Shown here: positions 1 through 64,000 of the stretch, piece after piece | How positions within the stretch are numbered: the first letter of the stretch is position 1 | Layout: every line of letters starts with the position of its first letter | Origin: a virus | Lineage: Duplodnaviria > Caudoviricetes | Direction: 5' to 3' (one strand) | DNA: 64,000 nucleotides | IMG/VR virus record: IMGVR_UViG_3300038318_000521 | Span: 830-64,829 of that record | Position numbers and translations under genes: made by a program | Notes under the pieces: generated by a model | Seen by the model: only the letters and a program-made list of their open reading frames with translations | What the model was told of the DNA's origin: nothing | The model's database searches: none

Positions 1-1560
1 TTGACGAGCCAACACACATCAAAGGAAAATTCAGTTCGCTTACTAGCAAGGTCAAGCAACTCGCAGGAGGTGGCAAAGATGATTGAGGATTTCAAGAAGG
101 GGTGGCGTTTAGCCATAGCCGGAAAAGATAGATTACCGAAGATGCTGGGAGAAGAAGCGGGACGTATGGTGAGTTATATCGTAACAGGAAAGCCTCCCAA
201 ACCCAAAGAACCCGAACCGGTGGAACCTGCCCCGCGCAAATTGTTTAAGCCTGGTGTATTATTCGGCTATTGGAAAGGCAAGCCCATCCACTTTAAGCCC
301 ACGGATCATCGCCATAAGATTGTTCTGGGTGCGACAGGAACAGGCAAAACTGTCTGGGCCAAAAATTTGGTCATCAGTCGCCCTGGGATTGCTTACATGG
401 ACAATGCAGATGGCTTGGCAGCAGAAGAAATATTGCGATCATTGCCAGAAGAACGCCTTTCAAAAACCGTTTTTCTAGACCATTTCGACAAGCGTTTTCC
501 ACTCCCGATAGGTTTCATTTCGCCAGCGACAGATGTTTTCTCACAGGATGCTGTCACTGCTCAGATGGTAGACTTTTTCGAAACCAACTTTGGAGTCGAA
601 GGTCAATACATGACAACTGAGTTGATTAGCTATGCCTGTAAAGCGGTAATGGCTCTGGAAGGCTCCACGTTGCTCGATGTGGTCAAGACGGTTAGCGACC
701 CAGAGTATCGTCAATCGGTGCTCGTACGGCTGGGCAGAGAGCACCAGGATACACTTAATTGGTGGGATAGGTTCGACGGGCTAAGCCAGGCAAAGCAAAA
801 CCAAGTTGCAGAATCTTTTTTGCGGAGGGCAGGACTCCTATTTCGAGATCGCTTTTTGAAATACACGCTAGGCCATCCGCCTAAAAACCTTGATTATCGC
901 AAGTGGATAGACGAAGGATACACTGTAATAATCAGAGCGCCAGCAAGCCTGGGTAAGCTCACGGTAAGGGTTATTATGGCCATCCATGCTATTAATTTCT
1001 GGAGCGCAACGTTATCCAGGGAGAACGTACCTATAAGCAAGCGAACACCCTTTCTATTGGTTACCGATGAACCTCAATCTTGGCTTTCTCGTAATGAAGA
1101 TGCATTGGACGACATTTTTAGTAAGGCGCGCAAATATGGTTTCGGCATGGTCTGCCTGTTTCAATCCTTTAAGCAAATATCTAAAGAATCGCCGGCTCTA
1201 CTACGCATTATGCTTGATAATCAACCGGACTTAATTGTATTTGGTACGTCAAAGGAACAGGTAGATCTCCCATACAACCCAGAAGAATTGCGGAAATATC
1301 ACTTTATCGGGAAGGTAGGAGACGTTGAGCCGTTCGTGGCTAAAGCCCCAGGTTTGCCGGAAGTAGTTAGCCAAAGTATAAAGTTCTTCATAGATGGGCA
1401 AAAAAACCACTTTAACCACCACTGGCAGGACATAGAAAATACCATAGCAAAGGGGGGATATGATTGCGCCCCACAGATGTATGGGTTAACCGCTACGTCA
1501 CACCTAGACTCACCATTCGGGACAAAGAGATCATCCGGTTCGTACACAATTATCGAATAG
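1..1560 (+). CDS. VirD4/TraD/HerA-like P-loop ATPase (coupling-protein-like); possibly 5'-truncated by the window edge
   Basis: Walker A GATGTGKT, Walker B LLVTDEPQ, ARKYG and QSFKQ motifs typical of T4CP/HerA-FtsK ATPases. Confidence 0.75.
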   Translation: MTSQHTSKENSVRLLARSSNSQEVAKMIEDFKKGWRLAIAGKDRLPKMLGEEAGRMVSYIVTGKPPKPKEPEPVEPAPRKLFKPGVLFGYWKGKPIHFKPTDHRHKIVLGATGTGKTVWAKNLVISRPGIAYMDNADGLAAEEILRSLPEERLSKTVFLDHFDKRFPLPIGFISPATDVFSQDAVTAQMVDFFETNFGVEGQYMTTELISYACKAVMALEGSTLLDVVKTVSDPEYRQSVLVRLGREHQDTLNWWDRFDGLSQAKQNQVAESFLRRAGLLFRDRFLKYTLGHPPKNLDYRKWIDEGYTVIIRAPASLGKLTVRVIMAIHAINFWSATLSRENVPISKRTPFLLVTDEPQSWLSRNEDALDDIFSKARKYGFGMVCLFQSFKQISKESPALLRIMLDNQPDLIVFGTSKEQVDLPYNPEELRKYHFIGKVGDVEPFVAKAPGLPEVVSQSIKFFIDGQKNHFNHHWQDIENTIAKGGYDCAPQMYGLTATSHLDSPFGTKRSSGSYTIIE

Positions 1561-2111
1561 TGACAAGTGAACAACTGGCTCGATTCTTCTGGCCGTATTG
1601 TTCAAACGCTCAGAGATTATGCAACCGGAGACTTCAAATTCTAGTTCAACTGAGATGCTTGGATAGGTATTACCCCCTTGTGCACCCAGGCAAGGCACAC
1701 CAACACTTAGTCTTGGACACTGCCGGGGCCAAGGTGCTCAGCCTTGAACGCTGGCGCAAGATACCTGCCCTATCTTTAACGTATCGGCACCAAGTGCTAG
1801 TGACTGAGTTTGCTATTAGAGCCGGGGAATACGGCCTGAGAGGTGGTGATGTTGAATATCCTCTGGGCCCGGTTAGAGCAGACTTGTACTACCCGGTTAA
1901 GAATTTAGCCGTAGAAATAGATACTGGCAGCACGTCACGCAAACAACTGATCAGCAAGGCCCAACGTTATCGCAGGGTTGGGGTTGATCAGGTGGTGATG
2001 GTGACAGAAGGCTCCAATGACAGACTAAAGACGTTTTTAAGTACGCTGGGGCATGGCGTGGGGGCACATTTTGACCAACTCGACAAGCTACTGCAATCAA
2101 TAACACGTTGA
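1464..2111 (+). CDS. Replication-relaxation (Replic_Relax-like) protein
   Basis: N-terminal wHTH-like LTxRD..II......R.VTSEQL; conserved His (HQVLV); PD-(D/E)xK-like RADL...AVEIDTG; directly follows the ATPase. Confidence 0.7.
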   Translation: MRPTDVWVNRYVTPRLTIRDKEIIRFVHNYRIVTSEQLARFFWPYCSNAQRLCNRRLQILVQLRCLDRYYPLVHPGKAHQHLVLDTAGAKVLSLERWRKIPALSLTYRHQVLVTEFAIRAGEYGLRGGDVEYPLGPVRADLYYPVKNLAVEIDTGSTSRKQLISKAQRYRRVGVDQVVMVTEGSNDRLKTFLSTLGHGVGAHFDQLDKLLQSITR

Positions 2112-2199
2112 ATACTTTGGGTGGGTTTGGGAATTATAAGAAGGGATCTTTTGGCAGTACATTGAATCGGGTAACAAAAGTGAAAAGGAGTGATGATTT

Positions 2200-2679
2200 G
2201 TGAAAAGAAATATGGTTTTTGCTCTACTAATTGTGTTGGTGACATCGGCAATCGCTTATGCGGGGGTTCCTACGATTCCCTCTGTAGCAGACACAAAGCG
2301 GTTAGCCATGGAATACTACGAACAAAATGATTGGATGAACGCCGTTGAACGCCTGTCACTCTGGGAAACGGAAGCACATATGATTGCCACCCTGACATTA
2401 GCTGCGACTAAGCCTGGTGCCAGCCCCACTGCTTTGAGGGAACTTCCCACACCGCAACTTGCAGTAATGGCTGATTATAGCGAGCTATCGCAGAAGTATT
2501 CTAAGGAGAGGAACGAAGCTGTTTTCTTACAAGCTCAATGCTACTACAATTTGGGCGAACATAAGCAAGCGACCGAATGCCTAGAAAGATTATTCGAACT
2601 GGTAAGTTATCGCCAGTGGGAGTTATGGACCGAAGGAAGGAAGCTCCTTGGTGTGATTTTGGGGCTAGGAATTGAATAA
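2200..2679 (+). CDS. Secreted TPR-like helical protein
   Basis: Signal peptide MKRNMVFALLIVLVTSAIAYA; TPR-like segment AVFLQAQCYYNLGEHKQATECLERL. Confidence 0.55.
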   Translation: MKRNMVFALLIVLVTSAIAYAGVPTIPSVADTKRLAMEYYEQNDWMNAVERLSLWETEAHMIATLTLAATKPGASPTALRELPTPQLAVMADYSELSQKYSKERNEAVFLQAQCYYNLGEHKQATECLERLFELVSYRQWELWTEGRKLLGVILGLGIE

Positions 2680-2691
2680 AAAACATATGCA

Positions 2692-2726
2692 AAGAACCGC
2701 CCAGGCTCTCAACTCGGGCGGTTCTT
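2692..2726. terminator. Intrinsic terminator hairpin between convergent genes
   Basis: 11-bp inverted repeat aagaaccgccc / gggcggttctt. Confidence 0.75.
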
Positions 2727-2760
2727 CTAGAGCGACATTCATAATCCCAACTGTAGCTTA

Positions 2761-2934
2761 TCAGTCTTTTGAATCTTCCGCAAGCTCCTTTTTCCCCTGC
2801 AAAATCCCAGCATAAAACAGGCCAGCATCCGCTAAATAGCGACTAACGTTCCCGCCATACAGTTCTTTGGCAGCTTGTTCGATGATCTGATACATACCCT
2901 CTTCAATGGTGACGTTCAGTCTTTTAGAGGCCAT
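2761..2934 (-). CDS. Small ribbon-helix-helix (CopG/Arc-like) protein, 57 aa, not in the ORF track
   Basis: Manual translation MASKRLNVTIEEGMYQIIEQAAKELYGGNVSRYLADAG...; RBS GGAAGGAGAG; strand-helix-helix pattern. Confidence 0.65.
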   Translation of the reverse strand: MASKRLNVTIEEGMYQIIEQAAKELYGGNVSRYLADAGLFYAGILQGKKELAEDSKD

Positions 2935-3221
2935 AATGGATCAATCTCTCCTTCCCAATCCTGAGCCATGACCCCCTGCTTGACACCTAGTCGTCCCTGC
3001 AAGTCAGTTGCTACCTCATACAAGGCCGTTCTGGTAGGAACTGGACCATTCTTTTTCGGATCAAGTACCGGGCTGTTCGGACCAAGGATGAACACCACAA
3101 ACTCCTCATATTGTATATCGGTACAATAGTGCCAGTAGGCCCTCCGCAAGAACTCCTTGTGTTCGCTAGGCATTTCCCCGATGTTATGCTCCTGCCCATC
3201 CGTTGTTTGGTAAATCTGCAT
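2916..3221 (-). CDS. Hypothetical protein
   Basis: RBS GAAAGGAG; overlaps the start of the RHH gene. Confidence 0.6.
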   Translation of the reverse strand: MQIYQTTDGQEHNIGEMPSEHKEFLRRAYWHYCTDIQYEEFVVFILGPNSPVLDPKKNGPVPTRTALYEVATDLQGRLGVKQGVMAQDWEGEIDPLWPLKD

Positions 3222-3268
3222 TCAAACCGCTCCTTTCTATGAGAGAGGGGAGGGTGGGATTCCCCTCT

Positions 3269-3574
3269 CTAGATGAACGTTACTTCTGTGTCACCGACTT
3301 CCAGGAACATCGCTTCCTGTCTGAGCACCGCCTTCATCTTCTCCAACCAGTTTTTCAAATCTTTTAGTTGGTGTTCTTCCAAAACTACGGTGTATTCAAA
3401 GTTTTGTTCCTGGTAGACTTTGCCGTCTCCGTCCATCCATCCTCCATGGACCGAACGAACCGTGTAGCCTCCGTATGTTTCCAGAATGTTCCGTTGAATC
3501 TCTAGGATGGTAGTTTTCGGAAACGTCCTGCCTTCGTTATCTTGTTTTGGGATTGTGAATGTTGCTCTTTTCAT
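3269..3574 (-). CDS. Hypothetical protein, DUF3574/PII-like fold candidate
   Basis: YGGYT....GGW..DG.VY.E and LRQEAMFLE pattern; RBS GGAGGT. Confidence 0.5.
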   Translation of the reverse strand: MKRATFTIPKQDNEGRTFPKTTILEIQRNILETYGGYTVRSVHGGWMDGDGKVYQEQNFEYTVVLEEHQLKDLKNWLEKMKAVLRQEAMFLEVGDTEVTFI

Positions 3575-3611
3575 TTTGCTTACCTCCTTGTTTGTCCCAC
3601 CCTCTGACTAT

Positions 3612-3640
3612 AGTATACATCTTATACGATGTATTGTCAA
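3612..3640 (-). promoter_or_regulatory. Sigma70/SigA promoter with an internal palindromic operator
   Basis: TTGACA-17 nt-TATACT with TG just upstream of the -10; 7-bp inverted repeat atacatc-N6-gatgtat at 3615-3634. Confidence 0.8.
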
Positions 3641-3673
3641 GCGTTTTGGAGAAAATAATGCGGGATTTTAAGT

Positions 3674-3702
3674 AAAAAAACCCCCACCGGGGAGGTGAGG
3701 GT
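3674..3702 (-). terminator. Intrinsic terminator
   Basis: Minus-strand ACCCTCACC-loop-GGTGGGGGT followed by a T run. Confidence 0.75.
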
Positions 3703-3802
3703 CATTCCCTGGGCGGCCACTCGCGTCACCGTCCGTGCTCAGTGTAACATAATTCGATCTAAAATGCAAAGTTTCAAGAAGGGAATTGAACGCATTCACC
3801 GT

Positions 3803-4171
3803 CTACTCCCACTCGATGCCGTGCTTGTCGAGAAACTCAGCCGGTTCGCTATACTCGGCAGTGTCGCCCGCCTCGATGTCTTTCAAAAACGCCTTGACCA
3901 CCAGGTCGATGTCCTTGACTAGGTACACGTCGTCTGCTTTTTCTTCGGAGTCGTCCGTAAAAGTGCCGGACTGTAGCGCACGCTTTCTCGCTTCGCTTAC
4001 CATCTGTTCGTAGGTCATTTTCACTTCATTTTCCTCCCTTTGATTTTCCCTCATGTAGTCGAGCATAGCCCGCCTCAAAACCTCAGTCTGGTTGGTATAG
4101 TTGGCCTCGCAAGCCCTCTCGAAATTTGCCTTTAATTGCTTTGGTACCCGGAAATTCATATGGGTGCTCAT
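3803..4171 (-). CDS. RHH DNA-binding protein with an antitoxin-like acidic C-terminal part
   Basis: Start reassigned to MSTHMNFRVPKQLKANFERACE after RBS AAGGAGG; RHH pattern; internal in-frame RBS AGGGAGG before VKMTYEQ. Confidence 0.6.
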   Translation of the reverse strand: MSTHMNFRVPKQLKANFERACEANYTNQTEVLRRAMLDYMRENQREENEVKMTYEQMVSEARKRALQSGTFTDDSEEKADDVYLVKDIDLVVKAFLKDIEAGDTAEYSEPAEFLDKHGIEWE

Positions 4172-4221
4172 GGTCTGCCTCCTTTGTGCCGGGTTTAGCC
4201 GCCCGGTTCGGCATAAGGTGG

Positions 4222-4566
4222 TTAAATTCCCATGTCTCTGGCGTACTCGAATCGTTTTTGCCATCTCTTGCTCATGTAGTTGTCGAAATCGTGTAGGCCA
4301 TAGCTAGAGCACTGGATGTTGTGCAGGTCGTGTGTAGTCGTGATGCTCATATCCGCGTAGGCTTGTTCGTTGAACTGGTATCCCCGCACTTGTCCGTCAA
4401 TATAAGCACTAAGCTGATTTGTGGTGTATTTGTCGTATCCTAGTGAGTAAAGGTTTTCAAAAAAGCTGGCCATCGATCTCGCTTCTGCCGCCGTCTGCCA
4501 TCCCATTACTTTCGCGTTGTCTAATCTGCGCCACTTGTTTACTTTTACCTCTTGCCACAGTTCCAT
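4222..4566 (-). CDS. Hypothetical protein
   Basis: RBS GAGGGGG; first gene after the 4612-4643 promoter. Confidence 0.55.
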   Translation of the reverse strand: MELWQEVKVNKWRRLDNAKVMGWQTAAEARSMASFFENLYSLGYDKYTTNQLSAYIDGQVRGYQFNEQAYADMSITTTHDLHNIQCSSYGLHDFDNYMSKRWQKRFEYARDMGI

Positions 4567-4611
4567 GAGTTAGCCCCCTCGTTTTGGTTTCCGTTCCCTT
4601 AACTTGTCTTA

Positions 4612-4643
4612 AGCATATCATCTTGTGTTGACACTGTCAACAC
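4612..4643 (-). promoter_or_regulatory. Sigma70/SigA promoter with a perfect palindrome over the -35
   Basis: TTGACA-17 nt-TATGCT; 9-bp inverted repeat gtgttgaca-c-tgtcaacac at 4625-4643. Confidence 0.7.
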
Positions 4644-4772
4644 TAAACAGCAACTATTTTTTTATTTCTCAAGTTATTTTCTTGTGGCAAACCCCCAGCT
4701 AGGCGAGGCGCACAGACGGCCGCAGAGAGGCGCAAAAAACTTCCGAGGGTGATTGTACCTGTTTTTGGGCAC

Positions 4773-4801
4773 AAAAAAAGACCCCGATCCGAAGACCGGG
4801 G
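4773..4801 (-). terminator. Terminator ending the late (structural/lysis) transcript
   Basis: CCCCGGTC-TTCG-GATCGGGG followed by TCTTTTTTT. Confidence 0.85.
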
Positions 4802-4869
4802 ATAAAATGTCCCACCGTGGTCCGCATAGTCAAAAAGGCCAGAGGCGTGGTGGGTTCTGTTACTTTCTA

Positions 4870-5307
4870 TTATAGTGTATTCGCAAGTAAAAGTATAGTC
4901 GCTGCTATTCCCGCTCCACCTAAAAGCAAATAGGCCTTATCAAAAACGGTGGGCTTGTTATTCTCATACACAAACTTCAAATCTTCGATCTGTCTTTCCT
5001 GGAGTTCGATGATTTTATCTTTTTCGGCAAGTAACTGACCAACCAAAGAGCGCTCTTCTTGGAGGGCTGTGTTCAGCGCGTCTACTTGCGACAACAGCCG
5101 AGTATTTTCGCTTTGAAGTTCTTGAATGTAGTTGGCCAAGGCTATGATGTTTTCATCGCTAAGAAAATACCCGCCATCTACTTTTTCGATGTTGGTTAAC
5201 TCATTTGCGTTTACGGAGAATGTCATCAAGAAACTTAGCAGCATCGTCAGGATTATCAAAAGGATTTGTTCCTTCGCCCTCCTGGGCCTTCTTAATGGCT
5301 TCATCAT
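4870..5307 (-). CDS. Spanin-like envelope protein (signal peptide, coiled coil, C-terminal TM)
   Basis: Basic n-region, hydrophobic core, VNA cleavage site, heptad coiled coil, C-terminal LLLGGAGIAATILLLA; overlaps the upstream gene by 107 nt; no lipobox Cys. Confidence 0.45.
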   Translation of the reverse strand: MMKPLRRPRRAKEQILLIILTMLLSFLMTFSVNANELTNIEKVDGGYFLSDENIIALANYIQELQSENTRLLSQVDALNTALQEERSLVGQLLAEKDKIIELQERQIEDLKFVYENNKPTVFDKAYLLLGGAGIAATILLLANTL

Positions 5308-5497
5308 GATCAGCTTTCACCCCCTCGTAATCTTCTAGAGAATCGGCAGCATTTTCTTTGACCTGTTCGATTTCTTTGTCGCGCTCTTTGATTTCTTTTT
5401 CCTTTTCCTTTATCCATCTTGGCTTTTGTCCTAGAGCTAGCATGCCAACAAGGGCAAGGATAATCACCCAAGCCCATTCTTTGAGTTTCTTCCACAT
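5201..5497 (-). CDS. i-spanin (Rz)-like protein
   Basis: Single N-terminal TM plus charged coiled coil, directly after the endolysin. Confidence 0.45.
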   Translation of the reverse strand: MWKKLKEWAWVIILALVGMLALGQKPRWIKEKEKEIKERDKEIEQVKENAADSLEDYEGVKADHDEAIKKAQEGEGTNPFDNPDDAAKFLDDILRKRK

Positions 5498-5509
5498 TGG
5501 AGTCCCTCC

Positions 5510-6040
5510 TTATTTGGTTAGATCGAATTGCTCATCAGGATCGTAATCATGACCAGTTGCCATCATTTTAACCAACCGTCTACTTCGGGTTTTGACTTCC
5601 CAATACCACTTACTATCTTTCATTTCCTCGGCTGCGTTAAAATACGCCCCTACTTCGAGATGTTTGATCATTCTCCTAAACCCTTTTAGACCGTCCATTC
5701 CTAGATTCAATCGCATGTCCACAATAATCTTTTGGCGAATCGGGTTTAAGTATTTGAACCAAAAGAATTGTTTAACGTCTTTAGTACAGACCGCTATATC
5801 GTTATCTAACATATATAAGGCTTCGTCTTTGGTTATTCCCCGTTCTTCGAGGATATAGATCACTTGGTCTTTATTCAGATCTTTGAGCCCTAAGATACGG
5901 TTTTGTTCCTCCGGATATAGTCCCGCCGCTTCGAGATTACGACCTACTCCGATTGTCTTCTTGCCTGCCGTACAAGGGTATACCCTCAATCGCAACCCTT
6001 CGTGCAGAATCAATTGTTCTTTGAGGCTATGCTTCACCAT
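5510..6040 (-). CDS. Endolysin, T4-lysozyme-like (GH24) muramidase without a cell-wall-binding domain
   Basis: Catalytic triad E-X8-C-X5-T in HEGLRLRVYPCTAGKKTIGVGRNL; AAEEMKDSKW motif. Confidence 0.85.
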   Translation of the reverse strand: MVKHSLKEQLILHEGLRLRVYPCTAGKKTIGVGRNLEAAGLYPEEQNRILGLKDLNKDQVIYILEERGITKDEALYMLDNDIAVCTKDVKQFFWFKYLNPIRQKIIVDMRLNLGMDGLKGFRRMIKHLEVGAYFNAAEEMKDSKWYWEVKTRSRRLVKMMATGHDYDPDEQFDLTK

Positions 6041-6075
6041 CCCTGTCCACCTCCAAATTCCCTATTCCACGCCCC

Positions 6076-6483
6076 TCACTTGCTATCAACCTCTTTCAGT
6101 TGTTCTAACGCTTTTTTTAGCGGGCCAGGCAGTGGAACGCCCATCTTACCCAAGTTCTCCATGACAGAAATTCCTTCGTTCCCTACATACCAGAAGATTG
6201 TTGCCGTTTGCACTAATGGCGTAGCGGATCCAACTACCCTATCAACCAAGGTGGCTAGTGCAACTAAGACAAAAATCCCAACTTTACGTGGGATTCCCTT
6301 TTTACCTACTTTGCTATTGGTTTTGCCCGTCTTTGACGATGCAAGTATGCCCGTGATAATATCAAATGTCACAACGGCAACTAGGATCTTTAGTGACATG
6401 GACCACTCCCAAAACAAAAACGAGAATAACGAACCACCCAGCGCAAAGAGCATTTTTAAAGCGTTTACATCAGTTTTTTCCAC
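6076..6483 (-). CDS. Holin (phage holin family 4 / toxin-secretion type)
   Basis: DIITG..AS...NSKVGKKGI.RK and NEGISVMENLGKMGVPLP signatures; TM segments. Confidence 0.85.
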   Translation of the reverse strand: MEKTDVNALKMLFALGGSLFSFLFWEWSMSLKILVAVVTFDIITGILASSKTGKTNSKVGKKGIPRKVGIFVLVALATLVDRVVGSATPLVQTATIFWYVGNEGISVMENLGKMGVPLPGPLKKALEQLKEVDSK

Positions 6484-6490
6484 CTTTCCA

Positions 6491-6787
6491 TCAACCCCCT
6501 AACAGTTTGAGTAGCACAACAGCTAACCCACCAATAACTCCCCCCAAAACTGTTGCCCAAAAGTCCAACCATTCTGGAGTGCCCCTTTTCCACCACCAAT
6601 CCCAGACAATCTCTTTGACCGCTCCAGCAAGTGCTGCCACGAACAAACCAAAGCCCACAGCACCCATCATCACGAATACCTTTAACCAACTCCACGACAG
6701 CCAAACCACAAGCGGGTATACAAAAAGCCCCGCCAATAGTGACAGGGCTAGTCCAGCCAGCAAATGCAGTTGTTTGTCCTTTTGCAT
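6491..6787 (-). CDS. Small integral membrane protein (DKxxH, VanZ/YfiM-like)
   Basis: DKQLH, KE..WD and D..AT.LGG motifs; three hydrophobic segments. Confidence 0.55.
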   Translation of the reverse strand: MQKDKQLHLLAGLALSLLAGLFVYPLVVWLSWSWLKVFVMMGAVGFGLFVAALAGAVKEIVWDWWWKRGTPEWLDFWATVLGGVIGGLAVVLLKLLGG

Positions 6788-6804
6788 GGTTCACACCCTT
6801 CTTT

Positions 6805-7611
6805 TTACAGTTCGAATAATTCTTCCCGAACCTCATATTTTTCCAGACCTACCAAGCCATGAAAGATCTCGGGAACCTCTGGATGAATAATGATGTTCTC
6901 AGATCGGCGTTGGTATTGGGTAGCCTGTAGTTTACTGAAATATCCCTTTCTTTGTTCGTGTTTGGTCGCGAAAAACTCTGCGTGATTCTTGGCTTGTAGC
7001 ATTCTATCTTGCACGAACAAGTCTTTTAGGTGATGTCTCAAAACATTTGAATCGTACTCCGGAGGTAGGTTGTGGCTTGTGAATCCATCTCTGTTTTGGG
7101 GCAGTCCCTCAAAACGAAAACAATCGCCCCCCCACATGGACCGAATCATCGGAGAGTTTCGAAAGATCCGAATGTTTCGGTAAGTATACGTGTCTTGCCT
7201 TTCCCAGCCGAAAATCGTGGTGATGGGTTGTCGTAGAGCGTTATATCCCATGTAGTGAGCCATCTCGATTTCTGCCAGGGTAGCTTCGTATAAACGAGGG
7301 TGGAAGTATTCATCCGCTTGAATTTCTATAATCCAATCATAGCCCACACATTCGTTTTGAAGCAGGCTTTCTAACGCTTCGTCAATCGTCTCCCAGAATT
7401 GGCTTTTTTGATGGGGAATCTGAGTAACCACAATCTTTGGCCAGCGTTTTTCCATGCGCTTTAAGACTTCTAACGTTCCATCCGTTGATCCACCATCATT
7501 GACAAATAAAACATCTACCAACGGCAATGTTGTAATCAGCGCTTCGACAAATGGGTATTGAGCAGACAAAACGTTATGGAACGGGCAAATGCCCGCAACC
7601 TTAATTCCCAT
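6805..7611 (-). CDS. GT-A fold glycosyltransferase (family 2-like)
   Basis: VNDGGSTDGTLEVL and WIIEIQADE (DXD-like) motifs; ATG chosen after RBS GAGGGG. Confidence 0.85.
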   Translation of the reverse strand: MGIKVAGICPFHNVLSAQYPFVEALITTLPLVDVLFVNDGGSTDGTLEVLKRMEKRWPKIVVTQIPHQKSQFWETIDEALESLLQNECVGYDWIIEIQADEYFHPRLYEATLAEIEMAHYMGYNALRQPITTIFGWERQDTYTYRNIRIFRNSPMIRSMWGGDCFRFEGLPQNRDGFTSHNLPPEYDSNVLRHHLKDLFVQDRMLQAKNHAEFFATKHEQRKGYFSKLQATQYQRRSENIIIHPEVPEIFHGLVGLEKYEVREELFEL

Positions 7612-8569
7612 GTGGGACACCCCTCATAGCCTCTAGGTGTTTTCTAGTATCCTTAGCTATAGCAGGCAAATCAACGTCTGCTCCCAAGAGTATCATTTTT
7701 TCAGCGGGTTTGTCCCCTCCAGGCACATTAAAAAGAACAGTCCACCGTTCCTTAGTCGGTAGGCTGTTCGTTATTATTGTAAAGATTGGTGTTTCTACAA
7801 TGGCTACGCCGTGTAAACAGCTCCACACTATTGGCATACTGAGTAGCTCGATCAAATAATCGGTGCCCGTTTGGTCGATGCTGTTCATCACATCTAGCCA
7901 AATGTCACCGATTCTGATTGACTCCTCACAGTCTAAGCTGCATGGAAAATGTGTTGTTGTGCGCAACCCCATATACCTAAGCATTTGATTCGTATGGATG
8001 TGACCTTCAACCTCTATCACTCTGTCAGCTACCATCTTAGAGTTCTTCGTCTCTTCTGCGGAGTGCCATACGGGGTCATAATAACCGTCTCCCCATTTTT
8101 CTACAAAGAATGTGCTACAACAATCGGGAAACAACAGTAAGTCTCCCAGTTCCTTGTGATCCGTTTGCCCTCTAGCCATGTACGATGAAGCTCTACGAAA
8201 CGCTTCTGCATCTTCTAAGTTCCTGGCCATTACTCCGTAGGCACTACTATTGGAGTCGCCCACCACGGTCGGAATATGCCGATGGCTAAAGCCTCCATAG
8301 TTTCTAGTCCACTGTATTGGAAGCCAAACCATGTTGTCTTTGTGGAATCTTTCGATCAAACTATGAAAGGTGTGGGGCGAAAAGTGGATTGTACCGCACT
8401 TGCGCAGCCCCCTTCTTACCATTTCATATTCGGCTTTATCATGAAGCGGGAGGGCCCTATTCAACATAACTTCGTATTTCTCTCTGGCTTCGGTAGAGTT
8501 CCAAACCAGTCTTGTGAAAGGGTTGACGTCTATCTGCAATAGTCCATCTTGGTTGAGCTTATTCATCAT
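7601..8569 (-). CDS. Cys-motif protein resembling DUF483
   Basis: FPDCCSTFF and HFPCSLDC motifs recall the GYPxCC / PCSxxC pattern of DUF483 (from memory); RBS GGGGAGG. Confidence 0.5.
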   Translation of the reverse strand: MMNKLNQDGLLQIDVNPFTRLVWNSTEAREKYEVMLNRALPLHDKAEYEMVRRGLRKCGTIHFSPHTFHSLIERFHKDNMVWLPIQWTRNYGGFSHRHIPTVVGDSNSSAYGVMARNLEDAEAFRRASSYMARGQTDHKELGDLLLFPDCCSTFFVEKWGDGYYDPVWHSAEETKNSKMVADRVIEVEGHIHTNQMLRYMGLRTTTHFPCSLDCEESIRIGDIWLDVMNSIDQTGTDYLIELLSMPIVWSCLHGVAIVETPIFTIITNSLPTKERWTVLFNVPGGDKPAEKMILLGADVDLPAIAKDTRKHLEAMRGVPHGN

Positions 8570-8580
8570 TTTTTCCTCCC

Positions 8581-9903
8581 CTACACTTTCCACGAGTCGC
8601 CATGATCGCCATGGTCACCGTGTGCTCTGTCGCCGTGTTGTCTATCGCCATGACCACAATCGTCCTCAGAAGGGGACTGGCTGGGTAACGGTTGTGTCGT
8701 CTGCCTGCAATGACTTAGGTTTACCCTGGCATCTTGTCTCCAGCTACTCGCCCTGGGATTACTTAGGGTAGACATAAAGCAAAAAGCGTCAGGATTCATA
8801 CCCTTCACTGAGTTAGGATCTGAGAACGCCTCGCTTTCTCGATCTGTGGTAAGTTCGATGTTTGGTAGCATCATTTTGAGCAACCTTGATGTTTCTTCGA
8901 ACAATCCCCTTAATCCTAGGCAATACCGACTTCGATTACGCCAATCACCATCTATGCCTTCCGCAGGGCACCCTCCGGTGCAATTTCTCCAATATTTACA
9001 GTCTTTGCACCCACCGAGTTCCTGCCCTATCTTGGGAAGAATCTCATAACGAATCAAACCGAACCCTCTATCGCCTGCATTCTGAAAACGGGGATAGATA
9101 TGTCCGGTCTTTGAGGTTTTCATGCAGCTTGCGGTGCTTCCGTCTGACAAAATGACTCTTTCTGCACCGGCGTTGTAATAGTCACACGGAGCGAAAGAAC
9201 AAGTCCCTTGATTAAGACCTAGCAGACTATCTACGATGTCTCGATAAGGAAGCCAATCCCCGCCCACTTCTGTCAAAATAAAACGGGTCATGTCTCGGTA
9301 AAAGTCATCGAGTTCCTCGGGGGTTAGTGCAATTTTCTGTATACTGGGATAATCAATTTCAGCAGGATTCATTCGGCCAGTTATTCCGAGCTCTTTCAAT
9401 TCCAAAATCCATTGTTTAAATGCTTCTCGTTGACCAGGCAAGCCATTAGCTTTTGTAAGCACACAGATGATGCCCACTTGAATACCCTCGCGACGTAGCC
9501 ACTTGATGTTTTCCCAAATTAAATCTGCAACATGTTTATCTTTGGAATCCACTGGTATGCGGTATCGGCTCATCTCGCCAGGCCCATCGAAGGAAACGCC
9601 AACCTGGGTTTTGTAAAGTTTGAAAAGCTCAATATGTTTCTCATTAATCAGAGTTGCGTTCGTTTGGATGGACGAGTGCCCGATTTTCTCAAACGATGTT
9701 GCCAGGATGGCCTCGACCACATCAAGGGGGGCCAGTAAAGCCTCTCCCCCATGAAGGTAAGGTGCGGTTTGCTCTCGCTCGATTTGAGTTAATACCGCCT
9801 CTAAGTCAAGTGGTCTGTGGTTGGCCCTTTCCCGATAAACGTGTTCATAACAGTATGCACACTGTAAATTGCAGAGTGCATTAGTAATTTTTACACTAAG
9901 CAT
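8581..9903 (-). CDS. Radical SAM/SPASM enzyme (peptide-maturase type) with a C-terminal HGD-repeat tail
   Basis: CNLQCAYC (CX3CX2C), HGGE motif, SPASM CSFAPC...C and CKDCKYWRNCTGGC (CX2CX5CX3C)...C. Confidence 0.92.
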   Translation of the reverse strand: MLSVKITNALCNLQCAYCYEHVYRERANHRPLDLEAVLTQIEREQTAPYLHGGEALLAPLDVVEAILATSFEKIGHSSIQTNATLINEKHIELFKLYKTQVGVSFDGPGEMSRYRIPVDSKDKHVADLIWENIKWLRREGIQVGIICVLTKANGLPGQREAFKQWILELKELGITGRMNPAEIDYPSIQKIALTPEELDDFYRDMTRFILTEVGGDWLPYRDIVDSLLGLNQGTCSFAPCDYYNAGAERVILSDGSTASCMKTSKTGHIYPRFQNAGDRGFGLIRYEILPKIGQELGGCKDCKYWRNCTGGCPAEGIDGDWRNRSRYCLGLRGLFEETSRLLKMMLPNIELTTDRESEAFSDPNSVKGMNPDAFCFMSTLSNPRASSWRQDARVNLSHCRQTTQPLPSQSPSEDDCGHGDRQHGDRAHGDHGDHGDSWKV

Positions 9904-9920
9904 TGTGCTTCCCCTCTCAG

Positions 9921-11516
9921 TTAAAAATACCCCTCAAAACGGGGGTTATCCATGTGACCAGTGCCTGAATCGGAGTGATCGGTGTGGTCAAACGTTATGT
10001 GATCTGTATGGTCTATATAATGAGCATCCCAATATGGGCTAAAAACACCTCCATCATTGTGTATGTTGCCATAATCTTGATGGTCTATATGGGGGTACGG
10101 TATGTTAATGACTTCATCGACATGACCTTCCGCTACGTTAATGTACGCCACGTTTTCATGCGACACGTTTTCGTGAGAGACGTTTTCGTGCGACACGTTT
10201 TCGTGCGACACGTTTTCATGAGACACATTCTCGTGAGAGACATTCTCGTGCGCCACGTTTTCGTGAGACACATTCTCGTGAGACACATTCTCGTGCGCCA
10301 CGTTTTCATGCGATACATTCTCGTGAGAGACATTTTCGTGATCTCGATCTCCGTGGGGCGAATCAAGGTGATCCCCGTGGTCAGAATGGAATGGATCCCA
10401 TCCGTTTAGGTATGGTGTATCTAGATGCACTACATTCTCGTGCGACACGTTTTCATGCGACACGTTCTCATGAGACACATTCTCGTGTGTGCGATTAAAG
10501 TGATCTCGATAATCTCCATGCAGCGTTCCGATGGCTATATCTGTATGACTACGGTTTTCGTGAGGAGAAGCGCTGTCAATGTGATCAAACCACGCATTAT
10601 CGGGATAAGAAGAGCTATCGGAATAAGGGTACGTCCAGTCCACATAATAGGGCCACGAGGGACTTTTCCCCCCCGGATATAGATCTGAATAATTGGCATA
10701 AGGGGGTGAGTAATCCATGTGATCCAAATGAACACGGTCTTCATAACTGGTCCAACTTCCGGAATTCCTGTGTGTCGTGTCGGTGTATGGAGCAATGTTC
10801 TCATGCGACACATTCTCATGCGACACGTTTTCGTGAGATATGTTCTCGTGGGCTCTATCAGTATACGCTTTGTTCTCATGCGCCACGTTTTCATGCGCCA
10901 CGTTTTCATGAGACGTATTCTCGTGTGACACGTTTTCATGAGACGTATTCTCGTGTGACACGTTTTCATGGGACGTATTCTCGTGTGACACGTTTTCGTG
11001 AGACGTATTCTCGTGCGCCACGTTTTCGTGAGACACATTCTCGTGTGACACGTTTTCGTGAGACACATTCTCGTGTGACACGTTTTCGTGATCTTGATCC
11101 GCATGATCATAACTAATGTCCGCGTATATATTCTCGCGAATAAGTCTATCAACATGGTTGTCATCATTGTGTGCAGGCTGGTCCAAGTGATCGGTGTATC
11201 CCTCGTCACGATCACTGTGATACGAACCTCTGATCACATCCCCGCTAGCACTCGGCTTGCTAAACCACAGCCACCTTTGGGGGTCTATGGCTACATAATA
11301 AGGAGGTCTTCCGGATGGAGCTCGCTCTTCGGTGTCGATAACTCGCTTGCGTTGATTCGCATCAATGTAGCAAAAATAGTTTCCCTCGATCCAAAATCTA
11401 CCTGGTGGGTAGGTGGTTGCTCCCATATCGCTGCCTAGGAAACTCCACTCTTCTCCATTTCTGAGGATGTAAAGCCGTTCCCCCTGCACCCAAATATTAC
11501 TGTTATTGTAAGGCAT
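9921..11516 (-). CDS. His/Asx-rich repeat protein (HENVS array); putative virion fibre and rSAM substrate
   Basis: RBS GGAAGGAGG; 37 HEN motifs plus many H/Y/W-x-D/N triads; N-terminal IWVxG/FWIEG beta repeats; immediately downstream of Tal. Confidence 0.85.
   Translation of the reverse strand: MPYNNSNIWVQGERLYILRNGEEWSFLGSDMGATTYPPGRFWIEGNYFCYIDANQRKRVIDTEERAPSGRPPYYVAIDPQRWLWFSKPSASGDVIRGSYHSDRDEGYTDHLDQPAHNDDNHVDRLIRENIYADISYDHADQDHENVSHENVSHENVSHENVSHENVAHENTSHENVSHENTSHENVSHENTSHENVSHENTSHENVAHENVAHENKAYTDRAHENISHENVSHENVSHENIAPYTDTTHRNSGSWTSYEDRVHLDHMDYSPPYANYSDLYPGGKSPSWPYYVDWTYPYSDSSSYPDNAWFDHIDSASPHENRSHTDIAIGTLHGDYRDHFNRTHENVSHENVSHENVSHENVVHLDTPYLNGWDPFHSDHGDHLDSPHGDRDHENVSHENVSHENVAHENVSHENVSHENVAHENVSHENVSHENVSHENVSHENVSHENVSHENVAYINVAEGHVDEVINIPYPHIDHQDYGNIHNDGGVFSPYWDAHYIDHTDHITFDHTDHSDSGTGHMDNPRFEGYF
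10146..10340 (-). repeat. 13 tandem 15-bp units encoding HENV(S/A)
   Basis: Counted directly; units vary mostly at synonymous positions. Confidence 0.95.
10428..10487 (-). repeat. 4 tandem 15-bp units encoding HENV(S/V)
   Basis: Counted directly. Confidence 0.95.
10791..11090 (-). repeat. 15 + 4 tandem 15-bp HENxx units separated by one YTDRA unit
   Basis: 10866-11090 (15 units) and 10791-10850 (4 units), counted directly. Confidence 0.95.
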
Positions 11517-11539
11517 GCCTCCTTCCCCCTCTGCTTACG

Positions 11540-14500
11540 CTAATACGGTTTGACTGGCAAAATGATAGCCGCGGCTTCAACCACTCCTCTGAAGTATGCG
11601 TCCCCCGTCTGGGTGCTCATTTGAATCGATATGCGTCCCAATGTGTCATAAAATACGATTCCAACTCCCGAAATTTCAATTCTGCTGTCGCCTACACCAG
11701 TGCCCATAATCTTTACAGCGTTAGCATCAATTGTACCTGTTGTGATGTGTGAGCCATTGATATAGGTAAAACCATAACTAACCGCCAGCACAGCTGGGTT
11801 GTCTGTGGTGAAGTACATACCGATTAGAAAATAGTGATACGAACTATCTTGGAGTGCTGGCCTTGTTGTACTAAACATGATCTCACCAGCAGTAGTCGTC
11901 TTGGAGCATCTGGCGTACACGTAAAACTGTTGGCCTAATGTTTGCTGTTGAGTTTTAGCCGAAATGTTCCAAGTCTTCGCTTCCTCTCCAACATCCGTGG
12001 CTAGAATTAAATAGCCCGAGGTGTTAGAAAACTTTCCGCTGATATCATCGGTATTTGCATCCATCTTTACACCAACTAGCTGGAAGTTTCTTGTCCCGGC
12101 CCCAACTGCCAGATGTTGTGTCTCGACCGTAGTTGGCTTAATCCCTGCACCGTCAAAATAACCCTCTTCATTCCCAAAAAAGTGATGGTCTAGTAGCTTT
12201 TGGTAAGTTTGTTGCGCTAGATATGTGGCCGCAATACGGTCAGAAAGTAGTTTCGGAATATTCACCGTGACCACATTGGACGGTGGGCTTACATTATGCG
12301 AACGATCTCTAGCCCGCACACGTACATAAACGACTTGATCGGCGTACATACCTGTAAGATTGAAGGTATTCGATGAGCTATAGTACGTTTTAAGGTTTTG
12401 CGTGAAGGAGCTGTTCGTAGCAACCTCAATTACATAGTCAAGCAAATCTGAAATCACAACCGGTTGCCAGTGTAAAACCACATCTCCGTCATCGTTAATG
12501 GAAACAATCAGGCCAGTTGGTGCTCCAGGAGCATTCGCTTTCCCACCTATCGCTAGGGATGTTGTGGGGTCGCCAGTGGAGTAAATCCCTGCCCTGCTAA
12601 CCGTTCTGACCCGCCATGTGTAAGTAACGCCAGAGGCAAGCCCTTGCGTGTCTTGGTAGACTTCCGAATCCTTGTCCAACGTAGCAATAGTGTAAAAGGT
12701 TCCTCCGTCCGCCGAACGGTCCACAAACTGTTGGTGAGCATGTTCGCTCTCGCTTTTTGTCCAGGTCAATTCTGCAACCAAAACGACATTGCCATCTTTA
12801 GAAACAAACGATTTTTCCTGGGCATTCAGATTAGTAGCCGGTTCTGGTGGAGTAGGATCTTCTGTGGGGATTTCTTCGACGGTAGCTGAGACGATTTCGG
12901 ACCACTCACTGATTCTGCTGTTTTTGATGGCTGCTACTTGATACTCCCAAACGCTGTCTATTTCAAGCTGCTGGTGGATAAAGACACTGGTTGGTGAATC
13001 GAACACCAGCCAAGGGCCATTCTCTGTTCTAGCTCTGACAGCCCAAGAATCTGCGTTGCTTGTCCATGTAACGACAATGTAGCCGAAGTTGGGATGAGCG
13101 ATCACTTGTTTGGGTACGTCTGGAATATCTCCCAAAGTTCTGCTTGATGGTCGTCTGCCAAGGAGTGGTTCCACGGGATTATATAAGAAGTCATTTAGCC
13201 CCCAACGAATGCGACGATCAGAACGACTACTTTGGAAACTCTCATCCTTGATCCTGGCATTTGCCACCATTTTGTTTCTTGGGTGTACTACTGTGATGGT
13301 ATCCCCGAGGCTGACTCCGTTTAACTCCCTTATATCATCCACGGGAATTGATACCTCGAAAGCTATATCGGGTTGACTTCGTCTTTCTAGTTCTCTTTGT
13401 CCAGCCTGAATCAACTCCGCCATTGTTTCGGCTTCTGGGAACACAAAATCATTGGGGAGTTCGCCATGATCCTTGATTGACTGATCGTTTTTGAGCTGGA
13501 CGTATAATTGTTTGGCGCCTTCTCCTGCCCCAAAACAATCTAAGACGTTCGCTAGTTTAGTCTGGTCGTCCCTTAACACTGTGATCGCGATGTTCCTACT
13601 GTGTTCTATGACGAACGGGTCTTCACTGTTGATCGTTCTGTTTTGACCAAGGGTTGCCTCACCGTTTTCGCCTAGGTCCAAGTAGACCTTCTTGGCCGCT
13701 TCGTCATGACGGACTCGAAACTCCCATCCGTATTCATCGCAAATGTTGGCTAAACTCTGCAAGAAGTCCACTCGTTCAAATTCAAAGCCTTGAACAATGA
13801 TGCCAGTGGTCGAGGGGATGCTTCCAACGTTAAGGAATGTTTGTTCTCGCCAGATTAGCTCCACGCCTTCAAGATAAGGCGTAAAACCATACCCTACAAC
13901 CTCGCCATGAGCATCTTTGCGCACACTTTCTTGATCCTCGGTGTAGAGATTGATACGAACATCAACCCATCGTCCTGTACCGGCGATAGGAACACCATTA
14001 ACCTCGTTTTCTTGAACATCGCCGACGTTTATTGCGGTCATCTCTGGTCCCCAGGAGGCACTATCTAAACCTGCGCTCGTGGCAGCACTTCTGCTTTGTA
14101 CAGCAATCCGAACGTAAGCATCAATAATCTCTGTCCAGCGGAGGATTCGTCCTGAGCTCAAAGCACTCTCGCCTAAGTCATGGCGAAACTGGATGTAGCC
14201 CCATGCTTTAGGGCGTTCATTTTGAGGGTCCTCTGGGTGTGGTTCATACTCCAAAATAACTGACCCAGGTTCGGTGTCGATGTCTACTTGGTATCTTATA
14301 GCTGTTTCCCAATCCGCTTTGGTGTTCCACCTTTTAAATCGGAATCGTCTTGTGTGATCACGAACCGCATCTGCTAAATCTTGGCCATTCCAACCCTGCC
14401 ATTTTGAGGGCGTTTTGAAATTCTTCATACGGTGGGCATGGCCTTGAACGGCAAAAGAGTATTCCTCGCCAGCTAGGTCCCTGCTTTGAATAAAGCCTGT

Positions 14501-14698
14501 AGCACACTGATCGTAACGGTCATAAATTGCAACATATGTGGCCAAACCCAATTGCTCTACGCCATCTACATCGTGAGGAAGGGAGAATGATGCTTGATCT
14601 GCAGTGTTTATTCTACGTCTAGCCTGCCTTAAGATTATGTCTTGTATGGGTTGCCCCACGGGATTTAGATCTTGATCAAAGCACTTTACGTATGCCAC
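11540..14698 (-). CDS. Tail tip/hub (Tal-like) protein with fibronectin type III domains
   Basis: Follows the tape measure; prophage-endopeptidase-tail-like N-terminus; Fn3 repeats (PGAPTGL...WQPV...DYVIEV...YVRVRARDRSHNVS). Confidence 0.75.
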   Translation of the reverse strand: MAYVKCFDQDLNPVGQPIQDIILRQARRRINTADQASFSLPHDVDGVEQLGLATYVAIYDRYDQCATGFIQSRDLAGEEYSFAVQGHAHRMKNFKTPSKWQGWNGQDLADAVRDHTRRFRFKRWNTKADWETAIRYQVDIDTEPGSVILEYEPHPEDPQNERPKAWGYIQFRHDLGESALSSGRILRWTEIIDAYVRIAVQSRSAATSAGLDSASWGPEMTAINVGDVQENEVNGVPIAGTGRWVDVRINLYTEDQESVRKDAHGEVVGYGFTPYLEGVELIWREQTFLNVGSIPSTTGIIVQGFEFERVDFLQSLANICDEYGWEFRVRHDEAAKKVYLDLGENGEATLGQNRTINSEDPFVIEHSRNIAITVLRDDQTKLANVLDCFGAGEGAKQLYVQLKNDQSIKDHGELPNDFVFPEAETMAELIQAGQRELERRSQPDIAFEVSIPVDDIRELNGVSLGDTITVVHPRNKMVANARIKDESFQSSRSDRRIRWGLNDFLYNPVEPLLGRRPSSRTLGDIPDVPKQVIAHPNFGYIVVTWTSNADSWAVRARTENGPWLVFDSPTSVFIHQQLEIDSVWEYQVAAIKNSRISEWSEIVSATVEEIPTEDPTPPEPATNLNAQEKSFVSKDGNVVLVAELTWTKSESEHAHQQFVDRSADGGTFYTIATLDKDSEVYQDTQGLASGVTYTWRVRTVSRAGIYSTGDPTTSLAIGGKANAPGAPTGLIVSINDDGDVVLHWQPVVISDLLDYVIEVATNSSFTQNLKTYYSSSNTFNLTGMYADQVVYVRVRARDRSHNVSPPSNVVTVNIPKLLSDRIAATYLAQQTYQKLLDHHFFGNEEGYFDGAGIKPTTVETQHLAVGAGTRNFQLVGVKMDANTDDISGKFSNTSGYLILATDVGEEAKTWNISAKTQQQTLGQQFYVYARCSKTTTAGEIMFSTTRPALQDSSYHYFLIGMYFTTDNPAVLAVSYGFTYINGSHITTGTIDANAVKIMGTGVGDSRIEISGVGIVFYDTLGRISIQMSTQTGDAYFRGVVEAAAIILPVKPY

Positions 14699-14715
14699 CT
14701 GTTCACCTCCAAATC

Positions 14716-14736
14716 AAAAGGGAGGTTGCCCCTCCC
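14716..14736 (-). terminator. Terminator-like hairpin between TMP and Tal
   Basis: GGGAGG-GGCAA-CCTCCC-TTTT. Confidence 0.45.
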
Positions 14737-17700
14737 CTAAAATCCACTACCATCTGCGGTTGACAATGCTTCTCTCACTAATTCTGTTACGAATCCGCGT
14801 ACATCTGTAACGCCGTTCAAATTCACGTTTACTTGCTGGATTAACACTTGTTGAATCAAAAGCTCTTGTGCATGAATGGTGCCGATTTCCGCCATCTGGA
14901 ACGTTTGAAACACTTCAAACATTTGTTCGCTCATGAGTCCAGGTAGACGATCCAAATTTGAAAGTGGTCGTAGAGATTCTAGGAACAGATCTCTATCTTG
15001 ACCGGAAAGACGAGTGATTTGAACTCCTCTGATTTCATGTTGAATCAAGGTATCGTCTGTTGGGAACCATTCGTCAAGCATGTCACCGCCGAATTCTTCA
15101 AAAGCCTTTTCGCCTTCTTCCACTAACTTGCGAATGGCTCTGCGAATTTTCTCGACTTCATCTTCGCTGTACCCATCTTCAGCAAATTCCTGCATCATCC
15201 CAGCGATGAGTTTGGCTTGTGCTTCGAACTCTGTAGCCAGCAAAACCTGTTCTATCAAAATGCGCTTTAGCTGTTGTCCCAACACTTGTTCAAAGTCTTG
15301 CCAGGTGGCTTCGCCAGCAATGGATGCCGCCATGGCTGAACCCAGGCTGTTCAACGATTGGTTCATGGAATCGATCATTACTTTTCCAGTTTCAAATCCC
15401 GCTCTAGCCGCTTCCTCATTGGAGATTTTCCAACCAGTCTGCCACAAAATGCCCAGGAAACGTTCTTTCTTGATGTTTGCTTCTGTTGCCTGATAACTGA
15501 CGCCGAATTCATCTAAGGCTTCATTCAGACCTTCTATACCCTGTTTTAAGGATTGAAGATCTTGGGGAACGGGTCCGGGGTCAAACAACTGATTTATCAA
15601 GGAGATTCCCGCTGAAATTCCAGCAAAGACGGGGTTTCCGGTTAGCCCTGCTATTGCGCCTGAAATTCCAGCAATAGCCCCCGTAAATCCTCCACCACCG
15701 CCTGTGTATCCCGCCATCGCCCCGTACATCGTTGCAATTCCGTCTCCGTAATCCCCGAACATCTCGCCCATAGAGTTCCGCATGTTATCAAAGGCCTGTG
15801 GAGCTTCTCGGATAAGTCGGAAAAATTCCTCGGTCTGGTTAACAGCCTCGCTGAACTTTGGTGCCATTTGACCGAAAAACTGCGCTGTAGATTCTTCGGC
15901 GTCGCGTATCTCTTCGCCAGTTTTCAGAAGATCGTTCAAGTATTCTTGCTGTTTGATATGGTCATCTGTAGCATCAATCAGCTTCAACAACTGACCATAC
16001 TTGTCTCGCAAGCTAGCCAGGTCACTCTTGTTATATTCAATTGCCTTAATGCGGGCTACCGCATTCTGCTGTGCTTGCTCTTTTTCTAGTTCAATCTCTT
16101 GTTTACGAACTTCTTGCCATTCCGATGATAGCATGTAGAGCTCACCATAAAGCTGTTCGTATCCCTCTCTCATCCGCCTAAGGATGTCCAGCCTATCCTC
16201 TAGGCTAATTTCCTCTTCGATGGTCATGGCGTTGAGTAAAGACCGTTGATCTTCGAGTGTTTGTTTGGCCAGATTGTGCTTAGCTCGCTGGAGGCCACGT
16301 TCAAGTTCGATTTTCCGTTCGTTGCCTGCGGCGGTTAGCTCCAGTTCGCTTTCGATACCTGCGATTTGCTCTTCAAGGACCGCCTGCGCACTTACCTGCC
16401 TAGACTGGATCAAGAAACTCTGCCATTGCTCTTCGCGTCTTTGAGCGTCCTCTAATCGCCTTTCCTCTTCCTTTTCTAGCCGAAGTTGGAAAGAATCAAG
16501 TTCAGCCATCGCATAACGCCCGGAATCCATGGAGGCATACAGGTTCATGCGCTCCGCAATCCATGCCTGCGTTTCCACAAGGTCAGCTTCCCGAAGATCA
16601 CCAAGGGACTTGATTTCATCAGCTACCCTATCAGCTAGGTGGCGGGCCTCGATTTCAGCGTAGTTCTTGCTAATCGCCTGCAAGCGTTCATGGTGGGCCT
16701 GATAAGCAAGCTCAATCATTTCTTGGCTGCCCTTGTATTGGTCCAACTCCCGATTCAAGCGAAGCAATGATTCAGCGATTTCTGCTTCTTCTAACTCACC
16801 CTTATTTCTTAGTCTTTGAATTTCAACCTCTTGGGTTCTGTAGCTGATTTCTTGGGCTGCCCTGATAGCATCTGCATCCATCTGTTCCGTGAGCTGACGG
16901 CGTAATTGGGCTATAGCTTGGATTTGGTCAAAGGACTGGGCATAAGCTCCTGTATATCTGTCTAGATTCTCCAGTTGTTGCTCTAACGTCCACCCCTCAA
17001 CCTCTGCCAGTGCTCTGTAATTCGTCATACGCAGGGCAAAGATTTCGTTCTCGATGGACATTAATTCTTCAGTGGTCTGAACTAGGCCCTCAACTTCCAG
17101 GACGTTTTCCTGTAGCCACTTTATTTGTTGCTCATAACTACTTACAACCTCATCATTTTGGTGCTTTAATTCCTCGAATAGCTGTAATTGCTCCCGGAGT
17201 GGTTCGTTACCACTTGCCGGAGCTTCAGCCGGGTCTAGTTGCTCTTGTACCCTGGCAACTTCACGCCATAGCCGCAACCATTCATCTGTGCCTACTGTAA
17301 CGCGCTCCAATTGGTGGTTAAGAACCTTCAAATGGTCTCCCAGGCTAATCTTCTCAGCCTCGACCAGGTAACTATAGTAGTTTTCGATATGCTTCTCCAT
17401 GGCCTCTAGGTCTTGGAGGTCAACATGGATTTCTCCGCCCTCTAAAGCCCTTCTAAGCATCCCCTCTTGTGGACCATAGTGACTAACCATCTCAAGAATT
17501 TGATTCCAGCGATCTGCCGTGGTTAAAGCAAAACTATCAAGTTCCTTTTTAACAACGCTTAGGGTTTCCTGCACCCTTACCTGCGTCATGGCCGCCAAGC
17601 TACCGTCTACCGTCTGCGATTGGAGGTAGTCGAAGTATTCGCTTAGGTGGGTCTCTAAGCCGCCTAATTCGTCCACGTATGCACCTATGCCCATGCGCAA

Positions 17701-20151
17701 GAGTTCAAGCTCTGCTTCAAAGACTTGCATCCTGCTAGTTACGATGGTGTCGGGGTCAACCTCTTTCGTGGCATCCTCTACTTCGTCCGCCAACTTCTTC
17801 AGTTCATCACGCATCTTGCCAAGTTCAACGGCAATTAAGCCACCACGAAGTTCTTCGGACAAGATTTCGTCCACCACGTTCTGCTCTAAGAACTGGATAT
17901 AATCCTTGTGAATGGATTCTAAATCGCCATAAACAGCTTCGTATTCATCACCGACATGGCGTACTAGCTCTATCCTTGCACGATATAAGGCCATTTCTCC
18001 CCGGATCGCATCTTCGATTTCCTCGGCTGTTTTGATAACGACTTCTTTGACTGCTTCTTGTTCTTTAACAACCGGCAGTTCTTCCCTTGCCATTGTGGTT
18101 ATGCCCTTGGCCCTACGTTCAAGTTCATCACTTACCGCCGCAGCGTGTGTTTGGGTATCCAGAATTTCAGCTATTCTTTCATTGTCTTTTTCTGCTCTGT
18201 CCATTATCTTGGACACACTAGCAACAGCCTGATTTGCCGCAGCTCCAAGATAGGCCACCTTGTCTTCCCAAGTGCTGGCTGATATATCGTCCATAAACAT
18301 ATAACCGGGGTCCCACTCAAGGAAGATTTTTCTCATGGTATCTTCGGCAATTTGGGCTGCTTCGTCCGTGCCCCGCAAAAGGGCCTCCTCCCAACCCATG
18401 AAAGCCAATTGCATTTCATCTCTTAGGCGGATTATCCTGTTTGCTTCCTCCATTTGAGTGCCAACATCTAGTTGCCGCTTGTCTCGTGAAGCATACAAAC
18501 GATTCAATTCTTCTTCAAGTTGATTCCTGGTCCTCAAGTATTCTAAATTCGCCATTCGCAACTGTAGCTCACTCTGAGTCTCCAAGGTTTTTATATAGGT
18601 CTCCAGAGTACCAATGTTTGCCCGGATAGCCTCATCAATGGTATTATAACCTTTGGATAATTGCGGTTGCAGAGTGATGATTTCATTCATTACAGTCTCT
18701 AACCGCCTGTGTTCTTGTTCGGACTTGTCAGGCTTGCCTTCAAGCGTCTTGTATTCATCGACTAGCCTGCGGAGTGTATCGGCCTGGTCTTGTGTGGCCC
18801 TGGATGAATCGAGAGACTGTTGGTAAAAAGCCTTCATGTCTCTTGCGCTACCAGTCATGGCGAAGGCCAAAGCAGTCACCGCTGCCACGCCACCATAAAT
18901 AATACCCGTAGGGCCCATTAGTATGGGAAGTGCTTTCAGAAGCTGGTTAATAATTAGCATTGTAGGACCAGCTGCTACTGCAAATCCTGCTACTGTCACA
19001 ACAAGACGTTGAGTTTCTGGGTTGAGATCCCGAATCCAGCCAAAGAGTTCTGTAACCTGTTGAACAACGCCACGTAACGCTGGCTCGAAGTTTCCTGTCA
19101 TTTCCAACGCTAAGCTTTCATAGACCGATTGCATTATCTTCAGGTCACCAGATAAGGTGTCAAGCTGTATAGCCGCTTGTTCGGCGGCCTTATTGGTTCC
19201 TGTAATGCTTTCGTTGTATTGCCTGATGGCGTCCCCGCCTTGACCCAATAGTTGCATCATGCCAGGTCCAGCAATCTGCTGGAATAACCTAAGACTTTGC
19301 GTTGACGTAATTCCACGTTCGTTCAGGGTATCAAGAATATCAGCGATAGAGTTCATTTCCGGGTGAAGGTCATCAAGAGATAACTCCAGCTCCTTAATGA
19401 CATTAATTGCATCACCAGTAGGATTTGCCAGTTCTGCTAAGGCTCTTTTTAGTATATTACCGGCCTGTTCACCTTGGTAACCAGCGTTTAGAAGCCCCAT
19501 GAGGGCAGCCGTGGTTTCCTCGATTGAGTACCCGAATCCAGCGGCGACAGGGCCTGCGTTTTTCATTGCTCCAGCTAACTTATCCAGACTAGCCAGCGAT
19601 TCAGAGTTAGCTGCGGCGAATAGGTTTGCTACCCTACTGGCTTCTCCCGCCTCTAGACTGAACTGGCTTAGAGTAGCTGCCACCACCTCAGACGTGTAAG
19701 CAAGATCTGATTGCGACGCTACAGCTAAGGTTAGTACACCATCCAATGCGCTAATTGATTGGGCGGCGTCCATCCCAGACTGTGCTAAGTAATAAAGGGC
19801 ATCGGCGGCTTGACTAGCCTTAAAGACGGTTTCTTCACCTGCTTTTCGGGCGGCGGCAGTCAGTTGCTCTAATTCTTCGACCGTTGCACCAATAACCGAT
19901 TGCGTGTTGGCCATTGATTGTTGGAAATCGGCAAACGTATTAACCCATTGGCGGGCCATTAACAGAAGTGGAGCTGTTACAGCTACCGACATGCGCTTAC
20001 CCATGCGATCGAAGTGATCGCCCATGCGATTCATCGCTTTTTGGGTTTCAGTATCGATCCACTGATTTTGTCGGGCTATATGTTCAATACCTTGATCATA
20101 CTTAGCGTAGTTAAGACCCACCTCAGCCCATATGCTTCCTAAATTCTCCAT
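14737..20151 (-). CDS. Tape measure protein (TP901-type core), 1804 aa
   Basis: FQQSMANTQSVIGAT...ASQAADALYYLAQSG core; long helical/coiled-coil body; hydrophobic segments. Confidence 0.93.
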   Translation of the reverse strand: MENLGSIWAEVGLNYAKYDQGIEHIARQNQWIDTETQKAMNRMGDHFDRMGKRMSVAVTAPLLLMARQWVNTFADFQQSMANTQSVIGATVEELEQLTAAARKAGEETVFKASQAADALYYLAQSGMDAAQSISALDGVLTLAVASQSDLAYTSEVVAATLSQFSLEAGEASRVANLFAAANSESLASLDKLAGAMKNAGPVAAGFGYSIEETTAALMGLLNAGYQGEQAGNILKRALAELANPTGDAINVIKELELSLDDLHPEMNSIADILDTLNERGITSTQSLRLFQQIAGPGMMQLLGQGGDAIRQYNESITGTNKAAEQAAIQLDTLSGDLKIMQSVYESLALEMTGNFEPALRGVVQQVTELFGWIRDLNPETQRLVVTVAGFAVAAGPTMLIINQLLKALPILMGPTGIIYGGVAAVTALAFAMTGSARDMKAFYQQSLDSSRATQDQADTLRRLVDEYKTLEGKPDKSEQEHRRLETVMNEIITLQPQLSKGYNTIDEAIRANIGTLETYIKTLETQSELQLRMANLEYLRTRNQLEEELNRLYASRDKRQLDVGTQMEEANRIIRLRDEMQLAFMGWEEALLRGTDEAAQIAEDTMRKIFLEWDPGYMFMDDISASTWEDKVAYLGAAANQAVASVSKIMDRAEKDNERIAEILDTQTHAAAVSDELERRAKGITTMAREELPVVKEQEAVKEVVIKTAEEIEDAIRGEMALYRARIELVRHVGDEYEAVYGDLESIHKDYIQFLEQNVVDEILSEELRGGLIAVELGKMRDELKKLADEVEDATKEVDPDTIVTSRMQVFEAELELLRMGIGAYVDELGGLETHLSEYFDYLQSQTVDGSLAAMTQVRVQETLSVVKKELDSFALTTADRWNQILEMVSHYGPQEGMLRRALEGGEIHVDLQDLEAMEKHIENYYSYLVEAEKISLGDHLKVLNHQLERVTVGTDEWLRLWREVARVQEQLDPAEAPASGNEPLREQLQLFEELKHQNDEVVSSYEQQIKWLQENVLEVEGLVQTTEELMSIENEIFALRMTNYRALAEVEGWTLEQQLENLDRYTGAYAQSFDQIQAIAQLRRQLTEQMDADAIRAAQEISYRTQEVEIQRLRNKGELEEAEIAESLLRLNRELDQYKGSQEMIELAYQAHHERLQAISKNYAEIEARHLADRVADEIKSLGDLREADLVETQAWIAERMNLYASMDSGRYAMAELDSFQLRLEKEEERRLEDAQRREEQWQSFLIQSRQVSAQAVLEEQIAGIESELELTAAGNERKIELERGLQRAKHNLAKQTLEDQRSLLNAMTIEEEISLEDRLDILRRMREGYEQLYGELYMLSSEWQEVRKQEIELEKEQAQQNAVARIKAIEYNKSDLASLRDKYGQLLKLIDATDDHIKQQEYLNDLLKTGEEIRDAEESTAQFFGQMAPKFSEAVNQTEEFFRLIREAPQAFDNMRNSMGEMFGDYGDGIATMYGAMAGYTGGGGGFTGAIAGISGAIAGLTGNPVFAGISAGISLINQLFDPGPVPQDLQSLKQGIEGLNEALDEFGVSYQATEANIKKERFLGILWQTGWKISNEEAARAGFETGKVMIDSMNQSLNSLGSAMAASIAGEATWQDFEQVLGQQLKRILIEQVLLATEFEAQAKLIAGMMQEFAEDGYSEDEVEKIRRAIRKLVEEGEKAFEEFGGDMLDEWFPTDDTLIQHEIRGVQITRLSGQDRDLFLESLRPLSNLDRLPGLMSEQMFEVFQTFQMAEIGTIHAQELLIQQVLIQQVNVNLNGVTDVRGFVTELVREALSTADGSGF

Positions 20152-20237
20152 TTGCCCACCTCCCCCTTAAAAGAAAATGGTTGAGCCTTGGGGGTAGCGA
20201 GAGGGTACTACCTTTTAACCCATGGCCCAACCAAACT

Positions 20238-20520
20238 TTATTTTTTGCGAAATGCTTCGTGATTTAGAACTGATAGCGCGTTATCCTTTGGATTCGGACG
20301 TGTTGATTCGGCATCAGATGCGGGCTTTTCATCGCCCTTCCCTCCCTTGGCCTCGTCAAATTGTCTTTTTTCCTCAATTGCCATCTGAAACGCCACCAAC
20401 TCATCGAAGCAGTATCGCTCCCATGTCCCTAATTCTGGTAGATAATCACTCGGTCTCACTCCGAACGTTTTTGCCGTCATTCCCATCCGCAAGAGTAAAT
20501 CCGGTTGCTTTGCGAAAGGA
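20238..20520 (-). CDS. Tail assembly chaperone C-terminal (T) part, probably made by a +1 frameshift
   Basis: Overlaps the G gene in the +1 frame; open only from a TGA just upstream of TCC TTT CGC; lies directly before TMP. Confidence 0.6.
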
Positions 20521-20952
20521 GTGGAGGGTTCTCATTCCCCCTAGGCAGTAAAAGTGGATAGCCATTAATTGTTGATCCGTGAGCCATCCCACTTCGTTTA
20601 GAATTTGATCGTAAGTTGGCTCCACGAGTGCCGCTTTAGCCATAGCGTGCATAAGCTCCGTGTACTTCGTATACGATTCGGGTTCTAACTTGGATAAAGC
20701 TATGCTTTCGCCCTCTTGACCCTTCTGCGTCATGTCTTGAGCGAAGGCAAGCAGTTCATTAGGCAACTGCCCTGACTGGATTAAAGCCGTCAACGTCACC
20801 CTGCGTAACCTAACATGGATTTCTGAATCTCCATCCCACGAAGGAATTGGAACTACCGGAGTAGCGCTTTGGGCCATCGCCGTCAATGGCGTCACTTGCG
20901 AATTGGATTTTCGGCGTATTCTACTCCATAATCTTGATAACCATTTGAACAT
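20446..20952 (-). CDS. Tail assembly chaperone (G)
   Basis: Position before TMP; RBS GAGAGGGG; ends ..HSFRKATG.. Confidence 0.7.
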   Translation of the reverse strand: MFKWLSRLWSRIRRKSNSQVTPLTAMAQSATPVVPIPSWDGDSEIHVRLRRVTLTALIQSGQLPNELLAFAQDMTQKGQEGESIALSKLEPESYTKYTELMHAMAKAALVEPTYDQILNEVGWLTDQQLMAIHFYCLGGMRTLHSFRKATGFTLADGNDGKNVRSETE

Positions 20953-20981
20953 ATTTTCTTACCCCTCTCAATTTTGGATAT

Positions 20982-21013
20982 AAAAAAGAGCCCCTAGATA
21001 ACTAGAAGCTCTT
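20982..21013 (-). terminator. Intrinsic terminator after the CE4-domain gene, inside the tail operon
   Basis: AAGAGCTTCTAG-TTAT-CTAGGGGCTCTT followed by TTTT. Confidence 0.7.
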
Positions 21014-21095
21014 AGATATTCAGTTTTACTTACGGGAATACTCTGCCGTAAAATAGCTCTATTGCTATTGCTTCTTTAATAGCCTGAAGAACTGT

Positions 21096-22352
21096 TCAAT
21101 ACGTTACTTTCGGTAAAACCATGTCGTCAAGTACATCGGAAAATGTTACAACTTTGAGACCCAAAGTCTTTATGTCTGCACACAGGCGTTCTTGTTCTAT
21201 TGACGTAAGTTCACTATCCTTACCCGGGTGCCAGATGAGAATAGCCCATTGCCTATGCGTAGCTGCCATTTGTATGGCTTTTAGGTTATTATCGTAGTTG
21301 ATATAATTTGCGCTATTAATAGCATAAGGGTTAAATACAGGGAAGGAGTTATTACGCCAGTTGCCACTGCCACCGCCTGCACTTCTGATGAAATAGTAGT
21401 ATTTTGAAAACTCACTTATTGCTTCCGCCAAAGGCATGGTGTTAAACTTAAGAATAAACCTCCCCCCTTTATCATAAAAGCCATTTTCAACAAGCCACTT
21501 TTGTCTGTCTAGCGCAAGCGTATTCAGTTGTTCCGGAGTCATTGTTGCGGGGTTCCCCACAAGGTTGTCATTATCAGCCCCTGGGTGCGTCGAAATATCC
21601 CACCCCAACTTCTCTAAAGCCCTAACATCATTCATTGTCATTTTGCCAGGGGTTCCTAAATGGTCTTTTATCACCATTGCGTTTGCTCTGTAACCATATT
21701 TGGATAAAATAGGGCGAGTCTGTGTGTATGCTGCTTTGTAACTACCATCTAAAGTGATTGTTACCAAACCCTGTGTAAGTGGGTTGGCAATCTGGAAAAT
21801 ACTATCAATAAAAAGTGTCCGTTCATCCGCGTTTCCACCCGCCTTAAACGTGAAGGTTATTTCGATCCGGTCGACCACAGTCATGGGTGTATCGCCTGTC
21901 GCGATAGGGAACTCAACCAGTTCCCAACTGTTCGATATTCCAGATATGGCTCCTCCTACTGGGCGGGTTGCCTTACCAACTACGACGTAGGACGAAATAA
22001 ACACCGCCTCAATGTATCCATCTGTTTTAGGTAACCCGGGCTGGTATACCATCATCCCCAAAAAATCATAGTTAAACGTTCGTGGTGTTGGGAAAGTTAT
22101 TGCTATCCTTGCAATATCAGAAGAGGTAGGTGTCACCTTGAGTGAGTTAATCCCTGTGTACACGGGGTTACCAGGTTCCTGTACCAATATAGCCGACCCT
22201 GCGCTAACAGTCACATTGCTCAAGTCGGTAAAGTTCGTAATTATGTCTACTGTATTCTTTGCCATCATCTGCGCCACCAGATTGCGAGGGGCGTGTCTTA
22301 CGTGGTATCCGTTGTAAGCTCTGTTTGCTCTTGCGAAAGTCAACAAATCCAC
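21096..22352 (-). CDS. Beta-sandwich plus NodB/CE4 polysaccharide-deacetylase-like protein (degenerate active site)
   Basis: Start GTG (MDLLTFARA) coupled to the upstream stop; VTITLDGS, WDISTH and LIWH correspond to CE4 motifs 1, 2 and 5. Confidence 0.7.
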   Translation of the reverse strand: MDLLTFARANRAYNGYHVRHAPRNLVAQMMAKNTVDIITNFTDLSNVTVSAGSAILVQEPGNPVYTGINSLKVTPTSSDIARIAITFPTPRTFNYDFLGMMVYQPGLPKTDGYIEAVFISSYVVVGKATRPVGGAISGISNSWELVEFPIATGDTPMTVVDRIEITFTFKAGGNADERTLFIDSIFQIANPLTQGLVTITLDGSYKAAYTQTRPILSKYGYRANAMVIKDHLGTPGKMTMNDVRALEKLGWDISTHPGADNDNLVGNPATMTPEQLNTLALDRQKWLVENGFYDKGGRFILKFNTMPLAEAISEFSKYYYFIRSAGGGSGNWRNNSFPVFNPYAINSANYINYDNNLKAIQMAATHRQWAILIWHPGKDSELTSIEQERLCADIKTLGLKVVTFSDVLDDMVLPKVTY

Positions 22353-22588
22353 TATATCACCACCCAATCCACAGTTCCGTCCGTATACCACATATTCAAT
22401 TGAGGCATTAACACAAAAATAGTTGGCTCGCTAATCATTGTATAATCAGGGCGTTCGCCAAGGGTGCTCCCATAGACTTCAACAATATTACCAGATTGTG
22501 CAACTTTTAGATTTCCATGTTCGTCAACATTAACTATTTTTGCTTTGCCATTTGGGTCTCTCCCTATGACGGGAATTCCTTTTGACAT
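22352..22588 (-). CDS. Small hypothetical tail-associated protein
   Basis: RBS AAAGGAG; IPVIGRDPNG motif. Confidence 0.6.
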   Translation of the reverse strand: MSKGIPVIGRDPNGKAKIVNVDEHGNLKVAQSGNIVEVYGSTLGERPDYTMISEPTIFVLMPQLNMWYTDGTVDWVVI

Positions 22589-22606
22589 ATTAAATCACTC
22601 CTTTGA

Positions 22607-22780
22607 TTAAAGTTGTGTGCCCTCCTCAATCCCAACCCAAACATCACCCACGGGAATCGAGGTGATCTCTGTTTCCAACGTCACGGGCAGGCGGTTTTCT
22701 GTGCTTATCTCCGAACCGTCCGCCATGATTAGCCTTACTTCTCGAACCGCTCCCAGAACGGGTTTTTCTTTATCAGCCAA
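22607..22780 (-). CDS. Small hypothetical protein, 57 aa (TTG start, not in the ORF track)
   Basis: MADKEKPVLGAVREVRLIMADGSEISTENRLPV...; RBS AAGGAGG. Confidence 0.6.
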   Translation of the reverse strand: MADKEKPVLGAVREVRLIMADGSEISTENRLPVTLETEITSIPVGDVWVGIEEGTQL

Positions 22781-22793
22781 TTGGACTACCTCC

Positions 22794-22931
22794 TTATAGG
22801 TCTTCTCCTTCTTCGACCACTCCGATGAGTTTTAAAACTCCGGTATATACCTTCCAGTTTTGTGTTTCGTCATCCCAGACAACAGGTAATGGGACACCGC
22901 CGGGGTCTCTAGGAATGGGTGGATGAGCCAT
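22794..22931 (-). CDS. Small hypothetical protein, 45 aa (not in the ORF track)
   Basis: MAHPPIPRDPGGVPLPVVWDDETQNWKV...; TAATG coupling with the Dit stop. Confidence 0.55.
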   Translation of the reverse strand: MAHPPIPRDPGGVPLPVVWDDETQNWKVYTGVLKLIGVVEEGEDL

Positions 22932-24025
22932 TATGACCACCTCTCTTTGAATAGAATTTCAATGTTTAGCAAGTTGTTGTCATCTTCAAGCTCTATACGA
23001 TTAACGCCAGGCGCAAGATGGAATCCATCCACCAGATACCCGGCGTTAACATTGTCTATCACGCTCACACCGCTTGTCCCGCCATACGACTGGGCCTCGT
23101 AAAGGTAGTAACCCTCTGCCCACGAAAAGTGGTAGATCTCATAGACTGAGGTTGCATTGGGGATAACGTCCCATGGAGTATCTACAATTGCCACACGAGT
23201 AGCACCGTTGTACCCGATGATCTTTCGGTATTGTCCAGCACCTGCGCCACTAACAACCTTCACAATTTGGTCTTTGTAATAATCATCCACAGCCGATGCA
23301 GAGGTAGCCAATTGGATACCACCCGAAGTCCCAGAGCGCGCTGTGCCTGATTGCAAAACGTTATTGCCTACAAATAATGCATTGCGCTTTTGAGTGTCAA
23401 GGAGCAATAATTCACCTTGTTTTATCTCGCCAGCGTATTGTAATGTCAATCCTGTAGTGTAGTTAGTGAGTTTGGGGTTTTTCGTGTGAAGGCCCCCTAT
23501 GGTCTTGCCGTATAACCAGATCATGGGATCTGCATTCACGCTACCCTCATTGTTAACGTCTAGCATCGTAACTGGCGGAGTGAACACCACGTCTCGTTTT
23601 ACTTGATGGTAGTCCATGGAATACCAATAAGGATCGTCAGCTTGGAAGGTTATGTCCATGGTAAAGGCTCTTGCTCCAAAATGTCCCCGAATGTAGTCAT
23701 GGTCAATGTCTGTACACTGTACCTGAATGAATTTATTTGCTCCTTCGAATCGTTTAAGCCACATAACATCATCGTTAATCAACTTACCTCTAAGAAGTGC
23801 CGCAAAGTCGTCTGCTTCCTCCTTGCTGTAGCACTCAATGGTCCCTGAAGCCCTCAAAACGCCAGGTTCTAGCCTTTGCAAGCGGCGAAAGGTACGCCTG
23901 CCCGCTCTGCCGGGTATGACAGTGCCTGGAATCTCTTTTTTTACTGCATAGCCATCTAAAGCAAGCTCAGGCGGAAGTAAGATTGATTCTCCTAAGCCAT
24001 TATTTAAGATGAGTTCAATTTGCAC
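22931..24025 (-). CDS. Distal tail (Dit)-like protein with an inserted domain
   Basis: ITFQADDPYWY and NNEGSVNADPMIW...GEIKQGELLLLDT...FHLAPGVNRIEL Dit signatures; insert SGTARSG...GAGQYRKI...PNATSVYEI. Confidence 0.75.
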   Translation of the reverse strand: MQIELILNNGLGESILLPPELALDGYAVKKEIPGTVIPGRAGRRTFRRLQRLEPGVLRASGTIECYSKEEADDFAALLRGKLINDDVMWLKRFEGANKFIQVQCTDIDHDYIRGHFGARAFTMDITFQADDPYWYSMDYHQVKRDVVFTPPVTMLDVNNEGSVNADPMIWLYGKTIGGLHTKNPKLTNYTTGLTLQYAGEIKQGELLLLDTQKRNALFVGNNVLQSGTARSGTSGGIQLATSASAVDDYYKDQIVKVVSGAGAGQYRKIIGYNGATRVAIVDTPWDVIPNATSVYEIYHFSWAEGYYLYEAQSYGGTSGVSVIDNVNAGYLVDGFHLAPGVNRIELEDDNNLLNIEILFKERWS

Positions 24026-24051
24026 ACTTTCACCTCTTTCTTTTGAGGGAT

Positions 24052-24078
24052 GGGGCTACCCCAATTTAGAGTAGCCCC
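24052..24078. other. GC-rich hairpin after the major tail gene (no U-tract)
   Basis: ggggctac / gtagcccc inverted repeat. Confidence 0.6.
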
Positions 24079-24085
24079 GGGGAAT

Positions 24086-24646
24086 TTAAGCAGCTGGCGG
24101 TAAGGTTTCAACGTCTTCCCACTCGTAGATGGGCTTGTCCACTTTGGCATTTTCCTTACCACGAATAGCAAACTGCGGGGTTAGGAAGTTACGGTCTTGC
24201 GGGGTGTAGTTAGGCACACGTCCGGTCACGCTCCAAAACGTCCACTTGCGATAACCAACAATCGCAGAGGCATCGTTATTACCTTCAGCATATCTGGCTA
24301 CATAAAGCTCTGCAATTACCGGTTTGGGTTGTTCGCCAATTCTTGGTGCACTATAGGTGCCTGTCGCATAGGTTCCGCCAGCGAGTAACGCTAGTGCTTC
24401 GCCAGGTAGTTCGGCGTTAGTGAAACTTAATTCAACCCCGGATAGCTCAGCTTGTTCTTCGACAGTGGCAATTAAACGGTCCCCACCTCGAAGCTCTGCC
24501 CTCTGTCCCTCGATCCACTGGTGAGTAATGCCAGCTTGTTGCGGTGTTTCAAAGCGGGCCGTCTTGCCTGCAGCCTTTTCCAAACCGGTTTCTGGATCGA
24601 TTTCTTTAATAATCATCAACCTGCAACCATACAAAATGTCGCTCAT
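24086..24646 (-). CDS. Major tail tube protein
   Basis: Position after the neck genes; beta-rich acidic 186 aa. Confidence 0.7.
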   Translation of the reverse strand: MSDILYGCRLMIIKEIDPETGLEKAAGKTARFETPQQAGITHQWIEGQRAELRGGDRLIATVEEQAELSGVELSFTNAELPGEALALLAGGTYATGTYSAPRIGEQPKPVIAELYVARYAEGNNDASAIVGYRKWTFWSVTGRVPNYTPQDRNFLTPQFAIRGKENAKVDKPIYEWEDVETLPPAA

Positions 24647-24664
24647 GCTTTCATCTCCTTTTCT

Positions 24665-25042
24665 TTATCTCCCAACACGTGGGATTCGAAATTCTATCCT
24701 TCGAGTGATTGCATTAAGATCGGGGTCTTGAAAATCACCTCCCGTGTGCACCCACTCGATTTCAAATTTGTGTCCTTCGCTTGTCGTTAAGATCGTGCCG
24801 GCCAACAATGTTTTCAGTTCCGCAACAGCTTGATCCACGGGTACGAAACTCCCAACTTTAAAATATGGCCATATTGTCAACTCACGAAAAAAGCCCCTGT
24901 TGTTAAAGGGGGCTCTCATTTCCTCGCCTAACTTAATCACGCCGTAGGGCTTTGGGGTTTTTGCATTTGGGCCACCAGGCTGATGCCATGACTTGATAGA
25001 TGGACAGTTTGCCGTTAGATGTTGATAAAGCGCGGTTCTCAT
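24665..25042 (-). CDS. Tail terminator-like protein
   Basis: Synteny; P..PYGVI motif. Confidence 0.55.
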   Translation of the reverse strand: MRTALYQHLTANCPSIKSWHQPGGPNAKTPKPYGVIKLGEEMRAPFNNRGFFRELTIWPYFKVGSFVPVDQAVAELKTLLAGTILTTSEGHKFEIEWVHTGGDFQDPDLNAITRRIEFRIPRVGR

Positions 25043-25377
25043 CTACCCACCACCTTTTGCGCATCCTCAATGAAATCTGCCACAAATCGCTTGACGGTAG
25101 GCAAAAGGATGGCGTATTTTCCCTGATTAGAAAGCTCCAAATATACCCCGTAGTCCATAGTGTGAGCGATGCGAGTTATCAAAGATTGGTCTCTTGACAT
25201 GGAGTAGCCAAATAGTCCTTTGCGAGCCAGGCTAGTTCGGTCTTGCCACCTAGCGTTGACTTTGGCATAAGCCTCCATCTGCGCAGCATATCGTTGGCTA
25301 AGTGCATAGAGGGCAGCTTTCTGGCGGTCAGCCATCGCCCGTAAGTTGCGATTAACCTCATCGGATCCCGCCATCAA
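25039..25377 (-). CDS. HK97 gp10-like tail completion protein
   Basis: NARWQDRT..AR.GL and YGVYLEL...GKYAIL.P pattern. Confidence 0.7.
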   Translation of the reverse strand: MMAGSDEVNRNLRAMADRQKAALYALSQRYAAQMEAYAKVNARWQDRTSLARKGLFGYSMSRDQSLITRIAHTMDYGVYLELSNQGKYAILLPTVKRFVADFIEDAQKVVGR

Positions 25378-25739
25378 ACCACCTCCTCAATAACGCATTG
25401 TAACGAAACAATCTCGCCTAAATAGCGAACGGGATTAACCACTGCAACTCGGTGATTAACCCCGTCTAACTTAAATGTGTCCTTGATTTCAACATCGGCA
25501 TCCCACGGACAAAGCATTTCTCGATTGTTGATCTGTAGTGTCCCGCCTTCTTTTACAATATCCTTGGAAGAATTACCCGAAAGATAGATTCTGAAGGTCT
25601 GGGCAGGAAGATCAATCTCTTGTTCATCCAACCATCCACCAGCACCATCTGGTACACGCATCCAACGTTTTAATACTATCTCAGAGGGACTAAGTTCAAT
25701 CGCCTTGGCAGACAAATCTCTACGCCGAATAAGGTCCAT
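25374..25739 (-). CDS. Head closure protein
   Basis: Synteny; DVEIKDTFKLDG..HRV pattern. Confidence 0.55.
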   Translation of the reverse strand: MDLIRRRDLSAKAIELSPSEIVLKRWMRVPDGAGGWLDEQEIDLPAQTFRIYLSGNSSKDIVKEGGTLQINNREMLCPWDADVEIKDTFKLDGVNHRVAVVNPVRYLGEIVSLQCVIEEVV

Positions 25740-26108
25740 CTAAAGCACCTCTGGGCGGGCTATACTTAGGATATAACCACCTTTGCTCTGGCCATCCAGT
25801 TCTTCTAATTCCCGCCGGCGATAGTCCTGTGCCATTGTTTGGGCATAGGCTAGCCTGTCTTTAAGCTGTATAAAACGGTATCGCTCTGATCCCGTGCTGG
25901 TTTCCTCAACACTTCCCATTTCCTCTTGGAACATTCCGGCCTTTTCGGTCCATCCAAGGGACGCTGCTCCATAAATAGTTTGGGATTCTTCCAGTAGATC
26001 CTCAAGTTCGTTATCCTCGAACCGTGTATCAGCTTCCGTTCCGCCTGGGGGAATTTTCTCCCCCAGAAACCTTCTTAACCTTGCCACTAATTCAGGTGTG
26101 GGGGTCAT
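25740..26108 (-). CDS. Head-tail adaptor protein
   Basis: LR..LGE....FEDNELEDLL pattern; synteny. Confidence 0.6.
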   Translation of the reverse strand: MTPTPELVARLRRFLGEKIPPGGTEADTRFEDNELEDLLEESQTIYGAASLGWTEKAGMFQEEMGSVEETSTGSERYRFIQLKDRLAYAQTMAQDYRRRELEELDGQSKGGYILSIARPEVL

Positions 26109-26112
26109 TGTA

Positions 26113-26451
26113 TCACCCCTTCAAATAGTCGTTAATGAGCTTCACTAGGTGCTTTTTAGTAGCACCGTTCTTGTACTCAATGCCCAGTTCATCGGCCCTT
26201 GCCCTAAGTTCTTTGGCGGAGAAATTCTCCTCGTTGACAAATCCGCTTCCGCCAGCGTTATCGCCCGAAGGTTTTTCAGCAACAAAAGGTTCACCTTGGG
26301 CATCATTGAAATAAGGACAATGCCTTTCGGATTCCTTGGTTTGATTAGTCCACCGTCTGGCTTCCAAATCGGGATGGCACTTCATGGGGAACATCATCCC
26401 TGGATCACTTGTTAGCACCCAGGGATAATGCGTACAATCAACGCATCTCAT
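26113..26451 (-). CDS. CxxC plus HeH/Rho-N-like small protein
   Basis: N-terminal CVDC; C-terminal SAKELRARADELGIEYKNGATKKHLV. Confidence 0.55.
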   Translation of the reverse strand: MRCVDCTHYPWVLTSDPGMMFPMKCHPDLEARRWTNQTKESERHCPYFNDAQGEPFVAEKPSGDNAGGSGFVNEENFSAKELRARADELGIEYKNGATKKHLVKLINDYLKG

Positions 26452-26462
26452 TTAATCACCGC

Positions 26463-27536
26463 CTAAAACTCAGGCAGAGTGATCTCTTGAACGTTCTCAT
26501 CCAGAGCGGCGAATACACCACGACGGGCACGACCTACAATTTGAGCTTCCACTAAGCGGGAAAGATCAGCGAGTGTTGCGTCAATCCGCAGATCATGCTT
26601 GATAAGCTCCTTGAAACCACGCTTTGGACGAATCAAATACGCCTTGTTATCAGCGATACCGTTGTACTTGTAGGACTTCTTACCGATCTTGATTTCCCAA
26701 CCATCATAAGCGATGATTGTATCGATACCAGTCAGAGAAGCATAATCAGTGCCACGGACATGGAACTTACCTAGTGCTTCTTGGATATGGTCAAGTCTTG
26801 TGCCGGATACCAGCAAAATGTTGCCAGGACGCTTTGCCTGTCTTGCATCAGCCATACCCTTTTTAAGGGTCTCGCGGAGACTCAAGATAGGATGGGCGGC
26901 GAACGAGGTGTCGCCCTCTACGGGTAGATTCCCCTCCACGTCAATGAGGACAGCACCGGTTTTGTTACCGGCTCCGTAAGTGTAGCTAATGATGGGGCCA
27001 AGGTGAATGTGGTTAAGCAAAGCGTTGTAAGCTTCACCGAACGCACGATCAATCTCATCCATCTCAAAGGTGCGGTTGTACTCAACCATGTCTTCGGTAT
27101 ATTCGATACCTGCAGCATAGGTTACAATACGGGCCGTCGGGCCTTCTTCTGCTTGCAAGTGACCGAACTTGACTTCTTCACCTTCGATGTGTTCAGCAAA
27201 CACGATAACGCCTTTTTGTGCCCATTTGGCATCGAAAATCTCGGGAAAATTTCTGTCCTCAATGCGTTCGTAGATTGGGGTGTAGAGGGTAGGAGTGGTT
27301 TCCCTTCCGAGTTCAACATCAAGCACAACCTTTTCTAAAAGTTCCTTGCGAACCGCATCAGTGGTGATCATCTCGCCCATAGGCTTGCTAAGGGCGTAGA
27401 CCGCCATTTCGCCATTTACGATGTGCTTTTCTACACTGTACTCTTTGCCATCCAACACAAAAGGCACCTTCTGTTCGAAAGTGCCTTGTCTCCGTGCGGC
27501 TCTGGCTGTTTCGATACTTACAATTTTTGTCGCCAT
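26463..27536 (-). CDS. Major capsid protein
   Basis: Size and position; HK97-like features (TYAAGIEYTEDM, FGEAYNALLNH, PGNILLV). Confidence 0.85.
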   Translation of the reverse strand: MATKIVSIETARAARRQGTFEQKVPFVLDGKEYSVEKHIVNGEMAVYALSKPMGEMITTDAVRKELLEKVVLDVELGRETTPTLYTPIYERIEDRNFPEIFDAKWAQKGVIVFAEHIEGEEVKFGHLQAEEGPTARIVTYAAGIEYTEDMVEYNRTFEMDEIDRAFGEAYNALLNHIHLGPIISYTYGAGNKTGAVLIDVEGNLPVEGDTSFAAHPILSLRETLKKGMADARQAKRPGNILLVSGTRLDHIQEALGKFHVRGTDYASLTGIDTIIAYDGWEIKIGKKSYKYNGIADNKAYLIRPKRGFKELIKHDLRIDATLADLSRLVEAQIVGRARRGVFAALDENVQEITLPEF

Positions 27537-27599
27537 TATTTATCTCCTCCATTGATTAAATTGTTCTTGACAATGCTTCTCGACCCCATGTTGGAGGCC

Positions 27600-28244
27600 C
27601 TACTCGACTGGAGCCATTAGACCAGCCGTCTCCAGCGCGCCTAACAGTGCAATTAGAGCAGTACGTACAGCCTCGGCAGTAGCATCCTCAGCACATGTCA
27701 CATTAGCAGCCACTCTAGCTAACGCCGTACTGGCATCTGCTTGAGCTGCATCAGCGTTCGTGTTAACCTCGTTGACAGCATCAACGATGCTGGTTTTGTC
27801 TGTAGTAGCAAGCTCGCCGAGCTCGCCAATCACTTCAAGCGAAGTGTCAGCTACAAACCCTGGCCAGAGCACAAACCAAATCACATTGTTGGTGTCCTTG
27901 GCCGCTGTTACCACACCAGCAAACACAGCTTTAGCGTCGGTAGTGAGCTTGGATGTGCTTGCATCCCAATAAATCTTGTCGCCTTTATCAAAATCCTTGG
28001 TGGCATCGATTTGATCCGTTTCATATTCAGCTACCTCGATGGCCAAGATGGCTTCAGCAGTTTCGCCTGCTCCCGTCTTGACATCTTGCATAGCAAAGCC
28101 GAGAAAGCCATCGAGTAGCAGAATCTGCCCCGCCTGGATGTTGGAATTCTCCGGGACTACCACCCGAACGGAATTGCCATCTGCAACTTTGAAATACCCC
28201 TGTTGATAAGTGGTGCTAGGCACCGGATTGCCTTTAATAGCCAT
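27600..28244 (-). CDS. DUF2190-like capsid decoration protein with a C-terminal helical extension
   Basis: GQI...GF.GFA..D...GE and F..GD..YWD...LT pattern; TTDKTSIVDAVNEV extension. Confidence 0.7.
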   Translation of the reverse strand: MAIKGNPVPSTTYQQGYFKVADGNSVRVVVPENSNIQAGQILLLDGFLGFAMQDVKTGAGETAEAILAIEVAEYETDQIDATKDFDKGDKIYWDASTSKLTTDAKAVFAGVVTAAKDTNNVIWFVLWPGFVADTSLEVIGELGELATTDKTSIVDAVNEVNTNADAAQADASTALARVAANVTCAEDATAEAVRTALIALLGALETAGLMAPVE

Positions 28245-28262
28245 TTTTCATTCCTCCTTCTC

Positions 28263-30347
28263 TTAAATAGACGCTGTTCTTTGGACTAGATGCTTAGGAG
28301 CATCGCTAACACCAGAACCAGTAACTGCAGGTTGTTCAACGAAATTTTTGCCCAGGATACCCCTGAGTGCTTCGTCAGCCAAAAGGCCATCAATTTCACC
28401 AGCGATCTCTTCTTTGGTTGCACCTTCAGCAACATTAAGCATCTTGGTAACCAAGACTTGAGCTTGTTCGCCGGTTACCTTCTCTTTGATGGTTTCCTCA
28501 ACCAACTTAACATGAGCTTCCTTTGCTTTATTGGCAGCGGCCTGGGCCATTTCACCAACAACTTCAGCAGGTTTTTCTGGCTTGTCCTTGTCATAACCAA
28601 GAGCTTTCCATACTTCTGCCATCTCGCCAGCCAAAGCCAGAGCTTCATCTGCGGGAGTCTCTTTTGCGAAACCAAGAGTGGTAGCTAACTTGGCACCAAA
28701 TTCAGCCCCTGTTTTGAACTGTTCCATTTGCTCCCCAGCTAACTGAGTAACAACAGCATCTTTCTCATAACCCATCTCGCCTAACACGGTGATTAGGTCG
28801 GTTTCCTTTTTGGCCAGCGCACTGCGGACAGCTGCCAGCATTTCTTGAATCGTCATACTCTCATCTCCTTTTGTGCTCATTTCCCCGGATACAGGGGTGT
28901 AAATCGTTTGTTCCTTGACTTCTTTCACATCATCACTCAACAAAATCTTGCCTTCAAAAACTCCATAACCAACCTTGAACAACCTCGGAGGCCCTTCAGC
29001 CTCATACTCTACAATGACGTAATCATCAAATACGCGACGCACCCAAACATATGTGTCTTTTTCCCTGTACTTGTTACGTAAAGCTGCCACCAGCGCTTCT
29101 CTTAATCCCTCGTGACTACCATCAAACGCCATTGGCGTACTGGGCATAGCTGGAATAACACTCATTTCTCCACTAGGGACAAAGGTTATCTTCTCTACAA
29201 CTTTTTCAGCATCTTCTCCCAACACAACACGTCCATCAGCAATTGAATAACTAACCTTGTACAACTCTCTTGGACCGTTTTTGGACTCCACAGCAACAAT
29301 CACATAGTCAACATACAAACGATCAACCCATGTGTAATTATCGTCTTTACCAAACTTATTGCGTACTGCACCAACAACAGCTTCCCTTAAAGCCTCATAA
29401 CTACCATCAGTACCCGCCATCGAATCATCAAATGGTTTAATGGTCAATGTATCCATCTCTCCAAAGGCAACGATAGACGAAGGCATTCCAGCCCTGTGAA
29501 GAGGCGTCCAGTCGATAGAAAGTGGTTTATAGCCAACGATGTGAACTTCGCCATTGATGTTTTTGAGTGTAGGAATACCAAAAATGGAAACTTGAGTGAC
29601 GCGTTTGGAACGAATCCAACGCTTTAGATCAGGAGCTGCCTTATCAACCACGCCCCTGAAATACGCTTTGCCATCTTTCCACAATGCTCCCACCCAATGT
29701 GTAACAGGGGTAGGAAATTGGGTGTCCACATCTTCGGCCTTTTGATGGCCAAGAAACCCAGATAAGGTTTCACCATTAACGACGTTTACGATATCCTGAA
29801 GGCTTTCGCCCGTGTAGTACCAGCCACGCTTTGATTTGCTTACAGGAACACTGACAACAACTTCTAAAGGATCATCATCGCCAGCTTTAATTGCTTCCAC
29901 ATCAACACCCGGGGCAAGTGGTATATCCTCTGGCTTCATTCCGCCGATCACAGCGTCTAGGATGGACATTTCTCCTTCGACAAGGCTTGCGGGAGGATCT
30001 TCTTCCAACTCCTCGTAATGCCTTAGCAGATGCGCCCTCGCTTCCGTTTTCTGTTCTTCGGTTAACGTGGTGTTAGTAGATAAATCCGCAACGGCTTTAG
30101 CGAGTGCAAATTTATTAAGTACAACCTGACCATCTGCGGTCACCTCGTGATGTAGACCAAACGTGCTTTCTTTGGTGAAGTTCTCGTCAATCGTAGTAGT
30201 AACGATGGCACAGGCTTCCTTAATGGCTTCTTTAACACCGCCATATCCTTCATCTAGGCCTTTTTTGAACTTAGACCAAATACCCTTGGGCTTCCACTCT
30301 TTAAGCGATACAGTATCCTTGATTTCAAACTTTTTGATCTTTGTCAC
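28263..30347 (-). CDS. Prohead protease-scaffold fusion
   Basis: Position before decoration and MCP genes; SKRGWYY...GFLGHQ...HWVGA...VSIFG...SIDW protease-like core; acidic helical C-terminus. Confidence 0.7.
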   Translation of the reverse strand: MTKIKKFEIKDTVSLKEWKPKGIWSKFKKGLDEGYGGVKEAIKEACAIVTTTIDENFTKESTFGLHHEVTADGQVVLNKFALAKAVADLSTNTTLTEEQKTEARAHLLRHYEELEEDPPASLVEGEMSILDAVIGGMKPEDIPLAPGVDVEAIKAGDDDPLEVVVSVPVSKSKRGWYYTGESLQDIVNVVNGETLSGFLGHQKAEDVDTQFPTPVTHWVGALWKDGKAYFRGVVDKAAPDLKRWIRSKRVTQVSIFGIPTLKNINGEVHIVGYKPLSIDWTPLHRAGMPSSIVAFGEMDTLTIKPFDDSMAGTDGSYEALREAVVGAVRNKFGKDDNYTWVDRLYVDYVIVAVESKNGPRELYKVSYSIADGRVVLGEDAEKVVEKITFVPSGEMSVIPAMPSTPMAFDGSHEGLREALVAALRNKYREKDTYVWVRRVFDDYVIVEYEAEGPPRLFKVGYGVFEGKILLSDDVKEVKEQTIYTPVSGEMSTKGDESMTIQEMLAAVRSALAKKETDLITVLGEMGYEKDAVVTQLAGEQMEQFKTGAEFGAKLATTLGFAKETPADEALALAGEMAEVWKALGYDKDKPEKPAEVVGEMAQAAANKAKEAHVKLVEETIKEKVTGEQAQVLVTKMLNVAEGATKEEIAGEIDGLLADEALRGILGKNFVEQPAVTGSGVSDAPKHLVQRTASI

Positions 30348-30765
30348 CTCCTTTCAAAGAAACTAATATATTAGCTAAAAGTTCGACCAGTTGTTCAGAA
30401 GCTATTTCCCATTGTTTGTCGGCAATATTTCTAGCACTAGGGCTAAGCTCTTCCATCACGTGAGCCCAAATGTCTTCCATACCAACCAACATGAGATGAA
30501 GCAACTCATGCGCAATGACTTTTTCTAGCTTGTAGAAATCAGCCCACATTTCGGGAGGATCCAGAATGGCAGGATCCGCCAGTTGTATTGTTGCTAAGCC
30601 ATTGCAACTATTGAATGTGATAGTGGCCTGCCTGCCCGCGATTTCAGACGGGTGCACTATCTTCGCCCTTACATCCCAGTGTTCTAAACGCAAAATAATA
30701 CGCCACTCTTGAATGAGGGCGTTTACCTTGGATAGCAATTCATTTTGTGCCAATTCCTGTGTCAT
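30325..30765 (-). CDS. HExxH metallopeptidase-like protein
   Basis: IAHELLHLML. Confidence 0.55.
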   Translation of the reverse strand: MTQELAQNELLSKVNALIQEWRIILRLEHWDVRAKIVHPSEIAGRQATITFNSCNGLATIQLADPAILDPPEMWADFYKLEKVIAHELLHLMLVGMEDIWAHVMEELSPSARNIADKQWEIASEQLVELLANILVSLKGGDKDQKV

Positions 30766-30971
30766 TTACTCTGACCACTTCCTCCCTTGGGGAGCTTCCT
30801 GGGTCCTTTACCTGTAGGTCTTGCGGAATACCCACCCATATGAGCCCTAGGCGGTTTAACTTCCCCCGAAGACGAAGCGCTTAGGTTTCTCCCGCTCCAT
30901 TTTTGGTCCGGGCTAATGCACATCAAAAACAACATCACCACTGCAAACACTCCAACCCAGAAGGCGATCAT
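30762..30971 (-). CDS. Small membrane-anchored hypothetical protein
   Basis: N-terminal hydrophobic helix; ATGA coupling. Confidence 0.45.
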   Translation of the reverse strand: MIAFWVGVFAVVMLFLMCISPDQKWSGRNLSASSSGEVKPPRAHMGGYSARPTGKGPRKLPKGGSGQSK

Positions 30972-31957
30972 TCGTCTCCCTCCCCTAAGAGATCATTAAA
31001 CACTTTATCAATAGCCATAGTCGCTTGTTCAAGGGCATACGCCGCACTTGGGGTATACACTAAAAATAACAACGGGTCATTGGCGAACTGTTCTTTGAGG
31101 CGCAATAAATCGCTTCTTGCGCTGCGTTCAATCTCCAATAGTTTCCTCAAGCGCCGAACTTCTGTCATAAGCTCAAGGTCAGTTTTGAAGCTTACGTGTA
31201 CATCTGCGAAGAGGTCCTCCAGTAGATGTTTGTGCTTGTTCATGGACTCCTCCGCAGCCTGTCTGGCTATTTCTGCGATTTGCTCTTTTGTGAGTTCGTC
31301 AGGGGTATGGCATTTTATTTTGATGATTCCATCAAAATGTGTGCTACCACCCTTCACAAACTCCATCGTCCCTTCTGGTTTGATACTTCTGGGTTTAATC
31401 TCACTCTCATCAAGCTGAACTTCTGATAGGGTTTTACTTTCTTTGCCCTCAACAATTGAGCCTTTGACTATCCCTTGTTTAAGATTCGTCCAGAATTCCT
31501 TACCCTCTGCGCTTATTTCGGTGGGCTTTATGGTGCCAGGCTTGATTTCTTCGCCGTCAAGCTGGACTTGTTCCAATTTGACGAAGCCTTTCAATGGGGC
31601 AAGGCAATCCGCTAAAACCTTGCCATCTGCGACTTTTTGATCTGATACTTCGGCTTGTTGAATTAACTCTTTGTCTATCTCCGTAATGATTTCCACAGTT
31701 TCTCTCCAGTGATTCACCTTTATTTCCAGCAGTCTACCCGGTAATTGAAGTGCCTCCTCGATTTCATCGAACGTGCGACTTGCCCCAAGTCTTTTGCCTC
31801 TTGGTTGCTGAGTCTTGACTTCTCGAAAACAGGTCTGGCAAATGGGTTCTTTTTCAATTTCTGGCATCACTTTCTCGGTAGTTCCGCAAATTGAACACTT
31901 GACTACTTTTATGTCTTCACACACTTTTATTTCTCCTCTCAAAGTGAAAAGCACCAC
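30968..31957 (-). CDS. Hypothetical protein with an N-terminal Zn-finger-like CxxC...CxxC
   Basis: CSIC...CQTC; two VQLD.(E)EIKP..IKP copies. Confidence 0.55.
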   Translation of the reverse strand: MVLFTLRGEIKVCEDIKVVKCSICGTTEKVMPEIEKEPICQTCFREVKTQQPRGKRLGASRTFDEIEEALQLPGRLLEIKVNHWRETVEIITEIDKELIQQAEVSDQKVADGKVLADCLAPLKGFVKLEQVQLDGEEIKPGTIKPTEISAEGKEFWTNLKQGIVKGSIVEGKESKTLSEVQLDESEIKPRSIKPEGTMEFVKGGSTHFDGIIKIKCHTPDELTKEQIAEIARQAAEESMNKHKHLLEDLFADVHVSFKTDLELMTEVRRLRKLLEIERSARSDLLRLKEQFANDPLLFLVYTPSAAYALEQATMAIDKVFNDLLGEGDE

Positions 31958-31983
31958 CCTATGGCAGTGCTTCGTGTATTTAG

Positions 31984-32274
31984 CTAAATGTTTGGGGTGA
32001 ACCTAAATCCTCCCACCTCTTTGCCATGTTCGATCTTGTGGCGGTCGCCAACTTTGGATTTAAATGTCGTGACCGGGTACTCTCCTTCCCACTTCGGAAA
32101 TGACCACTGGAACACGAATACATCCTCTGGATTAGCCGCAGAGCGTGTCAGCTTGACAATCCCTACCGCCCCATTTCCTGGGTGGATAGACGCCTGTAAG
32201 TAATACTCTCCCGCCTCTTCCAACTCGAAGATATACTCAGCCCTTATCACTTGAACGATATTCGAGTTACCCAT
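31984..32274 (-). CDS. Hypothetical protein
   Basis: RBS GGAG; same-strand packing. Confidence 0.5.
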   Translation of the reverse strand: MGNSNIVQVIRAEYIFELEEAGEYYLQASIHPGNGAVGIVKLTRSAANPEDVFVFQWSFPKWEGEYPVTTFKSKVGDRHKIEHGKEVGGFRFTPNI

Positions 32275-32290
32275 TACTCCATCCCCCTCT

Positions 32291-32602
32291 CTAGCCTAAC
32301 GCAACCCTATCATTTAACTTGTCCATACTATCCTTGAGCATACTCTGGGCTTTCCTTAGCTGGCGTTCGGCTTTTCTAACTTCCACACCAGCCCGAATCC
32401 TTCTTTCTGCACGCGTGCGTTCCCTTGCTACCTTGGCTTGCAGGGTCTTGATCTCATCATCAAGCTTATAAGCTATGGTTTCATCGCCACATTCAGGGCA
32501 TCTAAAACCAACTTCTTCAACGTCATATTCAACTGGTCTGGTAAACATGTTATCCTGCACAATGAATCCTGCAGGACATTTATCACACTTAACTTGTGTC
32601 AT
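32291..32602 (-). CDS. Zn-ribbon plus coiled-coil hypothetical protein
   Basis: CDKC...CPEC then a coiled coil; start after RBS GAGAGGGG. Confidence 0.55.
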   Translation of the reverse strand: MTQVKCDKCPAGFIVQDNMFTRPVEYDVEEVGFRCPECGDETIAYKLDDEIKTLQAKVARERTRAERRIRAGVEVRKAERQLRKAQSMLKDSMDKLNDRVALG

Positions 32603-32924
32603 GGTCTTTTCCCCTCTCATACCATGATTTATCCCGCTGTTCGAGTATCTTCAAAAGACCTTTTGCTTCGCCATACCTACGTTCCAGAATATTTAGTTCC
32701 CTTAGTTGCTTTCGGGTCAGCTCTCCCCTTAAACGTGCTCCTTGCAGATGAGGGATAGCCATCTTCATCATTTTGCACGATTCCGAGACGCTAAACCGTT
32801 TCTCGTCCGATAGACGGCTCCAATACTGGGCATAGCGAAATACGTCCTGCATACCATCGCTTGCAAGCCGGAGAAACTTGTCGTTGTATCGCACCTTCTT
32901 GATGTTGGGCACCCCCTCATACAA
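32589..32924 (-). CDS. Hypothetical protein
   Basis: Coupled to neighbouring genes; start uncertain. Confidence 0.45.
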   Translation of the reverse strand: MYEGVPNIKKVRYNDKFLRLASDGMQDVFRYAQYWSRLSDEKRFSVSESCKMMKMAIPHLQGARLRGELTRKQLRELNILERRYGEAKGLLKILEQRDKSWYERGKDHDTS

Positions 32925-33966
32925 TCTGACGATATACGTTGTTATACCAGTCTTCTAAATAGTCAACAGAGCTGGGGTTTTTCTGCCAGCGAATCAGATC
33001 ATCCACGAATTCCTCTCTATCCATCACAACGGGGACAACGTAGCAAAGGCAATTTGGGTGAGGATATGTAGGCTCCTCACCCTTCTTGTACACCCCTGGT
33101 CCCAATCCATAAAGGTCTGCAGAAGCCAGATCGTCGCAAATGTCAGGCTCCGGATGACTATCCGAAAGCATATATTGCGAACCCAAATAAGACGGGTTGA
33201 TCCGCCCTCTGCTGTAGACGCCTTCATTAAAGGCCATGCCGTACTCTGTTCTAGCAAGCCTAAGTGCTTCGTAGGACGGATTCCCAGGTCTTCTTCGCCC
33301 TGAGCGTTTGTTGCTCTGCTTAGATTCCTCTCCTCCGCCCGGCATGTCAAAGTAGTCTTCTGGCAGAGTGCCATTCCGCACATAACCCTCTAGGTCTTTT
33401 GCCACTTGAACCACATCACGACCAGAGGCGATGCCTGTCTGAATGACGTCCCTCATAGCCGTCCTTGTCGATTCAGCTTGCTCCCAAAGGCGATCCGATA
33501 CAGTCAACCCCTTGCGCGTACGGAGCCAGAATGCTTCAACCGCCGATGTATTCACATCAGCGAATCCTCTTTGAAGTCTTACGAAGTCAACAGGAATCTT
33601 AGCTTGTTTCAATGAACCAATCAAGAAGTTGTCTACCGGCTTAGCACCGACTTCAATAACCTGCTTCATCCCTGTCTTTATCAAGGCCGAAGATTGCTGA
33701 TAGATGTTATCGGCCTCTCGGCGCAAGGATTTTTCTAATGCCTCCAGATGATTCCGAGTCAATAGCCCAGTAGTGGACTTTAGATTCCTCAAATCCTTCG
33801 CCACTTGATCAGCAGCATCCACATATATCTTATGCAAAGCAGGCTCATGTCTTAACTTAATTGCCAAAAAATCACGCCTGGCCCGAAGTAGTTCTCTGCC
33901 CATTTCAGTATCTGATATAGACCGAATCAGCTCAATGTTGCGCCTGGTCATCTCATGGAGTGGCAT
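32917..33966 (-). CDS. Minor head / head morphogenesis protein (SPP1 gp7 / Mu F-like)
   Basis: ALRLARTE and HPEPDICDDL...PHPNCLC motifs; follows the portal. Confidence 0.85.
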   Translation of the reverse strand: MPLHEMTRRNIELIRSISDTEMGRELLRARRDFLAIKLRHEPALHKIYVDAADQVAKDLRNLKSTTGLLTRNHLEALEKSLRREADNIYQQSSALIKTGMKQVIEVGAKPVDNFLIGSLKQAKIPVDFVRLQRGFADVNTSAVEAFWLRTRKGLTVSDRLWEQAESTRTAMRDVIQTGIASGRDVVQVAKDLEGYVRNGTLPEDYFDMPGGGEESKQSNKRSGRRRPGNPSYEALRLARTEYGMAFNEGVYSRGRINPSYLGSQYMLSDSHPEPDICDDLASADLYGLGPGVYKKGEEPTYPHPNCLCYVVPVVMDREEFVDDLIRWQKNPSSVDYLEDWYNNVYRQIV

Positions 33967-35522
33967 TAGTCATCACCGGCACGCTTTTTGTTTTTCTCCG
34001 CTTCGGCCAAAACCTGTTCGATCATCTTCAGTTCATTCTCGGCTAACTCGGCATCTTCTAGCTGTGACCTACGCAGACCATCCTGGATGATTCTATCCTT
34101 CTCGCCTACCACATTAGGATCATCGCTTTTATACTCATTCATAGTCTCAACGTATTGGGCCAGGAACGTCACTGCAGCTTCATGGCTCATAAGTTGGTTA
34201 GTAGTCGCCATCGAAAGACCTCTGATTAGTACCTCTAGCATAGCAGCTACTTCTTTTTCATCCCTTGGATCGACTTCATCCCAAAGTAGTTCTACGGCGT
34301 GTGTCGAAAACTTCTTACCACCAGCCATAGAGTGCATAGTCAGAGCCATTCTAGCAAGTAGCTTCCAACTGTCTGCGAAGTGTTCTCGCTTTCTTAGAAT
34401 CTTTTTAACCAGTACAGGCATCTGTTCTTTAACACTAGCCTGGCTTGATGGTGTATGTGTACCGAAAGAAAATTCGGGTGTCTCAGATACGTCAACAATG
34501 CAAAAGAAAAGTAGTTTAAGGAGTGGTTTCGCATCGCCAGTTGCAGAAGCTACCTCGATGAACTCCGCATCTTCTTCTGCACCTTCGAATATGAGTAGGT
34601 CTTTGCCCTCTAGGTTGATCCGCCCGCCGTCTCGTGCAAACTTCTCGGGATCTGTGATTCCGAAGTTGTTGAGTAGGAACTTAGAAACGTTTTTCAGCTT
34701 TAGTTTCAGCCTGGGTGTACTGTGGAGCTTAGACCCTTGAATGGCGTGGAGCATCACATCGTGATATGCCTTCATGAATGGCTCGATAGCCTCTAGCTCA
34801 CTCTTACCATAGGTTGCCCCGGGATTCTTTTCGTTAGAGAATTGCACGATAGGAATGAAGCCCCACTTGCTTGGGACCGCACCCATTTCTATCCCGGGAT
34901 TATCACCTTCAACGGAAGTGATGCGCTCATCCTTGTTGATTCGTTCTTGGACGACGCACTTCCTTTTGTTACCCACTTCATCAATCCACTCGGTTGCAGC
35001 CTCCAAGACATACTCAATGACTTCCCCCGTTATGGGATCGCGCCTTAACTTGTTGTGAGCGATCATATCGGGAGGGATAATGTTGAAAACCAGCCTATAT
35101 TTGCCGGATTCGGGATACAACTCTTCGGTCTCATCAGATTCTTCAAGCGTGAGCCATACCCAACAATCTGCGTCCCTAAGTGCACTCAAATGAACCTGCT
35201 GTTGAAGGGAAGCGATCTGGGCTTGAAATTCGTCTAGCGCCACTTGCGCATCTTCGTCCTCGATAACAAACGCAGGTACGCCCATGAAGCCAACAACCGT
35301 ATTGATTACCGGCTTAGCTGCCCATGCGCCTAGTTTATAAGCGTCCTCTGTGTTATCATACAGGTTTCTAGCTAGTTCATAGTCAACCTTCTCGGAATTT
35401 AGCTTATAACCTCTAGATAACACGCCGGTGCTTATAGCCCAACTAGATACTTTTTGGCGGAGTTTTGATATTTCACCTGCAATCTTACCTGGTAATTTAG
35501 TCATTTCGCCTACAATGCTCAA
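33966..35522 (-). CDS. Portal protein (SPP1 gp6-like)
   Basis: WGFIPIVQFSN...GKSELE motif; follows TerL; TTG start after RBS GAGGTG. Confidence 0.85.
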   Translation of the reverse strand: MSIVGEMTKLPGKIAGEISKLRQKVSSWAISTGVLSRGYKLNSEKVDYELARNLYDNTEDAYKLGAWAAKPVINTVVGFMGVPAFVIEDEDAQVALDEFQAQIASLQQQVHLSALRDADCWVWLTLEESDETEELYPESGKYRLVFNIIPPDMIAHNKLRRDPITGEVIEYVLEAATEWIDEVGNKRKCVVQERINKDERITSVEGDNPGIEMGAVPSKWGFIPIVQFSNEKNPGATYGKSELEAIEPFMKAYHDVMLHAIQGSKLHSTPRLKLKLKNVSKFLLNNFGITDPEKFARDGGRINLEGKDLLIFEGAEEDAEFIEVASATGDAKPLLKLLFFCIVDVSETPEFSFGTHTPSSQASVKEQMPVLVKKILRKREHFADSWKLLARMALTMHSMAGGKKFSTHAVELLWDEVDPRDEKEVAAMLEVLIRGLSMATTNQLMSHEAAVTFLAQYVETMNEYKSDDPNVVGEKDRIIQDGLRRSQLEDAELAENELKMIEQVLAEAEKNKKRAGDD

Positions 35523-35538
35523 TTTGTCACCTCGTTTC

Positions 35539-36981
35539 TCAACTATAGATTCTAGCTCCAGCAAGTAAAGCCATGGCGTCAGGATCTTGTCTGTTTCCTC
35601 TGGCCAACAATAAGCAGACCGCATCTCCGAAGTCGGGAGAACGACCTAGGCGTTTCTTCATCTCTTCTTTTGTTTCGACAACAATCTGCCCACGTGAATT
35701 GATTTTGTACTTAATGCCGGATAAGTCGGCTAAAAGTTCATCATTAGGCGGTAGGCCAATGGGATCGGGATTGGTGGCAGGATTAGGATCAAGACGTTCT
35801 CGTAAAATCCACCAGAGTTCACTACGCAGATTAGCAAAGTTCTCTGGGTCCTTAGCCCTTTCGGCCACATTAATTTCTGTGACGTTCAAGTTTTGTTCAT
35901 TAAGCCTGTCAACTACGCCAGCGCCAAGGCCGATAACATCCACCTTAATATCTGTGGGTTTGTGCTCTTTGTGTGCCATAACAACGCGACCGGCGGTCTC
36001 CATGGTGTCTTGTTTGCTGTACTCTTGAAGACCCACGATTTTAGAGCCATACCTTACACCAATCACAGTCTTATCACTACCGTATCTGGCGACGTCTACG
36101 CCGATTTCGATAGGTTCGCCCTTCTCCATGTCAATCCATCTTTCCATAGCGGCTTCAATCCATGATAAGGGAATAAGGGTATCCTCGCCATCTTCGGCAA
36201 ATTGCCCCTTAACACGTGCAATGTATGCAGGAGAATCCGGGCCCCAGCGTTTGTACTTATCAGCTACCCATTCGGGTGTAATAAGTTTCGCATTAGCGAG
36301 TGGCCCAGTGATTTTATCCTGCCAAGTTTCGTTTGCGATATCTTCTTCCGTGATGCCGAACGCAGTAAAATTCGGAGTGTCGAAAGCTGATATACTAATC
36401 GTGTTCCAGCCAGGGCCCTTAAAGGCCTTGTAAAATGTGCCATTGGTGTTCGTTGGGTTACCCAGCAATAAAAGGCGTGCGTTGCCGGAAGTAAGCACAC
36501 CCTCGATAGCTTCAAAAATATCCTCTGGCACACCAGCTGCTTCATCTACCACCACTAAAATGTTTTCTTCATGGAAACCCTGAAATCTATCCGGTTCATT
36601 AGTAGACAGCCCTGCGGCATACCATTCGTCTTGAACAATCTGGATTTCCGGGCTCTTAGGTAGGATGTTGCCCCCCAAGGGAAACTTGGCTCTCCTGTGC
36701 GAAGCTCTAACCTCTTTCCAAATCAACTTTTCAACCTGCCTCCAAGTCGGTGCTGTACTCAGCACAATTGAATATGGAAATGTGTATAAAAACCAAAGAA
36801 TTACTTGACCAGCCGTAAATGATTTTCCTACACCATGGCAACTGCGGACCGCAGTCCTGGGATGATCCCTGACCGATTCAAGTATTTCCGCCTGTTTGCT
36901 CCAAGGTTTAGCGTTAAGAGCGTCTTCGACGAACCACACCGGATCACGTTGGGCTTTCTGAAGAATCATCTTCGCCTTCAA
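35539..36981 (-). CDS. terL: Terminase large subunit
   Basis: Walker A SCHGVGKS, Walker B VVVDEA, nuclease motifs GVDVARYGSD and SPDFGDA. Confidence 0.93.
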   Translation of the reverse strand: MKAKMILQKAQRDPVWFVEDALNAKPWSKQAEILESVRDHPRTAVRSCHGVGKSFTAGQVILWFLYTFPYSIVLSTAPTWRQVEKLIWKEVRASHRRAKFPLGGNILPKSPEIQIVQDEWYAAGLSTNEPDRFQGFHEENILVVVDEAAGVPEDIFEAIEGVLTSGNARLLLLGNPTNTNGTFYKAFKGPGWNTISISAFDTPNFTAFGITEEDIANETWQDKITGPLANAKLITPEWVADKYKRWGPDSPAYIARVKGQFAEDGEDTLIPLSWIEAAMERWIDMEKGEPIEIGVDVARYGSDKTVIGVRYGSKIVGLQEYSKQDTMETAGRVVMAHKEHKPTDIKVDVIGLGAGVVDRLNEQNLNVTEINVAERAKDPENFANLRSELWWILRERLDPNPATNPDPIGLPPNDELLADLSGIKYKINSRGQIVVETKEEMKKRLGRSPDFGDAVCLLLARGNRQDPDAMALLAGARIYS

Positions 36982-37369
36982 TGGCCTTCACCACCATGTC
37001 CACCCAATTGTTGAGTTGTATCGGGCCACCATCTTTGCCGGTGATTTCTTGTCGTTCCGTGTACAGACCAGCCATCTCTAAAATGACCTTTCCGTGGTTG
37101 TAAGAACCCCTTATCGCTTCTTTGACAAAAGCGTTCATTACTGGCATCAAATGCCTATCAACCATTTCCCGAGATGTTTTCTTGACCAGTGCTACAAATT
37201 CGGGCTTTTTAAAGGCTTCATAGTAAGTGGCACGACTGACTTCTGCCAGTTGACATATTTTTGTGACAGGAAGGAAGCGATTATTGGGATCTAATAGGAC
37301 TTCCAGAATTTTTTGCTCTGCGTTTGTAGGCTCGTAATCTGTACGGGTTTGATCAGTCATTTTTACCAC
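36944..37369 (-). CDS. terS: Terminase small subunit (HTH type)
   Basis: HTH VTKICQLAEVSRATYY; C-terminal EITGKDGGPIQ; precedes TerL. Confidence 0.8.
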   Translation of the reverse strand: MVKMTDQTRTDYEPTNAEQKILEVLLDPNNRFLPVTKICQLAEVSRATYYEAFKKPEFVALVKKTSREMVDRHLMPVMNAFVKEAIRGSYNHGKVILEMAGLYTERQEITGKDGGPIQLNNWVDMVVKAIEGEDDSSESPT

Positions 37370-37370
37370 C

Positions 37371-37766
37371 TCACTTTAGAATATTAGGCACCTCTTGCCC
37401 TGGTCGTGACCAATCTAAGTCTATCTCTAAAATCTCCTTGAAGTCCTGCACAGTGTGCTTGACCAAAGGTAGATGTGAAGATATCGGTATATGCATAAGC
37501 TCATGAAGCATCAATATTGCCAGTTGTTCCTCGCTCAATAAATCACACCATTGCCAATAAAACACAATTGCGTATTCAGCATCAGTGAAAAAATTGATGG
37601 GATCTGTTCCAAACTTGTAACATTTCGCAATCGCTGATTTTGGTTTGGTCTCATGTTCAACCAGAAATAGGACTTCATCGATATCTACGTGGCGCACTTC
37701 ATCTCTACTTGCGATCACCTTCTCGGCAAGTTCTCGCATCCACTCAGGTTGTGTCCATAGTGCCAC
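37371..37766 (-). CDS. Putative phage metallopeptidase
   Basis: LMLHELMHI...H.VQDF. Confidence 0.75.
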   Translation of the reverse strand: MALWTQPEWMRELAEKVIASRDEVRHVDIDEVLFLVEHETKPKSAIAKCYKFGTDPINFFTDAEYAIVFYWQWCDLLSEEQLAILMLHELMHIPISSHLPLVKHTVQDFKEILEIDLDWSRPGQEVPNILK

Positions 37767-37784
37767 ATAGACCCCCTCCTCTTT

Positions 37785-37860
37785 TGGCGAAGGAGGCAGG
37801 ACTCGAACCTGCAGCCCTCGGTTTTGGAAACCGTAGCTCTTCCGTTTGAGCTACCGCCTT
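37785..37860 (-). tRNA. trnW: tRNA-Trp(CCA) with a degenerate acceptor stem
   Basis: 76 nt; D arm GCTC/GAGC with GG; anticodon loop TTCCAAA; T arm GCAGG-TTCGAGT-CCTGC; G73 and encoded CCA; A1:C72 and C5:C68 mismatches. Confidence 0.8.
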
Positions 37861-37928
37861 ACGAATTTCTATCTAAAATACCGATTTGGTTTCGATCTTC
37901 GTTTACCGCTCAGTTAAACAATGAGCAT

Positions 37929-38093
37929 TTATCGTCCTATTATCGCATAAGGTTCCCTGTTGTTTAGAATATTGGTCAAAGCTTCTTCTGTTTCTTTTAC
38001 CAACCCCTCTAAAGCTTCAGCATCTCCTTGGCAACCAGCACAGTCTATCAGTACATCACGAACAATTTCAATGCGCTTCAATGTTTGTTCCAT
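37929..38093 (-). CDS. Small hypothetical protein (54 aa)
   Basis: Start MEQTLKR after RBS AGGAGGTG. Confidence 0.5.
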   Translation of the reverse strand: MEQTLKRIEIVRDVLIDCAGCQGDAEALEGLVKETEEALTNILNNREPYAIIGR

Positions 38094-38478
38094 GGTCACC
38101 TCCTGCTTATAGACCGCAGGATCTCTGCGGGATATATGGATCACACTCCTTTCTATTTGCACACCACAGCAAACAAAAACATGATCCGCCTCCCCTTTTT
38201 TAAATACACCCGCCCCCACCCCGGCTTTTTGAAGTCATCCCGTCTCATCTAGAATGCACACCCCTGTGGAGTGTGGAGAAGAATGGTCTTTTGATAGTGT
38301 ATAGTCCCCTCCCGCACCCCGGACATTCCCAGTATGCAGGCAACCGTTTTTAAAATAAGGTGGGCAGTCGGTTTCTTTACACCTGCACTGCCCTGGTCCC
38401 GGTAGCGATGCCCGGACCTGAATTTATAGCAAACCCCCAACGCGCCAATGGTGACCCATCCACAAGGTTAGGGGCTCA

Positions 38479-38601
38479 CTAACAACAATACAAACGCCAT
38501 GCCATTCTCCATGCTTTGCGAAAAGCGTCTCTTCGGTCTTCGTCATACACGCTGCGGTTCACCTTGTAATGCCCAATTAAACAATTGAGGAACTCTCTCA
38601 T
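38479..38601 (-). CDS. Small hypothetical protein (40 aa, not in the ORF track)
   Basis: ATGA coupling; MREFLNCLIGHYK...RLYCC. Confidence 0.35.
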   Translation of the reverse strand: MREFLNCLIGHYKVNRSVYDEDRRDAFRKAWRMAWRLYCC

Positions 38602-39170
38602 AGAGATAACCCATCACGATCAACCACTATTGCAAACATCAAACGACAAAACGCATGTCCCAAATGATCGTCTTGTTCGTCACCAGCTAGATAGGCGAAT
38701 ATGTGTTGCAATGCATGGTTCAAGTGTTCCTCTGGAGTGATGCGTTTCCAGTTGTCACGCCCATACTTATCGGCGCCCTTTTGGAGAATGCCTGCTAGTT
38801 GAAACATAGCTAGAGCATCTAGTTGGGTGAAAGCATATTCCATCTTGCTTTGCTTCCCGCCATGTTCGTTTACGTCCATTGGGGCATCTTTGCCAACGCC
38901 ATCTATTTCTATTGGTATAGTTTCGAATCTAATGTATTTGCTATCGCAATGGGGGCATTGCAATGTATTGCCGATTGGTTCTCCACAACCATCGCAGAAT
39001 AAATTGTTACCATCTGTCGGGAAACTGGCACTGTATTCTTCCATGCACCGTAAGGAACAAAACCTAGGGCCTATACCACTACCATCCAACATCCACGTAT
39101 GCCAGGAGCAAATAGGTGCCCCACAATGTCCACACTCAAGAGAATTAACCTCTACAGGTTGTTTCGCCAT
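38598..39170 (-). CDS. Zn-finger plus dATP/dGTP diphosphohydrolase (DUF5664-like) protein
   Basis: GADKYGRDNWKR...HLNHALQH...HLGHAFC; Cys-rich N-terminus. Confidence 0.75.
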   Translation of the reverse strand: MAKQPVEVNSLECGHCGAPICSWHTWMLDGSGIGPRFCSLRCMEEYSASFPTDGNNLFCDGCGEPIGNTLQCPHCDSKYIRFETIPIEIDGVGKDAPMDVNEHGGKQSKMEYAFTQLDALAMFQLAGILQKGADKYGRDNWKRITPEEHLNHALQHIFAYLAGDEQDDHLGHAFCRLMFAIVVDRDGLSL

Positions 39171-39173
39171 GAC

Positions 39174-39524
39174 TTAACCTCCCGAAGTAAAAACTTTGAT
39201 TAGAACCAACGGCCAGAATACAAAGCCTGCCGTATCGTCTACAAGAATGTCGCACGATAACTTCCGGCAATCACCGCCGTATTGCTTAATACGATCATCA
39301 GAATTTTCGTTATGGTAGTGGAAATCTATGCCCTTCATCCAACACGCCCAAACAGCTTCGTCAAGTAAAATACCCTCTCGGCATGTCCAAAGAATAAGCG
39401 TATGTCCTCTGCGGTAGAGCCATCTGCATACGAACTTCGCCCCGAACTTAAAGCGACCTATCTTTGGGTATCTACTCTTAACAATCGTGCCATCAAAGTC
39501 CAGGCCGATCACAAGTTTTTTCAT
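39174..39524 (-). CDS. HAD-family phosphatase (BT0820-like)
   Basis: LDFDGTIV, LILWTCR, RKLSCDILVDD. Confidence 0.8.
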   Translation of the reverse strand: MKKLVIGLDFDGTIVKSRYPKIGRFKFGAKFVCRWLYRRGHTLILWTCREGILLDEAVWACWMKGIDFHYHNENSDDRIKQYGGDCRKLSCDILVDDTAGFVFWPLVLIKVFTSGG

Positions 39525-39533
39525 GTTGACCTC

Positions 39534-40943
39534 CTATTGGATCGTGGAGTACCAGATTTCCCGCAATCCACGATGCTTGTCCCATATAAATGATTGGCTA
39601 GTAGCTATTGCACCAACATAACCAGATTCGGCGTGCCATGAGTCTGTAGCTGTCACGCTCGATAAACGCCGCACTTTGACTCCGAATTCTTCTTTGACTT
39701 GCTCACTATGGAGATGTCCTGTATGCCACTCCCTGTAAAGAGTACGCCCCCAGGCCTCTGCAGCTTCAATTTGCATGTTACCAAAAAGACGTTTGCCCTC
39801 TTTGTCTCCATGAGTGTATCCGATTAAGCACTTGCCAAACTCAATATACTTTCGTGTTTTAGGATTGGTGTCCACCTCGATGTTTTCGTTGTTGCGAAAA
39901 TATGAGGCAAGATTAACTATAGTGTAAAACGAGATTTGGGTGTCGTGATTACCAGGGATTTGAAAAACTTTTACTGGAGCAAGTTGAGCCAATATGTCTA
40001 TCGCCCGAATTAGTAGCTCGTTACCCTTCAGGAACATTTTCTGCCACCTAGAATCGTTGTCTTGTGCTGTTCCTTTGGTGGTATTGCCCGCTATGTCATC
40101 GTAGTTAAAAAAGTCACTCCCGATAGGAAAGATGATTTGCTCGAAGTCGGTGTCTCTGGCTCTCTCCACCACATCATAAATGACGTCCATAAACCGCTTT
40201 TCAGCAATTTTACTGTCATAGTTTTCTCCTGTTTCGGGTTCCCAGGCTAGTTTGGCAAGATGAAGATCCACAATGGGAACTTCAAGCATTAAGCCTGATT
40301 TGACCTTGGGCCTTAATGGGATTGTTGGGCCATCATATTTCCACTCGTGTTCTGATATGAGACGATGAATTTTTTGCAGTTGATAGTCTTTCTTACGATA
40401 TTGCTCTAACTCTTTTAACGCTAACTCAATCTCTCTATGCTGCAACCTTATAAAATACTGTTGCTTTTTTCGTTCTAGGGATTGATCAACCAGTTCTTCA
40501 ATGTCGCCCTCTAGTTCTTCGTCCAGGTAAGGCACATCGTCCTTGGTTATCCCGAATGCAGATTTAACTACCCAAAAATCACGCCTAGGCATGTCCAGTT
40601 CACGACAAACGCCATTGATAGTGAGCTTCTGTTCGCAGTAGAGTTGCTTTAACTGCCTTAACTTAGCCTTGGTGATTTCAAGGGTACGGATTCGAGAAGT
40701 AACAATGTAATAATCTCCATGATCTACTATGCTAGGCTTCTGTTCTTCCTGGCCTTCGGCAGTTCCAGCTAACTTTTGCTGTTTATCATGGCGATAGAAT
40801 CGGCTATTTACCGCCCTCCGCGTTGTACCAAGTTCGTCAGCTATCTCCTGTTGAGTTAAGCCTGCTTCTCTCAATTCAAGTGCCTCATTAAGCCAACCGA
40901 TTCCGCTCACCTCCCGATTTTGGGTATAAGAAAAGGCCCGCAA
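39534..40943 (-). CDS. HTH-fused calcineurin-like metallophosphoesterase
   Basis: DLH, GSDFF..D, GNHD, THGD and GHLH motifs; N-terminal HTH LTQQEIADELG; start uncertain. Confidence 0.8.
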   Translation of the reverse strand: MRAFSYTQNREVSGIGWLNEALELREAGLTQQEIADELGTTRRAVNSRFYRHDKQQKLAGTAEGQEEQKPSIVDHGDYYIVTSRIRTLEITKAKLRQLKQLYCEQKLTINGVCRELDMPRRDFWVVKSAFGITKDDVPYLDEELEGDIEELVDQSLERKKQQYFIRLQHREIELALKELEQYRKKDYQLQKIHRLISEHEWKYDGPTIPLRPKVKSGLMLEVPIVDLHLAKLAWEPETGENYDSKIAEKRFMDVIYDVVERARDTDFEQIIFPIGSDFFNYDDIAGNTTKGTAQDNDSRWQKMFLKGNELLIRAIDILAQLAPVKVFQIPGNHDTQISFYTIVNLASYFRNNENIEVDTNPKTRKYIEFGKCLIGYTHGDKEGKRLFGNMQIEAAEAWGRTLYREWHTGHLHSEQVKEEFGVKVRRLSSVTATDSWHAESGYVGAIATSQSFIWDKHRGLREIWYSTIQ

Positions 40944-40952
40944 TGGGGCCTT
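40929..40952 (-). terminator. Terminator-like hairpin in the late leader
   Basis: AAGGCCC-CATTGC-GGGCCTT followed by TTCTT. Confidence 0.6.
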
Positions 40953-41009
40953 CGTTTTATTAGTATTTCACGAGAATCGCTCCTCTTTTTGATTTTGCTA
41001 CACACTACC

Positions 41010-41053
41010 ACAATAACACGGTTTTTGACCTAAAAACCGACATAATACTGACA
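41010..41053 (-). promoter_or_regulatory. Putative late promoter with ArpU/RinA-binding repeats
   Basis: Extended -10 TGnTATTGT; TGTCAG / TGTCGG / GGTCAA at about 11-bp spacing directly after the activator gene. Confidence 0.45.
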
Positions 41054-41076
41054 GGATTCTGCACACTACAACCGAT

Positions 41077-41526
41077 TCATATCAATAGCCCAAACCTCTT
41101 GCCAAACTTCGGCAAAATCCTATCCCTCCACCTGTAAATGTCCCGCTCGTCTATGCCAAGAGCCATCGCAACACTTACATTACTCGCGAAACCCTTGAAG
41201 TATCTTAGCTCAACGTACTCTTTTTCTTCGGCTGGCAAGATGTTTAGTACGTCCTCTATTGCTTTTACCCAAAACATTTCGCACGTGGCGACATTTTCCA
41301 GCATGGCCAGCTGTATTGCTGTAGCTTCAGTCGGTCTTCCAATCCCACCGCCTCTAGGCTGGCCATCGCTCGGCTTGCACGATCCAAGGTCTCCATAGAT
41401 GTTACTCTTTTGCTCCTCATACTCCCGTATGATTGTTTTGTTGAGCGGGTACTCCCTCAATTTATGTTCGACAAATTGAATTTCTGGCTTTTTGAGCCTA
41501 CGTCCCAAAAGAACACCTCCCATCAT
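41077..41526 (-). CDS. ArpU/RinA-family late transcriptional activator
   Basis: GRPTEATAIQL...VELRYF...VAMALGIDERDIYRWR; last early gene. Confidence 0.8.
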   Translation of the reverse strand: MMGGVLLGRRLKKPEIQFVEHKLREYPLNKTIIREYEEQKSNIYGDLGSCKPSDGQPRGGGIGRPTEATAIQLAMLENVATCEMFWVKAIEDVLNILPAEEKEYVELRYFKGFASNVSVAMALGIDERDIYRWRDRILPKFGKRFGLLI

Positions 41527-41792
41527 AAATCCACCGCACTACGCTCTGTCATGGCCTTGATTGAACGGCTATGCCTACGCTCGAACATATCCTCGAAGTA
41601 AACCACCAGATCAGTCAATTTGCCATTTTTTGCACACACCTGACATTCATACCTCCCAGTCTTGCCGATCAGAAGTAGTGCTGATTTCACCCGGCAAAAT
41701 GGGCAATATACTCTTATTATGACTTCAGCCCGACCTTCTTCAAGACGAATGATTTTCTTGATTATATCCACGTGCTCTAGTTTGAGTTTCAT
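41523..41792 (-). CDS. Zn-ribbon hypothetical protein
   Basis: CPFC...CQVC...G. Confidence 0.55.
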   Translation of the reverse strand: MKLKLEHVDIIKKIIRLEEGRAEVIIRVYCPFCRVKSALLLIGKTGRYECQVCAKNGKLTDLVVYFEDMFERRHSRSIKAMTERSAVDL

Positions 41793-41795
41793 ACC

Positions 41796-42296
41796 TCAGC
41801 ACTCTTTCCAGTTCCATAGTCTTTGCATGCCCTTTGCTGGGATTGGCTCCGGCAACACTTTTATATTCACCAGCTCCCAAGCGTAACGGCTAGGTGTCCA
41901 ATCCCCGAATAATAACTCCTGTTCTGTAGGCACTATATATTTGTGAAAATCAGGGTGTTTCTTTGGAACATCAAGCTCTGCTCCAATTTGGATTGTTCTA
42001 GCAATATTAAGGTTCGTGCCAGGGTTGTGTACGATACGCCAGCAGTTTATAAGTTCTGCTACGGCAATGACACATCCATAAGGCAATCTGTCAAAGCTGT
42101 CTATATCAGGTAAGCCTAAAGCCTCAGCGAAGGGGAATAATGCCCACTTGGAGTACATATCTGTGTCAAATTGCTTTTTGGCTGCGTGAATCGCTATTGG
42201 TCCCCTGTAATCGGTTTTCCATGATCGGGTTTCGAACTTCTTAGCTCCACAAGCTATTAAAGATGCCCACGGTTGCCATATAGTGATTGCTTTCAT
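41796..42296 (-). CDS. ASCH-domain protein
   Basis: MKAITIWQPWASLIACGAKKFETRSW...YRGPIAIHA...KG.QRLWN. Confidence 0.9.
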   Translation of the reverse strand: MKAITIWQPWASLIACGAKKFETRSWKTDYRGPIAIHAAKKQFDTDMYSKWALFPFAEALGLPDIDSFDRLPYGCVIAVAELINCWRIVHNPGTNLNIARTIQIGAELDVPKKHPDFHKYIVPTEQELLFGDWTPSRYAWELVNIKVLPEPIPAKGMQRLWNWKEC

Positions 42297-42305
42297 GATT
42301 TCACC

Positions 42306-42635
42306 TCACACATAGTTCTTGCCGAACACTTCCACGAACTTTTCAAAGCCGTAAAGCTCCATGAAACGCTTTTGTATTTCTTGTTTCATCCTGTCGTCTA
42401 GCTCTTTGTTAAAGTGAACTCCTTTATTGGATTGATTGTGCCAATCGCCTCTAAGGTATACCCAGCAACCCCACTCTAGTGCCTTCTGGCGTTGGCCTCT
42501 ACCAAAGAACACCTCATGACGATGGAGGTTGTGGGTGGCCCCGGTTAGATAGCACTCCTTGCGGTCTTGCATGATGCTGGGTGCTACTTTGATTCTTCGC
42601 CTAGGGCTTTTCTTGGGCTTGGGGACTGCGGCCAT
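42306..42635 (-). CDS. HNH-like small phage nuclease candidate
   Basis: CYLTG...LHRHEVF...H...GVH. Confidence 0.5.
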   Translation of the reverse strand: MAAVPKPKKSPRRRIKVAPSIMQDRKECYLTGATHNLHRHEVFFGRGQRQKALEWGCWVYLRGDWHNQSNKGVHFNKELDDRMKQEIQKRFMELYGFEKFVEVFGKNYV

Positions 42636-43160
42636 CTATTTCGCCTCCCATAAATTTTTCATTCTTGCCAATTCGTCAGGCGTAGCTGTTTCGATTCCAA
42701 GTGCCTGCGCATCTTGGACTACGCTATCAATGAGCTGGCTCATTTGCTTGGTGTTATACCTGCTCGAACCCTTGTAGGCTACGATATTTGTGCATCCATC
42801 TATTTTGCTATCCATCGTTTCTGTTTGCCAGCCAAGACCCTTGCTTTCCCAGTCGGAGCAGAAAGTGTCTACTGCCTCGTTAATGATGCAAACAATATGC
42901 GACACGCCACCAATTTCGCGGATGGTATTCCTGTACACTTCGTTTCTGTTAACACCAAGTTCGGCAGCTATCTTGTCCATGAGGACCCACGCATACGAAT
43001 TGGCGTTTAAGCTCCGCTTCTTGCGATACTTCTTGACCTCAACAGTGATGTCGCCATCTTTCAGCTTGTCAAACTTCTCCCGGAAGTCAGCATCCAGTTC
43101 AATTGTTACACGTTGTTTTCTGTTGCGACCAAACGATAAATCAACTAGACGGCCCTTCAT
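42636..43160 (-). CDS. NinB-like protein
   Basis: KRSLNANSYAW and GSSRYNTKQMSQLID motifs; start after RBS GGGAGG. Confidence 0.7.
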   Translation of the reverse strand: MKGRLVDLSFGRNRKQRVTIELDADFREKFDKLKDGDITVEVKKYRKKRSLNANSYAWVLMDKIAAELGVNRNEVYRNTIREIGGVSHIVCIINEAVDTFCSDWESKGLGWQTETMDSKIDGCTNIVAYKGSSRYNTKQMSQLIDSVVQDAQALGIETATPDELARMKNLWEAK

Positions 43161-43686
43161 GGTACCCCTCCCTGTTGATGGACCTAGCTTGGTCAAATCC
43201 ATCCGGGTAACGCTTTTCCAGTTTAGCGATGTTCAAAGCTGCAACTTCCTCAATGGAAGAGCCCACTCGGATAGCGAGTTCGTGAACAATACTCACTGCC
43301 GCAAATCCGTAGTCTCTTAGCTTGAAAAGTTCATATCCCATTTGCGCAGAATAAGCTTCGCTAACCAGCCTACTTGTGGTTTTCATTAAGAGATCGGCCA
43401 AACCATACAGTTTCATGTTTTCCAGCATGTACCCATCAACACATTCACACGGACAGATACTATCCATAGACAACTCGTTTATGCTGAAAGCAGCTGCCAC
43501 GTACCAAGTCCAGTCCCCTAATTCTTCTACAAGCTTGTCCTTATCCAACTCATGACCGTGATAAAGGACCTTTTTCAGGTAGTCAACGATTTCCCCAACT
43601 TCTCCGAATATACCCATTATAATGTTGCCGCCCGTGGCGTTTCCTAACGTTCGTTTTGCTACTTCTTGATACTCTTTAAGTTTCAT
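43141..43686 (-). CDS. MazG-like nucleotide pyrophosphohydrolase
   Basis: GEVGEIVDYLKK...EELGD..WY...NIAKLEKRYPDGF. Confidence 0.85.
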   Translation of the reverse strand: MKLKEYQEVAKRTLGNATGGNIIMGIFGEVGEIVDYLKKVLYHGHELDKDKLVEELGDWTWYVAAAFSINELSMDSICPCECVDGYMLENMKLYGLADLLMKTTSRLVSEAYSAQMGYELFKLRDYGFAAVSIVHELAIRVGSSIEEVAALNIAKLEKRYPDGFDQARSINREGYHEGPSS

Positions 43687-43848
43687 GCGCTCACCTCATC
43701 GTATTTTATTGTCCATTATTCTGCGTTCCGTGTACATTTTAATGGACAGAGGGGGTAAAAAAATTTATCGCGATTTACCCCCAAGCCTTAGTTCTCTTGC
43801 TACAGTAATATTCTAGATTCGCCGTATCCTACCCTGCCCATTGACACG

Positions 43849-44217
43849 CTAAACTGCCTCTGTTAGTACGATCTCCACCCTTGGGTTAAGCTTGTCCACG
43901 CCAAATCGGTGGCTTATGCTGCTAATTTGTTTGCGCCCATCGCCTGGCAGTACACCCGCCTGCACCAGGCCGTCTAGCACAAATTTTATCCCAGCAGATA
44001 CGTTGTCTGGGTCTTTGCGCAGGTTTTTGGTCACCCAGGTGCAAGTGACATCCACCGGCATTTTGAGTTGCCCTTTCGGGACACCCGCGCACCCCCACGC
44101 CACCGCCTCGGTGTGCATACTTTTGGCTTTGGCGTAGGCTTTTGGGTGTTTTTTTGCAATGGCGATGATTTCGTTTAGATCCGGTAGCTCGCCTTCAATG
44201 GTGATTTCAAGTTGCAT
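43849..44217 (-). CDS. rusA: RusA-like Holliday junction resolvase
   Basis: RKDPDN...KFVLDGL...L.GD and NPRVEI. Confidence 0.85.
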   Translation of the reverse strand: MQLEITIEGELPDLNEIIAIAKKHPKAYAKAKSMHTEAVAWGCAGVPKGQLKMPVDVTCTWVTKNLRKDPDNVSAGIKFVLDGLVQAGVLPGDGRKQISSISHRFGVDKLNPRVEIVLTEAV

Positions 44218-44219
44218 GG

Positions 44220-44654
44220 CTACACCTCCAATAGTTCCGGATTGTCGTGGGGGTTTCCGATTACATGCCATCCGTTTATACCATTAAAAAGTATATTTTT
44301 AGCCGTATTTCCAAGGTGGTCATACGTAGAAACGGTGTAATTGCCAACCTCCGTGAAACTACTCTCGTCCCAAACCACTTTTCCTGTGGCTAAATATTCC
44401 CCACTGGGTGCTCTCTCACCTAATTTGTAGATTGGCGCCCTCCGTTGCACAATATCCCCCTCAAAAATCTTCACACCATTTTTGTCTTTAAGACCGGTGT
44501 ATTGCCCGACTGTAGCGGGGTCTACGTCGTGCCAATCTGCCCCTTCGTCTTGGATTTGTACCCACCCGGACCGTTGATAGGCCAGTATGCCCAACCCATA
44601 AACCCACTCGCCGTTGTCAATCCGCTTGCCCCTGAACTCAATCTCTCGGTTCAT
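44220..44654 (-). CDS. YopX-family protein
   Basis: MNREIEFRGK...TVGQYTGLKDKNG.KIFEGDI...VIGN.HDNPELL. Confidence 0.92.
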   Translation of the reverse strand: MNREIEFRGKRIDNGEWVYGLGILAYQRSGWVQIQDEGADWHDVDPATVGQYTGLKDKNGVKIFEGDIVQRRAPIYKLGERAPSGEYLATGKVVWDESSFTEVGNYTVSTYDHLGNTAKNILFNGINGWHVIGNPHDNPELLEV

Positions 44655-45288
44655 CTCCGGCTACCTCCCTGTGTATCTCCTCCCACAATTCGGGGTTTTT
44701 CTTTTTCAAAAGGCGTTCTTTGAACTGCCACTTATTTCTATCTCGTCTCAACCTTTGCTTTTCTTCGTTTGCTTTTCTGAGCTGGTTTTCTAAACGAGAT
44801 GATTTTCTTTTTTCTACTCGGTATGGTTCTTGTCCAATATCTCCCGTCCGCCTGGCGATACTCGCAACAAATTGCCACTTTAGCAAAGGGTTGTTGTTTG
44901 TGGCGGGGCGCTTTACAATGCGAAGGGCATCATCCTTGACGATCATTAACCCACACTCTTCGGGGACCTCCTCCGCCCCAATCAAGCCAGCGGGTGTCAC
45001 GAAGTAAAACTCGTTAGAGTGGGCTATCGCCTGTTGTCTTTTGTCTGGGTTGGCTATCTCTGACAAAAAGTCTGATCGTGAAACTTTAATTTCAAAGGCG
45101 ATAGAGGTCAGTCCTTTGGAGGGCCAGCAGTTAATCGCCCAGCCATCTAACCTCTGTTCTGGGTTTTTAACCTGATTATGATCAAATCCCACATATCCGG
45201 TACCCACTCGCAGCTCTGAGAAAAAAGCCCATTCGGGAGGACTATATCTCCGTCTAAGTAGCTCTGTTATCTCCTTTGCGGTCATCAC
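44638..45288 (-). CDS. MmcB-like PD-(D/E)xK nuclease
   Basis: RLDGWAI...FEIKVSRSDF..E...K...NEFYFVTP.GLI...EVPEECGL. Confidence 0.75.
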   Translation of the reverse strand: MMTAKEITELLRRRYSPPEWAFFSELRVGTGYVGFDHNQVKNPEQRLDGWAINCWPSKGLTSIAFEIKVSRSDFLSEIANPDKRQQAIAHSNEFYFVTPAGLIGAEEVPEECGLMIVKDDALRIVKRPATNNNPLLKWQFVASIARRTGDIGQEPYRVEKRKSSRLENQLRKANEEKQRLRRDRNKWQFKERLLKKKNPELWEEIHREVAGDEPRD

Positions 45289-45571
45289 CTAACACCTCCA
45301 TATCCTCTGGTAATACATGCACAGGTTTCCGATGCAGATCGTAAGCAACCAGGTAGCATTCAATGTATTTTTTTGGAAAGAATACAGCGTAATCCGGCCA
45401 GTAATCGACTATACCTTCCTGGACGTGCCTGTGGCCGATAACGATGCCATCTAATTTTTGCTCCCTGGGTACCCACTTTCGCACCGTGTGCCTCGCCTCA
45501 TGATCCCAGCGCTTTTCTGGCTCAATAATTCTTCGCACTCGTACTTTGTCGCCCAGCGTGTACTTTGTCAT
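45254..45571 (-). CDS. Hypothetical protein (SH3/KOW-like)
   Basis: Start MTKYTLGDKVRV after RBS GGAGGTG. Confidence 0.55.
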   Translation of the reverse strand: MTKYTLGDKVRVRRIIEPEKRWDHEARHTVRKWVPREQKLDGIVIGHRHVQEGIVDYWPDYAVFFPKKYIECYLVAYDLHRKPVHVLPEDMEVLGDDRKGDNRAT

Positions 45572-46403
45572 CCCCCAGCACCTCCTTGTAGCTCCCCAGA
45601 GCATTGTTGATCTGGTGGAAGTGGGCCCGTGTATACCAGTTAGGTTGATGGTGCTCCAGCAAATCAAAAGCCATCTCCAACGCCGCCACAAGCTCCCGGG
45701 CGAGGGATTCACACTTTTTCGCCCGTTCCTTGTCAGTTGGCGTGGCTTTGTGATCCCCAATAATATCTAATATCGGGTCAATTTGTGTAAATGCGCCATC
45801 ATAGTACAACTCGGGGTTTTCATAACCATCCATACAATACTCAGCTATTCTTTCCAGCTTATTTTCAGCGGCAATTGCCCTTTCGGTATTATGGATGGCG
45901 GTTTCGTGTATGGTATCTGGACACTGTTCTCTTTCCGGGCTATTTGCCATAGATACTAACCAATTTAAGCTGACTTTCAGATCACGCATTACGCCGAACC
46001 TCCCCTATCATGCTTTTTGCCTTGCCCATCGCCATGTTCCAGCCAGCAAGAAACTCTGGATCATCTGTGCTAAACCTGGGTGTTAATTCGTGCTCTAGCA
46101 ACGCGATGTTTGTTCTAAGTTGTTTGTATCTCCGCTCTGCCTTGTAAGCCCTATCCTCCGCCCTCCAGGCCAAAATCTGGAACACCACACACGCAACCAA
46201 GGTAATGAATACAAATGGTTCATACATCATTCGTCACCCTCGCTTTCCCAAACCACATTGCCAAACAAATCTTTTGCTTGATAACAATCACCAAATATCG
46301 CGCTCAACGGCCTAGCTTTATCAGCAAGCTCCTGCAGGTCGTTGCCGGCGTGCATTGTGGCCATGTCGCCACGGTATAGTTGATAAGCAGGTGGTCTAGC
46401 CAT
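45522..46403 (-). other. Three coupled small hypothetical ORFs (45522-45989, 45982-46230, 46227-46403)
   Basis: ATGA-type overlaps; the 46227-46403 ORF was found manually. Confidence 0.5.
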
Positions 46404-46801
46404 CAGAACGGAATGTCATCAAATTGTGGTTCTGTCGATTCGTCCTTCGCCCAGTTTCCCGCACTTGAGCTTTCGGATTCCTTTGCCCTGTCTAAGAAAC
46501 GGACGTTATCTGCCACGATGGAGGCAGCCTTTCTACGAACGCCATTTTGGTCGTCATAGGAACGAATCTCCAGCCTGCCTTCTACTGCAACCAAACGCCC
46601 TTTTGCTAGGTGATTAGCACAGGTTTCAGCTTGCTTGCGCCAGGTTACGATGTCAATGAAGTCTGTTTCTCTCTCGCCACCTTGGGATACGAATGGCCTG
46701 TCCACTGCAAGAGTGAAATTGGTGCAAGCGTGCCCTGAACCTGTATACCGTAATTGGGGATCTGCCACAAGCCGACCAATCAAAATCGCTTTATTCAACA
46801 T
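46403..46801 (-). CDS. ssb: Single-stranded DNA-binding protein
   Basis: MLNKAILIGRL..DP.LRYT...ETDFI...KG..VAVEGRL; acidic tip DDIPF. Confidence 0.95.
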   Translation of the reverse strand: MLNKAILIGRLVADPQLRYTGSGHACTNFTLAVDRPFVSQGGERETDFIDIVTWRKQAETCANHLAKGRLVAVEGRLEIRSYDDQNGVRRKAASIVADNVRFLDRAKESESSSAGNWAKDESTEPQFDDIPF

Positions 46802-46815
46802 TGTTTTTCCTCCTT

Positions 46816-48437
46816 TTATCTCCACGTTCTATGCTTTTCAGCTATCCATTCTACCCCGTCATACTCCTCGATTTGCCATTCTACATCGTCTGGTATTTCA
46901 ATAATTTTTAACTTTGAACAAGAACTGTTTGCTTTAACGCCCAGTTCTTCCACCACTTGGACTAGAATTGGATCGTTACGGGGAATGACGTTTTCATCGG
47001 AATACGCATTGTCGGGTATCGCATTAATATCTACCGTGTCCCCGTAATCATGATGGACACAATGCACAAGGGAAAATCTTTCGTTGACACCAACTTTCTT
47101 GGCAAGATCATTCCACCCTTCTTGTCGGTAGAAATGCGCCTCTTTGCCTATTAGCTCACAGTAGCGCTGTATGGCGAGAAGCGATAATCCGAACCCTCCA
47201 TAACACCTATTGATTACTAGCTTCATCTAACTCACCCCCTTACGAAACAAATTGCTCCTAACCAACTGTTTAAGTAGTTTTTCCAGCTCATACTCCACAT
47301 TCTTAACCTCTTGCTCTGCAACTTTCTTTTCTTCTTCTAGGGCCTTGATTCTGCATGTCACTAGATTTGTTTGGTGAATCAACTGCCCGCGCTCTGATTC
47401 CAGAATGTCGATTTGCCCAGCCAAATCATCGACAACCACATCACTTTCACTCTTTACCCGTTCGGCTTCCACTCGCAGACTTTGAATCTTAGCGATTAGC
47501 TCATTCGCTATGGTCTTGTTAATATCACTGGGGAACCCATAATCAATCTCAAACACCGTGATGATGGTTTTGCCTTTTTCGTCAACCACGAAGATCCAGT
47601 GATCAGAATTGGCATAGTATAAGGATCCTTCATCACTCCACACATACTCTGCACTTTGGAATGCTTGGCGAATCTGTTCTTCTGCATTCTCGCCAGCTTT
47701 TGGATTAACCCGTTGTTCCCAGCGTTCTCTTGCGTGTTTGGTGACATTCATTTAATCGCCCTCCTTTGCTTTCAAATCGTCTAGCTTATACGTTACTACC
47801 GGCCCATTCAATGCTGCCATCTCTTCTTCGTCCCGTTTTGGAAAACGGACATGGACCCCTTCCCATTTTGGGAAGTCCGGGAAACTTCGTTCGCCGTAAT
47901 CATCATAGGTGATTCCCATTCCCGCAACGCGTCCGCCATTTGCCAGACCAGAACGCAAGAAGCTATTGACATGTCGCTTTTTACGGACCATCACTTCACC
48001 CCCCTTAGTATGAGAAGTAGATCTTTCCGCACTTTTCGCACATGACGTATATACGCCCGTTTGATATGGGCAGAAAATCATTGTGGATCTTGGCCTTCAC
48101 ATACCGATGCCTGCAGAAAAACTGTCTAAGGTGTGATTTAGTAACAATCTTGTCCATACCGTTTGCCCCTTTCGCTCTGTATCTTGTGCCGAATTGCATT
48201 CAGAGCTTGGTTCCAACCTTCGTCATATGCGTCAACCTTACCCAAGTCGAGTTTTTTCTTCAGGATATACGAGTTGTATTCCACTTCGTCTAATTGGTCC
48301 GTCAAAAGCTCAACCTCTGTCCGAAGTTTCTTGTTCTCATCCTGAGTATCAATCCACTTATCAACTTGTGTAAACATATAGACCAACACCGCAATCAGAG
48401 TAGCGATTAAACTAAAGAAGATGTAAATTTGTGCCAT
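46816..48437 (-). other. Five hypothetical early ORFs (46816-47226, 47227-47751, 47752-47991, 48005-48157, 48138-48437)
   Basis: Tight packing with RBSs. 46816-47226 is a common phage type (K.VINRCYGGFGLS...EYDGVEW). 47227-47751 begins like a RelE/Barnase-type fold (VTKHARERW.QR), which is tentative. Confidence 0.55.
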
Positions 48438-48453
48438 TGTTAATCCTCCTTTT

Positions 48454-49791
48454 TTATGCGCTTTGCTTCGCTTTACACATTTCAGGCAGGTTGGCCCTTA
48501 CTAGCGCTTCGGCAAATGGTGGTGGCACGGAATTTCCGCATTTGGCAACCTGCTCTTTTTTTGTAATGGGATTTCCTTGGGAATCGTGAGCAAAAATGTA
48601 ACCCTTTGGGAATCCTTGTGCTAGATAAAGCTCTTTTGGTTGAAGCATTCTTAGGCCAATATCTGCAATCTGGTATTCTTGCCCCAAAACAGTCACCAGC
48701 CCAAACCTATCCTTTGTTGTCACTGTATCCAATGGTCGATCTAGAGCTTGTCCCGCTCCTCGACCGTAATATTTGACCAGGAATGTTCTAACCTCGCCAA
48801 AGTGTGTGCCCCCTGCTGTAATGGTCTGAATTGGTTCCCTTACCCTTTGCCCCAAGTTTGTACCCTTGAATTTAATTAAATGACTAGTAACCAGTGCATA
48901 TCTGTTGGATGTGTCCTGTGTTAGTAGCGGACTGTCAATTGCTTGCCCCCTAGGAGAACTGTCATAGCTGTGATATTGAGTGAGGAAATGCGCCTGCGCA
49001 CCAGATTCCTTTTCAACGATGAATGGCTTCGGATTCTCAAAGACGAACTTCTCCAACCCCCCGGCGATTCTCCTTAGTGTGTTTTCAACCAAAGGACGTT
49101 TGCGAGTAAAAATACCAGGACACGGCAGAGACCAATCTATGCACTCTGCGGCCGTTCTGTAAGGCTCCTGAACTCCCGAAACCACAAGCAGACTGTCGGG
49201 CTCTCCATGTGTAGGTTCTGGCCATACGATAGGACTACCGTCACATCTTGCAATCAAGAACAATCTTTTGCGCGTTGTAGGTGCCCCATAATCACAAGCC
49301 CTAAGTTCTCGCCAGTCCACTTTGTAACCCAACCTCCGCAGCTGTTTTACGAATAGGTTAAACGTCTGCCCCTTGCGCTCAGGGCAAGGTTGTCCTGTAG
49401 CCAATAGAGGACCCCAGGTCTGAAACTCCTCCACATTTTCAAGAACGATCACTCTGGGTCTCGCCGTTTTGGCCCACCTGACAGCTAACCAAGCAAGGCC
49501 TCGAACAGCATTTTTCTTTGGTTTTCCTCCCCTAGCCTTACTAAAGTGGGTGCAATCAGGGCTGAGCCACATCAGACCTACTGGTTGCCCTTTGGTAGCC
49601 TCTTGGGGATCAACATCCCACACTGATTCTAAATAGTGTTTGGTCTTGGGATGATTCGCCTTGTGCATCGCGATTGCGATAGGATCATGATTGATGGCTA
49701 TATCGACATGCCTTCCCGTTGCCATCTCGATCCCGCTAGATGCTCCACCTCCACCTGCGAAACTGTCTACAATCAACTCCCGCATCGTCAA
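48454..49791 (-). CDS. C5 cytosine DNA methyltransferase
   Basis: DSFAGGGGAS, SPDCTHFS, LENVEEF, R.R.F and GNSVPP motifs. Confidence 0.93.
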   Translation of the reverse strand: MTMRELIVDSFAGGGGASSGIEMATGRHVDIAINHDPIAIAMHKANHPKTKHYLESVWDVDPQEATKGQPVGLMWLSPDCTHFSKARGGKPKKNAVRGLAWLAVRWAKTARPRVIVLENVEEFQTWGPLLATGQPCPERKGQTFNLFVKQLRRLGYKVDWRELRACDYGAPTTRKRLFLIARCDGSPIVWPEPTHGEPDSLLVVSGVQEPYRTAAECIDWSLPCPGIFTRKRPLVENTLRRIAGGLEKFVFENPKPFIVEKESGAQAHFLTQYHSYDSSPRGQAIDSPLLTQDTSNRYALVTSHLIKFKGTNLGQRVREPIQTITAGGTHFGEVRTFLVKYYGRGAGQALDRPLDTVTTKDRFGLVTVLGQEYQIADIGLRMLQPKELYLAQGFPKGYIFAHDSQGNPITKKEQVAKCGNSVPPPFAEALVRANLPEMCKAKQSA

Positions 49792-50303
49792 TCCCCCTTT
49801 TTGGGCCTAAATACAACGATCATGCTTGGGAATGGTGCTGAGTGCTTAGCCCCCACGAACTTCAACCGGCCTTTCAAGAATCGAATTTCAGATGCCTTGC
49901 TATAGATAAATTCGTGAAACCACTTTGTACAGGTTCTGGCGGGTAATAAGCAGACAACTGTTGCACCCTTCAAAGATTCCTCATACGCTTTCTGAACCCA
50001 ATCAATAACCCCTGGGACGTACACATCGTTGTGGTATCCCCTCTTCTTGCACACCTTCTTCTTACAGTTTGGCTTGCAAGGAAACTCAGGATCACCATAA
50101 GGAGGGTTCATCCAACAGATGTTATCGCCCCAGTCTTGCTTTAGTCCATCATCTTCTGGGCTGAAAAAGGTAGCCAGCTTTGAATTATGTTCTTCAGCGC
50201 AAACATCTAGTGTGAATGTAAACTCCTCGCCCAGTTCGCAAAACAACTCCCATGGTGTTTCCCAATCTTTTCTTTCGCTTGAAAACATAAGATCTGTGTC
50301 CAC
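49788..50303 (-). CDS. Phage Dam-like N6-adenine DNA methyltransferase
   Basis: DWETP..LF, FTLDVCA, CWMNPPY, VCLLPART, RFLKGRLKF. Confidence 0.9.
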   Translation of the reverse strand: MDTDLMFSSERKDWETPWELFCELGEEFTFTLDVCAEEHNSKLATFFSPEDDGLKQDWGDNICWMNPPYGDPEFPCKPNCKKKVCKKRGYHNDVYVPGVIDWVQKAYEESLKGATVVCLLPARTCTKWFHEFIYSKASEIRFLKGRLKFVGAKHSAPFPSMIVVFRPKKGD

Positions 50304-50315
50304 GTCTTTCCTCCC

Positions 50316-51665
50316 CTATTCCTTTCTCCCTTTTGTTGCATCGCTATATTTCGTTGCCCAATCACCGGGGCAGTCAATCCATTGCATGTAAGGTTGTTTG
50401 AACATCGCCAGTGTGTACTTCCCGGCGTTACCGCCTTGACGGTTCTTCGCCACCTCAATCTCTGTAATCCAATCGCCCATATCAGAGCCAAGAAATCCCG
50501 GGTCGTAATAGCCTTCACGGTAGAGAAACAAAATGACGTCTGCGAATTCCTCAATATTTCCGCTATCTCTGAGATCTGACATGAGTGGTCGCTTGTCATT
50601 TCTTGTCTCGACTCCGCGATTTAGCTGAGCCAACAAAACAACAAACACATCTATTTCTTTGGCCAAATCTCTGAGTTTCTTGACGGCTTGTCCCACTTGT
50701 AGGTAGTATTGTCTGTCATCAATGTTCATGGCTGTTAAATAGTCAACTGCAACCCACTTCATGTTTGGGTTACGCATTTTTTCTAGTCTTGCAATGGAAC
50801 ATATTTGATCTGCAGTTAGTCCTCTTCTGTCACTGATTCTGATAGGCAATTCTCGAAGCTTAGACAAGCCACTATAAAACTTATCCAGATTTTCTTTATC
50901 CAGCATTCTGCGCAAATAGCTCACAGGCATCGTTTCAAGACTGGCTATGTTCCTTTGGCCGATCTGAACATCTTCTTGCTCCAAGCTAAATATTAAACCC
51001 GGCAATCCCCTCTGAGCCCAACCGACGCACTCGGATAACATGTATGAGGTTTTTCCCATGCTCGGCCTTGCAGCCAATATGGTAATTGAACCCGATTCAA
51101 GACCTCCAACCAGATCCTGTACTCCTTGCAGATTAAGTGGATATACCGGCAGTTGCTCGCCACTCTGAATGCGCTCCTGCCTGAGAAACAGTTTTTCTGC
51201 CACATCGTGCATGCTCTTGACATCACTTTTCCCGGTTTTGTCGAACGCATCAATCATGGCCTGCTGCGCTTCAGCAATGAGCTGATCAGTCGCTTTATCA
51301 TCCTGCTGCAATTTGTTCAAGGCGTTTAAGAGTGTCTGGTAGACTACTCTGCGTTTAAAAAGGTCTTCCAACTCGAACAATAGGGACTTGGTTTCTTTGG
51401 TTGTCACGTGCCCCATGATTACATCGAGCAAATCGTCAACAGTCACACTGACCTTCCGCTTGTGCATCTCGTTGTAAATCTTAACGCTGGATGGTCTTTG
51501 TCCACCCTCCGTGAGATCAATAATTATCTCAGCTATTGTCTGATACTCTGGATCCGAAAATAACTCTGCCCGGAAATCTGGCGCGATTTCCCGCCACACC
51601 TCTGGCTGCTTAATGATATTCCCGAGTAACCTAGCTTCAACCATCAAGTTTATGTTACGATTCAT
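50316..51665 (-). CDS. dnaB: Replicative helicase (DnaB-like)
   Basis: AARPSMGKT, VDYL, QLNRGVETRNDKRPLMSDLRDSGNIE, VAKNR. Confidence 0.93.
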   Translation of the reverse strand: MNRNINLMVEARLLGNIIKQPEVWREIAPDFRAELFSDPEYQTIAEIIIDLTEGGQRPSSVKIYNEMHKRKVSVTVDDLLDVIMGHVTTKETKSLLFELEDLFKRRVVYQTLLNALNKLQQDDKATDQLIAEAQQAMIDAFDKTGKSDVKSMHDVAEKLFLRQERIQSGEQLPVYPLNLQGVQDLVGGLESGSITILAARPSMGKTSYMLSECVGWAQRGLPGLIFSLEQEDVQIGQRNIASLETMPVSYLRRMLDKENLDKFYSGLSKLRELPIRISDRRGLTADQICSIARLEKMRNPNMKWVAVDYLTAMNIDDRQYYLQVGQAVKKLRDLAKEIDVFVVLLAQLNRGVETRNDKRPLMSDLRDSGNIEEFADVILFLYREGYYDPGFLGSDMGDWITEIEVAKNRQGGNAGKYTLAMFKQPYMQWIDCPGDWATKYSDATKGRKE

Positions 51666-52504
51666 TTGCTCTCCTCCGGTAGGTACAATTCTCTGTGGCG
51701 CCTTGGGGATTCTTTTGCGGTCTTTTGTTGCGCCTGTTGTTGGTAGTTAACCCACCTGATCCCCTCGTTAAGAAAATCAGGTGCACCATTGGACTGATTG
51801 AGAAACTTTGGCAATGTCCATTTGTGTTTATAAAAGTAATCAGGATCACGGTAGATAGTGACGTATCTGTCTATAGCTTTCTTGATTTCATCAAAGGGGA
51901 GTTTATTCAATCCCTTTTGGATTTGTTTCAGCGTAGTATCGGTTTCTTTGTGGACGACAATTTCTTGTTTGTTCCAGTAGTTGAGGAGCTCATGGGCTTG
52001 GCCACTATATGTCTTTTCATTCTTATCATTCTTATCATTCTTGTTTATATTGTGCCCCTGCCTTGCCCCTCGTTCGTACTTCGTAATTCCTTCATCGTGC
52101 CCTTCGCTGTGCCCTTCATAGTTTTTCGGGTCTTGGTAAAGGTCGTAGTTGACGATGGTTACAAGTATTCCATGAGTGCCCTTCGTTGTGCCTATCATTG
52201 ATTCCCTTCGTTCGTCCTTCGTAGTTCCTTCGTAGGGAAATCGTAGCCAGTCCAAAACACTTCTAATCTGCTTGTAAGACGGGGTTTCTTTCCTGTAGCC
52301 AACCATGTACGACATAGCTTCTTGTATTTCAGGGATGGAAGTGAACAACTGCCCCCTTTTTAACCCTTTGTATTCCTTGTGCTGTGCATTAGTTAGGAGG
52401 TATATCCAAACTTTAAGATACAGAGGGGGCTTAGCCATTATTTCGCTTTCAAGTAGTTTTCTGCTTAGTAGAATGTATCCGTTTGGGATTGTTGGTTGAT
52501 TCAA
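51662..52504 (-). CDS. Phage replication initiator (lambda O / replisome-organiser-like)
   Basis: GYILLSRKL..S.I...W.YLL..A...; ITIVNYDLYQ; NKNDKNDKNEK linker; precedes the helicase. Confidence 0.85.
   Translation of the reverse strand: MNQPTIPNGYILLSRKLLESEIMAKPPLYLKVWIYLLTNAQHKEYKGLKRGQLFTSIPEIQEAMSYMVGYRKETPSYKQIRSVLDWLRFPYEGTTKDERRESMIGTTKGTHGILVTIVNYDLYQDPKNYEGHSEGHDEGITKYERGARQGHNINKNDKNDKNEKTYSGQAHELLNYWNKQEIVVHKETDTTLKQIQKGLNKLPFDEIKKAIDRYVTIYRDPDYFYKHKWTLPKFLNQSNGAPDFLNEGIRWVNYQQQAQQKTAKESPRRHRELYLPEESK
52020..52235. repeat. Iteron-like repeats, candidate replication origin inside the initiator gene
   Basis: Multiple minus-strand (C/T)GAAGG(G/A)(C/A) copies plus AAGAATGAT triplets. 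Confidence 0.55.
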
Positions 52505-53013
52505 CTATACCCCTCCACCCTATGCCTTTCTCTGTGGCAACCAACGCACAAAGTTACTCCGTTGCTTAAGGCAAGCCGTAACTCGGGATGATCCGCAAAC
52601 GCCTTCACATGGTGTGCATTCAAGGTGCCACCCCTTACTCCACAAGTCTGGCAGGTGTAACCATCTCTCTGGAACACATCATCCCGCCACTTTTTGTATT
52701 CAGGAGAATTTCTTTGTTGTCGTGGTTCCCTTTCCCATGGTGGAATAGGATTTCTCCCCCACCAAAGTTTGATTTCACCATTAGGGTCAATGCCCGCATT
52801 AATTGAATCGATACTCATGCCTGCCAAATCTAAATATTGGCGAGATGTTACCTTGCCTTGCTTAAATGAACAATCTAAACACAAGTGGTAGTCATTACCG
52901 CCATTATGGTGGGGGTGGCATTCTTCTATTTCTGTTTCGCAAACGTTGCACTCATAAATATAAAAGTCTACTAACAGGTCGCCATTTTTTATCTTTGCGA
53001 TTTTCTTTAACAT
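52501..53013 (-). CDS. HNH endonuclease
   Basis: WR..VFQRDGYTCQTC...LNAHHVK...NGVTLCVGCHRERH. Confidence 0.9.
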   Translation of the reverse strand: MLKKIAKIKNGDLLVDFYIYECNVCETEIEECHPHHNGGNDYHLCLDCSFKQGKVTSRQYLDLAGMSIDSINAGIDPNGEIKLWWGRNPIPPWEREPRQQRNSPEYKKWRDDVFQRDGYTCQTCGVRGGTLNAHHVKAFADHPELRLALSNGVTLCVGCHRERHRVEGYS

Positions 53014-53022
53014 AACACCACC

Positions 53023-54320
53023 TCACAACCTCAACTCTTTCGCAAGTTTTTTGATGGCCTGCTCGTACTCTTCTGCAGTAAGTTTACCAGCCCTAAGTTC
53101 GGATTTTAGCCGTTCATACTCATGCCATCCGCTCATACCCGATTACCTCTCTGTACATCTTCCCGATTTTTTCGTATTCTTCCAGGCTATACAGATGGAT
53201 TGGCTTTTTAAAAGGTTCGTAGCCCAGCGTACCGATAGCCTTAACGATGAATTCTTGCTGTGTTTTGTTGGCTCTTTGATGATTCGGGATCATTGTTTTT
53301 CGCAAGTTAATCCCCCCTATAGATGTTCTCTGGAGTGCACCTTGTACAACCAGTTGAACATTGTGACCAAAAATTTTATGGTTACTCTAAATCAGCCTGG
53401 GGTTTGAAGTAGTAATGTCCCCCAGCGTCGTACCGTTCCAAAAGCCAGTTCCACATCCATGAAGTTTGAAGGGTGTTGATGATAGACTCGTTACCACTCC
53501 AACCTAGGGTGTGATACTCCCAAACGTCAATGATTTCACCTCGCACTTCTACCTTCCTAGGCCCACAGGAATCACGATAAAAGTTTTCTTCCAAAGCTGC
53601 GTAAAAGACTTTATGGGCCATAATCACGTCTTCATCTGCTAAAACTTCTTCCAGGCGTTCTAACGATTCTTCTGTGGGGCATCCATTTTGATCCCATTCA
53701 ATAACCTTCATGACTTGAACCTCCTTGGGTGGGGAAGTTGAATCCCCACATCAGTTAACTAGCCTTCTTCTTGGCCCAAAGCCTAGTCATAGTTACCTTT
53801 TTGCGCTTGTTGAACCACTTGGTGTTTTGCTTGTTGAAGTTAGCGGTTTTGTCTTCTATGGGTTTTGGTTGAGTAGTGATTCCCTGGCGCATTGCCTTCT
53901 TGGTTTCCCTTTCGACCTTCATTCTGGCCTGCTTGTTCTGCTCCAGACGTTCTTGCCTGACTAATCTCCTACGCTCTTTTCGACCTTGGTTCTTTTTCAA
54001 TTAATCCACCTCCGAATGTTTTATTCAAACCAAATCCTCTTTGTAATTCCAAACCGTTTCATGTGCTTTCTAAGTTCTGTCGGGTACATCTCCAGGAAAT
54101 CAGCCGCCATCGTGACTTTGCCTGTTCGGTTGAGTTCGTTCGTAATGGTCTCCCGCAAAGGCTTATCGTGTTTTATTTCCAGTAATACCTGTTTCGGTGG
54201 ACGCTTGTCCATGCACTCTCGATTGCAGTAATACTTTCTTGGGCGATTCGACTGGCGTTTTAGTTCAGAACCGCAAGTGTAGCAAAACCCGGTTGCCTTC
54301 AACCCGTTCCAGCCTGCCAT
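53023..54320 (-). other. Five small hypothetical ORFs (53023-53136, 53120-53305, 53382-53711, 53755-54000, 54021-54320)
   Basis: RBS-preceded ORFs; 53023-53136 (SHOCT-like) was found manually. Confidence 0.5.
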
Positions 54321-54499
54321 TACTCGTCACCTTTCCGTTTTTTATTTTCGAAATCGTGCATATTTTGGTATGGAGAGGACATACTATGTAATAATGGGAG
54401 AAGTACGCCCTCTCGCTAGTTAAAAAACATTTTTTTGTGGTATAATAACCACGGAAGTTTTTGTTATGAGCCCCTAATCAGTTGCACCTGGTGGGGGCT

Positions 54500-54916
54500 T
54501 TACCATGTTCTGAAGATTCGTTGCCACAGGTTGGCGGTTCGCGCCCGTTGGTGTAGTTCCCGGTAATTTTGTGACCACCGTTCTCTGCTCTCTTGCCAAA
54601 CCTTTGCTTCGCGTTTTAGCCTTATGTTTTCTCTATCCAGACTACGAATCGCATCGTCATCCTCAATCGCCATACGAACAAGGCTTCTAATCCAGCTGGA
54701 CTTAATCTCCGCAAAAGTCAAGCCTCGTTGGCGTTGTCTCTCAATCCAGCGCAATGTCCTGACAGTGTCGGGTGCATAGACTATGCGGTCATCGTTAACC
54801 TCCGATGGGAAAAACTCCTCAAATTGTTTAAGCCACCTGCGGACCGTGGTCCTTGGTATTCCTGACTTTTGCGATAACTCCATGACGCTCAAGTATTCCA
54901 TGATTTCCGGTGTCAT
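54500..54916 (-). CDS. MerR-type HTH protein with a coiled coil
   Basis: LSVMELSQKSGIPRTTVRRW...Y....L.WI...R.GLT..EI. Confidence 0.75.
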   Translation of the reverse strand: MTPEIMEYLSVMELSQKSGIPRTTVRRWLKQFEEFFPSEVNDDRIVYAPDTVRTLRWIERQRQRGLTFAEIKSSWIRSLVRMAIEDDDAIRSLDRENIRLKREAKVWQESRERWSQNYRELHQRARTANLWQRIFRTW

Positions 54917-55434
54917 TCCTTAGCCCCCTCATTAATTAATCCGAACACTGTTTCAGCTAACCTTTTATCAGACATTTTCCCCTCAAACCATTTGTAGGCC
55001 ACTTCCTCAACTTTCTTGTTCTTACCCAGTTTAAGTTGTCGCTTTTTTATCTGCCTGTTCTCAAAAGCTTCAAAACCTGCTACCCGTTCAAACCCCGACA
55101 AATCAACAAGACGTGGCCCCATTGGCGGTTGGTTATGGGTTGTCGTTTTCAACTGTTCCAACAATTCGTTGCACCTCTCATTCATCTGTAGTTCTAACTC
55201 CCCAATCTTGCCCATTTCCTTCTCGAAATCGTTATGAACAACCACCTTGCGAAGTGTCTCGTATGCGACATCTTGTAATTCTTCTTTGGTTGCACCAAGT
55301 TTACACTCTACTCGAACATCAACTTCAACGCCATTGACGAAAAGCTCTACCCACTTCAGTTGCACGTCACCAGTGAATTTGTCTGTCATGATATCTCCTT
55401 TGCATAGTTTGTTGAGCCTCGGGGCTTGCTTCAA
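54913..55434 (-). CDS. Hypothetical protein
   Basis: ATGA coupling to the MerR-like gene. Confidence 0.5.
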   Translation of the reverse strand: MKQAPRLNKLCKGDIMTDKFTGDVQLKWVELFVNGVEVDVRVECKLGATKEELQDVAYETLRKVVVHNDFEKEMGKIGELELQMNERCNELLEQLKTTTHNQPPMGPRLVDLSGFERVAGFEAFENRQIKKRQLKLGKNKKVEEVAYKWFEGKMSDKRLAETVFGLINEGAKE

Positions 55435-55524
55435 TGATTTCGGCTAGGAAGATCATGAATGGCTCTCGCAAACCATCTGGGAATCTGCGTACTGCCCCGG
55501 GAGGGGGGTGTGTATCCTTCCCCT

Positions 55525-55698
55525 TCACAATAGACCTAGCTTCTTAGCACGGCACTGTATTGCCTGTGTACTCCTGCCTAGCGCACGATCTATGTCCCTG
55601 TTGAGCATCTCATTATAAAATTTGCATAGAAATTCATCATCCTTTAGGGTCCAGCGCTTGTGGTACTTAGCTGTTGGCAGCTGGTCAGCATCAACCAT
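55525..55698 (-). CDS. SANT/Myb-like HTH protein, 57 aa (not in the ORF track)
   Basis: RWTLKDDEFLCKFY...DRALGRSTQAIQCRAKKLGL. Confidence 0.65.
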   Translation of the reverse strand: MVDADQLPTAKYHKRWTLKDDEFLCKFYNEMLNRDIDRALGRSTQAIQCRAKKLGLL

Positions 55699-56050
55699 TT
55701 TCGGTCACCTCCGGCAACTTAATCACTGTGTAAGGGTACAACGTGTCGTTCTTTAACCCATTAGCTTGTCCCACTTTGAGGCATACCTCATCCCAATCGC
55801 AACCCTTGTAATACTCCACGTAAATGCTCCAAATGGTGTCGCCAGGCATTACTTGATGGGTTGTGGGGCGGGGTGTCTCAACCCCGCTTGCCTCCACAAC
55901 AATCATCGCCTCTAAGTCTACCGTGCAAAGACGATATACTTTAGGGACCGTATATATCGCCATACCAATGAGCACAATGGCGATCACCATGACCTGGATA
56001 ACAAAGAACGCATCTGATAGGGTCTTAGCTAACATCGATTGCCGTTTCAT
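55691..56050 (-). CDS. Membrane-anchored LysM protein (YneA-like)
   Basis: N-terminal TM; HQVMPGDTIWSI...NGL....LYPY.VIKLP; start after RBS GGGGAGG. Confidence 0.7.
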   Translation of the reverse strand: MKRQSMLAKTLSDAFFVIQVMVIAIVLIGMAIYTVPKVYRLCTVDLEAMIVVEASGVETPRPTTHQVMPGDTIWSIYVEYYKGCDWDEVCLKVGQANGLKNDTLYPYTVIKLPEVTENG

Positions 56051-56273
56051 CCTTATCCCAGTCCTCCCCAAATATACTCTGCAAGTACTCGTCATGTGCA
56101 TTAAAAGGTCCCGATTCCATACAATGCTCGCTGCAATATGGATTGTCTCTATTGTCCCAATAAGCATCTTCATCTAGGAGCTCACCACTACACTGAGCGC
56201 ATATCACCCATTTCGATCTTGGGCATGGTGGTTCTAGGTGGATTCTTTCCAACCTGGTTAAAACGTCACTCAT
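56025..56273 (-). CDS. Zn-finger hypothetical protein
   Basis: CAQC...YCSEHC. Confidence 0.55.
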   Translation of the reverse strand: MSDVLTRLERIHLEPPCPRSKWVICAQCSGELLDEDAYWDNRDNPYCSEHCMESGPFNAHDEYLQSIFGEDWDKDETAIDVS

Positions 56274-58078
56274 GGTTGCACCTCCATGGCTTTTAAAAAT
56301 GGACTTGGTTTCATTTGCACCATTTCCCGCTTACCCCAAGGGTTCTGGCGTTCTTCGAAATAAGATAGGTGCAATGTCTCCTTGGCTCTAGTGACCGCCA
56401 CGTAAAACAACCTGCGTTCCTCTTCGATGTCTCCCTTTTTGCTAGGGAATACATTCAGGTTGCACCCCGGGACGTACACATGAGCCCATTCTAGCCCCTT
56501 GGCAGCATGAACCGTAAGAATCTGCACGCCCTCTGGTTTCTCTTGCACAAGGCGCTCCTGAATGTCCTTAGTGCGTAGCCAACGAAGGAACGTGTATGGG
56601 TCGTAGGATTCACCTAAACCCACTTGCCTGCCAACCCAGCGTTCAATTGCCTCTCCTGCTCTCACTAGGTCTGCAATTCGGTTATGCAAACCTTGGGAAT
56701 GGTAACGGTCTTCTAAACCCAGATTTTCAAGAACTTGTTCGAGCAGTATCCGCACGTCGCTATGCCAATCCTCTAAGACCAAAGAACTCAGAATATCCAT
56801 TCGCTCTTCTAATAGCTCTGACAATGAAATCATTTGAACTGTAGAAGCCATCTCTGCTTGTTGGAGCTCCAGGTCAGTCATTCTTCTGTCAGGCCAGTTG
56901 ATGATTTTTCGAAACGCTCTATCGTCTTTGGGATTGCAGATATAAGTCATGTAGTCAAAGATGCGCCTCACGTCCCAAGCATTTAAGGGATCTGCTTTGT
57001 TCGAAACAACATAGGTTTTTATGCCTATTTGTTCCAATGCCCGTTTGTAGTGATCAACTTGATAGTTTGTTCTGCAAAGAATTGCGACGTCTTCCGGTAT
57101 GGTTCCATCAAACTCCACTCGACACTGGATGCCCTGGGCGATTTCTGTCGCTTCGTGACTCTCGCATTGATAGCCAGTAAGCCACGCCTTTGGCCCCTCT
57201 TTATCCGTCCACAACTTCAGTGGGCTTTTGAATAGCGATTGTTCGATTACTTTGTTTGCAAGGTGCAAGATTGGCTTTGTGGAACGATAGTTACGCTCCA
57301 TCTTCACAACTTCGGTGTCTGAATTGCACTCTTCAAAGGTTAGGATGTTATCAATCTTAGCCCCACGCCAGCCATAGATCGCCTGCGCTGGGTCTCCAAC
57401 TACGAACAGATATTGCGGGTTGATAAGATTGACGATCTGTTCCTGTCTGCTATCACTGTCTTGATACTCATCTACGAAAATATGCGTGTATCGATTCTGC
57501 AATTCACTTGCTATGTCTGGATGTTCTATCAATAAGCGAACTGATTCTGCCAAAAGGCCATCAAGATCGAGTGCATTATTTCGGCGTAACCTGTGCTTGT
57601 ATTCCCTGACCACCTGGCCCTCGAAATGGCTTCTTGGTTCATTCCAGGGGTCTAGAGTTGGCTTCACTTTTCCGCTCAGCAGGAGATCTTGAATCACACT
57701 TTCTATCAAAGCATCTCGATCTTCCGTGTCGTAAACGGAGAAGGTTGTTTCAATGCCAATTCGGTTCCCATATGTTCTAAGAACTCGAACGCAGAAGGAG
57801 TGAAATGTCCCTGTCGTTAAGTTTTTTGCCAACGAATCACCAAGAATCTTGCCCACCCGTTCTTTCATTTCAGTAGCAGCTAGTCTGGTGAAGGTAAGGG
57901 CCAGTTGGTTACTGGTCCCTACCCTCTCATTCAGTTGCAGATGAGCAATTCTAGTGGTTAGAACACTCGTTTTACCACTACCTGCCCCAGCCATTACCAA
58001 GACCCGATTCTTGTCGGTAGTGACTGCCTGCCGTTGGGCCTCATTCAATTTGCTGATTAGGTTATCAAGGTCCTTCAT
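56270..58078 (-). CDS. UvrD/PcrA-like SF1 helicase
   Basis: AGAGSGKT, VDEYQD, VGDPAQAIYGWRGA, NYRS, TVHAAKGLEW, EERRLFYVAVTRAK. Confidence 0.93.
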   Translation of the reverse strand: MKDLDNLISKLNEAQRQAVTTDKNRVLVMAGAGSGKTSVLTTRIAHLQLNERVGTSNQLALTFTRLAATEMKERVGKILGDSLAKNLTTGTFHSFCVRVLRTYGNRIGIETTFSVYDTEDRDALIESVIQDLLLSGKVKPTLDPWNEPRSHFEGQVVREYKHRLRRNNALDLDGLLAESVRLLIEHPDIASELQNRYTHIFVDEYQDSDSRQEQIVNLINPQYLFVVGDPAQAIYGWRGAKIDNILTFEECNSDTEVVKMERNYRSTKPILHLANKVIEQSLFKSPLKLWTDKEGPKAWLTGYQCESHEATEIAQGIQCRVEFDGTIPEDVAILCRTNYQVDHYKRALEQIGIKTYVVSNKADPLNAWDVRRIFDYMTYICNPKDDRAFRKIINWPDRRMTDLELQQAEMASTVQMISLSELLEERMDILSSLVLEDWHSDVRILLEQVLENLGLEDRYHSQGLHNRIADLVRAGEAIERWVGRQVGLGESYDPYTFLRWLRTKDIQERLVQEKPEGVQILTVHAAKGLEWAHVYVPGCNLNVFPSKKGDIEEERRLFYVAVTRAKETLHLSYFEERQNPWGKREMVQMKPSPFLKAMEVQP

Positions 58079-60216
58079 GACGCTACCACCTCAACGTCCG
58101 TTCCAAGCACCCTAACGTTCCAGCCTTCTAGCTCTGTGATAGGAAGCACGCCAGCGATTAAAACGTTGTCTAACTGCTCTGCGTGATAAAGCTTTTTAAG
58201 TCCCTCTAAGGTAGCTTTGAAGTTCTCCTCGTCCAAGGACTGAAACTCGTCAATGATCAAGGCCCTAACCTTCGCATCGCCGCCCTGCAATAGAGCTGCC
58301 AGCACTGCCAAGAGTACCATTAGGCGCTCCCCAGTAGATAACGAATCGAATCCCACGAATACCCCACTCTTAACCCAGCCAAAGTCAAAAATTTCTCGGC
58401 CCCTGTCGTTCTCTGTGCGAAACTGGAACGGATGCGGAATGCCCAGGATGTTGAAGTTCCCTTGGATGGTCTCTCGAAGTGGTTCAAGTCCACCTTTAAG
58501 CAACTCGCCCTGCACACCCTTGGGGCCAAGCGCTTCGGCAATAGATGCACAAGCGCTCCACCTGTATTCAGCATCTTTGTTATCAAGCATGGATGCCTGC
58601 ATGTTCATGAGTGTGGCTCTTTGCGTTTCTTGGGCCGAAATCTTTCCAGCCATCTCGGTGATCTGACCCTGTAAGCCCTTGGACTGCAGTTCTAGGACTT
58701 CCAAATCGGGAACTGGAGTAACCGATTCTTTTAGCAGACGTTCCAGCTCTGTCTTTTGAACATTGAGTTGGTCAGCTCTTTGTTTTGCTCTGTTATCAAG
58801 GTCCATTTTTTCCCGTTCGAGATTGTTGATTCTTTTGTTTATGTCAGCGTTATTTGCTTGAGCTTGTTGAGCACTAGTGAGTAGACTTTTCTTGTCGCCG
58901 TTGAGGTTCCTGATCTCATTTTCTATGCACTCAACTTCTTTTGCTTGTTCTTCTTCCTGCTCGGTCAACGTTTGGATAACTCCTTGTATCGACTTCCTTT
59001 GCTCCTTGATGTGGCTTAGGAATGGAGTGAAATCCTTGGGACACGCAACCATTTTTGAAATCACACAAAGCCCTCCAGCTTCGGTAGCCATCTCCGCCGA
59101 TCTAGTGAGTGTATCCAATCTGGTCTCTTCCCTTGCCTTAGACTGCCTGGTCTGGCTTAATGTCTGTTCAGCAAGCTTCCGGCGAGTATTGGCGTCTTCA
59201 ATTTGGCTGTCAAGGTTCGTTGTATCTAGATTTACATCAACAATCAGTTTTCGCAGGTTATCCATTTGCGTATCTAGATGGGCAGTATCAACTGGACCCA
59301 AGTTCTTTTCAAGTTCTGCTATTTTGGCTTCACGTTCGCTAATTCTGGTTTTCCTGTTTTCGAACGTTTTTTTAACCTCTTGCCCACGAGATAGTTCTTT
59401 CTCCACCTCAATTAGCTCACTGCGTAGGGATTCAAGGGCTTCTTTGTTAGCAGCTATGTCACGGTCTGTTGCTTCCATCTGATTCTTTAGGTCTGCCAAC
59501 TGCCGAACAGCCCCAGCAGCATCCTTTTTCTTAGCGTTCCAAACGGACTGTTGTTCTTTGGCCCATTCAAGCATGGCGAGAACGCCTTCTTCAACTGTGA
59601 GGCCATCCACCCATATAGCCAAGGCATCAGTAGTAATCTTCTCTGCGATGGCGTAGGCATCTGGGTTATTAGTCTCTAGCTCCTGAGTTAGCACTGCATT
59701 TGTAATCCAGTTGGCTACATCTTCCTTTGTCCAGTCATCTGTGTCCTCTACAAATTGGTATAAATATTCACGTTTCTTCGCCGGGCTCATGGCTTCGAAC
59801 TCTGCGAAGTCAAGGTGAATAGAGAAGTTACCTAACTCTTGGGCGATCCTGTTTTTGCGTGCTGTTTCAGTCGATTCTCCCTTGCTAGGGGTAACGCTTA
59901 GTGATTCTTTAATAGAGACCTTTGTTTCTCCGGTTGACCGGCTATACGTTTCGTTTCGAGTAAATGTGCGCATGAAGTTAAAGCCATTATCCAAAGTCAA
60001 ACCAACGGACATTTCATCACCTGCAGAAACCTTCATAGTTTCCTCAGCTCTCTTTTGACGACCCGGGATATAACCAAGCATCGCAAGGGACAGACCCTCT
60101 GGTCTAGATGATTTGCCCGCTCCATTGGGACCAACGAACATATCCAAGCCACTCAACTGCTCCACGACGTTCTGGCCCTTATAGCCATTCAAGTGTAGGG
60201 AAGTAATCTTAGCCAT
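58075..60216 (-). CDS. SMC/Rad50(SbcC)-like coiled-coil ATPase
   Basis: Walker A GPNGAGKS, long coiled coil with central C..C (CVISKMVAC), signature LSTGE, Walker B/D-loop LIIDEFQSLD. Confidence 0.85.
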   Translation of the reverse strand: MAKITSLHLNGYKGQNVVEQLSGLDMFVGPNGAGKSSRPEGLSLAMLGYIPGRQKRAEETMKVSAGDEMSVGLTLDNGFNFMRTFTRNETYSRSTGETKVSIKESLSVTPSKGESTETARKNRIAQELGNFSIHLDFAEFEAMSPAKKREYLYQFVEDTDDWTKEDVANWITNAVLTQELETNNPDAYAIAEKITTDALAIWVDGLTVEEGVLAMLEWAKEQQSVWNAKKKDAAGAVRQLADLKNQMEATDRDIAANKEALESLRSELIEVEKELSRGQEVKKTFENRKTRISEREAKIAELEKNLGPVDTAHLDTQMDNLRKLIVDVNLDTTNLDSQIEDANTRRKLAEQTLSQTRQSKAREETRLDTLTRSAEMATEAGGLCVISKMVACPKDFTPFLSHIKEQRKSIQGVIQTLTEQEEEQAKEVECIENEIRNLNGDKKSLLTSAQQAQANNADINKRINNLEREKMDLDNRAKQRADQLNVQKTELERLLKESVTPVPDLEVLELQSKGLQGQITEMAGKISAQETQRATLMNMQASMLDNKDAEYRWSACASIAEALGPKGVQGELLKGGLEPLRETIQGNFNILGIPHPFQFRTENDRGREIFDFGWVKSGVFVGFDSLSTGERLMVLLAVLAALLQGGDAKVRALIIDEFQSLDEENFKATLEGLKKLYHAEQLDNVLIAGVLPITELEGWNVRVLGTDVEVVAS

Positions 60217-61152
60217 CTAGAACAACCCCTCTCTCTGCTCTTCTAGTTCAGAACGAATATCTTCGGGTTCTCCCTCAATTGAAGCTTGAACTTCAATTTC
60301 ATCTACTTGGTCAGAAGCATCTATCGCTTCCACTACCATGCCGTCAATCCTCACTTCTTCTCCCGCATCTGCTGCCAGCGCTATCCGTTCCAGTTCTTTG
60401 GCGTCGTGGTCATGTTGCCAACCTATGACGGCTACTTGGGCAACCTTGCTCCCATCTCCCCCTTGGATTCGCATCATTTGGAGGGCGAGTGCAGGATGAT
60501 GTTTTAATACGTTTCTCTCCGCTACAGTTTGAGCTTTGCGTTCGCCGAACTTCTTAGTTTGCACCCATGTACCGATAGCCTTTAAAACCTCTTCGTGATT
60601 GGTGTTGGCCCAAACCCCGAATTGGCCTTCGATGGGAGTGAACATACCAGTTTTCTTCTCTTCTTCACTCAACTGGTCCCTGAAGCAGAAACGTCCTGCC
60701 GCCTTGTTGTATCGGATTTTTTTCTGCAAATCTTCTAGGAAATAGATGCCGAAATCGTAGAACATGGTGGTACTGGATACGGCGATAGAGCCAATGGGTG
60801 AATATCCTACGGCAATCTTTTTGACCCAAACCCCCTTTTGGGTTCCTGATTCGGGGTCAATGATTGGATAGGGGTTCGCTACATCTATGGTTCCCATACC
60901 ATTTGGGGCAGGAACCTTTATGCTATCTGGCGTCAAAATGGCCAGGCTGGCTATCTGGTTGGCCCGGTAGTAACCCTTGGCGCTAATGGTCAGCTGTCCT
61001 TCGACCTTCACCAACTCCCCCTGGTCCTCTCTTAGGTTGATAATGGCCCTAACAGATCGTATCTGCCCTGTCGGTGTCCTTTTAATCCAAACTTGCGAAT
61101 CGCCTAACTCCGCCAATTGATCTTCGTTTTTCCTAGCAACCTCGTTGCTCAC
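60217..61152 (-). CDS. Putative single-strand annealing recombinase (divergent RecT/Redbeta-like)
   Basis: Position in the recombination module; KAQTVAERNVLKHHP resembles the RecT helix; acidic C-tail ending GLF. Confidence 0.4.
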   Translation of the reverse strand: MSNEVARKNEDQLAELGDSQVWIKRTPTGQIRSVRAIINLREDQGELVKVEGQLTISAKGYYRANQIASLAILTPDSIKVPAPNGMGTIDVANPYPIIDPESGTQKGVWVKKIAVGYSPIGSIAVSSTTMFYDFGIYFLEDLQKKIRYNKAAGRFCFRDQLSEEEKKTGMFTPIEGQFGVWANTNHEEVLKAIGTWVQTKKFGERKAQTVAERNVLKHHPALALQMMRIQGGDGSKVAQVAVIGWQHDHDAKELERIALAADAGEEVRIDGMVVEAIDASDQVDEIEVQASIEGEPEDIRSELEEQREGLF

Positions 61153-61213
61153 TTAAATCCCCCTCTTGAAGTCCAAACCACTTCGTGGTATTATGGACTT
61201 AGTGTTTTTGCTT

Positions 61214-61247
61214 GCCCCTTGCCTGTGCGAAAGGCGGGGGCTTTTTT
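61214..61247 (+). terminator. Plus-strand intrinsic terminator within the minus-strand early operon
   Basis: GCCCCTTGCCT-loop-AGGCGGGGGC followed by TTTTTT. Confidence 0.6.
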
Positions 61248-61826
61248 AATAGTAAGTGCCATTCATCAGGTAGTGAAGAGTTTGCGTTTCAAATTCCACA
61301 ACAATGCACCCTATCTGATGATTGTAGCTAACCGCCACCGGCCAACCCAACTTCTCGGCTTGCTCATCACTCATTTTATTAATAATCCTTTTGTGCGTAT
61401 CCAAAAAGACTTTCTGCTGCTTTAGTGTGAGCGACTCAAACCCAGCAGTTGGTTTTTCCGGCTGTGGTAGTATTATTTGGTCAATGTACATGACGTCACC
61501 GTCCGTAACGTCTATTTCAATCTTCCCTTCAGAAACAATTGTGTGCTCCTCTTTACTCCCTGACACAAAATCAATTGTGCAGTCCGTCAGATTGCGAATC
61601 GTTAGTTTTAACATTTAGTCCACCTCTCGTTTCGTTTGGGTCTTGCTCATTTTTCCGGTCTTACCTCAAGCGGAGTCTTCTCACCCTCCCAAAGGAAAAA
61701 CCCCTGCGTTGCATATCTTGCCATTCGTTTTGCCCTGTGGGCAGGAATGCCCAATGCCACTAAGCTGCGATAAATAGGCCAATAGCCCTTTTGTTCCTTG
61801 CAGATTTTCCTCGCTTCTTCTTTCAC
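61246..61826 (-). other. Two hypothetical ORFs (61246-61614; 61647-61826, found manually)
   Basis: RBS GAGAGGTG; GTGA overlap with the xis stop. Confidence 0.5.
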
Positions 61827-62032
61827 ACTACTTCCTCCTTACTGCCTCCATCAGCTAACCAAGCTTCAATTTGTGATTTAATAAATCTTGTTTTCGAGCC
61901 AACCTTCACATATGGAATCTGACCACTATTCACCATGCTATAAACCATTGATCTAGAAACTTCGAGTATCTGGGCCATATCTGGCACAGTCAATACATCC
62001 TTCTCCACATTCAATTGTACATTCGTCTGCAC
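61823..62032 (-). CDS. Excisionase/Cro-like HTH protein
   Basis: LTVPDMAQILEVSRSMVYSMVNSGQIPYVKVG...RF....IEAWL. Confidence 0.85.
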   Translation of the reverse strand: MQTNVQLNVEKDVLTVPDMAQILEVSRSMVYSMVNSGQIPYVKVGSKTRFIKSQIEAWLADGGSKEEVV

Positions 62033-62243
62033 ACAGCCACCCCCTTTTGTTCATTACGTTGTACAACGTGAGTAAAAAAATATACACATGGGTAGAATCC
62101 GCTCTAGAAAGCATCCCCTTCCTTTCTGTCCGCTTTGTTGTACATTGTCAATTGTATTGTACAGCGCTTCCATTTTTTTGTCAACCCCTTTTTGTGCAAT
62201 TTATTTGTTTTTTGTTGTCTTATGTCCACCAGAGTGTTATAAT
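62015..62243. promoter_or_regulatory. Divergent lysis/lysogeny promoters with TTGTACA operators
   Basis: Minus: TTGACA (62179-84)-17-TACAAT (62156-61). Plus: TTGTCT-17-TATAAT (62238-43) with an extended TGn. TTGTACA at 62015, 62059 (inside perfect palindrome ACGTTGTACAACGT), 62138 and 62157. Confidence 0.75.
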
Positions 62244-62257
62244 GCCTGTGATAGGGG

Positions 62258-62680
62258 GTGATAAACTTGGATAGCGAAAGCATCGCCAAACTTGCCCAAA
62301 TCGTTGACAATTACATGGGTGATCGAGACATGACTGTAAGAGATTTTGCCAAGAAAGCGGGGGTGTCTTCGTCACACGTGCAAAATATTAAGAAGGGCAA
62401 CTTTAAGGACCTTCAAATTAGCACGTTGACCAAAATAGCGGAGGCGATGGGATTTGACTTTGTGGAATTGGTATTGCGGATCGGCTTGGCAGATAAGCCA
62501 CGCGACATTTTTTCTGCAGATGAATTATCTAGGGTTGCGCCGAAGCCATATAAGGAGATACTGGAAAAGCATGGAGACCTCGTTATTCGCATTGCTGAAA
62601 AAGTTGCACTCTCGGACATAAGCCCGAAACAGCTTGAAAAGATAGTAGATGCAATTGCCGAGATCAAATGGGGGAATTAG
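62258..62680 (+). CDS. XRE-family phage repressor
   Basis: MTVRDFAKKAGVSSSHVQNIKKG...ISTLTKIAEAMG; divergent from xis. Confidence 0.9.
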   Translation: MINLDSESIAKLAQIVDNYMGDRDMTVRDFAKKAGVSSSHVQNIKKGNFKDLQISTLTKIAEAMGFDFVELVLRIGLADKPRDIFSADELSRVAPKPYKEILEKHGDLVIRIAEKVALSDISPKQLEKIVDAIAEIKWGN

Positions 62681-62833
62681 TAGGGTGGATGATTCTTTAT
62701 TTTGCCCGATCTCTTGTTTATGGACAAGGAGGTTAGGAGAATTTGAAGGTTGAAAGGCGTACCCTTAACGCATTTGTGCTAGAAGTCTATGACCTCAGAA
62801 ACCAAATTATCTACCTAAACGAAAGGGGCAACC

Positions 62834-64000
62834 ATGAGAGGAACAATTCAATTACGCTCGAAGTTGGACAAAAACAAGGTGGGGACTTACCGAATCGAAA
62901 TATCTACCGGAAAGCAGCCAGATGGAACTTACGGCAGAATTCGGGAGACCTTCAGGGGAACGAAACAACAGGCTGAATTACGCAAAGCAGAACTCCTTAT
63001 CAAACTCAATAAAAACGAATATATCCCCGATAGTAATATGACCTTCGGAGAACTCGCGGAACGATGGATAGAGAATGTGCGAGTTAACTTGGCGCCAAAT
63101 ACCCACAGGTTTTATAAGGACATTCTGGATCCGTATATTCTGCCTGAAATCAAAGATCTTCCTGTTTCAAAGTTGAATTCAGTCGCAATCAGGACGCTAA
63201 TAAACAAGATGAAGAATAGGAAAACAAAGCGGGATACTGATTTATCTAACGCCACCATCGGTCATATCCGATCCACACTATCAGCTTGTTTACAGTACGC
63301 AGTAGATGAACTTGAACTACTTGAGGATAATCCTTGTGCTAGTGTGAGGATCAAAGGCTCCTCTAAAATGCGTAAGATAAAATCGACCGATGTCTATAAT
63401 GAAAACCAAGTACGCGCTTTCCTAGAAGCAGCAAAAGAAGAGTTGTACTTCATGTATTTTTTGATTGCAGTTAGCACAGGTATGAGGCAAAATGAGATTC
63501 TTGCCCTCCCCTGGGATAATGTGGACTTTCGCAAAGGGAAAATAAAGGTTGAGATGGCGATAAAACAAAATACGAAGGATGGGATCATTGTGGGAGATCC
63601 CAAAACGCAAACTGGACATCGCAGTATCGCCATTGACCGAGCTTTAGTCAGGGAACTCAGGAAGCATAAGATGAAGCAAAACGAGCAGAAGTTAAAGATG
63701 GGGCCTGCTTACACAGAGCAAAACCTAGTCATTGCAAATGAACTAGGCAAAGTAGTAAACAGTGGTCAGTTGAGAAAAGTAATGAAACGCATTGCCGAAA
63801 AAGCAAAAGTGCCGTACATCCCTCCAAAGAATCTACGGCACACGCACGCTACGCTATTGCTATATTCGGGTGTTAATCCCAAAGTGGTTCAAGAACGTCT
63901 TGGTCATAGTGATATTATGATCACACTAAACGTCTACTCTGCTATGCTGCCAATTATGCAAGCGGAAGCCGCTGAAAAATTCGGAGAATTACTTCAATGA
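62834..64000 (+). CDS. int: Tyrosine integrase
   Basis: Arm-binding N-terminus; TGMRQNEI, LRHTHAT, LGHS and catalytic Y (NVYS); the stop codon ends at the last base of the window. Confidence 0.95.
   Translation: MRGTIQLRSKLDKNKVGTYRIEISTGKQPDGTYGRIRETFRGTKQQAELRKAELLIKLNKNEYIPDSNMTFGELAERWIENVRVNLAPNTHRFYKDILDPYILPEIKDLPVSKLNSVAIRTLINKMKNRKTKRDTDLSNATIGHIRSTLSACLQYAVDELELLEDNPCASVRIKGSSKMRKIKSTDVYNENQVRAFLEAAKEELYFMYFLIAVSTGMRQNEILALPWDNVDFRKGKIKVEMAIKQNTKDGIIVGDPKTQTGHRSIAIDRALVRELRKHKMKQNEQKLKMGPAYTEQNLVIANELGKVVNSGQLRKVMKRIAEKAKVPYIPPKNLRHTHATLLLYSGVNPKVVQERLGHSDIMITLNVYSAMLPIMQAEAAEKFGELLQ

Follow-up and report, generated by a model that had tools for sequence, protein, structure and literature searches.

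A widespread phage gene cassette that may mature a histidine-repeat, tail-fibre-type protein by radical SAM chemistry

The window is the whole stretch of DNA analysed, 64,000 nucleotides of IMG/VR record IMGVR_UViG_3300038318_000521. It carries a prophage, probably of an anaerobic Bacillota host, in which a cassette of four minus-strand genes lies between a Tal/J-like tail gene and the lysis genes (Table 1). The array protein gene follows the Tal gene after 23 nt, the radical SAM (rSAM) gene follows after 17 nt and the DUF483-like gene, counted from its ATG, after a further 11 nt; the DUF483-like and glycosyltransferase (GT2) genes overlap by 11 nt. A GGAGG-like Shine-Dalgarno site stands in front of each of the four genes, and the probable starts of the last two are ATG codons led by such sites, at 8569 (giving P0003 322 aa) and 7611 (P0004). 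The original prediction, made from the sequence alone, described a tight same-strand block between Tal and the holin, and the open reading frames, the 17-nt and 11-nt gaps and the 11-nt overlap were all confirmed. It also saw no terminator inside the block. We saw no convincing one either: there are 10 terminator-like sites against 5.6 ± 2.8 in shuffled sequences, and the minus-strand sites within the cassette are weak. The gene for a 98-aa membrane protein, which begins 17 nt past the GT2 gene, is the probable opening gene of the lysis block. The order tape measure, Tal/J-like gene, cassette, lysis genes is repeated in three relatives (L005, L007 and L010).

Table 1. Genes and repeat tracts of the cassette and its flanks (positions in the window)
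Feature	Position	Strand	Basis
Endolysin (phage lysozyme)	5510..6040	-	PF00959 7.4e-9
Holin	6076..6483	-	PF05105 1.8e-35
Predicted three-helix membrane protein, 98 aa	6491..6787	-	Sequence reading; weak phrog_35767 match
P0004, GT2, 271 aa from GTG	6805..7620	-	PF13704 and PF00535
P0003, DUF483-like Cys-rich protein, 330 aa from GTG	7601..8593	-	Pfam DUF483, E 4e-4
P0002, radical SAM/SPASM protein, 440 aa	8581..9903	-	Pfam PF04055 1.5e-13
P0001, array protein, candidate substrate, 531 aa	9921..11516	-	Translation
DNA tandem array coding HENVS pentads, 15-nt period, 12.8 copies	10149..10340	-	Tandem Repeats Finder
Further tandem array	10435-10484		Tandem Repeats Finder
Further tandem array, 30-nt period, 6.4 copies, 94% matches	10899-11091		Tandem Repeats Finder
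Tal/J-like tail-tip protein, 1052 aa, directly upstream of P0001	11540..14698	-	Sipho_Gp37, fn3, phrog_31 (central tail fibre J)
Tape measure protein	14737..20151	-	phrog_1533 3.8e-88, PF10145

P0001 consists of an N-terminal all-beta domain of about 100 aa with W-[IV]-x-G...Y-I-D repeats, an array spanning residues 100-523, and a C-terminal strand, N-P-R-F-E-G-Y-F, that is conserved in the family alignment. Its description as an HxN/HxD-repeat protein was borne out: 62 of its 64 histidines lie within H-x-N/D triplets (39 H-x-N and 23 H-x-D), compared with a mean of 12.5 and a maximum of 24 such triplets in 10,000 shuffled versions of the protein. The regularity extends beyond the 22 HENVS pentads, since 25 of the 27 histidines outside HEN pentads still have Asn or Asp at position +2, as do 16 of the 23 tyrosines in the array. 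H-x-S triplets and the anaerobic sulfatase-maturase (anSME) sequon [CS]-x-P-x-R are absent from P0001. The run of pentad-coding DNA at 10149-10340 is a point where metagenome contigs break. In the AF2 model pLDDT is about 90 at residues 10-60 and about 40 over the array, and the predicted lack of structure there would fit what is expected of a maturase "core". We recognised no receptor-binding or baseplate-attachment domain in P0001 and no signal peptide or peptidoglycan-binding domain in its translation; against PHROG it gave one weak "tail fiber" match (phrog_28766, 3e-4).

The rSAM/SPASM identity proposed for P0002 stands. The radical SAM motif CX3CX2C occupies residues 11-18 (C11, C15, C18), the SPASM motif CX2CX5CX3C is formed by C299, C302, C308 and C312, and in two family alignments the cluster cysteines of both motifs are invariant or nearly so; the Pfam match is listed in Table 1. 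An N-terminal RRE-type extension is not present. The C-terminal tail carries five H-G-D triplets, and 50 of 85 rSAMs of the family have an H-x-D tail of their own. The top NCBIfam matches, AmcB, DynA and anSME, are all far below their cutoffs. None of the curated cyclophane models was reached (bits/cutoff: AmcB 86/425, GrrM 60/310, YhhB 48/445, FxsB 35/370, XyeB 27/450), nor were DynA (83/450), anSME TIGR03942 (77/349) or HxsB (31/370). The best full-length profile matches are DynA, aligned over residues 9-341, and anSME 4k36, aligned over residues 2-360; among PDB entries anSME 4k36 ranks first (5e-32), followed by ChlB (3e-18). All 48 family rSAMs sampled match the DynA, anSME, AmcB and YhhB models. 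By these sequence comparisons, P0002 belongs to a new rSAM family that is equidistant from DynA, AmcB, YhhB and the sulfatase maturase, and for this reason we can only infer its type of reaction.

The identities proposed for the two remaining proteins also held, at modest scores. The DUF483 match of P0003 is weak and below the cutoff, and its homologues reach the cutoff with up to 29 bits. Alignment with 29 homologues revealed an invariant motif, P-x-C-C ... D ... H-x-P-C-x3-C, in which C158, C159, C218 and C222 of P0003 are invariant. There was no NCBIfam match, and the AF2 model (pLDDT 92) found no clear fold match in the PDB or BFVD. In most of the homologues DUF483 is accompanied by a fused class I methyltransferase domain, which P0003 lacks. 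P0004 is just above the Pfam gathering scores of PF13704 (28.1 vs 27.5 bits) and PF00535 (25.4 vs 23.3 bits). GT2 homologues lie 3' of the cassette in L003, L006, L007, L008, L010, L029 and L084, and are restricted to loci whose DUF483 protein comes without the usual methyltransferase domain. The suggestion that the GT2 tailors the repeat protein is tentative: L005, a near-isogenic relative, has the cassette without it, and across loci its presence shows no link to N-x-S/T sequons. Within the cassette the GT2 is an optional accessory.

A synteny search, which the original prediction had proposed as a check, showed that the array protein, the rSAM and the DUF483-like protein form a conserved phage module. 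At 82 viral loci with an rSAM homologue, an H-x-D/N array protein is found at 74 and a DUF483-like partner at 77. The array ORFs are on the same strand as the rSAM gene, usually directly upstream, and nearly all their histidines are in H-x-[DN] (for example 112/116, 97/99 and 54/54). Among the carriers are isolated phages of Thermus, 50-178 kb in size, and contigs from IMG/VR that reach 251 kb; the array proteins range from 169 to 1186 aa. On 12 cellular contigs the array gene occurs on 8 and the DUF483 gene on 10; five of the 12 rSAM+DUF483 loci have no adjacent array gene, indicating that the enzyme pair is not confined to H-x-D substrates. Among the things that the prediction had counted against itself were rSAM homologues without the repeat gene, and grouping with sulfatase maturases. 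On the first, the genes are mostly paired in viruses while the five cellular loci are not; on the second, the rSAM is as close to anSME as it is to DynA, AmcB and YhhB. Two observations, the near-obligate adjacency of the genes at some 80 phage loci and the aromatic-x-D/N motif seen throughout the family, make P0001 very probably the substrate of the rSAM, as had been proposed.

The only public record of the gene trio is a 2024 preprint, which describes it from the Thermus phages Cumys and phiMa and suggests DNA modification, leaving the His triplets unmentioned (bioRxiv 10.1101/2024.08.14.607894). The same three genes stand there in the same order after tail-fibre genes (in Cumys after the tail collar fibre gene), P0002 and the Cumys_12 rSAM are 33% identical over 84% of the query (5e-50, tblastn), and the H-x-D array proteins begin with the same kind of repeats, W-I-E-G...Y-[IL]-D. 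A W-I-E-G...Y-I-D domain is common to P0001, Cumys_13 and 40 of 91 array proteins. The P0001 cassette differs from those of the Thermus phages in having mostly H-x-N in perfect HENVS pentads, an appended GT2 and, probably, an anaerobic Bacillota host. If the rSAM and DUF483 proteins acted on phage DNA, the His-rich gene next door would have no part in it. Homologues of the two are reported to adjoin deazapurine DNA-modification genes in some cyanobacteria (bioRxiv 10.1101/2024.08.14.607894), the methyltransferase fusion is frequent, and the five cellular loci without an array gene point the same way. We nevertheless consider this reading highly improbable, given that the array adjoins the rSAM at the great majority of viral loci, in tail rather than replication modules, that every one of the nearest rSAM families matures proteins or peptides, and that the substrate motif is copied in the rSAM tail.

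The arrays themselves follow a simple rule. In 91 array proteins Asn or Asp stands at His +2 in 3173 of 3400 cases, against 9% in neighbouring ORFs, while the identity of the middle residue and the spacing of the triplets (3-9 residues) vary freely. Inside the arrays the frequency of D/N at +2 is 98% for His, 60% for Phe, 39% for Tyr and 34% for Trp, and 2-15% for other residues. Only aromatics follow the rule, which by sequence is the aromatic-x-X3 logic of the triceptide cyclophane synthases, and this argues against simple metal binding. We give very little credence to an unmodified fibre whose array would fold by itself, either into a rod bridged by Zn/Ni or into a beta-helix of pentapeptides, with the enzymes acting elsewhere. 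The 5-residue HENVS period, weak matches to models that contain pentapeptide repeats (PipB and, at 15.7 bits, the SV2 luminal domain) and the standing of His and Asp as classic metal ligands speak for it; against it, the period varies in the family, Phe, which is no metal ligand, obeys the same +2 rule, no member of the Pfam Pentapeptide family matched P0001 at E <= 0.1, AF2 gave no regular structure and no beta-helix in the array, and the perfect pentads are missing from the close relatives L005, L007 and L010.

The tail-fibre context that had been proposed was upheld by the position of the cassette after the tape measure and Tal genes, and by arrays elsewhere that are joined to genuine fibre domains. 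In L017 and L023 the array is fused to a collagen-like fibre (phrog_5073, 4e-47), directly after the Gly-X-Y segment, and in L056 it is inserted into a J-like fibre (phrog_5616 6e-57, phrog_31 4e-47). These fusions support a virion role, and from them and the neighbouring genes we infer that P0001 is part of the particle. Like collagen-like stalks, the array is a low-complexity repeat between attachment and distal parts; such stalks fold by trimerising, with no enzyme dedicated to them, whereas the H-x-D/N array always comes with an rSAM enzyme. The junction between tail and lysis genes is also a common site for morons, and P0001 might be one: a matured, cell-envelope His-repeat protein by which the prophage blocks DNA entry of other phages. 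P0004 weakly resembles O-antigen-conversion enzymes (phrog_841, 0.009), and HXS, an rSAM-matured His-triplet protein, has antiphage activity (PMC13128918). Such a defence or superinfection-exclusion role seems quite improbable to us, with no signal peptide or peptidoglycan-binding domain in P0001, cassette genes spaced tightly with Tal, in-frame fusions to fibre proteins, occurrence of the module in isolated Thermus phages and large IMG/VR contigs, and an HxsB score less than a tenth of its cutoff.

HXS (HxsA/B/C/D) is nevertheless a close parallel, as a full-size His-x-Ser protein matured by rSAM chemistry in a setting of phage-host conflict (PMC13128918). It uses two rSAMs and HxsD to act on five H-x-S repeats of a secreted, host-encoded peptidoglycan-binding effector; the phage-encoded cassette has one rSAM and DUF483, with 62 H-x-N/D and zero H-x-S triplets. 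The earlier statement that no characterised example is known still holds, but the trio had already been noted in Cumys and phiMa, and with HXS a protein-sized substrate has been characterised (PMC13128918). The triceptide systems (XyeB/XncB, GrrM/OscB, FxsB, YhhB, HaaB, HtkB, ChlB, AmcB) resemble the cassette in placing an RRE-less rSAM/SPASM enzyme beside a substrate with repeated aromatic-x-X3 motifs. The precedent invoked for three-residue cyclophanes is sound: His-C2-to-Cbeta rings made by HtkB, HaaB and YhhB are experimentally proven on HTK, HAA and HNR (PMC11499958). The cassette departs from these systems in several ways. P0002 scores 27-86 bits against cutoffs of 310-450, and X3 is fixed as Asp or Asn. 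With 531 aa, a folded domain and at least 62 motifs, the candidate substrate is unlike triceptide precursors, which are short leader-core peptides with few. A DUF483 partner is obligatory, the genes are phage-borne in a tail module, and the bond is putative.

Our preferred reading, to which we give a little better than even credence, is that the cassette belongs to a widespread phage module that matures a tail-fibre-type protein by way of His/Tyr-to-Asn/Asp three-residue rings. In P0001 a folded beta domain at the N terminus would lead into an intrinsically unstructured array of about 420 residues, with 62 His-led and 16 Tyr-led aromatic-x-Asn/Asp triplets. P0002, with its Cys-rich partner P0003, would take a hydrogen from the Asn or Asp side chain, and the most probable outcome would be a three-residue ring with the His or Tyr at position -2, the reaction that triceptide synthases carry out on H-x-X motifs. 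Dozens of small rings could stiffen the floppy chain into a stalk resistant to proteases and heat, and an optional second decoration might be added by the GT2 here and by the DUF483-fused methyltransferase domain in most other phages. In its fullest form, a fibre stapled by dozens to more than 100 consecutive aromatic-to-Asp/Asn rings and then glycosylated or methylated, the proposal is tentative, and we rate it somewhat short of an even chance.

The array could also be the substrate of another chemistry: a His-N-to-Cbeta or ether link (DynA/DarE-like), anSME-like oxidation or hydroxylation of the Asp/Asn beta-carbon, epimerisation, or interchain links in a trimeric fibre. DynA joins His-N to Cbeta two residues further on; it and anSME, which both remove a hydrogen from Cbeta of their protein or peptide substrates, provide the best full-length profiles. 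The rSAM is equidistant from anSME, DynA, AmcB and YhhB with no cutoff reached, its best solved match is an oxidase and not a cross-linker, and the H-x-D tails of the family rSAMs are without parallel in triceptide systems; moreover, HXS maturation shifts the mass by an unexplained +8 Da, not by -2 Da (PMC13128918). Even so, we regard a different chemistry as unlikely, though worth serious consideration. The strict pairing of an aromatic (Phe, Tyr and Trp too) with D/N at i/i+2 is what a ring between them predicts, and oxidation of D/N alone needs no aromatic partner. The anSME scores are far below cutoff and its sequon is lacking in P0001, and dynobactin is a 10-mer antibiotic.

On balance, the virus probably applies to a protein of its particle a chemistry hitherto familiar from peptide antibiotics. 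Cross-linking by rSAM enzymes has been seen in small antibiotic-like peptides and, since 2026, in one bacterial defence protein. If the interpretation is true, RiPP-type carbon-carbon cross-linking would be met for the first time in a structural protein of a virion, and the fibre would be of a novel, enzymatically cured sort. DUF483 would gain a function, its fold defining a maturase partner of a new class, and the published DNA-modification guess for the module would be corrected. With the P0001 locus the module gains a pentad variant rich in Asn and a branch that bears a glycosyltransferase, and Cumys and phiMa are culturable carriers of it. The disordered repeat would offer a genetically encoded route to a stiff polymer, of use in protein materials. 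With the module in tail-fibre operons across many phyla and habitats, virions would bear covalent modifications invisible to sequence and structure annotation, and host recognition or particle stability may hinge on oxygen-sensitive chemistry of the host cell.

The array protein P0001 carries 64 histidines, and 62 of them lie in one three-residue context, 39 as H-x-N and 23 as H-x-D. In shuffled versions of the protein the H-x-[ND] count averages 12.5 and reaches a maximum of 24. The sequence includes 22 perfect HENVS pentads, its 5-residue repeat units, which are encoded by DNA tandem repeats of 15, 30 and 45 nt with 81-94% matches. Outside the HEN units the rule is obeyed by 25 of 27 His, and 16 of the 23 Tyr in the array also follow it. 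When other metagenome samples were assembled, contigs broke or were mis-joined within the pentad arrays (window 10150-11090), ending near 10175-10340 and 10928-11058; the number of pentads may vary between strains, or the repeats may merely defeat short-read assembly.

The record is an IMG/VR provirus of 64.8 kb, estimated to be 92% complete, and nearly all genes of the window are on the minus strand. Read from the tape measure gene, the order is Tal/J-like protein, the four cassette genes, a 98-aa membrane protein, holin and lysozyme. The original prediction had described the cassette as four tightly packed genes, and that layout is correct: the successive junctions are a 17-nt gap, a gap of 11 nt and an overlap of 11 nt, a GGAGG-like ribosome-binding site precedes each gene, and a search within the cassette found no convincing terminator. 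Immediately ahead of the rSAM gene, the final codons of the array gene (its conserved N-P-R-F-E-G-Y-F end) coincide in part with a small GC-rich hairpin and the ATTTTT behind it. The hairpin could reduce read-through into the enzyme genes, by analogy with many RiPP operons, or could be there by chance. A second hairpin was rejected as the end of the operon, being inside the coding sequence of the 98-aa membrane protein. The genes at the left end of the window look like flanking DNA or a separate mobile element, outside the phage late region.

Features of the cassette, its neighbours and other parts of the window
Feature	Position	Strand	Matches and remarks
Tape measure gene	14737-20151	-	phrog_1533 3.8e-88
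Tal/J-like tail-tip protein, 1052 aa	11540-14698	-	Sipho_Gp37, fn3, phrog_31
P0001, array protein, 531 aa	9921-11516	-	candidate substrate
Hairpin + ATTTTT	9929-9946	-
P0002, radical SAM/SPASM enzyme (rSAM)	8581-9903	-
P0002 C-terminal tail	8581-8658	-	five H-G-D triplets
P0003, DUF483-like protein	7601-8593	-
P0004, GT2	6805-7620	-
Three-helix membrane protein, 98 aa	6491-6787	-	three hydrophobic helices; starts 17 nt past GT2, ends 7 nt before holin
Rejected hairpin	6749-6726
ORF, 123 aa	6465-6836		other frame than 98-aa ORF; Cys/Trp/Gly-rich; probably spurious
Holin	6076-6483	-
Lysozyme	5510-6040	-
tRNA-Trp (CCA) gene, within prophage	37785-37861	-
Replic_Relax protein	1464-2111	+	left end, window 1-2700
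TPR protein	2200-2679	+	left end, window 1-2700

The pairing of array and enzyme recurs widely. We compared 82 viral loci, consisting of 80 IMG/VR loci found with an rSAM profile and two Thermus phage loci. An ORF with almost all of its His in H-x-[DN] is present at 74 of the 82, on the strand of the rSAM gene and usually directly upstream of it, and a DUF483-like gene is present at 77; contig ends account for most of the missing genes. Some viral loci have two to five array paralogues, and on some large phage contigs (L021, L023, L024, L030-L033) three to five stand in a row upstream of a single rSAM gene. The 91 distinct array proteins hold 3400 His, of which 3173 are followed by D or N at +2 (D 2515, N 658), compared with 9% in neighbouring ORFs. 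The X2 position is freely variable, and successive His lie 3 to 9 residues apart. From these regularities, we regard the array as very probably the substrate of the rSAM enzyme.

The most discriminating result is that the +2 rule applies to aromatic residues only. Inside the arrays, D or N stands at +2 of 98% of His, 60% of Phe, 39% of Tyr and 34% of Trp, and for every other residue type the figure is 2-15%. Metal chelation is a poor explanation for this rule because Phe cannot bind metal. Triceptides, the three-residue cyclophane peptides, have the same aromatic-X2-X3 grammar as the arrays. Rings from His C2 to C-beta have been proven on HTK, HAA and HNR motifs for HtkB, HaaB and YhhB (PMC11499958), and HxsB with HxsC matures a full-size His-x-Ser protein, HxsA, in an antiphage system (PMC13128918). 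Formation of three-residue aromatic-to-C-beta rings by the phage rSAM is a proposition on which we are evenly divided.

P0002 itself has the radical SAM motif CX3CX2C and the SPASM motif CX2CX5CX3C, and no N-terminal recognition domain. Its top curated models (AmcB, 86 bits; DynA, 83; anSME, 77) all score three- to five-fold under cutoff, and among solved structures it matches anSME best (5e-32, full length), then the cittilin synthase ChlB (3e-18). These sub-cutoff and structural matches indicate, at the level of sequence, a new family within the RRE-less neighbourhood of anSME and triceptide enzymes, with a chemistry that is not readable from sequence alone. Homologues grouping with sulfatase maturases would have counted against the original prediction; the enzyme matches AmcB, YhhB, DynA and ChlB, anSME is matched alike and is the best solved structure, and all 48 sampled homologues match the DynA, anSME, AmcB and YhhB models. 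The H-G-D triplets in the C-terminal tail of P0002 mimic the substrate motif, and 50 of 85 rSAM homologues have at least three H-x-D/N triplets within their last 90 residues; the tail might serve as pseudo-substrate, in self-modification or in metal delivery. In the homologues from Nanohaloarchaea (L086, L094) its place is taken by a Cys-rich tail.

Homologues of the rSAM also occur on twelve cellular contigs, from Chloroflexota, haloarchaea, Nanohaloarchaea, Limnochordales, Paenibacillaceae, Acidobacteriota and Deltaproteobacteria, of which eight carry arrays and ten carry DUF483. The prediction had tied the enzyme to the repeat gene, and this association holds at the 74 viral loci but not at five cellular ones (L095, L086, L089, L093, L094), where rSAM and DUF483 lack an adjacent H-x-D protein. 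In a Desulfobacter MAG (L095:6995-9145) the two are fused into one 716-aa protein. The array-less loci and the fusion indicate that the rSAM+DUF483 pair is older and broader than its H-x-D substrate, and the array-less loci probably have substrates of other types. Among named homologues of the rSAM, a protein of a Bacillota MAG is the closest. Near-identical DNA is present in fermentation, wastewater, landfill and biogas metagenomes of several studies, anaerobic habitats that suit an oxygen-sensitive enzyme. Some stretches of the cassette are matched at 90-99% by contigs of two metatranscriptome libraries; as RNA libraries can hold DNA and contigs do not show transcripts, these matches are not taken as a sign of expression, and the uncovered parts are uninformative.

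Several loci place the array within or beside tail fibres. PHROG matches of P0001 to 'tail fiber' are weak. The collagen-like tail fibre of L017 and L023, with its Gly-X-Y repeats (phrog_5073, 4e-47; terminal array in L017:2504-4180), runs on into an array where all 40 His belong to triplets. A lambda-J-like fibre (L056:596-4156; phrog_5616 6e-57, phrog_31 4e-47) has 25 consecutive triplets inserted at residues ~781-905, ahead of a globular C-terminal domain. The trio of Thermus phage Cumys directly follows a tail collar fibre gene, and in the close relatives L005, L007 and L010 the same Tal and lysozyme genes flank the cassette. Judged from these fusions, the insertion and the tail-gene neighbourhood, the array appears to serve fibre proteins as a stalk or spacer module, and P0001 probably belongs to the tail fibre apparatus.

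An AF2 model of P0001 built with 24 homologues has an all-beta N-terminal domain (pLDDT ~90) and a short C-terminal strand, with residues 101-520 between them lacking structure (pLDDT ~40). The N-domain is built from three copies of a motif of the type P-G-S-x-W-[IV]-E-G-x2-L-x-Y-I-D, and the C-terminal end has a conserved P-x5-G motif. The best structural match of the N-domain is LlpA, a lectin-type bacteriocin of beta-prism-II fold (Z 4.3, rmsd 4.2, 88 aligned), with curculin and a mushroom lectin next (Z ~3); a beta-prism-II fold, which the three-fold repeat would fit, is offered as a lead only. A pentapeptide-repeat beta-helix was rejected for HENVS: there is no Pfam Pentapeptide match, AF2 gives no helix, and the relatives have no fixed 5-residue period.

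In the DUF483-like P0003, residues P156, C158, C159, D173, C218 and C222 are invariant and H215 nearly so. Its AF2 model is confident (pLDDT 92), yet Foldseek found nothing at E <= 0.001 in PDB and BFVD, and the ESM Atlas returned only proteins of its own kind. The best VIA-align matches, 2guk (Z 7.4, rmsd 4.1, 108 aligned) and NleE (Z 5.4, rmsd 3.1, 105 aligned), cover residues 46-172 only and were dropped as too weak to name the fold. In most other phages this protein has a C-terminal class I SAM methyltransferase domain that P0003 lacks. GT2 is present only where that domain is absent, L010 being the sole apparent exception and an artefact of the ORF start call.

P0004 is a marginal but valid GT2. 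Homologues of it stand downstream of the cassette at seven other loci (L003, L006, L007, L008, L010, L029, L084; rSAM identity 34%-65%), and it is absent from the near-isogenic L005. N-x-S/T sequons number 31 in P0001 and 2-7 at other GT2-bearing loci; glycosylation of the pentads at N-x-S/T or Ser(+4) is not supported, since GT2 presence tracks neither sequon nor +4 Ser frequency, although it may still take place in this phage. GT2 is best regarded as optional, a tailoring or accessory gene.

Earlier work noticed the trio in the phages Cumys and phiMa and in a few prophages; it tentatively suggested a link to DNA modification and left the triplets unmentioned (10.1101/2024.08.14.607894). Our literature search found no paper on rSAM modification of a phage structural protein. 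The original observation is thus confirmed, and the reading of the locus as a RiPP-like cassette is supported in outline, by the pairing of substrate and enzyme, by the fibre context and by chemistry with plausible precedents. The bond type, the presence in virions and the roles of DUF483 and GT2 are inferred. On balance we lean slightly towards the combined account as the best explanation, in which the array would be the rSAM's substrate, part of the tail fibre apparatus and the bearer of three-residue rings.

Follow-up and report, generated by a model that had tools for sequence, protein, structure and literature searches.

Why should a phage radical SAM (rSAM) enzyme end in a run of repeats that resembles the protein encoded next to it? 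The question is raised by a 64,000-nucleotide stretch of DNA from a member of the Caudoviricetes (IMG/VR record IMGVR_UViG_3300038318_000521, positions 830 to 64,829; hereafter the window), in which a radical SAM/SPASM enzyme closes with five His-Gly-Asp (HGD) units and lies beside a protein rich in His-x-Asp and His-x-Asn triads. Here we ask what kind of enzyme this is, whether the tail has been maintained by selection and which function would best account for its sequence, its distribution and its neighbours. The features discussed are collected in Table 1.

Table 1. Features of the enzyme gene and its cassette, in positions of the window
Feature	Position	Strand	Details
rSAM/SPASM enzyme ORF	8581-9903	minus	440 aa
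Radical SAM core and SPASM domain	8869..9903	minus	residues 1-345; Pfam, NCBIfam, conserved columns, Foldseek
Ordered C-terminal extension after SPASM	8689..8868	minus	residues 346-405; pLDDT ~88-98 (AlphaFold2)
SSWRxDA motif with W388	~8725-8751	minus	conserved; inside the ordered extension
Variable linker	8656..8688	minus	residues ~406-416, between ordered body and HGD units
C-terminal tail of rSAM enzyme	8584..8655	minus	residues G417-V440; five HGD units, then SWKV
rSAM stop codon TAG	8581..8583	minus	sequence read directly
DUF483-like protein	7601..8569	minus	322 aa; weak Pfam DUF483 match; constant third cassette member
Family-2 glycosyltransferase	6805..7620	minus	Pfam; accessory cassette member
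Presumed substrate	9921-11516	minus	531 aa; upstream of rSAM gene
HSDHGDHLDSPHGDRD in presumed substrate	10341-10388	minus	residues 377-392

The enzyme and its fold

The enzyme possesses the CxxxCxxC motif for the SAM-binding cluster at C11/C15/C18, which is invariant or nearly so in two alignments, and it matches PF04055 in Pfam with E = 1.5e-13. It also has a C-terminal SPASM domain in which the cysteines of two auxiliary clusters are conserved: C235, C260, C299, C302, C308, C312 and C328 do not vary across 95 sequences, and C240 hardly does. In combining a radical SAM core with such a domain it is like the triceptide synthases HaaB, YhhB and HtkB, and like ChlB. An N-terminal RRE domain is absent from the 440 residues.

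The structure matched best by Foldseek was that of anSMEcpe with a bound peptide (4k39; E = 1.9e-14, TM-score normalised to target 0.73), followed nearly as closely by ChlB (9gm3_C; E = 6.3e-13, TM-score normalised to target 0.71, 397 aligned columns), with CteB and SuiB also among the matches; the predicted fold alone cannot tell the anSME type from the ChlB type, the former match being only slightly better. The best NCBIfam matches were to cyclophane maturases (AmcB, DynA, GrrM/OscB and YhhB) and to anSME, all of them under the cut-off: 86 bits against 425 for AmcB, 60 against 310 for GrrM/OscB and 48 against 445 for YhhB, with FxsB at 35 against 370 and XyeB at 27 against 450. By these scores the enzyme is not a member of the named curated triceptide-synthase families XyeB, GrrM/OscB, FxsB, YhhB or AmcB. 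Two other identities were considered and rejected, namely anSME itself (TIGR03942, 77 bits against a cut-off of 349, with no sulfatase gene in the window region or in related loci) and a His-Xaa-Ser system (HxsB, TIGR03978, 31 bits against 370, the +2 residue being D or N and not S). On the best reading it represents a branch, mostly carried by phages and so far undescribed, of the anSME/triceptide-synthase group of radical SAM/SPASM peptide maturases.

A preliminary description of this DNA had a low-complexity linker follow directly upon the SPASM domain. In the AlphaFold2 model, however, residues 346 to ~405 form an ordered extension, and it is only from ~406 onwards that the sequence is variable and a linker in that sense begins, along which pLDDT falls from ~88 through ~55 to below 50. 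W388 of the SSWRxDA motif within the extension is nearly invariant in the enzyme-family alignment, and in some homologues that have no tail this motif is the immediate C-terminal end.

Five HGD units at the C-terminus

In translation the enzyme ends ...SEDDCGHGDRQHGDRAHGDHGDHGDSWKV*, and the five HGD units that had been reported occupy residues 418-436. Such an ending is far beyond chance: among 200,000 shuffles of the enzyme sequence none had four HGD and 11 had three. The composition of the tail is almost entirely His, Gly and Asp, and residues 409-440 are predicted to be disordered (pLDDT <50; AlphaFold2, 95-sequence alignment). The C-terminal peptides of the enzyme are QHGDR and AHGDHGDHGDSWK. 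Past the rSAM stop codon, a GGAGG ribosome-binding site of the next gene lies at ~8572-8580.

The units are spelled in different synonymous codons (CAT GGC GAT, CAC GGC GAC, CAC GGT GAC and so on), and no exact 8-mer is common to the tail DNA and the repeat-protein gene. The tail is therefore neither a recent slippage product nor a copied piece of that gene, and recent DNA copying from the repeat gene was ruled out on these two grounds.

The neighbouring repeat protein and its motif grammar

The 531-residue protein encoded upstream consists of an N-terminal domain of ~95 residues followed by 62 H-x-[D/N] motifs, 37 of which are HEN in HENVS arrays. The tail had been said to match segments of this protein, and HSDHGDHLDSPHGDRD is indeed found there. 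Since 62 of its 64 His residues lie in H-x-[D/N] (12.6 +/- 3 in shuffles), the unit common to the enzyme and its neighbour is H-x-Asx, and not HGD as such. In the repeat regions of 59 substrates D or N stands at +2 after 95% of His, 49% of Phe, 45% of Trp and 42% of Tyr, where ~22% would be expected from composition and other residues give 3-11%; one substrate has long TPF-x-N arrays in which Phe takes the place of His. Read from these sequences, the substrate grammar is aromatic-x-Asx, mostly His-x-Asx, as in the three-residue cyclophanes of triceptide synthases.

Aromatic-X-X3 is the triceptide motif pattern, and His-type triceptide synthases likewise act on such triads with His as the main aromatic residue (PMC11499958); motifs of this form are present in the cognate presumed substrate of the phage enzyme. 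By this analogy the enzyme probably cross-links the His-x-Asp/Asn motifs of the neighbouring tail protein. The two systems differ in several respects: the third residue is Ala, Arg or Lys in triceptide synthase substrates and Asp or Asn in the phage system, and the former substrates are short leader-core peptides whereas the latter are large tail-module proteins with up to ~150 motifs. Unlike the triceptide synthases, the phage system is known from sequence, has a constant DUF483-like partner and carries the motif on the enzyme's own tail.

The proposal that the tail copies the substrate motif holds as regards the grammar, which is the same, but the two differ in composition. The middle residue is Gly in 51% of tail motifs versus 11% of substrate motifs, and the third is Asp in 94% versus 79%, so that the tail does not simply duplicate the substrate; HGD makes up 11% of substrate motifs. 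The Asn share at the third residue shows a weak trend only between tails and substrates (Spearman 0.27, p = 0.07).

Distribution of the tail across the enzyme family

At least two H-x-D/N motifs were found in the last 90 residues of 87 out of 117 full-length homologue clusters (74%), down to ~30% identity, and 58% of the H-x-D/N motifs in these 87 tails are HGD. HGDRPHGD..HGD hardly varies among 14 homologues of 58-100% identity, while the 20-35 residues preceding the HGD units are hypervariable in both sequence and length. The preliminary description would have counted absence from close homologues against its proposal; instead the tail is present and nearly invariant in 13 of 13 close homologue clusters, and identical in 15 members of a 90% cluster. 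Judged from these alignments, the tail motif is under purifying selection. When the family tree is drawn from the catalytic core, tails are seen on either side of its deepest split, and the tail has been retained in phage and cellular lineages alike down to ~30% identity. That it is kept across a large undescribed enzyme family argues that it has a function.

The number of motifs per tail varies widely between lineages, from 2 to 26, with one enzyme (P0113) bearing a 260-residue H-x-D-rich extension, and about a quarter of the family has no tail, some clades having lost it. Such variation and loss would suit a functionless tail, produced incidentally by repeat-prone DNA or by recombination with the adjacent repeat gene. 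This account is nevertheless very unlikely, and the conservation pattern of the sequences brings it close to refutation: the tail stays nearly invariant while the linker drifts, persists to ~30% identity in phages and cells, has a Gly-rich make-up of its own, and differs in codons between units with no 8-mer in common with the repeat gene.

Enzymes devoid of a tail still adjoin H-x-D proteins, some with 51-61 motifs, and the tail is thus not needed for the basic reaction. No free-standing HGD peptide was found in place of the tail in the tail-less clades examined. In one clade all that is left of the tail is a single PHADHTD-x-TG-x-Y module, two copies of which are carried by a separate small protein of the same cassette, so that the module behaves as a unit recognised by the system. 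Tails of several lineages include in-register Tyr or Trp units (YGD, YTD, WED), and almost no Phe-x-D is seen in tails.

Gene neighbourhood and cassette partners

Of 65 non-redundant homologous loci from phages and cells, 59 encode an H-x-[D/N]-rich protein with 3-154 motifs beside the enzyme, and the N-terminal domain of the 531-residue protein recurs in 51 ORFs of homologous loci. The suggested link between enzyme and repeat protein through a common motif is therefore upheld, by the same grammar and by the co-occurrence of the two genes; yet the tail, put forward as the strongest such link, is a weaker one than this conserved gene neighbourhood. In cellular relatives the precursors are small, look secreted and contain 3-11 motifs. 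The median number of substrate motifs per locus is 42 where the enzyme has a tail versus 12 where it has none (Mann-Whitney p = 3e-4, uncorrected for relatedness).

A separate H-x-D/N protein is encoded in each locus that was examined closely. The tails of P0113 and P0079 were considered as the sole H-x-D sequences of their loci, a candidate rejected when a six-frame scan found separate H-x-D ORFs at L085 7524-7961 and L088 9407-10207 that gene callers had either overlooked or assigned to a wrong frame or strand.

These loci bear on whether the tail could be a true fused precursor and the intended product, which would be cross-linked and afterwards cleaved from the enzyme, either for release or for use as a small modified peptide. 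In borosins of the OphMA type, the methyltransferase bears its core peptide at the C-terminus, and this core is the sole substrate and is released as product. The phage enzyme is alike in bearing at its C-terminus a sequence of the substrate type that it recognises, a likeness that makes self-modification likely, but here a separate and much larger substrate is also encoded, and the borosin arrangement of a fused core as sole substrate is contradicted by the separate H-x-D/N protein of 59 of the 65 loci. Tails of up to 26 motifs, the long extension of P0113, the small precursors of cellular relatives and an HExxH-like motif in one DUF483 fusion partner, which could belong to a protease, would all fit a precursor. 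Against this, closely examined loci, L085 and L088 included, each have their separate H-x-D/N protein, the junction of body and tail has no conserved cleavage motif in its hypervariable linker, and no protease is a constant cassette member in the homologous loci. The fused mini-precursor of the preliminary description is accordingly disfavoured in its strict sense of a sole or released substrate, and we regard it as decidedly unlikely.

The DUF483-like protein is present in nearly all loci (79 matching ORFs), and equally so with tail-less enzymes. Four of its Cys residues are invariant in the alignment (C150, C151, C210 and C214 in the 322-residue numbering). Its model has a pLDDT of 92.8, but comparison with the PDB gave no match by sequence and no clear one by structure (the best being 2guk with Z 7.3 and NleE with Z 5.5), and hence no clue to its chemistry. 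In some loci the domain is fused to rSAM, methyltransferase or GT2 domains (see also PMC11437467), natural examples being the GT2-DUF483 fusion in L002/L018 and the rSAM-DUF483 fusion P0112.

Such a constant partner invites the idea of a docking motif, in which the DUF483-like protein, the glycosyltransferase or the fibre would recognise H-x-D on substrate or enzyme and thereby gather the tailoring enzymes. Its near-universal occurrence and its fusions to other tailoring domains (PMC11437467) agree with this, and docking sites are typically short conserved motifs carried by a flexible linker. DUF483-like proteins are, however, just as common beside tail-less enzymes, and the P0112 fusion has no HGD stretch; a docking role is in our view unlikely.

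A possible metal-binding tail or tethered substrate

Besides the mini-precursor, the preliminary description had offered an auto-inhibitory mimic and a metal-chelating tail as possible functions. Disordered His-rich metal-binding tails occur in HypB, SlyD and UreE, and the T4 gp37 fibre tip binds iron through HxH sites. The phage system is alike in its disordered His/Asp-rich end and in having His-based repeats in a fibre-like protein, and the tail might accordingly chelate Zn, Fe, Ni or Mn, as a store for the three Fe-S clusters or as a metal-bridged zipper. In the latter variant the enzyme could be held on long H-x-D arrays and modify many motifs per encounter, which fits the larger number of substrate motifs in loci with a tail as a processivity-aiding tether would. 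Disorder like that of HypB, SlyD and UreE, an almost pure His/Gly/Asp make-up with more Gly and Asp than in the substrates and almost no Phe-x-D, and the binding of iron by His motifs in a phage fibre all favour metal. The Gly/Asp bias relative to the substrates counts against a tethered substrate-type peptide and would suit a metal site too.

Other observations are harder to reconcile with chelation. The substrate rule takes in Phe and Trp, which do not bind metal, so the common motif is not primarily a metal site; acceptance of Phe, Trp and Tyr at the His position is left unexplained by metal ligation, and the in-register Tyr and Trp units of several tails are likewise at odds with it. Unlike the situation in HypB, SlyD and UreE, no metallocentre-assembly or metallochaperone genes were found near the phage enzyme or in homologous cassettes, and tail-less enzymes serve substrates with 51-61 motifs. 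We therefore hold a metal-binding tail to be doubtful, although metal binding and self-modification of the tail are mutually compatible.

The alternative is that the tail is a tethered substrate-type peptide which gains access to the active site of the enzyme that bears it, as cis-substrate or pseudosubstrate, a reading to which we give an even chance. The real substrate would be the neighbouring tail-module protein written in aromatic-x-Asp/Asn triads, in which, by analogy with HaaB, YhhB and HtkB, the aromatic ring would most likely be joined to the beta-carbon of the third residue to give a three-residue cyclophane. In its last 24 residues the enzyme presents five repeats of the least hindered triad, His-Gly-Asp. 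Tethered ligands usually take such a form, with a disordered tail on a variable linker, and a segment of this kind may reach the peptide cleft of the enzyme to which it belongs or of another enzyme molecule. We infer that it fills the cleft in the absence of bound substrate and probably becomes cross-linked there too. The role for which it was selected may be gating or priming, that is, sealing the radical site, limiting wasteful SAM cleavage or excluding foreign peptides. The AlphaFold2 model (95-sequence alignment) left the tail undocked on the enzyme body, but as it contains no clusters, SAM or cross-links this is weak evidence against active-site entry.

Two radical SAM enzymes offer precedents that support a tethered tail. 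In TigE, an rSAM/SPASM cyclopropylglycine synthase, the C-terminal tail occupies the enzyme's own RRE groove, and self-regulation was proposed by the authors (PMC10878394). TigE is alike as a peptide maturase of the same class with its own C-terminal residues in a peptide-binding site; its tail, however, mimics the leader-binding mode at an N-terminal RRE domain, which the phage enzyme does not have, whereas the phage tail copies the modified core motif several times. The disordered C-terminal GG tail of MoaA is essential and has been proposed to insert next to SAM, sealing the active site (PMC9026282). MoaA resembles the phage enzyme in bearing a small conserved motif on a variable, disordered C-terminal stretch, but it acts on GTP and not on a peptide, and its tail is unlike its substrate. 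A more specific proposal, in which the enzyme would cyclise its own HGD units and use this built-in core peptide as a gate or primer before introducing dozens of His-x-Asx cyclophanes into the phage tail protein, is put forward tentatively, as possible but less than probable.

Implications for a presumed phage protein modification

In the literature on H-x-D motifs, phage cyclophanes, and pseudosubstrate or self-modifying radical SAM enzymes we found no description of such a tail. If self-modification were true, no earlier radical SAM maturase would be known to bear its own core motif, and the modification system to which the enzyme belongs would be the first of its kind to act on a structural protein of the virion. 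Substrates of peptide-modifying radical SAM enzymes are normally found via a leader peptide and a recognition domain. In the phage enzyme family an N-terminal recognition domain and short leader-core substrates are both absent; the presumed substrates are large phage tail proteins instead, and a conserved copy of the core motif is borne on the enzyme's tail. Should the tail gate or prime the active site, it would be a new, simple and engineerable control device for radical chemistry, and the enzyme would, if the reading is true, be its own reporter substrate in mass spectrometry and an easy handle on the chemistry. The 'rSAM module' of the Thermus phages Cumys and phiMa was earlier guessed to modify DNA (PMC11437467); for this module a protein-level reading is now available.

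The C-terminal tail across the enzyme family

As the preliminary description had reported, translation of the radical SAM (rSAM) gene gives an enzyme that ends in five HGD units; of 200,000 shuffles of the enzyme, none held four HGD and 11 held three. Because synonymous codons differ among the five units and tail DNA and repeat gene have no exact 8-mer in common, an origin of the tail as a fresh slippage product or as a piece copied from the repeat gene was rejected.

Among the 117 full-length clusters of homologues from a protein search, 87 carry at least two H-x-[D/N] motifs within the last 90 residues (median 4, maximum 16 per tail; HGD makes up 58% of the motifs). HGDRPHGD..HGD is almost invariant in the 14 closest sequences (58-100% identity), so the tail is not missing from close homologues, the finding that the preliminary description had named as telling against it. 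Between SSWRxDA and the first HGD these sequences have 20-35 residues, with both sequence and length free to vary, and the tail is identical in all 15 listed members of the enzyme's 90% cluster. In a FastTree phylogeny of the catalytic core only, tail-bearers lie on either side of the deepest split, and the history of the tail calls for a minimum of four or five gain or loss events, a lower bound because the tree rows were chosen with a bias to tail-bearers. Tails range from 2 motifs up to 26, the latter in a 260-residue extension of the homologue P0113. That most of the family has retained the tail under selection implies that it is of use; a tail devoid of any function is very improbable, being close to excluded by this pattern of conservation.

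One clade has a single PHADHTD-x-TG-x-Y module as its tail, and a small protein of 118-127 aa encoded between the rSAM and DUF483-methyltransferase genes contains two HADHVD-xx-G-x-Y copies, the same module as in the tail of that clade's enzyme. In one clade without a tail the protein stops directly past SSWRxDA (...PSSWRQDARTQK).

Features of the window and of related loci (loci are given by their L numbers)
Feature	Position	Strand	Details
Enzyme ORF	8581-9903	-	440 aa, C-terminal end ...SEDDCGHGDRQHGDRAHGDHGDHGDSWKV
SSWRxDA motif	8725-8751	-	residues 385-393, ordered extension past SPASM; W388 nearly invariant
Five HGD units	enzyme residues 418-436
Enzyme C-terminal segment	8581-8655	-	stop codon and residues 417-440
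DUF483-like protein	7601-8569	-	invariant P148, C150, C151, C210, C214 (alignment A3)
N-terminal domain of repeat protein	11232-11516	-	residues 1-95, ~3 repeats of G-S-[IV]-W-[IV]-E-G...L-x-Y-[IL]-D...G...R
Small two-module protein	L015:8316-8684, L023:1971-2327, L026:6667-7050	+
Cumys cassette	L001 (PQ109079) 6955-10185
Cellular small precursors	L003:8214-8450, L087:9169-9579	+	twin-arginine-like signal SRRxLIRAGW; 3 or 11 H-x-D/N motifs
H-x-D-rich ORF	L085:7524-7961	+	19 motifs, adjoins rSAM gene (six-frame scan)
H-x-D-rich ORF	L088:9407-10207	+	37 motifs, adjoins rSAM gene (six-frame scan)

Family and fold of the enzyme

Pfam places a Radical_SAM domain in the enzyme, and the top NCBIfam matches are the cyclophane-forming peptide maturases AmcB, DynA, GrrM/OscB, YhhB, FxsB and XyeB together with anaerobic sulfatase maturase; every such match scores far under its curated cut-off, and the enzyme is therefore a relative of these families and a member of no named one. 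An alignment of 95 homologues shows that CxxxCxxC (C11/C15/C18) and eight other cysteines are kept. The AlphaFold2 model built from it is confident (mean pLDDT 89.5) and is closest to the solved structure of peptide-bound anSMEcpe (4k39, E = 1.9e-14), followed by the triceptide synthase ChlB (9gm3, E = 6.3e-13), then CteB and SuiB. Since the radical SAM motif begins at residue 11, the enzyme lacks an N-terminal recognition (RRE) domain. The low-complexity linker that had been described between SPASM and the tail stands in part: variability is confined to residues from about 406 on and residues 409-440 are disordered in the single-chain model, but residues 346 to about 405 are ordered (pLDDT about 88-98). 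The disorder favours no reading of the tail.

A conserved cassette with H-x-D-rich proteins

The surroundings of the enzyme are as conserved as its tail. Scanning viral contigs yielded 80 loci, which with four others and the window reduced to 65 non-redundant ones; 59 of these encode at least one same-strand H-x-[D/N]-rich protein with 3 to 154 motifs, the remainder being mostly short contigs. DUF483-like matches number 79 ORFs over all loci, redundant ones counted. In Thermus phage Cumys, the enzyme (33% identity to that of the window) ends in HGDYTDHGDAPHGDHWDG, and the baseplate genes are followed by the same three-gene set as in the window: a 343-aa protein, the first 'hypothetical protein' of the set, with all 54 of its 54 His in H-x-D, then the rSAM enzyme and a DUF483 protein. 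The 'rSAM module' that was published for Cumys and phiMa is this same cassette; the Cumys paper guessed at DNA modification and did not mention the His motifs (PMC11437467).

Cellular loci vary the theme. In L003 an enzyme without a tail is accompanied by a DUF483-like protein and by a peptide of 78 aa ending in three H-x-D motifs, and L087 (Planctomycetota) combines PqqD and an enzyme that has the tail with a DUF483-methyltransferase fusion and a precursor of 136 aa that bears a signal and 11 motifs. These cassettes resemble a RiPP pathway whose product is exported. Their precursor genes adjoin PqqD and NTP_transf_5 genes.

The tail itself could be a released mini-precursor, but a separate substrate is always encoded, a six-frame scan having recovered it in L085 and L088 where it was seemingly absent, and this possibility is for that reason disfavoured and rather improbable. 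The ORFs in these two loci had been missed by public gene callers, or assigned to a wrong frame or strand; databases probably under-annotate such H-x-D repeat genes.

The DUF483-like protein gave a confident model (pLDDT 92.8) for which the search found no clear solved relative (best 2guk, Z 7.3, and NleE, Z 5.5), and it hence sheds no light on the chemistry. Many loci have it as a fusion with a SAM methyltransferase, L002/L018 as a fusion with a GT2 glycosyltransferase, and the homologue P0112 as a fusion with the rSAM enzyme. In L085, which lies on an element with a TrwC relaxase and an integrase, the domain is continued by a fused C-terminal region that contains an HExxH-like motif (VHELGH; 9926-11722, +).

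Substrate motifs and tail motifs

In the upstream 531-aa repeat protein (9921-11516, -), where the segment HSDHGDHLDSPHGDRD cited earlier is indeed found at residues 377-392, 62 of 64 His have Asp/Asn at +2, versus 12.6 +/- 3 in shuffles. Its N-terminal domain, which may serve attachment or recognition, is common to 51 ORFs of related loci. H-x-[D/N]-rich proteins are of two sorts: some stand alone and have this domain, others extend the C-terminus of a large tail protein (L002, L004).

Across the repeat regions in 59 substrates, the share of residues with Asp/Asn at +2 is 95% for His, 49% for Phe, 45% for Trp and 42% for Tyr, against a composition-based expectation of about 22% and 3-11% for each non-aromatic residue tested. 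Since neither Phe nor Trp binds metals, the substrate motif cannot be explained by metal binding alone. In one repeat-protein homologue (L039:2908-3945, +) most His-x-Asx are replaced by long TPF-x-N/D arrays (Phe-x-Asx, period 5), which is the clearest sign of an aromatic-x-Asx motif rather than a metal site. The aromatic-x-Asx pattern is that of the substrates of triceptide synthases, which form three-residue cyclophanes on aromatic-X-X3; among known examples, HAA, HNR and HTK are based on His, and in each the link joins His C2 to the beta-carbon (PMC11499958). From motif grammar and enzyme class we infer a putative cross-link, made by the enzyme, between the aromatic ring and the Asx beta-carbon.

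The tail obeys the substrate rule without being a plain copy of the substrate. Gly is the middle residue in 51% of tail motifs versus 11% of substrate motifs, and Asp the third in 94% versus 79%. In tails D/N is three to four times as frequent at +2 of Tyr/Trp as of non-aromatic residues, and YGD, YTD and WED units occur in register in several lineages; an enrichment of Phe-x-D in tails was not found. Loci with a tail have a median of 42 substrate motifs versus 12 without (p = 3e-4, the loci's relatedness being ignored), and arrays of 51-61 motifs adjoin some enzymes without a tail. A metal-binding or metal-bridged tether, which we consider unlikely though credible, would suit both the abundance of Gly and Asp in tails and their association with long arrays.

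A proposed role as a tethered substrate-type ligand

The layout of the tail is that of a tethered ligand, with a short conserved motif, a variable disordered linker and an enzyme of presumed same-motif specificity. If the enzyme acts on H-x-D, a flexible tail with five copies, locally very concentrated, would enter the cleft and have its HGD units modified, either in cis or by one enzyme molecule acting on another, and the selected role of the tail would be the gating or priming of the radical site. We give this gating or priming by a tethered substrate-type ligand an even chance of being right. It has two precedents: TigE's C-terminal tail occupies the enzyme's own peptide groove, for which self-regulation was proposed (PMC10878394), and the disordered one of MoaA is essential and thought to seal the active site (PMC9026282). 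That the tail is instead a docking site for a partner protein seems improbable.

Among the papers searched, there was no description of this tail, of H-x-Asx substrates for radical SAM enzymes, or of radical SAM enzymes acting on phage tail proteins. The enzyme that bears the tail is triceptide-synthase-like, and a self-binding C-terminal tail has precedents as an idea; the new element is that the tail consists of repeats of the core motif itself and is kept across a large family.

Follow-up and report, generated by a model that had tools for sequence, protein, structure and literature searches.

The radical SAM enzyme DynA joins a ring residue to the C-beta of an Asn two residues on, and both C-C and N-C links are made in the process. 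Among the triceptide synthases, HaaB, HtkB and YhhB form a bond between C2 of a His and the C-beta of the residue at position 3 of the motif (PMC11499958); motifs on which synthases of this kind act include HAA, HNR and HTK, Tyr is accepted as well as His, and repeated motifs within one precursor are known (PMC11499958, PMC12912966). In the HXS antiphage system (HxsA/B/C/D), a protein is matured by radical SAM chemistry with a mass change of +8 Da (PMC13128918). Finally, a preprint on Thermus phages describes an 'rSAM module' composed of a radical SAM (rSAM) protein, a DUF483 protein and a hypothetical protein, for which a role in DNA modification was guessed; fusions of DUF483 to rSAM domains are also cited there, the module is not linked to protein modification, and the H-x-D rule that we describe below goes unremarked (bioRxiv 10.1101/2024.08.14.607894). 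It is the only paper we found that mentions the module, and our search of the literature on phage triceptides, on phage rSAM enzymes with histidine-rich proteins and on phage-encoded RiPPs turned up no description of the system presented here.

The window, by which we mean the whole stretch of DNA that was analysed, takes up 64 kb of a provirus record 64.8 kb long and ~92% complete. In it, all three genes are adjacent on one strand and are homologous to the Thermus phage trio, and the cassette formed by the triad protein, the rSAM enzyme, the DUF483-like protein and a GT2 glycosyltransferase is flanked by tail genes and lysis genes, as follows:

14737-20151, minus strand: tape measure gene (context)
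11540..14698, minus strand: tail tip/fibre protein (Sipho_Gp37, fn3, central-fibre-J-like), ending 23 nt ahead of the triad gene
9921..11516, minus strand: triad protein gene, 531 aa; an N-domain, then ~430 aa of His/Tyr-x-Asp/Asn triads
8581..9903, minus strand: radical SAM/SPASM enzyme gene, 440 aa, 17 nt downstream of the end of the triad gene
7601..8593, minus strand: DUF483-like protein gene, 330 aa, overlapping the rSAM gene by 13 nt
6805..7620, minus strand: GT2 glycosyltransferase gene, 271 aa, overlapping the DUF483-like gene by 20 nt
between GT2 and holin, minus strand: small ORF
6076-6483, minus strand: holin (lysis gene)
5510-6040, minus strand: lysozyme (lysis gene)

Counting from the tail-tip gene, the first two intergenic gaps measure 23 and 17 nt and the next two pairs of genes overlap, an arrangement that fits a single late transcription unit. 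Annotation of the cassette genes revealed neither a protease nor a transporter. Out-of-frame ORFs that span the repeat arrays of the triad gene were dismissed as by-products of the repeat.

The original prediction, which was made from the sequence of the 531-aa protein, had counted 37 HEN motifs in blocks of 15, 4, 1, 4 and 13, and our recount of the ORF gives exactly the same number and the same runs, with a spacing of 5 residues. The four runs of more than one unit lie as follows:

10866..11090, minus strand: HEN array 1, residues 143-217, 15 units
10791..10850, minus strand: HEN array 2, residues 223-242, 4 units
10428..10487, minus strand: HEN array 3, residues 344-363, 4 units
10146..10340, minus strand: HEN array 4, residues 393-457, 13 units

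The protein contains 81 [HYWF]-x-[DN] triads altogether, 80 of which are H/Y-x-D/N. It had further been proposed that the entire protein, and not just these arrays, is written in aromatic-X-Asx triads. When the arrays were masked and the remainder of residues 96-531 (251 aa) was compared with 5000 within-segment shuffles, Asp or Asn was found at i+2 of 25 of the 27 His (expected 6.1, SD 2.1) and of 16 of the 24 Tyr (expected 4.9, SD 1.9), which corresponds to z ~9 and ~6, respectively; none of the 5000 shuffles equalled either value, and in the same masked segment Asp/Asn is at or below expectation at i+1, i+3 and i+4. Trp and Phe are not enriched for Asx at i+2 (1 of 13 fits, a single WFD), so the rule is His/Tyr-x-Asx instead of aromatic-x-Asx, and it extends through the body of the protein but not into residues 1-95, where there is no His and no triad enrichment. 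The observation that repeat units vary at synonymous sites with His-Glu-Asn held fixed is borne out by the 36 array units, whose H, E and N codons differ by 927 pairwise synonymous codon differences and 0 nonsynonymous ones; 7 of the 8 possible HEN encodings are present, and unit positions 4 and 5 show both synonymous and nonsynonymous variation. As a few ancestral unit types combined with recombination could yield the same pattern, the synonymous variation lends the triad reading modest support.

Among the residues of the body, 86 are acidic, 13 are basic and 63 are His. AlphaFold2, run with a 19-row alignment, gives residues 101-531 no secondary structure at a pLDDT of 31-41; this region is predicted to be disordered, as would be expected of a chain that enters an enzyme active site. 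A beta-solenoid with a 5-residue pitch had been offered as one alternative, such that the HENVS arrays would form a pentapeptide-repeat-like fold and the triad would be a mere by-product of it. The 5-residue period is indeed dominant in the lineage of the window (46 of 79 triad spacings), we read N-V-S as fitting the (D/N)-(L/F)-(S/T) repeat core, and residues 388-459 give weak pentapeptide-type matches (LD_SV2 0.019, PipB 0.019). Against these stand a model that contains no strands, albeit one of low confidence, the absence of a Pentapeptide family from the Pfam matches listed at E up to 0.1, the inward small-residue position that Glu would have to occupy and the relatives: in the triad protein of Thermus phage Cumys, spacings of 3, 4 and 5 occur in 11, 22 and 16 cases, respectively. 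We therefore regard the solenoid as very improbable. Because the spacing varies in this way among relatives, the conserved unit is the three-residue triad and not a pentapeptide. Array copy number also differs between close relatives, a comparison that the prediction had called for: the HEN runs are 7/6/4/1/4/6/2/4 in one and 9/4/1/4/14 in another, as opposed to 15/4/1/4/13 here.

The rSAM enzyme has ~190 relatives in the protein collection. The gene order recurs in anaerobic digester and biogas contigs, in which the upstream proteins are 532-819 aa long and combine the N-domain with a body made up nearly entirely of H-x-D/N and Y-x-D/N, with 108 of 110 His in triads in one of them. All 19 homologues compared keep D/N at i+2 of His (z 3.8-21) with X2 free; homologues that stay His-rich and lose the i+2 Asp/Asn, which had been named beforehand as the finding that would speak against the triad, were not among them. 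A scan of IMG/VR located at least 131 viral contigs with the cassette; they come from digesters, soils and hot springs. We also compiled a census of 86 loci, for which the ORF calls and HMMs were our own. In 64 of these the ORF immediately ahead of the rSAM gene, on its upstream side, is rich in triads, usually with a gap of -3 to 66 nt; 73 loci have a DUF483-like ORF on the downstream side, and 61 have both partners. Most of the others are contigs that are cut short or carry their triad ORF at some other place. A triad ORF was present in 81 loci, and when the best one of each is taken, 3022 of 3380 His (89%) are in H-x-D/N. Residue 3 is Asp in 2574 triads and Asn in 448, with X2 again free, and since Asp is thus the usual residue at this position, the HEN form in the window is a lineage variant. 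What sets the window apart is that its His-Glu-Asn unit is fixed and its 5-residue register strict, that Tyr is used heavily and that a GT2 has been added. The cassette is also found in cultivated Thermus phages. In Cumys the trio adjoins a tail collar fibre gene, the rSAM and DUF483 proteins are 33% and 34% identical to those here, and the triad protein (343 aa) contains the N-terminal hairpin repeat three times, with all 54 of its 54 His in H-x-D; phiMa has the cassette as well, and phiLo has the enzymes with no adjacent triad gene.

The first part of the triad protein is of a different character:

11217..11516, minus strand: N-domain, residues 1-100, all-beta hairpin-repeat domain (W-I/V-x-G ... 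Y-x-D ... R), no His

Two clear hairpin repeats (NIWVQGERLY..., GRFWIEGNYFCYID...) are seen in residues 1-95, AlphaFold2 models residues 4-100 as ten strands in an all-beta fold (pLDDT 80-96), and inspection of the triad protein revealed no hydrophobic N-terminal stretch, all of which agrees with the original description of a separate beta repeat without a signal peptide. Its six best VIA-align 2 matches all are, or contain, bulb-type (beta-prism II) lectin domains, lectin-like bacteriocins among them, although these matches are weak (Z 3.3-5.3, the top one at 5.3), and its Atlas neighbours are propeller-blade-like at TM 0.35-0.45. The bulb-type lectin sequence motif has no match in the domain, and a profile search of PDB sequences returned chance matches only. 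It is a beta hairpin-repeat domain of uncertain class. WW-domain matches to residues 61-100 (P0128, P0134) were set aside as a chance likeness of the PPxY...W hairpin. A word-index search for relatives of the domain gave two close ones; by the exhaustive search, on which our count is based, the hairpin repeat occurs in 78 representative proteins, many of which have no His tail and in which the repeat is often C-terminal. Many putative substrates of the enzyme family, for their part, have no N-domain, for example a 129-aa membrane-anchored protein in a locus that does not look like phage (L010), and others of 700-1400 aa in which H-x-D arrays are joined to Laminin_G_3, Gly_rich_2 or PHROG 'virion structural protein' or 'tail fiber' heads. 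As the repeat occurs without His tails and many substrates occur without the repeat, the N-domain is not a leader, and a part as recognition element, likewise among the roles that had been suggested for it, finds no support; its distribution marks it as a generic phage module. The other suggested role, that of a virion anchor, is plausible.

The enzyme encoded next to the triad protein is recognised by Pfam (PF04055 Radical_SAM, 51.7 bits against a cut-off of 29.5, E 1.5e-13) and has the CxxxCxxC motif at C11, C15 and C18. In an alignment of 34 homologues, C15 and C18 are invariant and C11 is kept in at least 90%. The SPASM Cys set is complete (C240...G-x4-C260, C299-x2-C302-x5-C308-x3-C312, C328, plus C235), all of its members are invariant or nearly so in the same alignment, and the set conforms to the two-auxiliary-cluster pattern Cx9-15Gx4C ... 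Cx2Cx5Cx3C ... C; by these residues, the enzyme is of the full SPASM peptide-maturase type. With CxxxCxxC at residues 11-18, it has no N-terminal recognition domain, and an RRE-type extension is absent. The best NCBIfam matches are AmcB (1.8e-24) and DynA (1.8e-23, over the full length), followed by anSME, GrrM/OscB, YhhB, FxsB and XyeB, and in the PDB the enzyme matches anSME and the triceptide synthase ChlB. The nearest curated families, namely cyclophane/crosslink synthases and anSME, take hydrogen from a side-chain carbon. The enzyme belongs to none of the curated families at cut-off, including the characterised 3-CyFE families (AmcB 86 bits against 425, DynA 83 against 450, GrrM/OscB 60 against 310, YhhB 48 against 445, XyeB 27 against 450, HxsB 31 against 370), and HxsC is absent among the best 25 of 53 NCBIfam families; as every curated cut-off is missed, the chemistry cannot be read from homology.

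It is at this point that a second chemical reading has to be weighed, in which the triads are the target of the rSAM enzyme and the outcome is something other than a C-C cyclophane: a bond from His-N to C-beta like that of dynobactin, an HXS-like +8 Da change, beta-oxidation, epimerisation or a methylation-linked reaction, with DUF483 or its methyltransferase fusions providing an essential second step. That the enzyme falls below every family cut-off leaves room for it, DynA, the second-best match, forms both C-C and N-C links, and the frequency of methyltransferase fusions suggests further chemistry. HxsB/C act on His-x-Ser repeats with an outcome of +8 Da instead of -2 Da (PMC13128918), so that His-x-Y repeats can take other chemistry. 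However, HxsB is a weak, N-terminal match to the enzyme at 31 bits, and the strict i/i+2 pairing of ring residue and Asx, the interchange of His and Tyr and the freedom of X2 fit a three-residue cyclophane best. We consider such an alternative outcome unlikely, if worth keeping in mind, and place the chances that the bond is a cyclophane C-C link, which is argued by analogy with the triceptide synthases, at about even.

The enzyme itself carries the motif:

8596..8652, minus strand: rSAM C-terminal tail, five H-G-D motifs, residues 418-436

These five are the sole H-x-D/N motifs in the entire enzyme. A tail of this kind is present on the rSAM enzyme in 75 of the 86 census loci, and 71% of the His in the tails are in H-x-D/N as compared with 10% in the catalytic cores, with Gly at X2 in 57% of the tail motifs. 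Enzyme family and motif are thus tied to each other in two independent ways, through the neighbouring gene and through the enzyme's own tail. The proposal that the triad is a recognition or modification grammar of an enzyme gains from the adjacency of the rSAM gene (64 of 86), from the tail (75 of 86) and from the persistence of the triad through changes in spacing and X2. As the pairing of triad protein and rSAM enzyme recurs in more than 100 phages, the triplets are very probably sites of enzymatic modification, and we hold with good confidence that the sites are those of this enzyme.

Two further readings bear on the same evidence. His-x-Asp is a common metal-ligand pair, and the 63 His and 86 acidic residues of the body could form an unmodified metal-binding ladder of His and carboxylates, acting as a chelator or store, with the neighbouring enzymes acting elsewhere. 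Such a ladder leaves unexplained why Tyr follows the same i+2 rule, why rSAM adjacency is near-invariant across enzymes that are only 30-33% identical, and why H-x-D is found on the enzyme's own tail; we find it quite improbable as the whole explanation, and metal binding may instead be a property of the modified product. The suggestion made for the Thermus phages, that the rSAM and DUF483 pair modifies phage DNA, to which the His-rich protein would be accessory, rests on cyanobacterial homologues near deazapurine genes (bioRxiv 10.1101/2024.08.14.607894). Here, a SPASM domain is part of the enzyme, whose relatives are peptide maturases, no DNA-modification genes were found within the cassette, the motif is common to the enzyme tail and the neighbouring protein, and the cassette sits in the late region between tail and lysis genes, all of which makes DNA a very improbable target. 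A contig scan found no relative of the rSAM enzyme in genome contigs.

The partner encoded downstream matches Pfam DUF483 below the cut-off (E 4.2e-4) and no NCBIfam family. Its invariant residues in the alignment include C158, C159, C218, C222 and H146, and its AlphaFold2 model is confident (pLDDT 91). Foldseek returned no solved fold for the model at E <= 0.001, the VIA-align 2 matches 2guk (Z 7.4) and NleE (Z 5.4) are both within the background range, and the Atlas clusters to which the model belongs are DUF483 and largely viral. In many loci the DUF483 domain is joined to a class I SAM methyltransferase, and in one (L022) to a GT2. Because DUF483 is fused to several different tailoring enzymes, the protein looks like an adaptor or recognition unit, to judge from these gene fusions. 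The GT2 is an accessory, present in six independent loci of the 86-locus census. An N-glycosylation sequon was rejected as a general rule: N-x-S/T is found after 30 of the 44 triad Asn here, but only 1-6 times per protein in the other five GT2-bearing loci.

We think it reasonably probable, arguing by analogy, that the triad protein is a multi-site substrate of the adjacent rSAM/SPASM enzyme and that its sites receive crosslinks, probably of the triceptide type, on a virion-type protein. In the mechanism we envisage, the enzyme would take a hydrogen from the C-beta of the Asx at position 3, and the resulting Asx radical would close a three-residue ring on the His (C2) or Tyr (C3) at position 1, yielding a three-residue cyclophane at a cost of 2 Da per site. 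Ring closure would be repeated site after site along the chain, at up to ~80 sites on a disordered, acidic stretch of 430 residues, with the DUF483-like protein serving as partner or adaptor and the separate GT2 adding a lineage-specific decoration. The N-domain, a generic phage beta module, would tether the array to the particle or to a sugar. The product would be a stiff, protease-resistant acidic chain whose imidazole and carboxylate groups could hold divalent metals. As for where it ends up, the position of the gene between tail-tip and lysis genes and the fusions of arrays to fibre-type heads favour a virion appendage; from this gene context we lean towards a virion-associated triad protein, and the product is probably a tail appendage. 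It is tempting to go further and to picture a tail appendage that is stapled at dozens of His/Tyr-x-Asx sites and further methylated or glycosylated by way of the DUF483 adaptor, so as to give a rigid, protease- and heat-proof, metal-chelating fibre for host contact, with the H-G-D tail of the enzyme as a built-in primer or gate, a fuller picture that we offer tentatively.

To our knowledge, the chemistry proposed for the triads has so far been shown on no virus protein. If the triads are crosslinked, a protein from a phage structural module would for the first time be seen to undergo radical SAM maturation, and peptide natural-product chemistry would be extended from short peptides to whole proteins with up to ~130 sites. 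Should the stapled appendage prove real, phages would build a part of the particle by radical chemistry of the natural-product type; the maturation of the appendage would be of a class new among virion proteins, and no larger ribosomal cyclophane product would be known. The system also brings to light a new family of enzymes whose recognition rule, H/Y-x-D/N, is very simple and programmable; it gives functional work on DUF483 a first point of entry and may hold a new principle of fibre stability or host recognition. The presence of the cassette in cultivated Thermus phages opens it to direct testing.

How, then, does the locus compare with what has been described? Pentapeptide-repeat proteins share the 5-residue period and the N-V-S core of the arrays, but no match to the family is listed (Pfam, E up to 0.1), no solenoid is predicted, and relatives do not keep the period. 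DynA is the second-best curated match of the rSAM enzyme and covers its whole length, but at 83 bits against a cut-off of 450, and dynobactin is a 10-residue antibiotic with one link of the kind envisaged here. The HXS system resembles the cassette in that a protein with a binding domain and His-x-Y repeats is matured by radical SAM chemistry plus a small partner, but it employs two rSAM enzymes and the repeats are five in number, of the form His-x-Ser with basic residues, in a periplasmic effector of host defence (PMC13128918). The window, by comparison, has a single rSAM enzyme, the motif H-x-D/N and an HxsB match of 31 bits against 370.

The triceptide systems (HaaB, HtkB, YhhB, ChlB, XyeB, GrrM/OscB, MicB) are alike in that a gene for an rSAM/SPASM enzyme adjoins that of a substrate made of ring-residue-X-X motifs, and in the use of His and Tyr as the ring residue at position 1; their bond to the C-beta of position 3 is assumed here by analogy. 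They differ in the substrate, which is a short leader-core peptide in their case and here a 531-aa protein with a folded 100-aa domain and ~80 sites, in which position 3 is fixed as Asp/Asn. The enzyme here lies under all of the family cut-offs and bears the motif on its own tail, and its cassette, which has no protease or exporter, includes a DUF483-like partner and belongs to a phage late operon. The triceptide precursors characterised so far are short peptides that come with a leader, a protease and an exporter, all of which are absent here, and this is a point against our preferred reading of a multi-site crosslinked substrate. The rSAM module of the Thermus phages (Cumys, phiMa, phiLo) differs in that its triads use only Asp at irregular spacing and it has no GT2, but it is otherwise the closest system of all, consisting of a homologous trio in which the H-x-D protein begins with the same N-terminal hairpin repeat.

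Asparagine at the third residue of the H/Y-x-D/N triad was set against the presence of a GT2 glycosyltransferase gene in a census of 77 loci. It stands in at least 22% of triads in all six GT2-bearing loci, whereas 29 of the 71 GT2-free loci use it in 5% or fewer (Mann-Whitney p = 0.0005 for Asn use in the two groups of loci, uncorrected for relatedness). An Asn share of 20% or more is also seen in 19 GT2-free loci, several of which have a DUF483-like protein fused to a methyltransferase. An N-glycosylation-type sequon, in which x-Ser/Thr (N-V-S) comes after the Asn, occurs at 30 of the window's 44 triad Asn (10146-11090, minus strand); the remaining GT2-bearing loci do not show this pattern. 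The fused DUF483-like proteins are 440-500 aa long and their C-terminal domain gives weak but consistent matches to class I SAM methyltransferases; in one further locus the fusion partner is GT2 itself.

DUF483-like fusions (locus and coordinates)
L021:9702-11174, DUF483-like + methyltransferase
L059:9131-10468, DUF483-like + methyltransferase
L037:532-2031, DUF483-like + methyltransferase
L068:9112-10575, DUF483-like + methyltransferase
L078:9146-10513, DUF483-like + methyltransferase
L050:11454-12827, DUF483-like + methyltransferase
L022:11065-12783, GT2-DUF483

The radical SAM enzyme carries triad-like motifs of its own, and in the window it has no H-x-D/N other than the five that end it:

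8596-8652, minus strand, H-G-D tail, five H-G-D motifs at the enzyme's end

Tails of the H-x-D/N type are present on the enzymes of 75 of 86 loci, with Gly as the middle residue in 57% of tail motifs and with motif numbers that reach 10-16 in some enzymes. Possible roles for such a tail are cis substrate, gate and tether.

Two further stretches of the window's triad protein were considered:

11217-11336, minus strand, PPYY...W.W stretch, residues 61-100
9960-9980, minus strand, C-terminal ...D-N-P-R-F-E-G/K motif, last residues

The first gives strong matches to P0128 and P0134, each consisting of WW domains by the dozen; we judged this likeness to be due to chance. The second is common to the window protein and those of loci L002 and L007, with a looser form in L009, and may be a conserved end signal. 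The tail-tip protein, a single 1052-aa ORF in the window (11540-14698), is split in the relative L002 (1154-4333) into ORFs of 779 and 262 aa, the latter corresponding to its C-terminal portion.

The number and setting of the substrates vary. Some phages have three H-x-D/N proteins 5' of a single radical SAM gene (L028:3516-9685, with proteins of 520, 386 and 256 aa; also L026, L031, L033 and L055), and in L028 a 118-aa ORF with 4/4 His in triads directly follows that gene. In Thermus phage phiLo (L012 3809-6443 and 10801-11070), IS605-type transposase genes occupy the expected substrate-gene position; its enzyme tail has nine H-x-D motifs, and a cut ORF on the opposite strand at the locus end has 18/18 His in H-x-D. 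The surroundings of the cassette are non-phage-looking in two loci, with the following proteins:

L010:5001-8506 and L011, radical SAM enzyme, 383 aa, without tail
L010:5001-8506 and L011, DUF483-like protein
L010:5001-8506 and L011, membrane protein, 309 aa
L010:5001-8506 and L011, 129-aa protein, hydrophobic segment and 11 H-x-D at the C-terminus

These look like a cellular branch of the system with a small substrate.
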